The notes below the pieces were generated by a model, which saw nothing but the letters and a program-made list of their open reading frames with translations, was not told where the DNA came from and did not search any database. The translations under genes and the position numbers were made by a program. Positions 1 through 64,000 of a stretch of DNA of 64,000 nt are shown in pieces. How positions within the stretch are numbered: position 1 is the stretch's first letter; each line of letters begins with the position of its first letter. Location of the stretch: assembly GCA_951406725.2 (NCBI GenBank), contig OX597817.1:89466001-89530000 (forward strand). The letters run 5' to 3'. The stretch comes from Octopus vulgaris. Taxonomy: Eukaryota.

Positions 1-236
1 GTGTACATGTATATATGTATATCTATCTATCTATTTGTCTGTCTATCAGTTTGTCTGTCTGTCTGTTTGTTTGTCTGTCTATCTGCATGTCTATCTGTCT
101 GTCTGTCTGTTTGTCTGTCTCACCCTCTCTCTTTATCTATTTACCTATCTATCTAGCTAGCTAGCTAGCTGAGTATCCACCCATCAAGCCGTCCGTCCAT
201 CCATCCATCCATCCATCCATCCATCCATCCATCCAA

Positions 237-283
<47 letters not shown>

Positions 284-339
284 TGTCGGTCTGCTTGTGC
301 GTATGTGTGTGCATGTGTTCACTTACAAGTGTATTTATA

Positions 340-578
340 CAGCAGCCTCTTGACTATCGCGGGTGTTACGTTCCAAAACCTCCCGCAGAAATCATTAAAA
401 TCTAAAAAAAAACTATAAATACTTATAGGCCGCAGAAACATCGGATATATTGAGAAGTCCGATACATAAATTTACATATATTAGCCAGAAAAATTCGCAA
501 TGTTCTGAGTGAGCGATAGGGAAACCGCGATGTACTGAGTGCGCAATAGGTGAACCGCGATATGGCGAGGGATTGCTG
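340..578. mobile_element. Tigger/pogo-like MITE
   Basis: Imperfect terminal inverted repeats (TA|cagcagcctcttgactatcgcgg ... ccgcgatatggcgagggattgctg|TA), TA flanks, no coding capacity. Confidence 0.65.
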
Positions 579-779
579 TATATAACGACAGTCAGTCATA
601 AAGTAAAGTACCATTCCATACTTTTAAGTAGAATTTCATATCTACTTTATTTTTTACAAAAAAGGTTTGACATTTATTTCGAAATTTCGGTTTAGTAATC
701 TTCGATTGATTAAACAGATACTTCGAAGTCCCTATCAACCTTTTCCTTGCAAAATAAAAGAAATAATACATACACAACA

Positions 780-1330
780 CATACATATAGATGAGTGTGC
801 ATGTATGTATGTATGTATGTATGTATGTATGTATGTATGTATGTTTGTATGCATGCATGTATATATGTTTGTATGCATGCATGTATGTATGTATGTAAAA
901 ATGTATGTATGTATGTATGTAGGTATCACTACCACACATTCATATACACATACACACGTGTTGTATGTGTATGTATATATGTATTATGCATGTAGGTATG
1001 TATGTTTGTAGCTATGTAGGTAGGTATTGCTCCCATACACACAGAGACAGACGCACAAATATATGTGTGTGTATGTGTCTGCATGCATATGTGCGTGTAT
1101 TATGTATGTAAATATGTCTGTATGTATATGTCTGTGTGTGTATGTCTGTATGTGTGTATGTATGTATGCATGCATGCATACATACATGTATGCATGCTTA
1201 CATCTGTCTGCCTATATGTATGTGTGTTTATGTTTGTCTGTCTGTGTGTATGTATGTATGTATGTACGTATAAATGTATGTATATATGTGTGTATGTGTA
1301 TATATGTATATATGCATGTATATTTGTGTG
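780..1330. repeat. Degenerate (TATG)n/(TG)n microsatellite tract
   Basis: Direct reading; source of the MYVC/HTYI pseudo-ORFs. Confidence 0.95.
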
Positions 1331-1519
1331 TTTCTCGATAGCCAACTCCACCAACAACCTCTACGCGGCTCTGCATCATCTGTGCACTCTGTCGTATCCA
1401 TAGGAACTGAATATGCGTAGCGTCTAACACAATTTATTTCCACCATCACCATGGTTACTGTCTTCCATCGTTGTTGGTTTACTCTACAGCCTGTTGAGAG
1501 CAGCGTCTGGAAAAGCCAG

Positions 1520-1523
1520 CAGC

Positions 1524-1592
<69 letters not shown>

Positions 1593-1884
1593 GGTGGTGG
1601 TGGTGGTGGTGGTGGTGGTGGTGGTGGCGGTGGTGGTGATGGTGGTGTTGGTGGTGATGTTGTTGGTGGCGGCGGCGGCGGCGGTGGTCGTGGTCGTGGT
1701 GATGCTGGTGGCGGCGGTAGTTGTTGTGGTGGTGGTGGTGGCGGTAGTAGTAGTAGTGGTAATGGTAGTAGCAGTAGTAGTGATGCTGGGAGGGCTATTG
1801 TTACTGATATCATCTCTACTACACTTTATCATGGACACCATCACTGGTAACATCATCATCATCATCATCATCCTCATCATCATC

Positions 1885-1916
<32 letters not shown>

Positions 1917-2480
1917 CATCATCACAATCATCATCAGCATTATCACCATCATCATCACCATCATCACCATCATCACCATCAACATCGTTGTCGTAATCAT
2001 CATACTAAACCATCATCATCATCCTCGCCATAATGTACATCATCATCATTGTCATCAACTTCGTCATCATCCGCGTCATCATCTTCATCATATTCGTCGT
2101 CGACGTTGCCATAATCATTGTCATTGTCGTCAATGCCATCATCGTTTTCGTCATCGTCTTTGTCATCATCAGCATGGCTACTACCGACCCCACCACTACC
2201 CATCATTGCCACCACCACCATACCTTCCAGTACCACTATCAGTAGCTATATCACCACCGCCACTACCATCTCATCCAATACCACTATCACTAACCATATC
2301 ACCCTAGCCACCACCATCGCACCCTACCGTACCCCCATAAACACAACACTCCACCACCACCGCCATAGCGCCGCCACCGCCACCACCACCATCATCTCTA
2401 CCGCCACCGCCTCCACCACCATCGCCTTCACGACCACCACCTCCACCATTACCATTACCTCAACCAACACAACTGCCATT
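1520..2480. repeat. Compound trinucleotide tract (AGT)n-(GGT)n-(CAT)n-(CAC)n
   Basis: Direct reading; produces homopolymeric ORFs in all frames. Confidence 0.95.
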
Positions 2481-2787
2481 AAGCACGACCTACAACTCCC
2501 GCCCTCACTGTTGCAACCCACATTAGCTCCACTACGTTATAATGCACACACCACACGGTTACAGTTGTTCCAATAGTTCCTCCTTTTACCGGAACCCTAA
2601 TTGACATCAGAAGAAACTACCTCAGGAGGAGGTAGACTAGAGTGGAATAGAGGGCGCCACAATTTCTAGCCCCTTCACTCCACATGCACGCACACGTGTA
2701 CATAGATTCACTCACAGACACATATATCCCTCTCTATATACATGCTTGTAAAATCTTTTTATACATACACATATACACCCAACCACT

Positions 2788-2877
<90 letters not shown>

Positions 2878-2927
2878 TTGTATATATAATATATAGATAT
2901 ATACATATACACACACATATATACCTG

Positions 2928-2958
<31 letters not shown>

Positions 2959-2964
2959 GAATAT

Positions 2965-3336
2965 ATGTATTGTTATATTTGGGGATGGTTTATGTGTGGG
3001 AATAGCATACATATTCCCCCACACACTTACCAAACATAGACACATACAGGGATAAACGCATGCGCAATTAAAGTCACATACAATAGGAACACAAAATGAC
3101 AGACCGTTTGGAAGGAGAGACACAAAAAAGAAAGAAAGCAAAGGACAACTGATGAGGCCACAGAAGTGTTACGAAAGAACTTTTGCCGAAATACAATTAA
3201 TATGAAATAAAGCTGAAGCAATGAACACCAAATATATAGTGCGTGTGTTTTCATTGGCTATATTGGCAACATGACCCTCCCCATATACAACAACTGTTTC
3301 AACACAAGAGTTCACATCAGGAATCTTGCAAAACGA

Positions 3337-3338
<2 letters not shown>
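2965..3338 (+). mobile_element. Non-autonomous Penelope-like terminal element with decayed HHR-like core (3149-3191)
   Basis: CTGATGA-GGC...GCC-GAAA with internal hairpin; imperfect inverted ends (ttgttatatttggggatggt / accctccccatatacaacaa); terminal segment resembles 59325-59400; flanked by (TA)n; stems I/III not convincing. Confidence 0.45.
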
Positions 3339-3402
<64 letters not shown>

Positions 3403-3419
3403 AGACAGATAAATAGACG

Positions 3420-3471
<52 letters not shown>

Positions 3472-4086
3472 TTGCGCATAAATGAGCTAAGAGAAATAAC
3501 CAAATATCATACAACATAAATTCTTGTTTATTGAATTTAATCTCCCTTCAAGAGGATGTGCTACAATTACTAAATGACAATTGACACCAGTGCCATATGA
3601 GAGGTGTCGATCATTGTTGATTCATGAGCTTATCTCTTCTGTAAAATCGATATACTATCTTCTCCGAAGTTGACATGCCATTAAGATAAAGGACACGTGT
3701 TTCTGCTTCAAGTGTCGACATCAGCACGACAATTCTTACGTATCTCTTACAGGCCAAATGACATAGACATATACACGAAGCGAAAAGCACATTGATTGCC
3801 TAAGGTACTTTGCATGTATTGAACATAAGTGAACTAAGAGAAAAAAGCGAAACTAAAAACTCAGAATAAGCAACACAGACTAAATACAGGTACATCAAAT
3901 ATTATGCAACAGAAATTCTTGATTGGTTAATACCATTTGTTAATAGTAACGCAACATATAAAGATAGAGTTAATTTTAATAAATCAAGACTTTATACTGC
4001 ATGGTAATTGATACATCTGTACTTCTCTCTCTCTCTCTCTCCCTCGCTCTCTCTCTCTCTCCATATATATATATATATATATATAT

Positions 4087-4570
4087 TAAGGTATGTAGAA
4101 AAATACAACATGGACAAGAACGTATAACTCTTAGAAGACGACACAATAAACACGGACAGGACATTCGAAACCCTCAGTCTTCAGTCAAGAACCGGATCAT
4201 CGTAGTAATTTCGGCTGATTAATCTTGAGATTACTAGATCACGGCCAGCCCTCCAAGAAAAACCAAGCAACGAGCATTAGAAAAACTAAGCTGGAAGCGT
4301 AGATTTCCTGGAAGAAGGATCGAATGCATACGAACACCAGGACAGCAAAAGGGACAGATATAAAAAAACAAAAAACAATAATGGAATACAGAAACATGAA
4401 ATACAGAAGCATTAACGGTGAAAACAACAGTGTCTTACGACTGATAACAAGCAAACAAATTTTTTCTCTGGCGCAATGGAAAAAGCCTTTATAGTGGCGG
4501 ACGAAAACAGCGATGTTAACACGACGAGGGTCAGAAGCTGAAAGGCAGATTTCGGCCAACAGTCACGTGA
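4087..4570 (-). repeat. Unclassified interspersed repeat, related to 19487-19787 (+)
   Basis: Shared segment (gtcc..gtttcgtat.cattcg..ctt.ttcc..gaaatcta) in the two loci; abuts (TA)n. Confidence 0.45.
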
Positions 4571-5610
4571 CAGAGAAGAGGGAAAAGAAAAGAAAGAGAA
4601 GCAAAGGAAGAGAGAGAGAGAGGAGGGACAAACGCAACAAAGAGAGAGAAGAGAGAGAAAGAAGGAATCAGAGAGGAGAAGGGATGGGTGTCGAAGAATG
4701 ACCTGTGAGTGCAGAGCGAGACAAAGAAATAGGAGGGTAGTGGAAGACTAGACCAAAGAATCAGAGGAAAGAGAAGAGAAAAAGAGGATGAGTAGAGAGA
4801 AAAGAGAGAGAGGGGGACAGATCAAGTAAAAATGAGAGAGAGAGAGACAAACAGAGAGTCGTACCAATTATTAAGAATATGTGCTCACATAAATGTTAAG
4901 GGGGGTACGATATATATGGTCTCCTCGCATCATTCCCCTTCTTCTCTCCCTTCCTCTTGCTCCTCCTCCCCCCTTCCCGTCGTCCACCCGCGACGATACT
5001 TCCGCCCTGACTGCTAACTGTCTTTCTCGCCTGGCCTTCGAGGCAACTGGACGACTTTTCCTGCTCTCTCGTCGTTCACAAAAAATTCTGCGTTTGCAAT
5101 ACTTTTTTCGTTCGGCGTCAATAGCCCTTCTTATCTTGTTTTCCCTGTCCTGTCTTTTACTGTTATATATATTTTTTTACTGTTTATATATTTTTTTACT
5201 GTTTTTTTACTGTTTATATTTTTGTACTGTCGTTACTGTCCTGTTTTTTTACCATTTTTTAACCATTTTTACCCCTCTGCGAAAAGATCTCAGAATTTTA
5301 ATTGATTTGCTTTTCGCAGGAAGGAAAGTTTCTTGTCGAAGATACGTCTCGCTTTTATCCTTCGAAACGTAGAGTAGATGAAACCTTAGCGACTGAAGAA
5401 GGGGTTTTTTCGTTGTGTTAATTGTCCTGTACTCCATTTTTTGTTGTTTTTAAAAAAATGTCCTGTTCCTTTGGTTTGTGTCTATGTTTTCGTTTCTCTT
5501 TGTGTTCGACGTCCCTTTGGTGTCCTGTACTCATATATGCGTGTATATGTACATGTAGAGGTGGTACGTACATATATGTTTATATATATGCATATGTTTT
5601 ATTTCATTTA

Positions 5611-5656
<46 letters not shown>

Positions 5657-5662
5657 CACACA

Positions 5663-5870
5663 CGAAAGAATTTCCTGGTTTGGGGTAAAAGAAAATACAG
5701 GAGAATCAGTAATTGTGATTTTATTCAACATATTCCTCTCTCAGATTTCTACACTCATTGCAGCGGTCCTTCAGTTTTTCTAAGCCCTGTAAATGAACTC
5801 GTAAGGTTGGGCATCTAAGCAGGCTTTTTTGTGAATCCCTTAAAGCGAGGAACCTTTCAGCACTCCCTCG
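5663..5870 (-). mobile_element. Mariner-type MITE copy
   Basis: TIR TA|cgagggagtgctgaaaggttcc; body matches 29629-29844 and 39494-39648. Confidence 0.65.
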
Positions 5871-5888
5871 TACATACACATATATGAA

Positions 5889-5939
<51 letters not shown>

Positions 5940-6379
5940 AGGAGAGAGTGAGATTCACATACACACATGTATGTGTATGTGTGTGTATATATATACGTAC
6001 ATACAAACACACACATACATACATACATACATACATACATACAAACATACATGCATACATATCTACACACACATACATATGTATATTTAATAAATGAAAA
6101 AATGTATAAACAACGTACGTAACGTATACTGAATGTAAAAGTGAAAGGGAGACAAACAGAAGATCCGTAATTCTTCATCAGTTATTGGTAATATTCAGTT
6201 TCACACATTTAATGATAAGACTGAATGCTTCCTAATTGGCGGTGCCCGCAAAAAAAATTTTTTTCTTGCGGAGAATTAGGGACAAGAGCAAACAAAACAA
6301 AGTAAAACAAAACAAGCATGTATGTATGTATGTATGTATGTATGTATGTATGTATGTATGTATGTATGTATGTATGTGA

Positions 6380-7145
6380 TGGATTGGATCTGTAATTTTC
6401 GAATTAGTTTTCTCCTTTCTGGTTTTCAGAAGTCTAGTTTTCTCAGGATTGGTATTTAGGCAGTGTGTTACATATCCAAGTGCACCAATAATTACAGGTA
6501 TAATCTGAACTTGTAATCTGGATAGGGTAACCGCAGATTCCTCAATAGCTGATCTTCAGCTTTATGCTAACAGCCGCTGGACAGTTACACCAGTCCTCCT
6601 TTTTATGTGTGTCAATGGCTTCTACCATACTGTGGGTTTTTATATCTTTGTCCTTGAGGTCATCCTTCCGACAGATTTCGTTATAAAGTATGCTAGTTAC
6701 AACATCATGTCTCATCGGTAGATAATAGCGTGATGACATTTTCGGACAACTGCTTATGATGTGGGTGATATCTTCGGTGTTAAATCCATAAAGTCTGCAT
6801 CGGCTGTCACATTTTACTACTTTTCCGGCATCCTTATCCCTTTTGTGTATCAGTTACTTGGTTAATATTTCCTGTTCCTGGATTGCAAACGCATACTCTT
6901 CAAAGCGCGAGGTAGTAATCCGACTTTTGGTCATGATAAACTGCTTTGATGATCGATGTTACTATCATCACGGAGCTTTCTGCTAACATATCCATGCATA
7001 ATCTTCTGCTCATAGAGGCTTATTCTTTGATCTGATGATACGTTGCGGTAGAGTCGTGCGACTTCTTTGGGCATGTATTCTAGTTTATCAGATAAAGAAT
7101 GTTGCTCAAGGAGCTGCCTTACAAGTCTTACGGTGTTATCAGCCT
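6380..7145 (-). mobile_element. R4/Dong-like (RLE) non-LTR retrotransposon 3' fragment, decayed
   Basis: Minus-strand translation shows CRL/…CP zinc-knuckle, YYLPMRHDVV and PVIIGALGYVT motifs typical of RLE C-terminus. Confidence 0.75.
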
Positions 7146-7351
7146 TATGTATGTATGTATGTATGTATGTATGTATGTATGTATGTATGTATGTATGTAT
7201 GTGTATGTATGTATGTATGTGTGTGTATGTATGTATGTATGTATGTGTGTGTATGTATGTGTGCGTATGCGTGTGTGCATGTGTGCAGATTTCTATGCGT
7301 TATGTATGTATCCTCATGCATATAGTGGCATGTCTAGACATGCTCATATAT

Positions 7352-7700
7352 ACTTAAATGATAAACTTCTGGAAAGTTTTCCAAATTTTTATTGTTTCAA
7401 TGATGTCTTGGATCTGTAGCCTTCGAATCAGCTTTCCCCTTTCTGGTTTTAAGAATCCTAATTTTTCAAGACTGGCATTTAGGCAGTGTGTTACATATCC
7501 CAGTACCCCCATAATTACAGGTATAAACCTGGATTCGTATTCTCGATGGAGCAGCTGTAGATTCCTCAATAGTTCAGCGTAGGTATTTTCTTTTTCGCTA
7601 ATCTTTAGCTTTATGTTAACATCTGCTGGGCAGCTGATTTACACAACTGTACATAGTTTCTCTTCTCTATCCAAAATTATCATGTCAGGTCTATTATGTT
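7352..7700 (-). mobile_element. Second R4/Dong-like RLE 3' fragment
   Basis: RPDMII…CPADVN…RFIPVIMGVLGYVT…IWKTFQKF; paralogous to 6380-6600. Confidence 0.75.
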
Positions 7701-7863
7701 TAAATATCTCACTCGAATATCAACATTAAAGCGTTACATAGAAAAGTCTTATACATTTTTACTGTTCCACTTAAAGGCTGGATTTATATGGTACATGTTC
7801 CTGATGTCCGATTTTAAAAATAAGCCTATGTTCTTGAAAAACTGAACTTATACAAATGTTTAA

Positions 7864-8665
7864 TTATTCAAAATATGATCCCTGAGCAGCTATGCATTTC
7901 TCCCATCGATTAACAAGTTGATTTATGCCTCTTCGATAAAAATCCAATGGTTTTGATGCCAAGAAATCCTTGAATTCAGTTTCGACCTCGGTTTTAAAAA
8001 AATGTCTAGATGCTTGAAAAAGCGGTAGTCGGTGGGTGAAAGACAAGGAGAATATGGAAGTTGTGGTAAAGTCTCGTATCCCAAGTCTGTGAGTTTCTGC
8101 AGTGTCATCTTGGAAACGTGCAGTCGATCATTGTCGTGGAGCAGAATTGGATCAGGTCGGTTAACGAGTGCAGGTCTCATTATGCTCCAGTAAACATGCA
8201 TTTCTTTCAGTTGCTCACAATAAACTTTCGATGAAATGTTCCGGTTAGGTTCCAGAAAGCTGTATAGCTTCCAAATTCTTATCATCAAGGGTAGATGGAC
8301 GTCCTCTACCTTCTCAATCTTCAAGGCTCTCATCCCCACTACAGAATCTCTCAAACCACCGTCGTACCGTCTAGTCACTAGTGGATCCTTCATCACATGC
8401 TCTGTGATATTGGTGGCTGTTTGAGAAGCATTATGTCCAAGCTTTCATGCAAAAAAGTAAACGCATTTTTTTTCCTTCAGGAACTTAAGGATTTCTACGC
8501 TTCAAAATTACATTCTAAAAGAAATCAATAAAAATTTATTAAAGAGTACACATCAGTTATTAAGCACGTAAAATTTCGTCTGAAACACCTCATAAATAAC
8601 ATCTTAAATCGAATTTTAAAAAATGATTTTGAAAAATTGGACAGTATTTTCCGAACAACCCAATA
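7864..8665 (-). mobile_element. Mariner (DD34D) transposase relic
   Basis: ILLHDNDRLH, LPYSPCLSPTDY, FYRRGINQLVNRWEKCIAAQGSYFE; frameshifted; probable TIR tattgggttgttcggaaa near 8648-8665. Confidence 0.9.
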
Positions 8666-9068
8666 ATAATACATATGACTATAAATATAATTTCTATGTA
8701 ACGTAACCAAGCCTACAAACAAATATGCCTATAAATATAGTTTCGTACTATCACTAAAGAATAAGCATTTTAACCAATTTACTATAAGTGATACCTTTCT
8801 CACTAAATATGAGAAAAACGTTCACAAATGATGCAAAAAATTGAATGAAATGTTCAACATTAGCAGGGTATTTGTTGTAAAGGCATAGTGGATCAACACG
8901 ACAGGATTGTATATGTATGTCCTATGTTTTTCATTTAAAGTAGTACCATTTTGGAAAAGTACGAATACTGCTTTATTATTATTGCTTTCATTAGTTTTGG
9001 GCCGCAGGCCCAATTAGCTCTCCGCAGGAGGTAGCCTAAAAGTCCGCACGGAGTACGGCTTTTGAGCT

Positions 9069-9105
<37 letters not shown>

Positions 9106-9111
<6 letters not shown>

Positions 9112-9813
9112 TAATGCAATACGAGAGTATTGCTTTCCATTAAAGGATAGCCCTTGAGGGTAAAATTATACATAAAAGTAAATAAATGGCACAACGAAGT
9201 ACCGATATTTACTGGAAAATAGCGAACGTAATAAATACGACGCTAATGTACAGCTGCACTGCGTATGTACTAGCAAAAATGCGTGTGTGCAAACAAGCAT
9301 GAAAAAAATTGTCTTACCTCTAGGGAGAACATCTGAAAAATGAAATACCTAGAAAGGGATAATGTGGTACCGGTTTCAGATTCTTCAAAATATGTCTGCC
9401 CACATATATTTGATTTATCTTCATTAGCCACATATACCTCGACAATATTTCAAATGTTGCCACATTCATGCCAATACACTCGACTGAACGCCAAAACGTT
9501 GACAGAACGAGAACAGTGAAGAAGTTTCAATGAAAATAGTAATGCAATACGAGAGTATTGCTTTCCATTAAAGGATAGCCCATGAGGGTAAAATTATACA
9601 TAAAAGTAAATAAATGGCACAACGAAGTACCGATATTTACTGGAAAATAGCGAACGTAATAAATACGACGCTAATGTATAGCTTCACTGCGTATGTTGCA
9701 CACACGCATTTTTGCTAGTACATACGCAGTGAAGCTATACATTAGCGTCGTATTTATTACGTTCGCTATTTTCCAGTAAATATCGGTACTTCGTTGTGCA
9801 TTTATTTTACTTT

Positions 9814-9817
<4 letters not shown>
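9106..9817 (-). mobile_element. HHR-bearing non-autonomous element: 428-bp unit + partial tandem copy + inverted tail
   Basis: 9106-9275 repeated at 9534-9695, then inverted at ~9697-9817; (TA)n on both sides. Confidence 0.8.
9362..9433 (-). ncRNA. Type I hammerhead ribozyme (G5A-mutated core, long stem II)
   Basis: Minus strand: ATGTGG-CTAATGA-AGAT[hairpin]ATCT-GAAA-CCGG-TA-CCACAT; perfect 6-bp stem I, palindromic stem III. Confidence 0.75.
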
Positions 9818-9860
<43 letters not shown>

Positions 9861-10517
9861 GCACACACAGACTGAAAGTGGTCTATAAAATGGGTTTCTT
9901 CCAGTTTCCGTCTAGTAAATTTACCCACACTGAGGCTAGTGGAGGACACTTGCCCCAGTGGGCCTGAACCATGTCGTTCGGAAACTTCTTAACATACACT
10001 CACGAAATACAGAGAAAGACTTCGAAGTTACTATTACCATTCACTTTGTAATGGTTTAATAGACATATGCACCACTAAAAGTAATAATAAGTTAATGTCA
10101 GATTATTTTATATATAACCCGATCTAAAAACAAACATTAACACACACACGCGCGCACACATATCTAATTATCTATCTATTTGTCTGTTTGTATATGTGTG
10201 TGTGTATGGTAGGTGTATATGCATGTATTGTATATACACACGCAAACACACACTTACACACACATATATACCCAAATATACATACTACATATATGCATAT
10301 CAAACGATGAAAACAAAAAAATGTTCCACAAGCGCGTGCGCACATGAATACGCACACTCACTCACACACACATACACATACACATTCATGTAATATGTGC
10401 ATATATGTATATGTGTATATGCGTGTATTTGTGTGTGCAAGTGTGCATAAGTGTGTATGAACGCTTGTGTGTGTTTTGCCGCAACGCATTTACAATTCTG
10501 ATTTTACAACCCTTAGC

Positions 10518-10548
<31 letters not shown>

Positions 10549-10558
10549 AATACATATA

Positions 10559-10607
<49 letters not shown>

Positions 10608-11160
10608 TCTCCCCCACTCGCTACACAACTCCCTCTCTCTTTCCCCATTTCACCAACAAACTTTTACTAATTACCCTCTCTCATCTCAGTCTTACTCTTT
10701 CTATCCACCTCTCTCTCTCGCTCTCTCTCTCTGTCTCTCTCCCCCTTTCTCTCTGCAATCCGTATTTAACATCTATTAAATGAGACAATGGAGAACATCC
10801 TTAAGAAATGTATGTAAATACTTAAACAAATTGTAATAATTGAATTAAATATAATTGACTTTTAGTTGAATCTAATTATACGGACTATTCCAGTTTGAAG
10901 TTGACAATACTTGAAATGTTGTTGTTATGTTTATTATTATATATTTGTTGTTGATATATTAACGAAGATTACATCAAAAGTAAACAGCAATATACACATG
11001 TCTCGAGTGCGTGTGGGTACGCACACATGGATACAAGCATTTACATATATATATATATATATATACTCACATACATGCATATACACTCACACATATACAT
11101 ATATATACATATATATATATATATATACATACACACATACATGCATATATACTCACACAT

Positions 11161-11292
<132 letters not shown>

Positions 11293-11605
11293 GCAGATAA
11301 ATTTATATATATATATATATACATATTCATATGCATACATATATACATATACATATATACATATACATACATATATACATACATGAAGATTTGCATGACA
11401 TTCCCAAAATTAACCATCTGAGATTATGTGAACAGATGCACACACTTGGCTGTATGTATCGACAGCTCACTCAATACCGAAGCTTGTCTATATATTTACA
11501 AACCCCGGGAACTCTCTTAACTTAAAAAGTTTTATCGCTTTGTTAGTGATCAGCTTGAACTCTCATAAGAAGAATTTAAAATAAAACTCAAGAGAAAATT
11601 ATGCA

Positions 11606-11714
<109 letters not shown>

Positions 11715-11859
11715 TACATAGAGACACATATATGTTCAAATATTTATGCGCGTGAGTGTATTGTGTTGATTATATATGTACTGTAGATGTATTAATGGAG
11801 ATTACATCAGCGTAAACTACATACACACATCGTCTTAAAGTTTATATATATGTTGTATG

Positions 11860-11899
<40 letters not shown>

Positions 11900-11946
11900 G
11901 AGTGTTTGAGTATGCGTGTGCGTGTGTACCTGTGTATCTGTATGTC

Positions 11947-11977
<31 letters not shown>

Positions 11978-12115
11978 CAGTGTATGTCTCTGTGTGTATG
12001 CATGTTGTTTATTGCAGTTACGTTCTAATGCATCACAATGATCATCAAAGAAACCCACGCTCACACATACCGTCTTACACACACACATATACACATATAA
12101 ATATACGTCAACACT

Positions 12116-12155
<40 letters not shown>

Positions 12156-12160
12156 GCATC

Positions 12161-12192
<32 letters not shown>

Positions 12193-14222
12193 CATCATTA
12201 TCATCATCATCATCATTACCACCACCACCATTCGCTTACCATGTTGGCAAGGTTTGGACGAGTTGTCACGCGTTTAGTCAGTTCCTATTTAGTTGCTACG
12301 CACCTGTATGGATCGGAGGACAATAAGTATCTTGTGTGTTCCAGTTTTGGAATAGTTTCTGCAAATGGATCCCATTTTTAATGCTATATCAACGTTACAG
12401 TGTGCACTGAATACATTTTTACGTGGTACTAATATAAGAGACATTGGCAGTTTCTTAACAGCCCTCACTATTTAATGTTGTCACCGTCTATTCGCCAACC
12501 ATTCTAAAGAGGGTACTTCGTGCATTGTTTTAACGTGGCACTCTCTTCAAAACTAAACAGACCTCACTGCGTTGTTTCCAATCTTTCGAAGCAAGTATGG
12601 TTGAGAGTGTGAATAGGAGAGAATAACGAGAGTGAAGGTAGAGAGAGGGAGAGAGAGAGAGAGAGAGGGTGAGAGAGAGTAAGTGCAATATGATTGTATG
12701 TTAGGGGAAGAAGAGACAATGTGGCAGATACATGACGGTTATTGGTAAAGAGATTGAATAGAAAATAGTGTGGTCTGCGTATATGTATAGCAGCAAGGAC
12801 GGATCGTAGTAACAGACTGAGTGAGGGATGGAAATAGAAATAATCTGTGGTAAGAACAGCAGAGGTCAATAAAACGTGGCATAACTACTGGCAGAGAAGG
12901 ATGACGGCAGGGACTGCTGGATGTGGATATATCCGATATTAACCCTTGTTACATGAGTACTGTGAGGAAAGAACGGTAGAATGATAAAGGGATGATGACG
13001 GAGAAGAGAAAGATTAATAATGTGTGTTGGTGGTGAGGACTGTATGTAAACAGATTAAACGCTATCCCTTGATAGAGAAATGGCAGGCTACAATAGAGAG
13101 TGGGTGACAGATGAGAGGGCAACAAAGAAGGTAGTAGTTAGAAATTTAGAAAGAATTTAAGGGGCGGGAGATAGAGCTGAGACACATCCCAATCGCCATT
13201 GTCTCCACCATTATTTTAACAACTGTTACACCATGCTTCCGCCAGTAAGAGTCTTTCCCACCACAAACGCCACCGCCACCACCACCACCACCACCACCAC
13301 CACCACCACCACCACCACCACCACCACCACCACCACCAAGTTCCAACAATTTCAAGCACTCGGCACCTCTTTAAACAGCTGCTAGCCTCCATAAGTACCA
13401 CAAGACAACACCAACGAAGTTTTCTTTCTTGTACGCAGCATGTAATTCCCCTTATATCTCTCTTCTTTCTCATCTAATTTGTGCCCTATTGTCCATGGAC
13501 TCTAACTTTCATAATCCTGTAGACCATGCTCGTCTCGTTTCTTTATATGCAGCTATCGCAATACCACTGCCGTATTAAAGGCTCCCATTTCACTACCGTG
13601 CGAACATCACACTTTCATACAAACGTCATACAATCTGCCAATGTTGGAGAAGTTAATTCTTTCAGCGTATTTTTCCCTCTATAGTCTCATAATCTAATAG
13701 TCTCAGCCTCAAAATAATTCATTATTTATAAGAATAATATACTATAATCATTACTCTTTCAGTTTGTTTTGTCTTGAGGCAGTTTTCTCTGGCTGGATAT
13801 AAAAGTTTTCCGTACAGTTGTCCGTTCCGAAAAGTTGTGTACTCAACCTCATGTTAATACTAGTGAAAAAGGGATTCTGTCATTTTACTTCGCCTGATAA
13901 AATGCACAGTCCTCGAAACTGATCGATGTTTAGATGTAGGCTTGCTGTGAGAGAAGACCACGCTTTCTCTTGATACTGTGTACCAGTATTGAACTCTAAT
14001 CATTTATTACTTATCAGAGTACTTGTGACATAGTGCCGAAATAATTCACACTCTTTAAGAAAAGTACTTCACTAATACAAATTGCAATGAATTGTGCGTA
14101 GAGTACGGATGTGCTCTTATACCCGAATATATGTAGGTGTGTGTGAACATGTAAATATAAATATTTCTTTATATATGTCAGTCTAAAGATTGTGACTATG
14201 CTGGATCACAGCTTATATATAT

Positions 14223-14410
14223 GAAGGGTTCAATGTACAAAAACAAAAGACAAAGACAGGTGAGGCAACAGCAAATGCAGTGTATGATTTCAACGCCCCA
14301 AAAATGGTAAAGTCTTCGATGTTTCGCGCCTACGTTCTTTGACAGAAAGGAATGAAGACAGACAACGGAGAGAGGAAAAATGTATCTGGATTAACGGTTT
14401 CACGTTCCGA
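14223..14410 (-). repeat. Short HHR-like repeat family copy (decayed)
   Basis: Homologous to 38885-39080 and 59715-59895; cttt-CTGTCAA-A-GAAC GTAG GCGC-GAAA-CATC-GAAG. Confidence 0.6.
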
Positions 14411-14422
14411 AATTATCTATCC

Positions 14423-14590
<168 letters not shown>

Positions 14591-14592
14591 TA

Positions 14593-14644
14593 TCACGTGA
14601 TCACGTGACCGACCAGACCATCAGATATTGCAACACATCGCTGG

Positions 14645-14725
<81 letters not shown>

Positions 14726-14792
14726 AATTATATATATATACCAGCGATGTCTTGCAACATCTGATGGTCTGGTCGGTCACGTGATCACGTGA
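14593..14792. repeat. ~52-bp inverted repeat arms around a (TA)n spacer
   Basis: tcacgtgatcacgtgaccgaccagaccatcagat…catcgctgg / ccagcgatg…atctgatggtctggtcggtcacgtgatcacgtga. Confidence 0.9.
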
Positions 14793-14904
14793 TATATATA
14801 TATGTATATAAAAACATAGTAAATAGGGTAATAAAAATAAATAATTATCACCAGTGACCCAGCACAAAAGACGAATTAGTCATTAGACTATGCGTTATTC
14901 ATAT

Positions 14905-15362
14905 ATAAATACATTAAAAGGCCTCCAAATAAAGAAGCGAGTGCTAGATACACAAAATGGGGGTAAATTCATGAAATGGAATGGAAATCAAAAACGTTTA
15001 TTCTCTCAGCTAATCCTGTACTGCAGTTTCATCTTTTTTTTTTTGCAAATGAATAGAATTTATCTGCCAAGTCCAGAATCGTCAGCAGGAAGCCTTTATA
15101 ATCCGAGCTGTACATACCGTTGGAAGTACGTGCAAATCCAACGATCTGTATACTCTAACTTTTCAGACCAGTGCGCAGACGCAAATTATACCCGGCGAAC
15201 AGAGAGGATGCCGGTAAAATTCTATTCATTTGCTAAAAAAAATGATGAAACTGCAGTACAGGATTAGTTGAGATGGTAAACGTTTTTGAATTTCATTCCA
15301 TTTCATGAATTTATCCCCTTTTTGTGTATCTAGCACTCGCTTCTTTATTTGGAGGCCTTTTA

Positions 15363-15370
<8 letters not shown>
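14905..15370 (-). mobile_element. Fold-back HHR-bearing element (~155-bp inverted arms)
   Basis: 14907-15062 is reverse complement of ~15215-15368; ends in (TA)n. Confidence 0.8.
15014..15090 (-). ncRNA. Type I hammerhead ribozyme, long stem II
   Basis: Minus: TCCTG-CTGACGA-TTCT..GCAGAT..ATTTGC..AGAT-GAAA-CTGCAG-TA-CAGGA; canonical core, palindromic stem III, first stem II pair mismatched. Confidence 0.75.
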
Positions 15371-15420
<50 letters not shown>

Positions 15421-15857
15421 GAGTAATGAGTATTAATGTTCTTTATATATTCTTAAAGAAATTTTATTCACTTAGTTCGTTTTTCTCAATGCAGCTTGGG
15501 CATTGAAACGAATACAGGCATTAGCACATGGGTTTGTTACTAGTAGACTTGGCTGAAGAAAATCAAGTGTCTTTTGGCGCTAAATTCGAAATCATGATAT
15601 CAGGTTAACTGGCATTGCTCCTTGCAATCCTCATTCACTTAGTCTTTTTCCAACCATGTCTGTGTTAATTTTTGTGGCTTCGGAGTACTTTGACTCATAT
15701 TTCTAGCAGAGCTGGTGCATCAATAATGCCCTTGTTATACATAATTCTTATATGTATGTATATATGTATGTATGTATGTATATGAATGTATACACGGAAG
15801 ATTCGCAAGCTATGAAACATACACACACACATACACACACATGTGTATATATATGTA

Positions 15858-15923
<66 letters not shown>

Positions 15924-17708
15924 TCTACAGTGATATACATCCATATATATACATATATACTCATATATACATATTCATACGTACACATGTATACACATAA
16001 CCACGCACACACATGTACATATATATATAATTAAAATATTCATATACAAATACATGATGTATGTGTGCGTACATGTGTTCGCGCGTGTACGTAAAAACTG
16101 TGCCTAACACCATATATTTATAGTTAATAAACAAACATTCAGTATAGTTATGTCAATACACGTCGTGATCAAACCAGAGGCTTCTCTGCAGGACGAATCT
16201 AAGAGGAGCTCAACTAATTTTGATTAGTTACTAGCGTATTGCCGGTAGTGTCTGTTCGTTTATTCCTACTGAGGGAACGAAGATCTAATTACAGAGAGGG
16301 CTGGATGTACTCTTAATAAACATACAAGTCTGAACATAGGCTCAATGTAGCCAGACATCGTTGTCACGGTATTTTTACTTTGGTTATATATATATAAATA
16401 TATATTACCAGACTGCCCTCCAGGCGGTTTCCTGCTACTCGCTAAATGGAATTTACATATTTGATTCCCAATTTCAGTAATTTCTTTTACGTGTTATGTC
16501 TAATTTTCCTTTGTATCCTTTAATCGCCTATTAGTATTCACTCATTCAATAATTACAAAAATTTTATTATGGATGATTTTGTTTCCTCATTTCTTTATGA
16601 AATATGGATACATTTCACGAAAATGTCTACATATACGTTTCAGTTTTTGAAAATTACGATTACATCGTAATTATTTTTGATAAACGTTTTCGGAATGGAG
16701 AGTTTTGGATAATTCGCACGAGTTTGCCTTGTTTCCTCATTACCTTTAGAAAAGCTGCTAATTTTTAAATGAAATTTTCTGCAAATACCTTTCGGGTGGC
16801 GTAGATTACGACTAGGCGGGAATTTAACGAGGAAAGAAAAAAGAAAATGGGCGAGTGGGGGTGGGGCAATATTTCAAGCTTCACTCCTTTGTTTCTTCAT
16901 ACAGTATCATGCACTGTGTCACACTGAATTCTGTTTCAGAGTTAAGTTGAGGGTACACGGGCATGGGATACTCAGCCACTTACACTTCAATTCAAGAATA
17001 AATAATTCAGTTGACCGAATAAATGAGCCTTCATCATCGAATGACGGAGATCGAACCGTCAACCAGCCCCACCACACACGTATATATACATACATGTGTG
17101 TACGTGTGTGTGTGTGTGTGTGTGTGTGTGGCCGTTTATATCCGTCTGGTGTGACAACCGGTACACTGAACAGAAATGCTTTGCAATATCTAAGTCCAGC
17201 TGGAGCATTTCCCATCACGTTATTACGAGATCAATAAAATAAGTACTAGTCAAAGTATTTTAGTCAATATAATCGATTAAATTATATTTGAAAGCAACAC
17301 TCCAGCATGGTCACCGTGCACTGGCTGAAAGTAATAAAAAAATGAAAGAATATTACGAAGAAACACATACACATAAACACGCACACACACAGACACACAC
17401 AAACACATACACACACATGCCCATATATTTATGAGATATACGTGTGTGTGTGTCTATACATGTATATGGCGCCATTTTTTTCATAATTATGTTGGTGGAA
17501 GACATTTTGTTGATATTCTCATCCAATTTTTTCTTTGTTATTTTTTTCCTTTTTATTTTTTCAAAAAATGTGGAGATAAAACGATACAATTTGACGAGAC
17601 TCCCTCATCAGATTAAACAACTACAACAACAACGGTATTGATGATGATGATGGTGATGACGATAATGATGATGATAATTGATAGATGACGATGATGATGA
17701 TAACAATG

Positions 17709-17767
<59 letters not shown>

Positions 17768-18932
17768 GATGATGATGATGATGTTAATGATAAATAAATA
17801 AATAAATATAATGGGAAAAAATGAAGATTTCAGAATCGGGACAAAGAAAATATTTGTCCTTTGTCATAACGACGCCATTTTCTGTTTTGGCTTCATCGGT
17901 GTTTTTGTTTTTGTTGCTGTTGTTTTGTTATTGGTGGTGGTTTTGTTTCTGCTTTCTATTTCTGTATGGCTTTCGTGTTGGAAGTGAAACTAGGAGTGGG
18001 GTTGACAGTTGGAGTGAAGTTATATGGAGGTGATGGCGTTGGTAGTAGTGAGAGTGGGGTGTAAGAAGAAGACGTGTTTGGTGAAGGAAGTGTGTGTTTA
18101 TGATGGAGATAGTGGCGATGTCCTATTCTTTGTAGTTCTTCATCCGAATACACTTCAAACTCACGGGTCCATTCTGGAATGAAAGAATGAATAATAAAAC
18201 AAATAAAGGGATCAGTTAATCTAGAACAACAATCAGACCCCCATTCACACTCTCCTTTCTGCACTCTCTCTCTCTCTCTTTCTCTTTTCTCTCCTTCACC
18301 GTCTGTCCTCTCATCTCTTCCTTTTCTCTCTTTATGTCAAAAACTAACCGATTTATCGATTGATCCATTCGAAAATGTTCCTTTAAACAACCAATAAAAA
18401 AAGAAAGAAAAAGAAAAAGTGAAAAACATTTTACAACAACAGTAACAACGATAATTATAACCACCACCACCACCAAAACAACAACAACAACAGCTTCTAC
18501 CACATCACTACGCCCGCCAACAACAACCAGACCAACAATGATATTAACTGCAACAACAAACAAATATCTATAAACGGAAAGCCAAAAAATGAAAGACAAG
18601 AAGAAAACAAGAACAAAGAATATGGGTGCGTTCTTAAGGAAATGACCAAGTCTTGGAGAATTCTTCGGTATTTGAAGTCTTATCGAAGTTTTACAGTCTT
18701 CTCTAGAGGAAACATAACTGCTTGTCTGATACTGCTGCTGCTGTTGCTGTTAATAATGACACATTTACAAACATGCGCATTGTACATATATTCGCACACA
18801 TATGTAGATATCTAGACATGTATATAAGTGAGCCTAAATACATATACATATATCCATACATACATAGATGCATACTATATATATGCTTGTGTGTGTTTGT
18901 GTGCGTTTGTACGAACATTTAATCTATAATCA

Positions 18933-18985
18933 CTGGTTCGACAAAATATATTTTGTTTCACCTATGGTCCTATGGCTCGGAACAG
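18933..18985 (-). ncRNA. Decayed HHR relic (core apparently deleted to CGA)
   Basis: Minus: GTTC-CGA-GCC..GGT-GAAA-CAAAATATATTTTG-TC-GAAC; next to (TA)n. Confidence 0.4.
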
Positions 18986-18991
18986 TCGTAG

Positions 18992-19078
<87 letters not shown>

Positions 19079-19789
19079 TGTTTTTTCCAGTGTTTACAAA
19101 TAACACAGAAAAAAATAAATAAACAGTTACCAGGGAGCAATAATTCATACTAGTAACAAGGATGTAATATTCTTTTTATAAAGGTAGAGGCTCCAGGTTT
19201 AGGTGAAATGTTTTGTATAATATTGATAAATAAATAGATGGAATTAAACGCAGCTGTTATTCATATATATATATGTATAAATTCTGTACGACTCTCTTTA
19301 CTTTGGCCCCTTTCACACTTTCTTCGTTCCTTTTTGTCACTCCCACCCATCTCACATTTCTTGGCATTTCCTTCATTCTCATCATTTTCCCTCCTCCTTT
19401 ACCTCTATCGCTTTCCTTTTTTCTCTCATTCTCGTCCCTCCCTAATTCTTCAATCCTTCTATCCACTACCTCTCTCCTCTCCTTCCACGTGACCGGTGTT
19501 CGGCCAAGCCTGACTTTTCTTTCTTGGTTCGACTACCATCCGTGCAGCATCTCTCGTATTTCTTCCCATGACATTCATCTGCTATGTTCCTGCCGTAAGG
19601 CTTCATTTCCACACACGCCAGCTTAATTTAATTCGTCCTTAGTCGAATGACACCTGTTGTTTTTTATTTGTAATTGTGTACCATTTCTCCGTTTGCTTCC
19701 TTTTTGTCCTTGTTTCGTATACATTCGCTTGCTTTCTTCCGAAGAATCTAGTACTCTTAGCTAAGATTTCCTAGGGGCCAGCCAGATTA

Positions 19790-20110
19790 GAGCAGTATTG
19801 AGATCAACTGACTGGAAGACAATGCCTGTCTTCGCCACAGATGGAGGAAGCAGGTTAAGGAGGGGGTCAACACTTTTGAGAGAGCACGTATTCTACATGA
19901 AAAACTTAAGCGTGCTGCTCGAAAGTGCACTGCTAGTGTAGTGAATGGGGAAAGCTTGGTTTTCAATGTTTGCAGCCGTGTATGCTTGTCAAGAGTAGGG
20001 CTCATTAGCCACCAACGGAACCGCAAATGCAAAATATAAGTTAGCCCTAGAGCGCACGATGTTCCTGAAGGTCAGCAATGGTCTTCCTCGGTCACGAGTG
20101 AACGGCATTC
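19790..20110 (+). mobile_element. RTE-clade LINE 3' end
   Basis: RHRWRKQVKEGVNTFE…VCSRVCLSRVGLISHQR; same family as 57790-58490. Confidence 0.75.
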
Positions 20111-20321
20111 ATATATGTATATATATACATACATACTTATACAATGGTGAAGGGACAAACAGAGACACAATGACACACACACACATACGAGGGGCTACTT
20201 TCAGCTTCTGTTTCTCCCAAACATACTCACAAGGCTATAGTAGAAGATACCAGCCCAAAGTACCACGCAGTGGGACTGAAGCCGGAACCATGTGTTTGGG
20301 AAGCACCTATATATATATATG

Positions 20322-20625
20322 TTTTGCTTGTTCCTTCTCGAGCCATACCTGGCTCATAACGGCCGGTTTCCCGGTTTCATTGGCGTATAGGTTCTCACCT
20401 GGACGAGACGCCGGTCCGTCGCAGGTGGGCTGCTAGATGCAGGAGGAAAGCATGAGAGAAAGTTGTGGCGAAAGAGTCAGCAGATGTTCGCCATCACCTT
20501 CTGCCGGAGTCGCATGGAGCTTAGGTATTTCGCTCATAAACACACACATGGCCCGGTCTGAGATTCGAACCCACGATTCTTCGACCGCGAGTCCGCTGTT
20601 CTAACCACTAGGCCATGTGCCTCTA
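20322..20625 (-). mobile_element. tRNA-derived SINE (family C)
   Basis: Minus head ggcacatggcctagtggttagaacagcggactcgcggtcgaagaatcgtgggttcgaatc (A/B boxes); near-identical to 37424-37715; preceded by a family-A fragment 20188-20308. Confidence 0.85.
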
Positions 20626-20648
20626 CACCTATATACATGCATGCATAC

Positions 20649-20683
<35 letters not shown>

Positions 20684-21473
20684 TGTATGTATGTATGTAT
20701 GTATGTATGTATGTGTGTATGTATGTATGTATGTATGAATGTATGTATGTATGTATGTATGTATGTATGTATGTATGTATGTCAGCATGTATATATACAC
20801 ACACACATACATGTATGTATATAAAACAGCTATTCATTGTTAATAGGTTGCCGTTCATTATAGATATGAACGTGAATATGCTGGTCGATGTTGATTTTCA
20901 TCATCGGAGAGCGTTTTCTCCCTTTAGACTGTTCATAATACTTGTGATTCATTGACGTAAAGAAACTTTGAGACACCGCGTTTTTTCGACCTCGTTCTGT
21001 TTCTCTTCAATCAAAGGTACTATGGATCAATAAACTAAACGAGAGCAGCGGCTTTTGATTCTAGAAATCAACAAACAAATTATTTGCTAATGCGTGCTGA
21101 TGTCTGTCAAACCGGTCATAATTCATTGGGAGCAGGCAAAACAGCAAGAATATAAATAATAATGTATCTATTTGTTCTGCATACAATTTGTTAATAGATT
21201 CTACCATCATTGTTCAACAACGCAATTTAGGTTTTGCTAACAACAAATCATATAGATGTTATATTTTGGAAACTCAATAAATGAAAACTACCCATGTACT
21301 TGTGCTATTATTGGTAGAAACATGAAATTGAGAGCCTGAAAGCTAAATTGGAGACAGAAAATTCTCAGTTGCTGTAGTTTGCAAAAGAAAATTATTAATG
21401 ATTAGACTCTCTAATATCTTTTCTTATATGTCTGAGCGCCAAATTTACTCGCACAGACTTACACTCATATGCC

Positions 21474-21970
21474 TCTATATATCTATTATATAAAATCCGT
21501 TCTGTCTATCTGTGTGTGTGTGTCTTCTAGGATCTCGGGCATCCTCCATCCGATTGAGTTCAAATTGAATATGTAGACACCGACGCTATCAGGGCGTGTA
21601 TGAGTCTTGACAAAAATGACAAAAATCGATTCCAGGTGAGAATGCGATCGATAAAGCCGCGAGAACGTGCATTTGTACGCGCAAGTATATCGTTGTTGCG
21701 ATCTATACTACGCGTACGCGAGAACAATGCACGTGCAGTTTGCGCAAAAAAGCCAGCTGGCTTGAAATAATGGCACGAAATGCAGTATATAGTATTTTGC
21801 ATATTTCTGTGAATAAAATCGTTTTTCTTTGGAATAGGAAAAAGTCTATCTTTTTTTCTTCTTTTGATGGTGTCTCAAATTTAGGTTAAATCAGTGTTTC
21901 CCAAAGGGGAGGCCTATGGTTTAAATGTTTGACAACTCAGCACCGTCCATTGGACGGGGACGTTTTGCTC
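21474..21970 (+). mobile_element. Non-autonomous Helitron-like element
   Basis: TCTAT..TATAAAA start, subterminal hairpin ccgtccattggacgg followed by ttgct; inverted partial copy at 63578-63780. Confidence 0.6.
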
Positions 21971-22111
21971 TTATACATATATACAAGCATATTCTGACAA
22001 AAGGCAGAATGTTAAGAAAAAAAAAACATCATATTGAACCGTTAATCCCTACACATGTTTTCTCTCTCCGTTTTCTTTTCATTCTCTCTCCATTACAAAC
22101 ATACATACATG

Positions 22112-22350
22112 TAGAGGCGCGTAGATTAGTGGTTAAGGTGTTGGACTCATGATCGTAAGATTTTGGTTTCGATTCCTGGACTGGGGGATACGTTGTATTC
22201 TTGAGCAAAGTACTTCATTTCACGTTGCTACAGTTCACTCAGCTGGCAAATATTAGTAACCCAGCAACGGCTCGGCGTCCCGTCCAGGTGGGGAATATAT
22301 ACGCCAATGAGACCGGGAAACCGGCCCTTATGAGCCTAGCATGGCTGTAG
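22112..22350 (+). mobile_element. tRNA-derived SINE (family C-related)
   Basis: tagtggttaaggtgttggactc…gtttcgattcc head; tail gggaaaccggcccttatgagcc shared with family C. Confidence 0.75.
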
Positions 22351-22551
22351 AAGGATAAAAATACATATATACATACATACGTATACATATATACATATAT
22401 ATACATATATACACCCATGCCTTTTACACACATCAAAACATGCATATAGAGCGAGACACAAAGTTATATATATGTACGAAAACACATACATGCACGAACG
22501 TAAAGCTACAGACAACGAATGCGCACACACATATACACATACAAACATGCA

Positions 22552-22615
<64 letters not shown>

Positions 22616-22974
22616 CGCACTAGTCAGACGATAGAAGCAAAATCATGCAAAGATATGCGTGTGCTAAAACCCAGAAAATAAAACAAACGCTTTCATTGTA
22701 TACAACAGGTCGGATATTTTTTTAAGATATCAATGAAGCTATAGACTCCCCCGAAATGGGTGGGGTTTGAAAGTTGGCTGGTGGCGACATATTCATCTTG
22801 GCAATAATGATAAAGGTACCTCTGTGAAAGGTGATTGTTTGCAGTCATTGTCATGAGATCCGATTTGGTTACACTCATTATATAAATGTAGGTACATTGT
22901 CAGTAACATTTCAAACTTTTCCTAAATATTATGATAGCAATAACGATGATAATGATGACGATGATGATGATGAT

Positions 22975-23166
22975 TTCCAGTATTGGCACAAGGCCTAAAA
23001 TTTAAGGGGGAGTGGGCTAGTGATTGATTGCTACTTATTTTATCGACTCTGATAGGATGAAAGGCAAAGGCAACCTCGACAGAGTTTGAATTAAGAACGT
23101 AAACACAGACGAAATGCCGCCCATTATTTCGTCCGGCATACTAACGATTCTTCGAGCTCATCGCCT
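22975..23166 (-). mobile_element. SINE (family B), diverged
   Basis: Matches 34630-34860 (aggatgaaaggcaaag…gacgaaatgccg…ctcatcgcctt). Confidence 0.75.
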
Positions 23167-23169
23167 TAA

Positions 23170-23694
23170 TAATGTAGAAAGCTAGGATTTGACCATACTG
23201 GTAAATGGTATGAACATGAACCTAGTAAAGTACTAGAAAGTAAGAAGTATAAGACGTTGTGAGACTTTAACATTAAGACAGACAGAGCAATAGAAGCTAG
23301 AAAGCCTAATTTGGTAGCAGTAGATGAAGAGATTAGAAAGTGCCAAATAATTGACTGCACAGTCCGAAATGATGAAAAATCAATATGAGAGGTATAGAAA
23401 AAATACCAAAGTACCAGGACCTAACCATTGAGTTACAGAGGCTATGGAAAGTGCGGGTGAAATGTATAGGTGCATTAGGAACTATCACTTACAGGTTCAT
23501 TAGGAACTATCCCTAAAGATTTGAATAGATGGCTAGAGGAAATAGGCATAAGACCCAGTTTAGTACAGATCCAGAAAACAGTGTTATTAGGGACAGCTAG
23601 GATACTTAAGGGGCTTCTTGGCATCTAAGGTTACTTGTAGCCCGATGTTACGATTTTTCTTTTCCAATAGTCTAATCTATTGAGTGTTTATGAA

Positions 23695-23695
<1 letters not shown>
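23170..23695 (+). mobile_element. R4/Dong-like RLE LINE 3' end running into (AAT)n
   Basis: KWYEHEP…DFNIKTDRAIEARKPNLV…KYQDL…IGALG…QKTVLLGTARIL. Confidence 0.8.
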
Positions 23696-23741
<46 letters not shown>

Positions 23742-23867
23742 TGATGATGATGATGATGATAATAATAATAATAATAATAATGATAATAATAATAATAATA
23801 ATAATAATAACATTAATAATAATGATAACATTAATAATAATAATAACATTAATAATAATAATAATAG

Positions 23868-23943
<76 letters not shown>

Positions 23944-23947
23944 TAAC

Positions 23948-24000
<53 letters not shown>
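23696..24000. repeat. (AAT)n/(GAT)n microsatellite
   Basis: Direct reading. Confidence 0.95.
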
Positions 24001-24001
<1 letters not shown>

Positions 24002-24884
24002 CTACCTGAAAGACTGAGGACCGGGTGTTAAAACTTGTCTCAAAACATGAAAACAAGAAAGCCTCATACAATGGCTAATGGCCTCTGGCTTAAAATCTGA
24101 AAAAGAATGGTTTATCATAGCAGCTCAAGATCAATGCTTACTAACAAGGAACTACCAGGCCAACATATTAAAGAACGGCAGTAGCCCAACATGTCGTATA
24201 TGTCAACAACAAAATAAAACCATTGATCATGTTGTCTCCAAGTGCAGTTTTCTTGCGCCTACAGAGTATCTCAACTGGCATGATAGAGCTACACAATATA
24301 TTCACTGGGTAATTTGCAAAAGTCTGGACTTGCCCCATGATAAAAACTGGTGGGAACACAAACCACCTCCAGTACTTGAAAATCTCACTCCTCACTCCTC
24401 TGGAACTTCACCATTCAAACTGACAGAAAGATAGATGCGAATAGGCCAGAAATCATATTGAAAGACTTCAGACAAAGAACATGCCTCCTCATTGATATGA
24501 CTGTCCCAATCGATATAAACGTATCTGTCAAGACCTACCAAAAACTGAGCAAATATAAAGATCTGGAAATAGAAATTAGCAAAATATGGAACCTGAAGAC
24601 TAAAACAATACCTGTTGTCATAGGTGCCCTGGGAATGATAGCGAAAGGGGCTGATTGCTACTGCTCATATTCTACGCAAAATATTTTCTATGTAATCTCA
24701 AGTTTTGAAACAAACATAATTTTCTTATGATTTCTAAAACATTCTCTAGAACAACACTATGTACAAAACCAAATATATGGTACCCTAAACATAACACCAA
24801 CATGAACTTCCAACTTGTCTCTTGAAGTCCCTGAGTGAGACTTGGAGCCAGCTTGTACAAATGTAAAGCAAAAGTCAAAAATAA

Positions 24885-24885
<1 letters not shown>
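24001..24885 (+). mobile_element. R4/Dong-like RLE LINE 3' fragment
   Basis: IIAAQDQ…CRIC…HVVSKC…WHD…RPEI…LLID…KYKDL…PVVIGALG; frameshifted; (AAT)n at both ends. Confidence 0.88.
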
Positions 24886-24981
<96 letters not shown>

Positions 24982-24984
24982 TTA

Positions 24985-25340
24985 CAAGTAACTGCAGAAT
25001 ATGTGAGATGGACAAGAAACAATAAATCATATTATCTCTAGCTGCCCAGTCTTGGCTAAGAAGGAATATATTCACAGACATGACAGAGTTGGAACCTACA
25101 TACATTGGAAGCTATGCCAACATTATGGAATAACAACAGAAAAAAGATGGTATAGGCACACACCAGAAAAGGTCACAGAAAACGAGAAAGCAACCATACT
25201 CTGGGATATGCCGATACACACAGATAGAGAAATTAAGGCCAACAGACCAGATATAGTTGTCAGAGATCATGAAGAAAAAAATGCTTTCTAATTGATGTAT
25301 CAATACCGGCTGATGACAACGTGTCTCTAAAAGAAATTGA
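24985..25340 (+). mobile_element. R4/Dong-like RLE LINE fragment
   Basis: EYIHRHDRVG…ILWDMPIHTDREIKANRPDIVV; starts in (AAT)n, cut off at the Tx1 boundary. Confidence 0.85.
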
Positions 25341-28300
25341 TAGCAGATGGACTGTCTGACGAGCGGAAGATTTCCGTTTCATAGGAAGTGGAAGAGTGAG
25401 GGACCACGGTCAGGCGTTAGTAGATGACGGAAACAATGTACGCATTCGCCACTTCCACCCGATCCACCAAGGACAGCTTCCTCTCTGCCCATTTCTGGGT
25501 AAGATTGGCTACCCTGCTCGCCCCCCCCCAGTTTTTGTCCACCTGGAGGTCTGAACCAAACCAGATACCGAGCAATTTAACTGGTCATTCCATCCAGTTG
25601 TGGTGGACGTCTGCCAAGAGACCACCGAACAAGTCTGGCATACGAAAATAGAGCTAGAAGGGTAGACCATCCCACCCCGGAGACTTCTCTCTTGCGCAGG
25701 CCTTCATCGCGTCCCTTATATCTTCGGCTGTTATCGGCAATTTGCAGAACTCTGCAACCCTGGCCAAGACACATGGCATGCCACTGAGATAGGAGGTGGA
25801 ATCCACCACCATCCCAGAGCCACCGCGCGCCTTATATAGTTCGGCGAAGTACCGCTGAAATTCCGCACACATCTGCTTGGACTCGGTTATCATGCGCCCA
25901 TCACAGCTCGCACAAAGCGCTTCTGTCACCAGGGCCCATCGAACGCATTTCGTTCCTTCCGTCTCAGTGCACATGCCTTAGTTTTGACAAGGCAATGTTC
26001 GTGCTTGGCATTGAAGAATTGACCAAGAACCAATCTCGCCGCTAGCACATCGGTCACTATGCCTTTCCTAAGCGCCCATTCTAGCTTCCTAACTCTATCT
26101 TATATTCCTCTAACGCTATTTCCTTTCTAAAATCTACCGCCTCAACACTAGTAGCCCTTTTCAAGGCTATCCACCAACGGCTGATGACGATTATCCCCAC
26201 CAACTCTCGATGGACTAACTTGCTAACCCGGTCTCTGAAAGCTTGGTGCACTGGGAAGGACGCGCTCAGCTTCCAGTATCTGAGGCCCAGTCCATGGTTC
26301 CTATGTCGACCGTACAGATCACAAATGTATGGCCCGTGTAGCCGACGACCTTGAAACGTGGACAACTTATACTACTTCTATCTAAAGGCCTACAAAATAC
26401 TCTATCTAGATACGATCTGGAAGACCCGAAGCAGTTCGCCCATGTCCACAATGGCGCATCCGGGAAATCCAGTCGGTACCTGTCAGCCAACTGGAAGCGG
26501 CTGAGCAGGGTTGTGGGACTTTTACTCCCCCTTCCCTATCTGCTTTATCCAGGCGTGCATCCAAGACGGCGTTCCAGTAACATTAAAGAGCGTGACGTCC
26601 TTAGGAAACCTCCAAACGTCTGAAGAAATGTTGCTGCTCCACTCCCGTGGAGGGGTAAACGGTGACTAGTCTAAAATCCCCTCCTTCACTTTCGCTCACG
26701 TCCAGTACTACCAGCTTAACCTCCGGGTCCAGGAAGATTGTCCGAACTTCGAGATCCAGGACTTTCCTAAACAGCACTGCCACCCTGCCTCCCATTTCGG
26801 GCCAACTAAGAGTTGCGTAGATCTCTTAATCGTCAAAAATGGGTACAAGATTGCGAGTGTCGGAAATCCTGGTTTCTCTGGCTGCTATCACATCCAAACC
26901 TAGCCACCTGAGGTCACTGAGCAAGCGACTTTGCTTCCAGGGTGACCTCAGGTCGTGAACATTTATGCAGCCCACTCTGACAATTGCCGTGACGGTTCGA
27001 AATGGTTGAGGAAAAGAAAAAATGCAGGGTTACTTACTCTCCTGGAGCTGGGCTCCGGATCTGGTTCGTCTGAGAAATCAGCTAAAAGCCTCTTGGTGGT
27101 GTAGACGTTTCTCCTTCCTACGCCATGCAGGAAGTCCCTCTGAATTTCTTTGTATACTTTGAGAGGTAACTGCATTAAATGATCCGGAACCCTAGGGGCG
27201 GTGGTGTCATAAATTGCACCTTCTCTCACAATTTGCTTGTATTTGGCTATGAGCGCCAACAAATTTTTGTTGACTCTCCTCACGAGTACATAACTCGGTG
27301 TTTCCGTATTGACTGTTAGCTCTTTTTTGTGGGGGGTGGCTACGTGTGGTTGTTAGTGCATTGGTGGATTTGGTTGGCGTAATGGTTATTTTGGGGATGG
27401 TAGTTGTTTTTGTTGTGTCTATGTTCAATGAGTTAAAGTTTTCTGTTTTCAGGTGTTTGTGTAGGTTCTTTTATTTTCTGTTTCCTTTGCCATTTTCATT
27501 TTTTCTTTATTTTGTGGGGATCTTCCTTGTCTTCATTACGGGATGAGTAGTGGCTAGTGTCTGCATGGTCTGTCTCGGAGAGTGTAAGTGTGCCTGTGAT
27601 AGTGTAAGCGTGCTTGTGTTAGTATATGCTTGAGAGAGGGGGTGAGAAGGGGCTGGTTTGACAGATACCCTGGGTTTTCCCCATTGTATGGGGCTCACAT
27701 GCCTCTGTTGTTGTTGGTGTTGAAGCTGAAGTTCTATTAAAAGGTCTCTGTTGTTGGGGGGTACCCTGCAGGCTGCAGGTTTGACCGCATACCTCCCGAT
27801 TTTTGGAGGCAGCAGGCTCTGAGGTGGCTTGTGACCCCACAGGTGTCACATCTGGGCATCCTGCCTTCCACGACGACAGTTACACCCCACTGGGCATCTG
27901 GATCAGGTCCGGGATCTTCACGATATATCTGGTTTCACATGGATTAATATCTCCAAGTTGATTCTGCACTAGGGTCCATGTTACTCCTTTTTTGCCTCCA
28001 GGAGTGACTCTGGGTCCTGCACTGCACAGGCAACGATCCACTAGACGTTTACAGCTGGTGACACACCGTTTACCCTAATTCTCATCGTTCTCTTCGAGAG
28101 AGATAGCAGGGATACAGGACCCACTCCTCAGTCCACCGGGATGACACTGGGTGTCTTCGGACGACGTCCTCACTTTTAAAGAGAACCTCAATGCTGGCAA
28201 ACTGCCTCCCTCTTTGTATGTGAACCACATCTATTAAAATTTTGCCGAGGGCCTTCTCGACGTGACTGATGGAAGCTATTTCGGATCTTCCACTTTTCCG

Positions 28301-28520
28301 TGATACCCATTTAAAATATACTATCTTTTTTTCTTTTGCCTCTATTATTTCGGGAGGTACGAAACTTTGATGATGTCTTCTGCCTTTGAAAGTTCTCGAA
28401 TTTTGTCCTCGAGAGGGATTGTAAACATTTCTTTCTTTGTGTTTGCTACATCAGCAAACCTCTTGTTTTTGTTATTGTTTTTGTTGTTGATGTTGTCGAC
28501 GTTACTATTGTTGTTGTTGT
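25341..28520 (-). mobile_element. L1/Tx1-type LINE, decayed (ORF1 region + APE endonuclease + start of RT)
   Basis: NVHDLRSPWKQ…DVIAARETR, GGRVAVL, WTWAN…RSYLDRVF, YWKLSAS, REKSPGWDGLPF; many stops/frameshifts; 5' boundary approximate. Confidence 0.85.
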
Positions 28521-29100
28521 TACTGCTGCTACTGCTGCTGGTGTTGTTGTTCGTGGTGGTGATGGTGGTGTAGTTGTGGCCACTTCCACCATTGCCACTC
28601 TCCACACCGCCATCACCGCCCTTCAGTTGTAGTATTATTTTCTCCGCTAAAATGCATTGTGTTCTGAACTGCGTTGCTATTACTAACACTACTACTACTA
28701 CTTCCACCGCTGTCTCCGCCACCGCCGCCACTGCTCTTGCCGCCGCTATCGCTCTACTACTTTGAACTTTTCCGACCTTCCTTTTCTCCTGTCCTTCTGT
28801 AATGTTATCAGTAACGGAGGGAAGAGAGGAGAAATCTTCAGCATTCAAAAAATTTTTTTTCAAGAGGGGTAGTTTTCTTCCTTAACTCTTCCAAGATGCT
28901 TTCTGCCATCTTGCTTATTTATATTGGATTAAAACGGCCACCGAATTTATTTGGGACCGAATACAGCCCCGCTAGAGGCTAAAGAAACACAGGAAACCTG
29001 TGACAGGTCTCTAGTGTTTCTATTAACAAACTGGAACAATATTTAAACGAAAAAAAGTCCACAAACGGATGTAAACTAAAGTAGTGAGAAATATAATAAC

Positions 29101-29147
<47 letters not shown>

Positions 29148-29628
29148 TAATAATAATTCTTTTTGTTGTATGCAGAAGACCTGAAAGTTTGTGGGAATTG
29201 GCTAGTAAATTTCATCGACTCAACTGTTACTAATGTTTTCGTTTATTATATATAAATTTCTTATATTGGCCACATCAGTCCAAGACGCTGAGGGCAGTTA
29301 AAAGACAAAAATAACAAGATGGTGATGAAGGAATTTACCTAACATATAGCAAAATCACCAACCTAGCAAGAAAGAATCAACAAAAGTGTGTGAGGGATGT
29401 ATAACAACATAGGGGAATTCCGGGGTATCTCCACTTTCAATCTCTGATAATCCAGACACACCAAAGGTCAAATCCACAGCCCCTAATTCTTACTACCAGC
29501 CTGCAGGTATATCGTTAATGTGCGTCTCTTTTGCTACGCCAGCTTCAGTACTGTAGGCACTTTTACTGTTACATTTACTGGAGAGAAGCACTTCTCTTTC
29601 TAGTCTCACTTTCCTCATGCTTGATATA

Positions 29629-29844
29629 CGAGGGGGTGCTGCAAAGTTCCTGGTTTTAAGGGTTTCGCGGAAGACCTGGTTGGAGGCTCAACCTTCTGAG
29701 TTCTTTTACAGGGATTAGGAAAAGCTAAAGGACTGCTGCAATAAGCGAGTGAATCTGAGAGGGGAATATGTTGAATGAAGTCGTAATTAACTGGTCTTCC
29801 TGGTCCTCTCATTACCCAAAGCCAGGAATTTTCAGCAACCCTTA
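29629..29844 (+). mobile_element. Mariner-type MITE
   Basis: TA|cgagggggtgctgcaaagttcctggttttaa … aaagccaggaattttcagcaaccctta|TA TIRs. Confidence 0.75.
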
Positions 29845-29883
29845 TAGTTCGGGTTGGCAATGCAGGGGTCGGTTTAAATGCAC

Positions 29884-30022
<139 letters not shown>

Positions 30023-31450
30023 GTGATAGATTGACAGAGAAGAAGTCTACCTAGATAATGCAGATTTTATCTCAATTTATTTCTCTTTGATGTGTATTTC
30101 TGATGTGCGTGCATGTGAGTGTGCACGCGTGCGTGTGAGTGTGCACGCGTGCGTGTGCGTGTGCGTGTATGTTAGGGCTAGTAAATTAGAATGTTCGGTA
30201 AATAACAAACATTTATTAATGAAAGGACTCAATAGTTTTAGTAGAGTGAAATGTATTATACGTATTAGGTTGAATAGGACATCAAAGATGAGGAGGAAAC
30301 CGATATAAGCGACACATGTAGTTCCGGTCAACCCATTATGTATTGTTATATATGCATGCACGCATACACTTACTCATACACAAAGACACAGAAACACACA
30401 CTCACACATACACGCACGCGCAATTACACATGCACATACTCTCTCACACACGCACACGCGCGCATACCCGTACACACGTACTATATTGAAGAAACTGATT
30501 AATTGATAATTTCATATTATTGGATTTTATCATTTTCTATCGCTCTTGCTCATTTACACACACACACGCACGCACACACTCACTTTCTATAAATGTACAT
30601 ACGTATCCTTATATATATATTTATGTGTGTGTGTGTGTACATACATATATATGTGCACACACACGTGTATACGGGTGCATGCGTGCGTGTGTGTCTATAT
30701 AAGTTATGTATTTTCTTGAATATCATACATAGACCAATCAACAAAAGGTTGCATATCGATCTATTCTGCCATGTTGATTTATTGACATTCTAGCCAAATC
30801 AGTAAGGCGACAGACATTTATCGATCTGTTCAGCCATGTGGGATTTTCAATAGAGACTGTCTATTGATGCAATGAAAATGTCGGTGAATAAATAGCGTCT
30901 CCTTTAGTCACGTGAGTAACTGAACCCAGGGGTTGGGAAGATTGTGGGCTAGCGGTTTCAACAGCTTAATGTTCAATAGTGATACGTGGATGAACACTAT
31001 ATTTCTCCGCCTCGATTAGATGCCAATCTATAGCTGATAAAGTGTCTTTGAAATTTTTATACTAACAATTCTGAGAGAAAACCGCAGTGGCTTTCTAGAA
31101 GCAAAATTCGCGAAAGACCAACAAAAAGCTGATTTCTTGCATAAGTCGTAAAATTCGATAAACTATGGTGACCTGGCAAAACGTGAACGAACCTGTGCAC
31201 ATATTTCATTGTGCATCATCAAAACCGTACGTCTACAAAGACATTTTTTTAGTACTCGCAACGGTACTAGAAAAACAGAGAGACTAGCCAGCTTGTCAGA
31301 AGTGGTGATGTTCATTCGGAAGTTCTTGGATGGCAGAGGTCACAGGTGGTGGCTTTTTTTTCAATGGTAAAGCTAGCTAAATTCTATAAATAAATAAATA
31401 ATAATCTGTTGAGTGTATATGAAAATAATAATAACGATGATGATGATGAT

Positions 31451-31514
<64 letters not shown>

Positions 31515-31574
31515 GCTGACACTGTAGTACATCTCCAGCATTAGAAGCATTGCAAAGGCAATAATAATAATAAT

Positions 31575-31990
31575 AATATTGTAAACCTGACATTGTTTTG
31601 GTGAACAGAAAAGAAAAAGCATAGCTGATAATCGACATAGCATATCCTGGTGACAACAGGATCGAAGAAAAAGAAGAAAAAATGAACAACTAAGGCGAAT
31701 TGGTGTGGGAAATACGCAGGCTGTGGGCAATGAAGAGAGTGGATGAGATGTCAGTGGTAAATGCCAGCAGCAATTGGCGCGCTTGGAGGTATTAGCACTC
31801 AACTACAAACGTGGCTCAAAAAGATTGGTACAAATGTAAAAATAGAGCACTTACAAAAATCAGATTTGTTTGTAACTGCAAGAGTTCTCTGCAGGATTCT
31901 TGAAGCATGATCAGTAAACAAGTGTCACCTTCGTTTGTTGGCTGTAGGAAGTTTCTATCATACCCAGCAAACTAAGCTGAGAGTTTTCAT
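31575..31990 (+). mobile_element. R4/Dong-like RLE LINE 3' end after (AAT)n
   Basis: CKPDIVLV…IIDIAYPGDNRIEEKE…IGALG…LQKSDLFVTARVL. Confidence 0.8.
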
Positions 31991-32049
31991 CCTCAAAAAA
32001 AAAAAAAAAAAAGAAAGAAAGAAAAGAAAAAGAAAGTAATGCTTTTTAC

Positions 32050-32258
32050 TATACGCACAAGGCATGAAATTTGGAGAAGAGGACTAATAAATTATCTCGA
32101 CCCCCAATACTTGGCTGGTATGTATTTCATCAACCCCGAAAGGATGAAAGGCGAAGTCGACTTCGGCAGCATTTGAACTCGGAACGAACTGATTTCGGTA
32201 CATTTTGAGCTCAGAGTGTAATGAGCCAGAAGCTAATGATTCTGACAGCTCGTCGCCT
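32050..32258 (-). mobile_element. SINE (family B), diverged
   Basis: ccccgaaaggatgaaaggcgaagtcgac…tttgaactc; homologous to 34630-34860. Confidence 0.75.
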
Positions 32259-32574
32259 TTCTTCCTGTAGATCGATCTGAGTGACGTAAAATGTGTTATG
32301 GTGTATCTAAATAATTTGAGCTGAAAAAACGGAACAATGAAAGAATTATATCCTGCGATCAACAGGCAGATTTGTCCAATTCCAGCAAAATCAAAATCAC
32401 CACAGTCCCCATTTTGACTTCATAGCAAGATCCATACCTGGACTCAAATTACATACATGCATTTATCGCAAATAGAAGCAGCTTCTTTTATCTTTGTTCC
32501 TTTTTTTTTCTTTAGGAAAATATCCTTCCCTACGTCGAAATGGGCGAGAGTGACCATCACCATCATCATTATTA

Positions 32575-32576
32575 TA

Positions 32577-32650
<74 letters not shown>

Positions 32651-32670
32651 TGATGATGATGATGATGATG

Positions 32671-32722
<52 letters not shown>

Positions 32723-32754
32723 TAATAATAATAATAATAATGATGATGATAGCA

Positions 32755-32824
<70 letters not shown>

Positions 32825-32826
32825 TG

Positions 32827-32874
<48 letters not shown>

Positions 32875-32893
32875 GTAATAATAATAATAATAA
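32575..32893. repeat. (AAT)n/(GAT)n microsatellite
   Basis: Direct reading. Confidence 0.95.
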
Positions 32894-34629
32894 CCATCGA
32901 GTATGAGATTGCAGACGGGAAAGTAGGAAATCGATAGTTGAAGAAACTCATTAGTAGTCTTATTTTTTTTTTTTTTTTACAATTATATCTTATTGGTGTT
33001 TCATAATTCCATACTGTTTATCTTTTAAATTTCTAACGCACAGTTTAACTGAAATGTTTAAAATTATTTTTAAATTGTATTAACTAGTTTTAATGTGTGA
33101 ATTTCCATACATTATTCACCCATTTTTTTTACTGAAATAATCATTTTTTAGAATATTCTATCAATATTACTTTTAGAGTAATTTCAAATATCATAATGGC
33201 TATTTTTAAGTTAACTATCTTTCTTCGATGTTATTCACTTACCCCTCCCCTACTTCTATCTCTCTCTCTCTCTCTCTCTTTCCCTCTCTCATTTCTCCTT
33301 TCCTCTTCATCTACTCTCCATATACTTTTGTCTGTATTTTTTGTGCTTCTTCGTTTATACTCTTTTTTATTTCCTTTTCCCTTCTTTTTTCATCTCCTCT
33401 TCACATTTCTCTTCACTTACACTGCGTTTTCTCTACCTCTTAATTTTTTTTCTCATTTTCTTTTCACCTCTTTCTTCCCTAACTATCTCATACTATCTCT
33501 CTATTCACCCTCCCTTCTTTTTCTTTCAGTCTGATCGATTTTTCTCTTTCCTTCACATCTACCTCATATGCCTATATACTCTTATTAATTTTCGCCGTCT
33601 CTTTTTCATTAATCTTATTCTTTTTTCTTTCATTTCCTATTCTTTCATTTTAAATTGCACACACATACATACAGTCTGTCTGTCTGTCTGCCTCCCATCA
33701 CTTTATCTCTCTCCCAATAACAAGATATAATGTTACCGTTTCGTTAGAACCGTTAGTTTCATCCAAAGAAATAAAATTTGAAACATTATCGAAATGGCGA
33801 ATAAAATATATCTACTAAGATTTTAAACTCTGAATTTTTCTTTAATTGTGGATTTTTACCACGAATTATTTGTATGTATGTATGTATGTATGTATGTATG
33901 TATGTATGTATGTATGTATGTATGTATGTATGTATGTATGTATGCATGTATGTATGCATGTATGTATGCATGTATGTAGGCATGCATGCATGTATGTATG
34001 TATGTATGTTTATATGTATATATATGTATGCGTTTATGTATGTATGTATGCATGTATGTATGCATGTATGTATGTATACATGCATACATACATGTATGTA
34101 TATTATTTACTATTAAGATGTCTGTCTATGTGTGGATGCATGCATGTATGTAAGAATGGATGAATGCAAGTGTGTATGCATACATGTGTATTTATGTATT
34201 CATTTTTTGAAATATTCCATCAATATTTCTTTTATAACCATTTCATTGTTATTTTAAAGTTAACCGTTTTCCTTGGATTTTTTTCATTTATTTTCTCTCT
34301 CTCCATTTTCTCCTTTCCTCAACTTGCATTTTATTATATACTATTCGTCTCTCTCTATCATTCTTTCTTTCCTTTTTCGTCTGTTTTCCCCTTTCTCCCC
34401 TTCAAAATATATTCAACAGGTATATCTTGATTAGTTCTGTAGCTGCGCACCTAATATGAAAAAAAGTTTAGCAGGCTCAAACCAAACAGGGAGGCAACCT
34501 GTTCTGCAAAAGTAACGTCACATACCTACCCGTTGGTAATAATAATAATAATAATAATAACCATCGAGTATGAGATTGCAGACGGGAAAGTAGGAAATCG
34601 ATAGTTGAAGAAACTCATTAGTAATCTAA

Positions 34630-34860
34630 AAGGCGGCGAGCTGGCAGAAACGTTAGCACGCTGGGCGAAATGCGTAGCCGTATTTCGTCTGCCGTTACGT
34701 TCTGGGTTCAAATTCCGCCGAGGTCGACTTTACCTTTCATCCTTTCGGGGTCGATAAATTAAGCACCAGTTACGCACTGGGGTCGATGTAATCGACTTAA
34801 TCCCTTTGTCTGTCCTTGTTTGTCCCCTCTGTGTTTAGCCCCTTGTGGGTAATAAAGAAA
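34630..34860 (+). mobile_element. tRNA-derived SINE (family B), full length
   Basis: ggcggcgagctggcaga…gggttcaaattcc head, aataaagaaa tail; 18-bp direct repeat at 34519-34536 and 34861-34878. Confidence 0.88.
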
Positions 34861-35729
34861 CACATACCTACCCGTTGGACCTTGTGATATAAATGCTATT
34901 GTGCACGAGATGATGGTAATGTCAAAGGACTCCAAAGGGATGGCGTAGGTCTAGAGTAACGATCGAGCAATGGAAGGCTCACTAAAAACCAGATTGAACA
35001 ACCAGAAGTCCTCATTTAAAATCCACGGAAGACATGACGCTACAGCGTTAGCACAAAACATATGGTTATTGAAGAAAAACTGCATTATTTAAAGTCAACT
35101 GGAGATTGCTAGAAAAGTGCAGACTACACGTCAACAGTGGGAAGTGTAAGAAAAAGAATATTTCTGGAGAATTTAATTCACCTTCATAAACTTTTAAACG
35201 AAGATTTTTTCTCCCCTCCCTTATCAACGGAATTACATTTTAGTTAATTGGTCAAGTCCAACCTTGTATTTAAGACTGGTCTTTGCCCCTTTTGGAGTTT
35301 TACCCCTCCTTCCTATATTCATCCGTTCTTTCATACTCTGACTCGTATTTTTCTCTTCTCCGCCATCCCAATAGCTCTTTATTCCTTACCCGCTTCTCTC
35401 ATAACAAACTCTCTTCCAGCCTTCGTTTCCCTACCTTTCTCCTTATCACTCTCCTTTCAATTCACTTCTTTCAATTTCTTGTTTTATAATCATAAGAGCT
35501 TTTTCTCACACCTAATACCACACATACATACATATAATACACTTCCATAAGCTGGCTATATACCACCACCTACTCATCCCCCTCCCGCTCTTTTTCATCT
35601 TTTCTCGTCACCTTTCACCCTACCCCATCCATTTACACACAAGTTGACAACCACTGTGTATGTATGTATTTGTATACAAACAGACACACACGTACCCACA
35701 CGCACACACACACAAATATATATATATAT

Positions 35730-35920
35730 TCTTTTATTCTTTTACTTGCTTCAGTCATTAGACTGTGGCCATGCTGGAGCACCGCCTTTAGTCGAACCAA
35801 TCGACCCCAAGACTTCTTCTTTGTAAGCGTAGTACTTATTCTATCAGTCTCTTTTACCGAACCGTTAAGTTACGGGGACGGGAACACACCAACATCGGTT
35901 GTCAAGCGATTGTAAGGCGA

Positions 35921-35995
<75 letters not shown>

Positions 35996-36145
35996 GACGG
36001 GCTTCTTTCAGTTTCCGTCTACCAAATCCATTCACAAGGCTTTGGTCAGCCCGAGGCTATAGTAGAAGACACTTGCCCAAGGTGCCACACAGTGGGACTG
36101 AACCCGGAACCTTGTGGTTGGTAAGCAAGCTACTCACCACACTGT
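35730..36145 (-). mobile_element. tRNA-derived SINE (family A) with internal (CA)n(TA)n
   Basis: Collinear with 43752-44166, 51602-51988, 55851-56305. Confidence 0.88.
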
Positions 36146-36369
36146 TATATATATATAAGTAAATTTCGAACGCGTGATAGCTGTAAAAACAGCCTAGAAA
36201 ATTAGGTAAATACTCTAAGAAGATAGAAAAAAATTGCCGGCAGGCGGCTATTGGGAATCGAACCCTGTATTTCTCAAAAATAGATATGGCCTGGAAAGGT
36301 TTAGGAAGGAATCTATTATACTATTCCATCGTATGGCTTTAAGAATTACTTTAGATATGAACTTTAGAA

Positions 36370-37190
36370 GTATCATTTTCTTAGAATTTCTTTAGGTCTA
36401 CATATCAGCAGTTTTTGTCCTCACCGTAAGCTTAATGAAATGTTATTCTATGTTAATAAAAGCTCCAACCAACCACCTGGGATCCTTAAGAATATAGCTC
36501 ATAATATAGGTAAGCAAATTTCTTTGTTGTTTGTTAACGAGACCGCCTTCACAACGGCCTAATCTTATTACAACGATGCTCTTAAAAGCATGTTCTCTGA
36601 GAAGATCTTGTATATGAGCACAACCATAAAATTAATACAAAGTATGAATATTCACGTATAAGAGTAAAATGTAAAAGTCATATACATAATGTCTATATGC
36701 ATAAATTCCGTATACATGAAACTACATGAACATACGTACATACACATGCACATACTCACTCACGCAAACATACACGCGCACGCATGCACACACACATATT
36801 AAGAAATAAAGTTGATAGTATAATGTTTGCCGTTATAAACAACTTAATTTAAAATTCTTCTTTAAGACATTCCTCGTTATCTTGTAACGAGCTGGTATTA
36901 AATGTTACATCAACATACTATAATGAAGCACTTAGAAGAAGTGGTTTCTATGAAAGAGCTAAATGCAACCCGGATGTGCGTATACCTTCCCTAGAGCATA
37001 GAAAGAGACACATCGATTGATTTAACCCAACATTCAGCCTACACGTTATTACTTCTATAGCTCAACTTTTCTTCAAACGCTTGCATATACAATTCCTACA
37101 CAACCATAAATACCACAACCGGCTAAACAAAAATAAGGTAAATATTCCAATACTATGATGTAAAAATTTTCTAAACTATTTCATAATATA
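36370..37190 (+). mobile_element. Penelope-like RT thumb-region relics (two pieces)
   Basis: PHRKLNEMLFYVNKSSNQPPGILKNI…YYNDALKS and SSLSCNE…YYNEALRRSGF…*FNPTFS…HKYHNRLNKNKV, resembling the SNHPP/WFNPP motifs of PLE RTs. Confidence 0.7.
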
Positions 37191-37267
37191 ACTTCTCAAA
37201 ACGAAAAACCCCAAATATTAATTTGTCCTGGTCAAGGAAATCGTCAAACAAAAGAAATCATCAAGAG

Positions 37268-37821
37268 CAGTGGTTCTTAACCGGGGTTAGTATGGCTCTT
37301 GGGGTTTCATATAAGATTTTGTTGTTAAAATCTATCTGCAATAAATTGGTTTCACTTCTACAATGCACAAAATACTTTGCCAATTTTGTTTATACAATAC
37401 CTAATATTTGATTATAAAAATATTTGTTTGTTCCTTCTCGAGCCACACCCGGCTCATAAGGGCCGGTTTCCCGGTTTCATTGGCGTATAGGTTCCCCACC
37501 TGGACGGGACGCCGGTCCGTCGCAAGATGCAGGAGGAAAGAGTGAGAGAAAGTTGTGGCGAAAGAGTCTGCAGAAGTTCGCCATTACCTTCTGCCGGAGC
37601 CGCGCGGAGCTTAGGTGTTTCGCTCATAAACGCACACACCACCCGGTCTGAGATTCGAACCTGCGATCCCTCGACCGCGAGTCCGCTGCTCTAACCACTG
37701 AGCCATGTACCTTCACTTATAAAAGTATAGGATTTTTTAATCATTGAATGACTACGGAGGTCCATCCGACTAAAATAAGAATGAAAGTGGTCCATAGGTA
37801 AAAAATGGTTGAAAAACACTG
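37268..37821. mobile_element. hAT/Charlie-like MITE interrupted by a SINE
   Basis: TIRs cagtggttcttaacc / ggttgaaaaacactg; decayed 8-bp flanks atcaagag / gtctaaag. Confidence 0.7.
37424..37715 (-). mobile_element. tRNA-derived SINE (family C)
   Basis: Minus head tggctcagtggttagagcagcggactcgcggtcgagggatcgcaggttcgaatc. Confidence 0.88.
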
Positions 37822-38884
37822 GTCTAAAGCAATACAGTAAATACCAATTCTTTCTCTCTCTGTTAAAGTTAGTGTCAGTCCCTTTAAAAGAAGACTTAGG
37901 AATCAGATAATTCCTTATAAGTTGCCGCTCCATCGTCTCATATTTCGCATTTGATATCTTCTGACACCTTTCAAATTTAAGGGAAAAAATCCTATCATAT
38001 GCTATGCATTACATTCAACCCTGTACTTCTGAGTCACACGAAATTTTTCCATACTACGATTACTTAATAGACATTGCTTAAGGTGTTTAGAACTTGGAAC
38101 TATTCTATATGGGTTACTTTTTGAAACGAGTAATTTCTACTCCTAAATACTAGTGCATATCCCTCCAAGTCTTTTGTAAACAATATATGCATCATGACTT
38201 CTAATCCTTACAACCTCTATTATTTATAAATTGTTAAGTTGCTCATCCTAATTTTTCCTCATATACCTTGTACTGACCTCATTGTTCGTGAATTATTGTT
38301 GCATTGATACTTGAAAAAGACTTATATCCTATATACACAGACACACACATATACACACACACCTACACACACATACACACACATACACACACATTGAAGT
38401 AGTCTTTGTATACTTTAAAATATCTGGCTTTCCATGTTTGAAGAAATGATATTGTATGTACCCTTCACAGACTTGAATATTTATCCGTGAAAGAAACTCT
38501 GAGTAACGCTGTCTTAAACTTTACACGCTATATTAATATATATATATCTACATGATTGTCTGTAGGGTAGATTTTCCTTGGGTGTGTATCTGATGTTTAA
38601 ATCTGGAGTGGTAACATCGTTCAAAATGTAGAGCGCAGTATTCCATTGTAGGCGTCACGTAGAAAATTGGAGCCTTTGCATGCTTGTTCAACCTTCTTGC
38701 TAGATCGCCCTTAAAATTACTCTTCTTTCTTACAAACATAAGGACCCATTAAACAATGTAGTCTAAACATACGAAAGACTTGATAGTCTTTGACTGGGCC
38801 AGGTGAAAGGCATTTGATGGGAGTTCGAAATCTTTGAAATAGCGATGAGTTGAATAAGTTAAATTACGCATACACACATGCATA

Positions 38885-39077
38885 CATATACTGACCGCAA
38901 AATCCACAGGTTTTTTTTTCTTTTTATTCTCTCTCTGATTATTTCATCGTGTTCCTTTCTGTTGAAGACCATAGGCTCGAAACGTAAAAGACTTTCTCCC
39001 CTTCCCGAGCGCCAAACTAATACACCTGCTTGTTGTTTATACACTTGTCTTCGTCTTTTGTTTTTTCTGTAAATTTC

Positions 39078-39080
<3 letters not shown>
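38885..39080 (+). repeat. Short HHR-like repeat family copy
   Basis: CTTT-CTGTTGA-A-GACC ATAG GCTC-GAAA-CG-TA-AAAG at 38955-38990; ends in (TA)n. Confidence 0.6.
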
Positions 39081-39128
<48 letters not shown>

Positions 39129-39438
39129 CAATTGCAGCGTGGAAAGTGCTTATAAGCCATTCAAAAACACACAAAAACCGTTAGATTCGCTTCAACATTT
39201 AAATTTAATTTGCCAAAATATTTTGGTCACTTTTGAGACCGCGACCTGTTCACTGACAAAATTCCGTGATGTAGCGACGAAAATATTTTGGCAAATTAAA
39301 ATTTAAATGTTGAAGCGAATCTAACGGTTTTGTGTGTGTGTGTGTTTAAATGGATTATAAACACTTTCCACGCTGCAATTGCTTTTGTTTCAGCACACGA
39401 TCTCAGATCAGGTCACTTGCTATGCAAATACATCTCTG

Positions 39439-39440
<2 letters not shown>
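39129..39440 (-). mobile_element. Fold-back element (~100-bp inverted arms) with G3-C8 HHR-like motif at 39209-39260
   Basis: 39129-39230 mirrors 39274-39381; (TA)n on both sides. Confidence 0.7.
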
Positions 39441-39484
<44 letters not shown>

Positions 39485-39493
39485 GCGCATATA

Positions 39494-39648
39494 CGAGGGT
39501 GTGCTAAAATGTTGCTACCTTTAAGGCTATTGTGAAAAGCCTGGTGGTAGGCCCAGTCTTCTGAATTCATTTACAGGGCCTGGAAAAACTGAAGAACCGC
39601 TGCAGTAATTGTGTGAATCTGAGAGGAGAATATATTGAATAAAATCAT
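39494..39648 (+). mobile_element. Mariner-type MITE, 3'-truncated
   Basis: TA|cgagggtgtgctaaaatgtt; body matches 29629-29780. Confidence 0.65.
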
Positions 39649-39940
39649 TATTTTCAATCACTACAATTGGTTCAATGCAACGTAGTTCTCCAGCCGTGCA
39701 GGTACTTGATTATGCAACCGTTTCCCTGCATTATGAGATCACCTTGATAAACTCAATGACTACTACTAAATTCAGGCCACGACAGACAAAAGATGTTCTT
39801 GAAGCCGAAAATTTGAACTTACAGAGACAATATTTACATATCGCCTGAGGAAACACAACTAGACCTCATAATGCAGGGAAAGTACTTGCACGCCTGGAGA
39901 ACTACGTAGCGTGGAGACAATTGTAGTGATAGAAAATAAA
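39648..39940. repeat. Imperfect inverted repeat (~90-bp arms)
   Basis: ttattttcaatcactacaattg…tttccctgcattatgag / ctcataatgcagggaaa…caattgtagtgatagaaaataa. Confidence 0.75.
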
Positions 39941-40173
39941 TATCCAACCGTACTCATTAATGGCTCCAATTTTTTTCAATTATCTATTCGCAACCTACAG
40001 ATGTCCAAACGCAAACTTGGAAGTACGTATGATACTACTACTGGATAGCAAAGCGTGAAATCTGAAGGTGGGCGAGTTTTATACTGTACACTACGATGTT
40101 CTTAACAGAATATACCAGAACTGTATATATATACACATACATACATACATACATACATACATACATACATACA

Positions 40174-40236
<63 letters not shown>

Positions 40237-40503
40237 CAACGTGGGGAAAGTACATACGCATGTTATGTTTATTCGTTACAAGTTAGGATTTATTCTGTCA
40301 CTACTCTCAGAGCTTCTTGCTTAATATGATCATGTAGGCGACAAAAGGATAAGAGTATATACATAAGTGTGTATGTGAATATGTTTGTGTTTGTGTGTGT
40401 GTATTAGTGTGTATGTACATTTAACTATATATCTATATCTATCCACAAACATACACACGCACACAGATACAAACACAGGCACGCATACACACACACACAC
40501 ACA

Positions 40504-40578
<75 letters not shown>

Positions 40579-41077
40579 CGTGGAACTGTTTCACCAAGTA
40601 GAAGAACACTCGATCAGCTAAGAGAGTAAAGATAATGTTATTATAAAGAAAAAACCCACAAATCTTTTAAAATACAGCTATCCAGGTTTTCCTGGTTGAA
40701 ATAATAATGATTTATTTCGCCATTTTGCAAGCTGAGAACGAGGCAATTTGTCAGTTGTCTTTTGAACAGATAACGTTTAAACAAATTCCGATTTTATCAA
40801 AACCTACACTATCTGAATAGCAGTCGTCGAAAATCTCATTAAAAATTACTCGTTTTTCTGAAAATTACGAGGAAACAAAATTCCGAATGGAGAGGACATT
40901 TTTGTCGGTACACCTACTATAAATCATGAACTATGTCTTTAAGGAAACTCAACATTGTATTTGTTCCGGCAACTTCTGTAACAACACTGGTGCTAAGTTG
41001 TATCCGTCCTGGTTCTTCCTTGACAACATTTTTTTAGACGAGGAAATCCTGGCTACTGGTATTTAACAAGATTCGTG

Positions 41078-42845
<1,768 letters not shown>

Positions 42846-42861
42846 ATATATATATATATAA

Positions 42862-43240
42862 CTAATATAGGATAAAATTTTTCGAAAAAAATTTTATCAA
42901 TGGCCAGCATATTAAAAAATACATTTAAAGGTTAAATTTATAAACAACTTATAAACAAGGGCAAAAGAAAAAATGTTTAATGCCAAATATGCCGAAACTA
43001 GACACATCGTTCATAACCATATAATTCATAACTGTAAGCACGCGTCTCGAAGAAAGCCGACAGAAATTTCTCAAAAATTCCGTTATTACCATATCGGACC
43101 CGATTTCAGAGTTAATTCATAAGAACCTTCTCTTCGAGACGCGTGCTTATAGTGATGAATTATATGGTTATGGACGATGTGTCTAGTTTCGGCATATTTG
43201 GCATTAGAAATTTTCTCTTTTGCCCTTGTTTATAAGTTGT
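42862..43240. repeat. Fold-back element (~110-bp inverted arms) between (TA)n tracts
   Basis: 42945-43053 mirrors 43131-43240; no intact HHR core found. Confidence 0.75.
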
Positions 43241-43282
43241 ATATATATATAGATATATGTACATGTGTGTGTGCATGTGCGT

Positions 43283-43340
<58 letters not shown>

Positions 43341-43571
43341 AAGATCCAAGGATCGAGGAGTAGGAAGAAAGTTAGCTTCAAGCAATCCGTAGTAAATATA
43401 AAAACAACTTTCGGTAATTATACTGGTTTATGGAGGCGGAAGATTTTGGATTTTTTTCGTATCGAAGTGCGATAAGCTGAAAAACGTTTTATTTATATTT
43501 CACGGTAGGCAATGAGGTTTGCCGGGTATGCGAATAAGAATACAAGCGTTAAGGAATGAAGTAGATAAGAT

Positions 43572-43661
43572 CCGAGCTACATATGTTTCATAGCAAACGG
43601 AACCTCGGAAGTGATAAATATCCAAGCGAGGTTTATACTTTAGGCTGTACGTCAGGCCAAG
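43572..43661 (-). ncRNA. Type I hammerhead ribozyme (A9U-mutated, long stem II)
   Basis: Minus: CTTGGC-CTGACGT-ACAGC..AACCTCG..CGAGGTT..GCTAT-GAAA-CATATG-TA-GCTCGG. Confidence 0.65.
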
Positions 43662-43708
43662 GGTATCTTGATTAAAAGAAGTTCACATTATCGCGAGGTA
43701 CATGAAAT

Positions 43709-43751
<43 letters not shown>

Positions 43752-44166
43752 CTCTTTACTCTTTTACTTGTTTCAGTCATTTGACTGTGGTCATGCTGGA
43801 GCACCGCCTTTAGTCGAGCAAATCGATCCCAGGACTTATTCTTTGTAAGCCTAGTGCTTATTCTATCGGTCTCTTTTGCCGAACCGCTAAGTTACGGGGG
43901 CGTAAACACACCGCCATCACTTGTCAACCGATGTTGGGGGGATAAACACAGACACACAAACATATACATACGCACACACACATATACATATATACATATA
44001 TACGACGGGCTTCTTTCAGTTTCCGTCTACCAAATCCACTCTCAAGGCTTTGGTTGACCTGAGGCTATAGTAAAAGACACTTGCCCAAGTTGCCACGCAG
44101 TAGGACTGAACCTAGAACAATAAGGTTCGTAAGCAAGCTACTTACCACACAGCCACTCCTACGCCT
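43752..44166 (-). mobile_element. tRNA-derived SINE (family A)
   Basis: Head ggcgtaggagtggctgtgtggtaagtagc…ggttcagtcc; internal microsatellite; ctctttta tail. Confidence 0.88.
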
Positions 44167-44408
44167 ATATATATATATTGGCGTAAGAGTGGCTGTGTGG
44201 TAAGTATATATATATATATATATACTAAGCAATAAAGGGTTTAGCAACTAGTTGCCTTACCACATACCGAATTTAGAAATAGCAGTCAAAGAGTTATAGC
44301 TATTTCTTCTACTAAAAGGGGATCTCAGTAAAAACAGCAATTGGAAGGCAGACACAAACAGGTAAGAGAGGATGAATTAACGGCAATCTATCATACAATT
44401 TTAAGTTA

Positions 44409-44509
44409 TCTACGGACGAACGTTTCGAAATCAAGTCTTTAGGAAAGCATAAGAATTAAATGTTAAATAATTCTATCTTACCGAAAACTTCTTTTCTCTT
44501 CAGCGTAGA
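44409..44509 (-). ncRNA. Type I hammerhead ribozyme, array copy 1 (stem III loop variant)
   Basis: TCTACG-CTGAAGA-G[long hairpin]C-GAAA-CGTTCG-TC-CGTAGA. Confidence 0.8.
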
Positions 44510-45105
44510 ATACTATAATCATAAATGATTATATATTGAATTTTGAGATACTAGAAGGCATTAACTCAACTCAGTATCAGAGCGAGCTAGAATCCGCAAC
44601 TAGTATCACCAAATTCAATGTTTGAATGAAAAGATTGTGTCACCAGCCCCTTCCCACCCAAGGCATCAACTCAACTCAGTATCAGAGCGAGCTAGAATCC
44701 GCAACTAGTATCACCAAATTCAATGTTTGAATGAAAAGATTGTGTCACCAGCCCCTTCCCACCCGCGTGTAGCCAAAACATGATGCTGTGGTCATCTACT
44801 GAGATAAAATATGGTTATCCGTAATAATGAAGGGTGAAATTAATTAATTTGGAATAATTATCAATTACACCAAGTAGTCTTCGGCATGTAAAAGCCTCAT
44901 TTGAGGAAAATTTAAGTAATACTAAGCAATAAAGGGTTTAGCAACTAGTTGCCTTACCACATACCGAATTTAGAAATAGCAGTCAAAGAGTTATAGCTAT
45001 TTCTTCTACTAAAAGGAGATCTCAGTAAAAACAGCAATTGGAAGGCAGACACAAACAGGTAAGAGAGGATGAATTAACGGCAATCTATCATACAATTTTA
45101 AGTTA

Positions 45106-45206
45106 TCTACGGACGTACGTTTCGAAATCAAGTCTTTAGGAAAGCATAAGAATTAAATGTTAAATAATTCTATCTTACCGAAAACTTCTTTTCTCTTCAG
45201 CGTAGA
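45106..45206 (-). ncRNA. Type I hammerhead ribozyme, array copy 2
   Basis: TCTACG-CTGAAGA-G[long hairpin]C-GAAA-CGTACG-TC-CGTAGA; canonical core, GUC site. Confidence 0.85.
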
Positions 45207-45698
45207 ATACTATAATCATAAATGATTATATATTGAATTTTGAGATACTAGAAGGCATCAACTCAACTCAGTATCAGAGCGAGCTAGAATCCGCAACTAG
45301 TATCACCAAATTCAATGTTTGAATGAAAAGATTGTGTCACCAGCCTCTTCCCACCCGCGTGTAGCCAAAACATGATGCTGTGGTCATCTACTGAGATAAA
45401 ATATGGTTATCCGTAATAATGAAGGGTGAAATTAATTAATTTGGAATAATTATCAATTACACCAAGTAGTCTTCGGCATGTAAAAGCCTCATTTGAGGAA
45501 AATTTAAGTAATACTAAGCAATAAAGGGTTTAGCAACTGGTTGCCTTACCACATACCGAATTTAGAAATAGCAGTCAAAGAGTTATAGCTATTTCTTCTA
45601 CTAAAAGGGAGATCTCAGTAAAAACAGCAATTGGAAGGCAGACACAAACAGGTAAGAGAGGATGAATTAACGGCAATCTATCATACAATTTTAAGTTA

Positions 45699-45799
45699 TC
45701 TACGGACGTACGTTTCGAAATCAAGTCTTTAGGAAAGCATAAGAATTAAATGTTAAATAATTCTATCTTACCGAAAACTTCTTTTCTCTTCAGCGTAGA
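45699..45799 (-). ncRNA. Type I hammerhead ribozyme, array copy 3
   Basis: Identical fold to copy 2. Confidence 0.85.
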
Positions 45800-46291
45800 A
45801 TACTATAATCATAAATGATTATATATTGAATTTTGAGATACTAGAAGGCATCAACTCAACTCAGTATCAGAGCGAGCTAGAATCCGCAACTAGTATCACC
45901 AAATTCAATGTTTGAATGAAAAGATTGTGTCACCAGCCTCTTCCCACCCGCGTGTAGCCAAAACATGATGCTGTGGTCATCTACTGAGATAAAATATGGT
46001 TATCCGTAATAATGAAGGGTGAAATTAATTAATTTGGAATAATTATCAATTACACCAAGTAGTCTTCGGCATGTAAAAGCCTCATTTGAGGAAAATTTAA
46101 GTAATACTAAGCAATAAAGGGTTTAGCAACTGGTTGCCTTACCACATACCGAATTTAGAAATAGCAGTCAAAGAGTTATAGCTATTTCTTCTACTAAAAG
46201 GGAGATCTCAGTAAAAACAGCAATTGGAAGGCAGACACAAACAGGTAAGAGAGGATGAATTAACGGCAATCTATCATACAATTTTAAGTTA

Positions 46292-46392
46292 TCTACGGAC
46301 GTACGTTTCGAAATCAAGTCTTTAGGAAAGCATAAGAATTAAATGTTAAATAATTCTATCTTACCGAAAACTTCTTTTCTCTTCAGCGTAGA
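46292..46392 (-). ncRNA. Type I hammerhead ribozyme, array copy 4
   Basis: Identical fold to copy 2. Confidence 0.85.
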
Positions 46393-46883
46393 ATACTATA
46401 ATCATAAATGATTATATATTGAATTTTGAGATACTAGAAGGCATCAACTCAACTCAGTATCAGAGCGAGCTAGAATCCGCAACTAGTATCACCAAATTCA
46501 ATGTTTGAATGAAAAGATTGTGTCACCAGCCCCTTCCCACCCGCGTGTAGCCAAAACATGATGCTGTGGTCATCTACTGAGATAAAATATGGTTATCCGT
46601 AATAATGAAGGGTGAAATTAATTAATTTGGAATAATTATCAATTACACCAAGTAGTCTTCGGCATGTAAAAGCCTCATTTGAGGAAAATTTAAGTAATAC
46701 TAAGCAATAAAGGGTTTAGCAACTAGTTGCCTTACCACATACCGAATTTAGAAATAGCAGTCAAAGAGTTATAGCTATTTCTTCTACTAAAAGGAGATCT
46801 CAGTAAAAACAGCAATTGGAAGGCAGACACAAACAGGTAAGAGAGGATGAATTAACGGCAATCTATCATACAATTTTAAGTTA

Positions 46884-46984
46884 TCTACGGACGTACGTTT
46901 CGAAATCAAGTCTTTAGGAAAGCATAAGAATTAAATGTTAAATAATTCTATCTTACCGAAAACTTCTTTTCTCTTCAGCGTAGA
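46884..46984 (-). ncRNA. Type I hammerhead ribozyme, array copy 5
   Basis: Identical fold to copy 2. Confidence 0.85.
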
Positions 46985-47441
46985 ATACTATAATCATAAA
47001 TGATTATATATTGAATTTTGAGATACTAGAAGGCATCAACTCAACTCAGTATCAGAGCGAGCTAGAATCCGCAACTAGTATCACCAAATTCAATGTTTGA
47101 ATGAAAAGATTGTGTCACCAGCCCCTTCCCACCCGCGTGTAGCCAAAACATGATGCTGTGGTCATCTACTGAGATAAAATATGGTTATCCGTAATAATGA
47201 AGGGTGAAATTAATTAATTTGGAATAATTATCAATTACACCAAGTAGTCTTATATATATATATTAAGGCTTAACAGGGAACAAGACTTAACAGGGAACAA
47301 GCTGACAGACAACGCGTCTATGAAATAAATTACACCAAAAACAGAACACACCAACAATATCCTAATACCAGACCCAACCACCATACAGCACAAAACGACA
47401 CTAGAATAAGAAATACACCACACACAAGTCGCTACTACCCC

Positions 47442-49775
47442 ATGAACCAAAATTACTGGTACCCACTGAACACAAGACAAACGCAAAAAAACACTATGTC
47501 AAGCAACATCCCACATACAAGCAGTTCGAAACAAAAATATTTCACATACAGAAATTTTACACACACCACAAACAAAAACAACTATAGATTCCCACACACA
47601 CACACACAACAATCGGGGGCAACAATACCACCATTCCCCCGACCCAATATCACACAACCTCACAGACAACTCATACAAACAAAATTACACCCAACATTTT
47701 TTAGCCAGGGACCAGAGACACCAGGACACAGGCTGGAACCTAGTAATAAGGAAAAACCGAAGATAATCAATCTTTCAACCAAACCTCTTTCTAACATAAA
47801 AATTGACATCCTCTCAAAAGGGCTCAAATTTACACCAACTCCACGCAGAGCCAACCTAAATGAAATCAAGGATAATATAACAGAATTTTGCAGAAAATTA
47901 AGACTAGCAGAAGCATCAACCAGTTTCAATACTGAAGATGAATCACTAGTCAAGAACAAAAGTGAACACATCCCACATAGAGGAAAAAATAAAGATCTTG
48001 ACGAATTCTGTAACCACATTGAGAACTTTCCCTACCATACTATACATAAACAGAAAGTTAACTCAAATTTTAACACTACACAATGGTAGGAACTGATAGA
48101 ACTTCAAAATGATGAAGATATAACCATTAAGGAAGCAGACAAGGGAAATGCAGTTGTAATAATGGATACATCATACTATAGAAATCTTGTAATTTCCTTG
48201 CTTGATGACAACCAGCATTATGAAAAAATCACCAACTACACCCCACAAAAAATAATGAAAACTCTATCTTCACTAATTAAAACCCATGAAAAGGAACTAA
48301 CAACCAAAGAGATTGACTTTCTAACAAACTTTAAATGCAAACCTAGCCTCTTCTATGGTCTGCCAAAAATTCATAAAAGCCAAATTATAAATGAAACCAT
48401 TAAAAAATCACCAAAGACATACATACACACACCTAACCAGGGGGACCTAAAACTACGACCCATTGTAGCTGGCCCAACCTGTGAAACACACAGACTAAGT
48501 CTATTTATGGACATCCTCCTGAAACCCTTCCTTAAACATATCGATAGCCATATCAGAGATGACTTAGATATGTTAAACCACCTTCCAAAAAAAGCCAAGG
48601 AAGAAACAATCATGGTTTCATTTGATGTAGTTAACTTATATACCAGTATACCTCATAATTATGGACTAGAGGCAATACAGTTCTGGCTGGACCAATTTCC
48701 GGAAGAAATACCAAAAAGGATCAGTACAGAATTCATTACTAAATCAATTGAATTCATCCTACATAATAACCACTTCATGTTTGACAATACATTTTACCGT
48801 CAAAAATCCGGAATTGCTATGGGTACAAGGGCAGCACCAGTCATTGCGAACCTAACAATGGGCTACCTGGAAATAATCATTTACCAGGAATCTTTATCAA
48901 TCTTTGGAAACCCCCTCTCTCAATACATAAAAAATAATTGGAAACGATTCCTGGACGATTGTTTTATACTCTGGAATGAAAACACAGATAAACTCCTAAA
49001 ATTTTAAAACCTATTGAACAGCATAAACCCAAATATGCAGTTCACAATGGAATACAACCAAAAGGAGCTCCCATTCTTGGATATACTAATTTAAAAAATT
49101 AACCTTAAAATAGAAACAGACATTTTTTACAAAGCCACAGACGCCAAACAATACCTTCTTTTTAATTCATGCCACCCAAGACACACTAAAACAAACATTC
49201 CCTTCAACCTTGCAAGAAGGATATGCACAATAGTGTCAGAACAAAATACCAGGAACTTTAGACTGCAAGAACTCAAAAACACCCTAATTGACAGACATTA
49301 CCCTGCTCAACTCATAGAGGATGGGATCAGACGTGCAACAGAAATCAACATAGAAACTTTAAGAAAAGTTCAACAAAGTAACACACCTTCCCCGAAAATA
49401 CTACCTTACATATCCACATACAACCCCAGAAACAAAGAAGCCTTCACCATCATCACCCAGAATTTACCAATACTTCATAAGGACCCCAAATTAAAGGAAA
49501 TTCTAAACATACACCAAATCATTAAAAGCTACAAACAACCTAAATCACTTAAAAAGATTCTCACAAAGGCAAAATTGTTTTCTGAAATTACGGATGCAAA
49601 AGTAAAAAAATGTGGTAGACCGAACTGTGCAACATGTCCCAACCTGCTAGAAGGATCAGAATTCCTCTTCAAAGAAGGACAGAAATTCAAGATCAAATCT
49701 AATTTTACTTGTGCCTCTGAAAACATAATTTATGTCATAAAATACTCGAGCTGCCACCAAGACTACGTGGATTAA
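47442..49775 (+). pseudogene. PLE reverse transcriptase/GIY-YIG ORF with three in-frame stops and deleted endonuclease C-terminus
   Basis: LSKGLKFTP, EADKG, FYGLPKIHK, LRPIV, SFDVVNLYTSIP, GIAMG, RFLDD, SCHP, CGRPNCATC, NIIYVIKY; listed ORFs 47442, 48162, 49233 share one frame; stops at 48087, 49005, 49092. Confidence 0.92.
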
Positions 49776-49884
49776 TCGATTATCTCCCTTACACCGGAAG
49801 AAATCACTTATTACCTCCCCTTATCTGGAACTCTTCTCAACATAAACATAACGATAAAACTTCTCAACGTAAACATAACGATGT

Positions 49885-49924
49885 AAGAAATTTGAAAAGC
49901 TGAACGCGAAACCGGTCATTTCTT
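49885..49924 (+). ncRNA. Minimal type I hammerhead ribozyme, U3-A8 core variant
   Basis: AAGAAAT-TTGAAAA-GC TGAAC GC-GAAA-CCGG-TC-ATTTCTT; perfect 7-bp stem I; position and orientation expected for a PLE pseudo-LTR. Confidence 0.8.
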
Positions 49925-50084
49925 CTAAACTATGTCATTGTAAGAAAAAAAATTATAACATTCTTCAGACATATTGACTCAAATATATATTTTTTAACCT
50001 TTTAAAACAAGCCTTCTGTAGTTTTTTCACTTTTTACTATTTTCTATATATTCAACCACGTGCTTTCACAAACCAACTTTCTCA

Positions 50085-50180
<96 letters not shown>

Positions 50181-50527
50181 CATATATAAATGTATACATA
50201 TATATATATAATGAGAGAGCGAGAGAGAGAGCGAGAGAGATGGATTTTAACTTGTGGAAATAGTAATAAACCTAGGAGATAGAGAACCCTAGTAGAGAAA
50301 CTTAATAGAAAACCCTGAGTCATGTTGTTCATTGGGTTTGCAGCAAGCATTTGCACCAACTTTCTATCAGCATTTCCAAAAAGTGAGACTGGCCCTACAC
50401 ACGCTTTTTCCCCAGACAAATCACCTATATGGATAGTCTAAAAGCTGGCTGTTAGACTGTCATACCTGGAAATCAATGGTAGAATCCACTATACATAGAT
50501 ACATACATACATACATACATACATACA

Positions 50528-50559
<32 letters not shown>

Positions 50560-50711
50560 GACAGACAGACATACACACACACATATTTAAAATCATAAGG
50601 AATTAGCATTTTATAATTATTATTTTATTGGATATAAGTTTCTATCTGTATTCCATATAATGAAGTTACCCTGAAATAGGAGTTGCGGTTCTATTGGTAA
50701 AATCCCAAATT

Positions 50712-50746
<35 letters not shown>

Positions 50747-50759
50747 AAATAATAATAAT

Positions 50760-50796
<37 letters not shown>

Positions 50797-50817
50797 AGTT
50801 AATTATACGGCCGGTCA

Positions 50818-50866
50818 TAGAATGACCGGTGGTTTCGCATCCATATAGACGACTCGTCAGACTCCA
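50818..50866 (-). ncRNA. Type I hammerhead ribozyme, canonical core
   Basis: Minus: TGGAGT-CTGACGA-GTCGTCT ATAT GGATGC-GAAA-CCACCGG-TC-ATTCTA; adjacent to (TA)n. Confidence 0.78.
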
Positions 50867-51200
50867 ATAATTAGAAGAACATTGTAGTTCACTTGAAGAA
50901 ATGTAGTACATAAGTAGAATTCATAAATGAAATGAGAAATGAGGAAAGCTTCTTAAAGTATAGAAAGTTTTTAAAAAACGTTTATATTTCGGGCACTGAG
51001 ACTATCTTCATGAGGATACAGTCAAAGAAATATATGTTTACATAGATCCTGGTATTTTGCGTAGACTGATGTGCAGCGAACCACCAACTATTTTGCCAAT
51101 GACTTCTACAAGAACATGCACCATCAACACCATTACTCATTATTATCCCGACATTTGCTACCATCGCCAACAACGTCGATGTAGACAACATCATCACCCG

Positions 51201-51245
<45 letters not shown>

Positions 51246-51246
51246 T

Positions 51247-51279
<33 letters not shown>

Positions 51280-51601
51280 ATTCCTAGCCATGGACAACCG
51301 CTTTCATAACAGCTGCCGACCTACAGCCAGTCTTCCACCACAGTACCCAATGTAACCTCTAGGGCATCAACAATACCAGCATTGGAGGAGCTGCTGCTAC
51401 TAGCAAAAGCACCGGACTAAAAGGAGGTCACTGTTCAAGCGGCTATCCAAAATGGCAGGATCTATGTAAGCATACATTTCTTTGGGCGTATTTTTCTGAA
51501 GATAGGACTTTTCTTTTTAACTTTCTACATTGTTGGAAGCTTTTCTTATTTCTCATTTCATTTATTATTCTATACACACACACACACACATACATGCACA
51601 T

Positions 51602-51988
51602 ATCTCTTTTCTCTTTTACTTGTTTCAGTCATTTGACTGCGGCCATGCTGGAGCACCGCCTTTAATCGAGCAACTCGACCCCGGGACTTATTCTTTGTAA
51701 GCCCAGTACTTATTCTATCGGTCTCTTTTGCCGAACCGCTAGGTAACGGGGACATAAACACACCAGCATCGGTTGTCAAGCAATGCTAGGGGGACAAACA
51801 CACATACATATATATATACATATATACGACGGGATTCTTTCAGTTTCCGTCTACCAAATCCACTCACAAGGCTTTGGTCGGCCCGAGGCTATAGTAGAAG
51901 ACACTTCCCCAAGGTGCCACGCAGTGGTACTGAACCCGGAACCATGTGGTTGGTAAACAAGCTACTTACCACACATCCACTCCTGCAC
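51602..51988 (-). mobile_element. tRNA-derived SINE (family A)
   Basis: Collinear with the other family-A copies. Confidence 0.88.
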
Positions 51989-53339
51989 CTATATGTGTAT
52001 ATACATTTTGTATATATATATGTACACACACACACATACACACACAAACACATAAATATATATGTGCATTTACCATACATTTTCCGCCTCTCATTTCTAT
52101 GCAACGCTCGCACGCTATTTTAAGGTAGAGTTTTAAAGAGGTGGCGTCCCTTCAACGTAAAAGTAGGTTGAAGAGAGGCATTCAAATATTGCGTAACAGA
52201 AAAGAAATTTCTACAAAATTAAATCATAGTCACACATCCTCCTTCCCCTATTTTTTTAAAAAAAGAAGCAGAAAATCATTCGAATAAATCTGGCAATTAA
52301 AAGAAAAATGCTCAAACTTCTGACTGATTGGAAAACCATGAGTAAGTCCAATCATTACATAAATGGAATGGAAGCCAACGATGTGATTTGTGCTCAGCGG
52401 AGAGAAGAAAACTACTCGGAAATCTTTACAATCAAGGTTAGATCCGAGGAAGATCTGGTTGCTAGTTTTAGCAGCCAAATCTTCTCCAGTGTAAGAAGCC
52501 TCTACTCCTCTTTGGAGATTCGTTGCGGGTGGTTGTTTTTTACTGATTGTTGTTGCTGCTGCTGTTTTAGATAAGATCCAGAGGACACTGTCTGTTTTTC
52601 AGTCGCGTCCAGAGGGCGAATTCTAATTAATGTTTACAGTTTAGTTGACTTACACGAAAAAAGAGGGGAGGAGGATGTCTTATATATGCTTCCACAATAT
52701 GATCAGAGCCTCACTACCTCAACCACCATAACCATCATGACCGCCAGCACCTCTATCCCCATCGCTACTATTGTCATCGTAACTATCACGACCGTTACCA
52801 CAACTACCACCTCTACACATGCGTACGTTTCTCTCTGTCTATGCATATATGTATGTCTGTTCGTCTCCAAATGTGTGTGGATTTCTTGTTGTTTTCTTTA
52901 CTTTTGTTAAGGGAGTTGATGAGCCGACTCAAGAGAGAAGGTGTTCTCATGGGGTGGCAGAGAGAGAAAGAGGCGACAAACGGAGATGTGGAGGAGCACG
53001 GCATCTCACTTGCAGAACAAACTAACTACAAGAGTGGCGATGGTAATGGTGGTGATGGTGATGGTGGTGCCAGTGGTCTTGGTGGCGGCGGAGGTTGAAA
53101 TAATGGTATTATAGGGACGGTGATAGACATGATGGTGGCAATGACGGCGGTGTAGTGGTAGTGTTAGTGAAGGCAATGGTATTGGTGTTTGCAGAATTGG
53201 TAGCGGAGATAGAAGATTTTGATGTTGCTATGGAGATGAAAGATGAAGCGGTGAAGGATGTGGTGAAGAAAAATTTGCTCTAAGCGAATGTTTTCAATTA
53301 AGTTCGGATATTTACCAACCCTGGGTATCGAACTGATGT

Positions 53340-54213
53340 TAATATCGTTGTTGTTGCTATAGTTGATGTTGTGCTTCTTGTACTTGCTTTTGTTGTTGTT
53401 GTTGTAGTCATTGCAGTTGTTGCAGCTTTTGCTGTTACTGTTGTGTTTTCATTGTTGTTGTTGTTGATGTTGTTGCTGCTGTTCTAGTTATTGTTATTAT
53501 CATTATTATTGTTGTTGTTGTTGCTGAGGTTGTTGTTATTGTTGAGATTTTTGTTGTCGTTGCTGTTGTTCTAGTCATTGCTGTTGTAGTCATTGTTGTT
53601 GTCATTGCTGTTGCTGTTGTTGTTGTTGATGATGATGTTATTGGTACTGTTGTAGTCGTTGTTATTATTATTGTTATTGTTGTTATTGTTGAGGTTTTTG
53701 TTGTTGTTCTAGTCATTGTTGTTGTCGTTGTTATTGTTGTTGTTGTGGTTGCCGTTGTAGCTGATGATATTGTTACTTTTGTTGTTGTTGTTGTTTTTGT
53801 CATCGCTGTTGTGGCTGTTGTTGTCATTACTGCTATCGTTGCTGTTGTTGTTGCTTCTGCTGCTGCTTTGGTTGGTTTCCGAAGCTTCTGCTGCTGTTGT
53901 TGTTGTTTTCCTTGTTCTTGTAACTGTCTCTGTTGTTGCCATTATTCTTTTAGTTGTTGTAGTTGTTATTGCTGCCTAGATTTCTGTAACTCTTGTTGTT
54001 GTTGATGTTGACGTGGTATTCGTTTATACAGTTCTCATTGCTGCTACTTTAGCTGTTATTTTTTGCCACTAATTCTGTTCATCTTAACGTTTGTTTTTCC
54101 TTTTGTTATTGTTACGGTTGCTTGTGTTGTTGTTGCTGCTGTTGCTGTTGATGATGATGATGATTATGATAATAAACATGATGATGTTATTGATCTTGTG
54201 TTGTCACTGTTAT

Positions 54214-54264
<51 letters not shown>

Positions 54265-54270
54265 ATAGTA
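53340..54270. repeat. Degenerate (GTT)n/(GAT)n/(AGT)n tract
   Basis: Direct reading; gives Thr-/Val-rich pseudo-ORFs. Confidence 0.9.
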
Positions 54271-54837
54271 GTTGCTGTTTTTGTGCATTTTGATTGACGC
54301 CCCGGGTTAGTTTTGAAAGAGAATATGCTTATCTCTGTCTTAATATCTTGCGAGTGTTAAGAGTTAAGGGAAAAAAAGTAAGAACAGAAAAAAGAGGGAA
54401 AGGGGGAGTTGAGAGATAGTAAGATGGAGAGAGGGAGAAAGGGAGAGAGACAGAAAGAGAGAAAGAAAGAGAGAGAGAGAGAGGAAGAAATAAATAAATA
54501 AATAAATAAAGACGAGATAAAAGAAATGGAAAGAGATAAAACGAGAAATTAAATAAACAAATACGAAATAAGAGTGTGATGTAAAAAGAAGAGAAACAGA
54601 GAAAGGGAGAAAAAGGCTTGGAGGAGAGAGTGATCGGAATATTGTGAGAGAAGAGCAAGGCACACAAGGGAGATAAACAGTGATATAGACAAATCAATTC
54701 AAAGTGTGGAAAATAAGAATAAAATGTGAGAATGTGTGCATAAATACATATATATATATGCGTATGTATGAGTGTGGTATATATATGCACATGCATATTT
54801 ATGTACGTATGAATGTGTGTGTATATACACATATCTA

Positions 54838-54926
<89 letters not shown>

Positions 54927-54967
54927 GTTAACACATATATAAGTATGTGTATATGTATACATATGCC

Positions 54968-55001
<34 letters not shown>

Positions 55002-55135
55002 TACATAAGTATATATATGTGTGTGTATGTGTGCGTGTGCGTGTGTGCGTGTATGCGTGTGTGCGTGTATGTACGAATATTTATGCATATGTATATATGC
55101 ATATAGGAATATTCAGAGAGAAATAGGTAGGTAGG

Positions 55136-55208
<73 letters not shown>

Positions 55209-55528
55209 GTATTTATATTAGTCAATCAAATCTCATCATCGTCCGATTTTCACATTTAGTTTGCATTTATACAATTTAACATCACATAGAAAAATATAAC
55301 AAGTATTTTCATATCAATCTTCAGATAAGTGTTTATGTAGTAGCATTGACAAACTTCTATTGTGTGTGTGTGTGTACGCGCGCGGGCGCGTGCATTGAGA
55401 CAAACAAATTACAAGTGATGCTAGTGTTGTAAGAATTATAGATCACACACACCCAATAAACAGAGCTGACTTGTTCGCCGGTAGGCTGCGATTTAGCGCA
55501 GTGGGGAAGAATCCCTCAAAGCGGTGTG

Positions 55529-55636
<108 letters not shown>

Positions 55637-55765
55637 AACTTATTCTGGACAAATACTTACCGACTATACGTAACAAGATCAAATATGTAAACATATACAT
55701 GTATACAAACACACATATAAAATATATATAGAAATACATACATAGATATATATATACATATATAA

Positions 55766-55821
<56 letters not shown>

Positions 55822-55850
55822 GATATACACACATACCAATGTGTGTGTAT

Positions 55851-56032
55851 AGGCGTAGGAGTGGCTGCGTGGTAAGTAGCTTGTTTACCAGCCACATGGT
55901 AGCGGGTTCAGTCCCACTGCGTGGCACTTTGGGCAAGTATCTTCTACTATAGTCTCGGGTCGACCAAAGCCTTGTGAGTGGATTTGGTAGACGGAAACTG
56001 AAAGAAGCCTGTCGTATATATGTATATATATA

Positions 56033-56100
<68 letters not shown>

Positions 56101-56304
56101 TGTGTCTGTGTTTGACCCCCCAACATCGCTTGAGAACCGATGCTGGTGTGTTTACGTCCCCGTAACTTAGCGGTTCAGCAAAAGAGACCGTACTAGGCTT
56201 ACAAACAATAAGTCCTGGGGTCGATTTGCTCCACTAAAGACAGTGCTCCAGCATGGCCACAGTCAAATGACTGAAACAAGTAAAAGAGTAGAAAGAGTAA
56301 AGAG

Positions 56305-56305
<1 letters not shown>
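55851..56305 (+). mobile_element. tRNA-derived SINE (family A) with long internal (TG)n
   Basis: aggcgtaggagtggctgcgtggtaagtagc…gggttcagtccc head; taaaagag tail repeats. Confidence 0.88.
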
Positions 56306-56342
<37 letters not shown>

Positions 56343-56717
56343 AGAGAGAGAGCATAGATATGATGTACGAGTAGCTTAAAGGTAGGGAGAACTCAATACA
56401 TTTGATACGCAACAATTTCATTGTGGCTATTAGAATTTCAAAACTTCATAGCGACCAGAAGTTTCTTTCTGTGCATCATCGCTCGAGATGAAAATATTAG
56501 TAAACTGTGATTGCATGCAACGCAATGCATAGGGGAATACACGCGTTGTCAATCCAAATGAAAATTGGAAATCTATGAATATTAAGATAGTGTAGTTTTG
56601 TATTCTAAGAGGAAATAAAAATTCCGTTTTGAATTTTAGAACAAATCAATTATATAAATAAACAATTAAAGATAATAATTTTCACGTTAAGTGTTGAGAA
56701 TATTTTCAAATAATATA

Positions 56718-56935
56718 AAGTGACGAGCTGGTACAATCGTTATCACGCCGGGCAAAATGCTTAGCGGCATTTCGTCCGTCTTCACGTTGTGAGTTCAGAT
56801 TTCGCCGAGGTCGACTTTGCCTTCATCCTTTCAGGGTCGGTAAGATAAGTACTAGCTGAGCACTGGGGTCGATGAAATCGACTTAACTCGTCTCCCGTAA
56901 CCGCTGGCCTTGTGCCAAAATTTTAAACCAGTATT
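56718..56935 (+). mobile_element. SINE (family B variant)
   Basis: gacgagctggtac…gagttcagatttc…gaggtcgactttgccttcatcc. Confidence 0.8.
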
Positions 56936-57369
56936 TTCAAATACTTGAACATCACCATGCTCCGTCTTATGTATGTATTGTTGTGCTGTCTCCCACCAAA
57001 GTCTTCCACGTAATTATCAAATAGCACTTCTGATGTGCTATCCATCTGCTTCAATTTGTTTTATGGGTAAGAAGCCAAAATAACCCAAGAACTTACGTGT
57101 GTGCATGAGGGTTAGTAGGTTTGACAAAATTCTGACTGAGGTTTTCAATATAATGTCCAGATATTTATGTTAATAATATGTATGTCTATATATAAAGTAT
57201 TCAGTCATAATAAAAATATTTAAAGAGCGAGAGTATTCGATAATGGAAGCAGTTTGTAATTAAATTGGAATGTGAATATCGGTGATATTTTATTAAATTA
57301 TTTGGAAACATAAACATCAGTACTTTTATTCTTTTAATTTCTTCTATTTGAAACTATCTAAACAGTTCC

Positions 57370-57442
<73 letters not shown>

Positions 57443-57541
57443 ATGTGTGTGTGTGTGTATGTGTGTGTGTGTGCGTGCGTGTGTGTGTGTGCGTGCGTGT
57501 GTGTGCGTGCGTGCGTGTGTGTGCGTGCGTGCGTGTGTGTG

Positions 57542-57622
<81 letters not shown>

Positions 57623-57664
57623 CTCTCTCTATCTATCTATCTATCTAGCTAGCTAGCTAGCTAG

Positions 57665-57779
<115 letters not shown>

Positions 57780-57789
57780 AATATATATA

Positions 57790-58490
57790 TCGTAACTGCT
57801 TTCTCGTATACGAGCAAAGCCATTCCTAGAAAGAATTATTGTAATGTATCAATGATGCAATGTGAGGCTCATGTATGACTCTTGAGTCTGGCCAAAGATT
57901 TGCACATTATATTGCATAATACACAGCTGTGCTGGCTGACAGAGGGAACAGGTGCCACAGTACGAAGTCTTTTTTATATGCCCTTTCAATCCTCCAACTG
58001 AAAGGCAGACCATTCCACACGTTGCACATGTTCTGTTGTGAACAATAGCCGTATCACAATTTCGAGGGGGTTGATTTCTGTAAGTTCTCTGATGGCTGAT
58101 CAGGCCTGCATTACTCAGACATCCCCTCCCACAAATCACACACATAAAAAGCAACACTCCCTCATTTTTCACAGGTTCATTTTTTCTAAACCTTCTCTGG
58201 AGCTTCACGTGCGTCATTTTCTCTCTTTCAAACTTCGAACAGCCACTATGCACTCTTTTCCTCCATCCATTTCGGTCTTGTGCCACCCTCTGAAACACCT
58301 GTCTGTATCAGAGAAATTCTGAAGCAGTCCTTCAACCGCATTTTGGGTTTCTGTACTGGCATCCTACCATATTCCGGCTCATCATACAAAAGTTGTTTAG
58401 GAAGTCTTTCATCATTCATTCTAACCTCAGGTGACTTTGCAGAATCATCTATTCTACACTCTTCGACTTCTCTCAAGTACTTCCACATCA
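57790..58490 (-). mobile_element. RTE-clade LINE 3' end
   Basis: VRMNDERLPKQLLY…RLKD; AQDRNGWRK…CVICGRGCLSNAGLISHQR, plus second CxxC. Confidence 0.85.
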
Positions 58491-58654
58491 CTGATCGCCA
58501 TTTTCCAAGTTATCCAAAGAATTTTTCTAATACAATATTGATGATATCGCTCCAAATGCTTACGTTAAAGAAAACTTGTCTCAGTTCCATAGAGCAACGA
58601 TGGCGGAACACATGTACTATAAACCCTGACTTTATTTTGGAAAAATATGCTATG

Positions 58655-59258
58655 GAGTAAATATACACAGATAGGGAAATAATTTTGCAATCAAACGCAG
58701 GATGATGCTGATAATATAGCATGAACAGGATAAACTATCCATATTTTGCAGAAAAATCTGTCGTCAGCCAACCATGAAACTTGAATTCACACTCCTGTGA
58801 TTACGCATCTAGTGCTTTACCATTAAGCTAAAATGATCCAACGACAAATTCTACAAATTTAGCATATATAAATATAACTTTATAAGACACCGACAGATTT
58901 TTCCGTAAAATATGGATAATTTGTCCTGTTTATGCTATACCATTAGCATTATCCTGCGTTTGAGAATAAAATTATTTCTTTATCTGTATCTTTCAATACG
59001 TCTTAACGCTTAAAGCACGAAAGCGTCTTATAAAGCTAGATTTATATATCCTAAATTTGCAGAAGAATTCATCGTTGGGTGAGTTTAGCTGAATGGTAGA
59101 GCCTTGGACGCGTAATCACAAGGATGTGAGTTTGAGTCTCATAGTAAGCCGCCGACAGATTTATCTACAAAATGTGGATAGTTTATTCTGTTCATGCTGT
59201 TATTAGCATTATCCTGCGTTTGAAAATAAAATTATTTCCTTATCTGTATATTTCAACG
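58655..59258. repeat. Fold-back element with tRNA-like segment in each arm
   Basis: 58655-58872 mirrors 59038-59255; tRNA-like 59077-59150 (tagctgaatgg A-box, gcgtaa loop); partial third copy 58889-59000. Confidence 0.7.
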
Positions 59259-59324
59259 CTTCTAAAGCTGACTTTCGACATAAGTTCAATTTTATATACA
59301 TATATATTTATATATATACATAGA

Positions 59325-59692
59325 TTTTGTATCTGGTTTGCAAGATTTTTTATGCCAATTCGTGTGTTGAAGCGCATTTTGTTGTGCCTGGGAAGAGTCA
59401 TACTCTTTTAATGTCTTGTTATCTAACACACTTGCCGGTTCAATTTCCACTCATTATTTATGTATTTTTTCTTCTTCCAAAATTTTCGTTTCTTTTGCAA
59501 ACTTGTTAATAGATGTTGACTCCGTCCGCGCAGCTCTGATAACGGACAGAATCAACATCCATTAACAAGGTTGCTAATACAACGAAAATTTTAGAAGAAA
59601 AAACACACAAATAATAAATGAGTGGAAATTGGACCGGTGAGTGTGTTAGATAATAAGGCATTAAGACAGTAATACTCTCCCCAGACACACCA
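59325..59692. mobile_element. Fold-back element (~145-bp arms, 14-nt spacer) with decayed HHR-like motif in both arms
   Basis: 59384-59528 mirrors 59543-59690; CATCCA-TTAACAA-G-GTTG..CAAC-GAAA-ATTT-TAGAAG at 59556-59597. Confidence 0.7.
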
Positions 59693-59714
59693 ATATGTAT
59701 ATATATATATTTTT

Positions 59715-59895
59715 TTTTTCTCTCCTTCTTTCTGTGTTTTTTTTTCTCTCTCTGTGTATCTTTCTGTTGAAGAGCGTAGGCTCGAAACGTTAAAGACTTG
59801 TTTTATTTATATTTCCTGAGCGCCATACTAATACAATTGTTCGTTTGTTTTCCACCTGCCTTCGTCTTTTGTCTATTTTCATAAAGCTTCCCGTT
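59715..59895 (+). repeat. Short HHR-like repeat family copy (best preserved)
   Basis: TCTTT-CTGTTGA-A-GAGC GTAG GCTC-GAAA-CG-TT-AAAGA at 59759-59796. Confidence 0.65.
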
Positions 59896-59906
59896 ATATA
59901 TATATA

Positions 59907-60140
59907 TACCAAGGTTAGCACATAAATGTGAAACAAGTTGGGATAAAATAGTACTCGAATACCGGAATAAAACCGTACTCTAATACTTTTATTATTTAAA
60001 AAAACTGCAAAAACATTACATAAATATTTCAAAGAACTGCTTCTCAATCTAAACTGTCCGACAAATGGGAACGTAAAACTCTGAGTAGCAGTTTTTTTGT
60101 GATATTTTTGTGATGTCTTTGCAATTTTAATAATAAGGAA

Positions 60141-60142
<2 letters not shown>
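59907..60142 (+). mobile_element. Partially fold-back element with decayed HHR (60051-60094)
   Basis: AAACTGT-CCGACAA-ATG GGAA CGT-AAAA-CTCTGAG-TA-GCAGTTT; (TA)n both sides. Confidence 0.55.
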
Positions 60143-60222
<80 letters not shown>

Positions 60223-60346
60223 GCACTCTAGCTACCAAAATATACACTCTACTAACCAAAATTTCGAAAACTTTTGCCTGATGGGCATATATAATCCAAG
60301 CGGGTACTAATATGCACTTCTATATATATATATATATAAATGTGTT

Positions 60347-60398
<52 letters not shown>

Positions 60399-61659
60399 CG
60401 CATGTATGTGCATGCGCGCGTGTGTCCTTGTATATTTGTTTGTCCTCTACTACCACTTGATAAGTGGTGTTGTGTGTTTACGCCCCCGTAAATTAGCAAT
60501 TCGACAAAAGAGACTGATAAAATAAGTACTGGGGTTCATTCGCGCGACTGAAATGCTTCAAGGCGGTGCCCCGGCATGACTGCGATCGAATGACTGAAAT
60601 TAGTAAAAGATAAAAGATATTTTTTTTTTTATCTAATACGATATAACACCAAAATGCTTCATTGCATTTCTTGGAAACTGTTGATTCTCTGCATTGGTGA
60701 AATTATTCAATAATTTTGTTCAGAAAATCTTACACGATGTGAAGAGTGCAGAATATAACTTTTTGTCGCTTTTGTTTTCGTGTTAGAGTATGGACGAGGG
60801 GTAAAAAAAACTGAAGTTGAAGAGTTGATTTGGCAGAGAGTGTGATGGTTATGCGATCAGATTGATATGAGGAAGTGAAATGCCAACGAGACAAGATATA
60901 AGAGAAATAACAGGAAGGTATGCCTCAACGAAATACAGAAACACTGCTACGATGACAGGTTAAAATAGTGGAGTGGATGTAGTTGAAAATGAAAGAAAAT
61001 AGGGGCAAATATTTAGATAGAGTTAGATAGAGGCGGAAAAGTGTGTATAGGAACAGGTGCGAAAACAATTTCACCTAAGCACAATAATTTACGAATGTAC
61101 TCATGAGTATTGATATATATACACAATTATATATAAACATTCCAGTACATTTCTTTGCACTTTACACTTCAAAATATTTAAGAGTCAACTACATTATCAG
61201 TTAGGATTGGTGAGGTTATATAAGCTAGTATTGAAAAAGTACTTGACTTGAATTTATATTTTAGTTTGTAGTCTGTTGGGGAAATAATACTTTAGAATTT
61301 AGAAGACAGATAATAATTGCTCTGTCATAGAAGACTCTGAACTAACAAAATTGAAATAAGTTATTTGTTAACCAACATATAATTGTTTTTTTTTTTCTAA
61401 TCAGACTGATTAACAAAAGAACGACAATGTAAACATTAAATTCAAACAAGGCACCCTTACCTTTCTTTAAAATAATATTACGGCGAAGATGCCTCGTAAC
61501 AAAAATTCTTAGGGATAAAATGTGTACGGCGAAACTATTACGCCAAAAATGTCTAGAGTAAAATGCTTATTTTCCTATGGAGAATTTCCTATGGAGAAAA
61601 TGTTTCGGTCAAAATTTTTTTAATGAAAAAATATTTCGGTCAAAAACAGTTACAAAATA

Positions 61660-62450
61660 TTGATTTTAAATTTTAGCACGAGGGTTGTATAATCAGGAAG
61701 GGAGTAAATCTATTAATTCGAACCTAGTTTTCAACTGATACTAATTTTATTAACTTCGAAAGGTTGAAAGGCAATTCGGTGGAATTTGAACTCAGAACCT
61801 AATAATGTAAGAAAAACCGATTAGCGTTTTGCTCAGCGTGCTAACGATTCTGTCATCTCGCCGTCCGAGTTGCAACAAAATATTGATTTCGAATTTTTGC
61901 ACAAGACCAACAATTTCGGTCGATTTCGTCGACCCCAGTTCTTAGATGGTATTTATTTTATTGGTCCTGGGGTATGAAAGCCAAAGTCGACCTCAGTGGA
62001 ATTTGAACTCAGAACGCAGCAGCAGACGAAATACCTATTTCTTTACTACCCACGAAGGGCTAAAAACAGAGAGGACAAACAAGGACAGACAAACGGATTA
62101 AGTCGCTTATATTGACCACAGTGTGTAACTGGTACTTATTTAATCGACCCCGAAAGGATGAAAGGCAAAGTCGACCTCGGTGGAATTTGAACTCAGAACG
62201 TAACGGCAGACGAAATACCTATTTCTTTATTACCCACAAGGGGCTAAACACAGAGGGGACAAACAAGGACAGACATAGGTATTAAGTCGATTACATCGAC
62301 CCCAGTGCGTAACTGGTACTTAATTTATCGACCCCGAAAGGATGTAAGGCAAAGTCGACCTCAGCGGAATTTGAGCTCACAACGTAACGCAGACGAAATA
62401 CCGCTAAGCATTTCGCCCGGCGTGCTAACGACTGTGCCAGCTTGCCGCCA
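61660..62450 (-). mobile_element. Cluster/tandem of family-B SINEs
   Basis: One headed copy (ending ~62450) followed by head-less ~184-bp tandem units; older copy at 61660-61865. Confidence 0.85.
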
Positions 62451-62944
62451 TTAGTTACAACAAAATATTAACAACCAGTTTTCATTAAAAACATGCATAT
62501 ATAACAACCAGTTTGCGTGAACTGCTGAGTACCGGCTCCAGCTGAACCCTGCTTGTATTTTAATAATAAGATGATAGGCTAGTACCAGGAGATGAATTAT
62601 TTCAATGTGAGGAAAAGACACAGATCAATGGTATACTAAGAAAAAATACAATACTCACAGCCTTGGAGTTGAAGTGTGATGATTCAAGTTGCAGAATAGT
62701 AGAACAGCAGCTGTTTCATTTCTCTGCAATAGCCAGTAAACCTGTTAATACAGATGAAAATGTCACGTTTTGGCTGCTTTACAACTGTGTGAGAAGTCAT
62801 GGGCCACGCACCGCCATAATTACTTCTATATTTTATGCCCCACAATCGAATACATACCGATATTATGAATGGTTCATACTGTATTTGAATAACTAACGTA
62901 ACAAAATATACAGAATATTAGTAATCAGTTTTGCGATGATATTG

Positions 62945-63508
62945 ATTTCAAAATTTTTGCATAAGGCCAGCATGTTTGAAGAAGGGAATGAGTCGATTGC
63001 ATCAACCCCAGCACTCAGCTGGTACTTATTTTATCGACTTCGAAAGGATGAAAGGCAAAGTGTTCTTCGGTGGAATTTGAACTCAGAACGTAAAGACGGA
63101 CGAAATACTTCCTAAGCATTTTTGCCCGGCTTGCTAACGATTCTGCTAGCTCGCCGCCTTCAGTTTTGCCATAATATTGGTTCCAAATTTTGGCGCAAGG
63201 TCAGTAGTTTTGGGGAAAGTGGTAAGTCGATTCTAGTGTTTAACTGGTACTTATTTTATAGACCCCGACAGAATGAAAGGCATAGTCGACCTCGGCGAAA
63301 TTTGAACTCAGAACGTAAAGGCGAATGAAATGCTGCTAAGCATTTCACCCGGCATACTATCGATTCTTATTTCTTTATTACCCACAAGGGGCTAAACATA
63401 GCGGGGACAAACAAGGACAGACAAAGGGATTAAGTCGATTACATCGACCCCGGTGCGTAACTGGTACTTAATTTATTGACCCCGAAAGAATGAAAGGCAA
63501 AGTCGACC
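62945..63508 (-). mobile_element. Three further family-B SINE copies/fragments
   Basis: Repeated tgaaaggc.aagt…tttgaactcagaacgtaaag blocks. Confidence 0.8.
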
Positions 63509-63577
63509 GATATATGATATAGATGCAGGCGTGGCTGTGTGGTAAAGTAGCTTGCTTGTATATATATATATATATAC

Positions 63578-63780
63578 AACGCCCCACGTCCAGTGGACGG
63601 TGCTGAGTTGTCAAACATTTAAACCAAATTTTCTCAGAACAACTTGTCCGACCGTCCCATAGGTTTCCCCTTTGAGAAACACTGATTTAACCTAAATTTG
63701 AGACACCAGCAAAAGAAGAAATAAAGATAGACTTTTTTTAATTCCAAAGTAAAACAATTTTATTCACACAAATATGCAAC
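63578..63780 (-). mobile_element. Helitron-like 3' fragment
   Basis: Reverse complement of ~21795-21965 including ccgtccactggacg hairpin. Confidence 0.65.
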
Positions 63781-64000
63781 GGAAGAGTTTAAAGTACCAT
63801 TAATGATAAGGCTGTTGACTGGGAGAACACAAACATGGTTTAAACAGTAATCTTGGCAGGAAAGAAACATGCCTTTAAGCAGTACAAAAATGGAAGGTGC
63901 AGTTATGTACAGGTTGACGAAAGAAAAGCAGGACAAAAACGATGCATGCAAATGGGTTAGCTGGAGGTAAATCTAGATGGAAAAGCATGATGAATTTATG

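Follow-up and report, generated by a model that had tools for sequence, protein, structure and literature searches.

A dispersed family of hammerhead-bearing tandem units in Octopus vulgaris with the probable character of a non-LTR retrozyme

Metazoan non-LTR retrozymes measure 170-400 nt in the animals tested (PMC7229834), and retrozyme units are given a range of 51-972 bp by Li, Clavereau and Pollet (bioRxiv 10.64898/2026.07.22.740005), who observed self-cleavage for only one of nine Xenopus retrozyme dimers (bioRxiv 2026.07.22.740005). The use of circles as templates for copying more than one unit was proposed in 2014 by Cervera and de la Pena (PMC4209133). The insertion marks of Penelope-like elements (PLEs) include tails at one end, inverted copies and (TA)n targets (PMC8557442), and the PLE protein Poseidon of the anole cuts and extends both strands, with two internal starts defining the tail (PMC11167929). 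Insertion by the anole PLE in vitro proceeds without hammerhead cutting, and its main template is unprocessed RNA (PMC11167929). The mobilisation of animal retrozymes is described as an open question in PMC8557442 and bioRxiv 2026.07.22.740005, as are PLE copies that are tandem, inverted or tailed at one end.

Here, we describe an analysis of a tandem array in a 64,000-nt stretch of the Octopus vulgaris genome (contig OX597817.1, positions 89,466,001 to 89,530,000), hereafter the window. We consider it probable that the array is a non-LTR retrozyme insertion, with a minus-strand RNA that is predicted to cleave itself, is likely circularised and is likely copied by a PLE enzyme into (TA)n tracts. 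The class, hammerhead retrozymes, is already known, and the family is a new member of it; no host function is indicated.

The array and its hammerhead motifs

The array consists of five head-to-tail units, with starts at 44223, 44920, 45512, 46105 and 46698, lengths of 697, 592, 593, 593 and ~555 bp and a GC content of 34-36%. Its parts and borders, in positions of the window, are as follows:

44205..44224: (TA)n target tract at the fixed end, where the insertion starts at site A (unit position 1)
44223..47251, minus strand: putative single-armed retrozyme insertion of ~4.9 units plus a 105-bp duplication, with the minus strand as RNA sense
44555..44764, plus strand: 105-bp direct duplication within unit 1
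47251..47263: (TA)n tract at the ragged, 5'-truncated end (unit position ~555)

An earlier note on this DNA had described ~593-bp monomers between (TA)n tracts; this holds for the array, with the qualification that unit 1, which contains the internal 105-bp duplication, is 697 bp long. We infer that site A is the reverse-transcription start of the window copy. No stop-free frame of more than 56 codons occurs in a unit dimer, the unit holds no ORF, and ten other ORFs of the window gave no Pfam match over the cut-off. The units are more than 99% alike, and the differences between them are linked substitutions. Two private substitutions are common to two adjacent monomers, so that local duplication also builds arrays; they indicate either one later local duplication or a multimeric donor.

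Two observations concern the surroundings of the array. Just to its left, a short inverted repeat around a (TA)n tract (44140-44205) looks like the end of another common repeat folded back on itself. At 50820-50865 on the minus strand, just past a (TA)n tract, a further canonical hammerhead-like motif with CUGACGA, a 17-nt stem II and a GUC site probably belongs to the end of a different PLE or retrozyme family.

All five units carry the minus-strand hammerhead that had been claimed for each of them, in the order UCUACG, CUGAAGA, a 70-nt stem II, GAAA, stem III, GUC and CGUAGA. The motifs are of type I, with a stem II closed by a G-C pair and a two-pair stem III:

44409..44509, minus strand: type I hammerhead of unit 1, with the stem III loop variant ACGUUCGU; predicted cut 44415/44414
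45106..45206, minus strand: type I hammerhead of unit 2; predicted cut 45112/45111
45699..45799, minus strand: type I hammerhead of unit 3, with the 70-nt stem II; predicted cut 45705/45704
46292..46392, minus strand: type I hammerhead of unit 4; predicted cut 46298/46297
46884..46984, minus strand: type I hammerhead of unit 5; predicted cut 46890/46889
45705..46297, minus strand: predicted cut-to-cut monomer of 593 nt; circular MFE -156.5 kcal/mol, z -7.4 against 40 shuffles

Stem III of unit 1 reads ACGUUCGU, which is non-palindromic, and the palindrome ACGUACGU, at first assigned to all units, is therefore present in only four of the five, units 2-5. Dimer pairing through G-U could still be achieved by the commonest loop III variant, which 15 family fragments carry. 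With a stem II of 70 nt, the loop 1-loop 2 contacts of canonical hammerheads may be missing. Rfam returned no hammerhead at gathering score for the window or at E<=10 for the array, and its matches in the search were chance sRNA only (E 1.3-1.6); a long stem II that defeats the hammerhead models would account for this miss. The circular MFE of the monomer compares with -115.8 +/- 5.5 kcal/mol for the 40 shuffles and -129.6 for the opposite strand, and the catalytic hammerhead fold lies 1.1 kcal/mol above the MFE.

The core, stem I and stem III are all intact in 158 of the 169 family fragments that cover the hammerhead (78 loci), and a reversed-pattern control gave no match, compared to 241 for the hammerhead word; the motif is therefore not a product of chance. 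The earlier note had named an unconserved core among genomic copies as an argument against its reading; the core is conserved. The hammerhead is also kept when letters are counted, with 0.41% non-consensus letters vs 1.57%. Between subfamilies, stem I changes in pairs (CUACG/CGUAG, UUGAG/CUCAA, AUCAUG/CAUGAU) while the core is kept; C3-G8 is replaced by U3-A8 in three superfamily copies, and mismatched cores occur in single related copies (U3-G8 in L138 and L159, C3-A8 in L148).

The family in the genome and its PLE neighbours

A genome search yielded 155 matches at 94-100% identity in the 40 scored of 1,970 candidates, and exact patterns gave 241 unit matches for the hammerhead word and 495 for a family 34-mer, compared to 0 for the controls. 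The first 100 of the 495 family-word matches fall in 60 loci, which extrapolates to ~300 loci as a lower bound. The 111 family loci examined lie on many contigs, have distinct flanks and are nearly all in (TA)n; the family is young, dispersed and protein-free. Haplotypes at ten loci differ by at most 0.6% from that of the window, whose sub-lineage is thus recent. A looser motif has ~7,000 matches in the genome, and the 40 loci of this superfamily that were examined comprise at least six subfamilies with closed units of ~520-600 bp or a common module, marked here on the array:

45994..46009, minus strand: start site B (unit positions 483/490/498, shown in unit 3), the second fixed end of the family, unused by the window copy
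45994..46210, minus strand: module common to the subfamilies, comprising the B site, a ~100-nt tail, the A site and a CCACATAC..TAGAAATAGCAG motif

The module is likely the region where reverse transcriptase binds and starts.

Among these relatives, a sub-lineage with units of ~601 bp, its stem II loop enlarged by a 7-nt insertion, forms up to ~7.5 tandem units (L065, L072, L075, L089, L092). A short retrozyme-relative fragment lies inside a larger repeat (2.0-2.7 kb, 93-98%) common to L141, L144 and L164 and found also in L135, L139 and L152; at L164, two copies of the larger repeat form a large inverted pair. A CCCTTCCCACCCGCGTG-like, GC-rich word at unit positions ~425-445 (window ~45935-45955) is conserved in the L073, L081 and L160 subfamilies, lies upstream of the hammerhead in RNA sense and is a possible internal promoter. 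At unit positions 91-99 of most multi-unit loci, the length of an A/G run varies within the locus far more than other sites do, owing either to reverse-transcriptase slippage on each lap or to sequencing error. Part of the unit is carried by 20 of 24 listed runs, under three organism labels; these are contigs only, without strand, ends or level, and none is recorded as RNA. One run contig joins across the unit boundary, as would result from both a circle and tandem DNA.

A PLE lies next to the array:

47280..50086, plus strand: Neptune-like PLE copy with RT and a Cys motif before GIY-YIG, its ORF interrupted by stops
49886..49923, plus strand: short hammerhead variant of this PLE (UUGAAAA core, U3-A8)

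This PLE is a separate full-length copy of a young family and not the source of the array. The unit has no match to it in blastn at word size 7 and E<=1, in keeping with what had been stated earlier, and the PLE has its own hammerhead and ends. A genome-wide search for a PLE ORF on the unit, which the earlier note had suggested, found none attached in tblastn with pieces of the neighbouring PLE, covering 76 of the 111 family loci and all 40 superfamily loci; tblastn matches in the flanks of both sets of loci are separate PLE copies. No PLE 3' end homologous to the unit or to four of its relatives was found in 30 loci of the adjacent PLE family and 30 GIY-YIG loci, nor in 20 Hydra-motif loci, several of them decayed, and matches outside PLE 3' ends in the searched PLE loci are read as separate insertions. 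Three short motifs gave 0, 0 and 3 matches in the supplement of Craig et al., in which a motif across a line break would escape, and the two matches examined were both unrelated. Two Octopus Naiad 3' ends and the Hydra-1_Obim end, compared by eye, had no homology to the unit. The proposal of a separate non-autonomous family is supported, the units being dispersed, non-coding and unrelated to the neighbouring PLE with its own UUGAAAA-core hammerhead. The Hydra-motif family (L239-L243, L261, L278) has tandem ~2,585-bp units with a CCGAAGA-core hammerhead, and its array at C1:57.21 Mb has four tandem copies and one inverted copy; autonomous elements of this genome also insert as multimers.

Insertion ends and the RNA template

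The outer ends of family copies fall at two sites, A (unit position ~1-13) and B (483-498), ~100 nt apart, and the inner ends of the arms are ragged, 5'-truncated and often inverted. This combination of fixed and ragged ends designates the minus strand as the RNA template, independently of the hammerhead. Among 60 loci taken in genome order, 31 were A+B, one was A plus another site, 22 were A only, six were B only, and none was A+A or B+B. A rule of one site per arm holds in 31 of the 32 two-armed loci (p 8e-9 against 0.5), with ends read by hand from blastn and uncertain by a few nt, and with B-only copies below ~166 nt escaping the search pattern. When 33 best-score loci are added, A+B accounts for 44 of 47 two-armed loci, and A+A or B+B for none. 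As a control, the autonomous Neptune-like family of the neighbouring PLE has one short and one long end, ~45 nt apart, in all eight two-armed copies with both ends visible, one of the eight having a repeat-blurred end, and the Hydra copy L279 likewise has one of each, ~65 nt apart. Target-site duplications are undefinable within (TA)n; the marks of PLE-type insertion found in the family are 5' truncation, an inverted copy, head-to-tail tandems and microsatellite targets. Re-insertion by a PLE enzyme, as the earlier note proposed, is supported by the (TA)n targets, the two fixed 3' ends and the inverted 5'-truncated arms, as in local autonomous PLEs.

Opposite arms of a locus were mismatched in 7 of 676 informative comparisons vs 159 expected from random pairs, and distances average 0.24% inside an arm, 0.35% from arm to arm and 1.9% from locus to locus, counting substitutions only and excluding gaps. 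Gene conversion after insertion is a possible source of this uniformity. Four of the seven mismatches lie in one locus, L031, whose arms carry different common haplotypes at four sites, with the switch inside one arm; two templates or conversion thus do occur. In 19 loci with at least three long units, 100 non-consensus letters were fixed, 35 were singletons and 9 were shared polymorphisms. The predicted cut site is crossed 158 times by cDNAs vs 9 stops within 180-197 (140 arms), which argues that the usual template is a circle or an uncut multimer and not a cut linear monomer.

For the retrozyme insertion we propose the following course. Read-through transcripts would be cut to 593-nt monomers, probably by dimeric hammerheads, and a host ligase would join the monomers into circles. 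A PLE protein dimer would bind the conserved A/B module and cut both (TA)n strands, priming on this single RNA would take place at A for one strand and at B for the other, and each cDNA could lap the circle several times. The arms would then be joined head to head, or only one would survive. The window copy would represent one surviving arm that started at A and made ~4-5 laps, with a later local duplication. Circularisation of the monomer RNA is supported only indirectly; a circle is favoured because long uniform arms recur in spite of the shortness of most arms, and because entire arrays are fixed for private letters.

The same retrozyme and PLE enzyme could instead use an uncut linear read-through multimer from a donor array, with no circle needed and a hammerhead that cuts slowly or serves some other step. 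Mutation of the hammerhead leaves insertion normal, with unprocessed RNA predominating (PMC11167929), the crossing of the cut site by most cDNAs is predicted for uncut RNA too, and donor arrays are internally homogeneous. A daughter arm cannot, however, exceed its donor run, and most arms are short (median 218 nt, with more than two units in 6 of 92 arms), so that arrays would shrink without regeneration. Furthermore, four letters absent from all other sampled loci are fixed in all units of L035, L046 and L172, as expected of a one-monomer bottleneck, and neither private variant of the window copy is present at any of the 10 sibling loci closest to it. Stops near the cut site are in weak excess (ratio 2.4, p 0.014-0.020, 93 pooled loci, interval chosen post hoc), which is a hint of cut RNA; the 60 genome-ordered loci gave no significant excess (4 of 50 ends, p 0.20), and 18 loci picked via the hammerhead word were excluded from the stop test as biased. 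On balance we regard a linear template as unlikely.

Somewhat more doubtful is an origin of the second arm by fold-back of one cDNA, the second end being set by endonuclease resolution and not by RNA priming; this touches the second arm only and does not conflict with the retrozyme reading. In 7 of the 31 A+B loci, the two arms terminate at the same unit position to within 10 nt, compared to 1.2 expected and in 0 of 20,000 permutations, a coincidence that the course proposed above leaves unexplained. Fold-back would also fit the correlation of arm lengths within loci (rho 0.54), one haplotype per locus would be its natural outcome, and Craig et al. ascribe the tail to endonuclease resolution (PMC8557442). 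It is at odds with the many loci in which neither arm contains the other (L061 with A 1-479 and B 490-505, L167, L169, L173, L176, L186), each of which would need a second round of copying from RNA or a later central deletion, with the occurrence of both A and B as starts of single-armed copies, and with the extension of both strands from RNA in vitro (PMC11167929).

It is improbable that the units derive from the 3' end (pseudo-LTR) of an autonomous PLE and were multiplied locally, as a minisatellite, through unequal exchange and made uniform through gene conversion. Such a route has been proposed by Li et al. (bioRxiv 2026.07.22.740005), the window itself shows a local duplication, and the search for a partner covered only part of the genome's PLEs. 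Yet the ragged ends are spread over the whole unit, an arm longer than one unit runs on into the next unit and never into coding sequence in the loci examined, arrays of a single haplotype with fixed outer ends are present on both inverted arms, and at least six related subfamilies have the same module or closed 520-600-bp units. Finally, a duplication in the assembly, which the >99% likeness of the units might suggest, is very improbable, since linked substitutions tell the units apart and the structure recurs, with distinct haplotypes, at dozens of other loci.

Comparison with known systems

As a candidate non-LTR retrozyme, the family shows in its sequence every tested feature of the metazoan class: type I hammerheads, non-coding units, low GC, dispersal and self-pairing. 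It has no LTR architecture, its ends being fixed start sites and ragged truncations, and the unit lacks the RT plus GIY-YIG ORF of an autonomous PLE. Tentatively, the at least six putative long-armed hammerhead circle families might constitute a viroid-like lineage of their own, with no surviving PLE parent, whose ~200-nt module would recruit the PLE dimer asymmetrically, site A serving as the start for one subunit and site B of that circle for the other. If so, the insertions of this lineage would be a genomic record of rolling-circle reverse transcription, and asymmetric A/B priming would explain the tail-at-one-end signature of PLEs. The family provides countable footprints, namely an A start paired with a B start in each insertion, a haplotype common to both arms and cDNAs that run past the cut, and the existing in vitro PLE assay could take its 593-nt unit as a small, defined substrate. 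The open-access literature compared yielded no description of this family or of a strict one-A-one-B rule, nor of the long stem II and the 100-nt tail.

Like metazoan non-LTR retrozymes (PMC7229834), the family has tandem non-coding units with one type I hammerhead each and GC <45%, forms dimers to multimers, is dispersed, has a highly self-paired monomer and shares its genome with PLEs. The earlier statement that the monomer is longer than typical stands against 170-400 nt (PMC7229834), whereas 593 nt lies inside the range of 51-972 bp (bioRxiv 10.64898/2026.07.22.740005). Stem II, ~4 bp in canonical motifs, is 70 nt here, and (TA)n targeting, inverted arms and two fixed start sites were not found described for metazoan retrozymes in the text compared of PMC7229834 and bioRxiv 10.64898/2026.07.22.740005. 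A homologous PLE pLTR is reported for 24 of 57 Xenopus families (bioRxiv 10.64898/2026.07.22.740005), whereas none was found for this family in our searches.

The hammerheads resemble those of PLEs (PMC4209133) in a short palindromic helix III predicted to act in dimers, a U3-A8 core variant and a G10.1-C11.1 pair. They differ from them in a canonical 6-bp stem I, a far longer helix II and a place in a free monomer rather than in a pLTR beside an ORF (PMC4209133).

Unlike EN+ PLEs (PMC11167929, PMC8557442), the retrozyme unit has no ORF. Its tail is ~100 nt, compared to 30-40 published and, in this genome, ~45 in the Neptune-like family and ~65 in Hydra. Poseidon showed no difference of start site between the strands in vitro (PMC11167929), whereas each two-armed insertion here takes one of each. 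With EN+ PLEs such as Poseidon of Anolis, Neptune, Hydra and Naiad, the family shares a pair of internal starts lying downstream of the hammerhead, a tail confined to one end, an inverted 5'-truncated arm, head-to-tail tandems and a preference for (TA)n.
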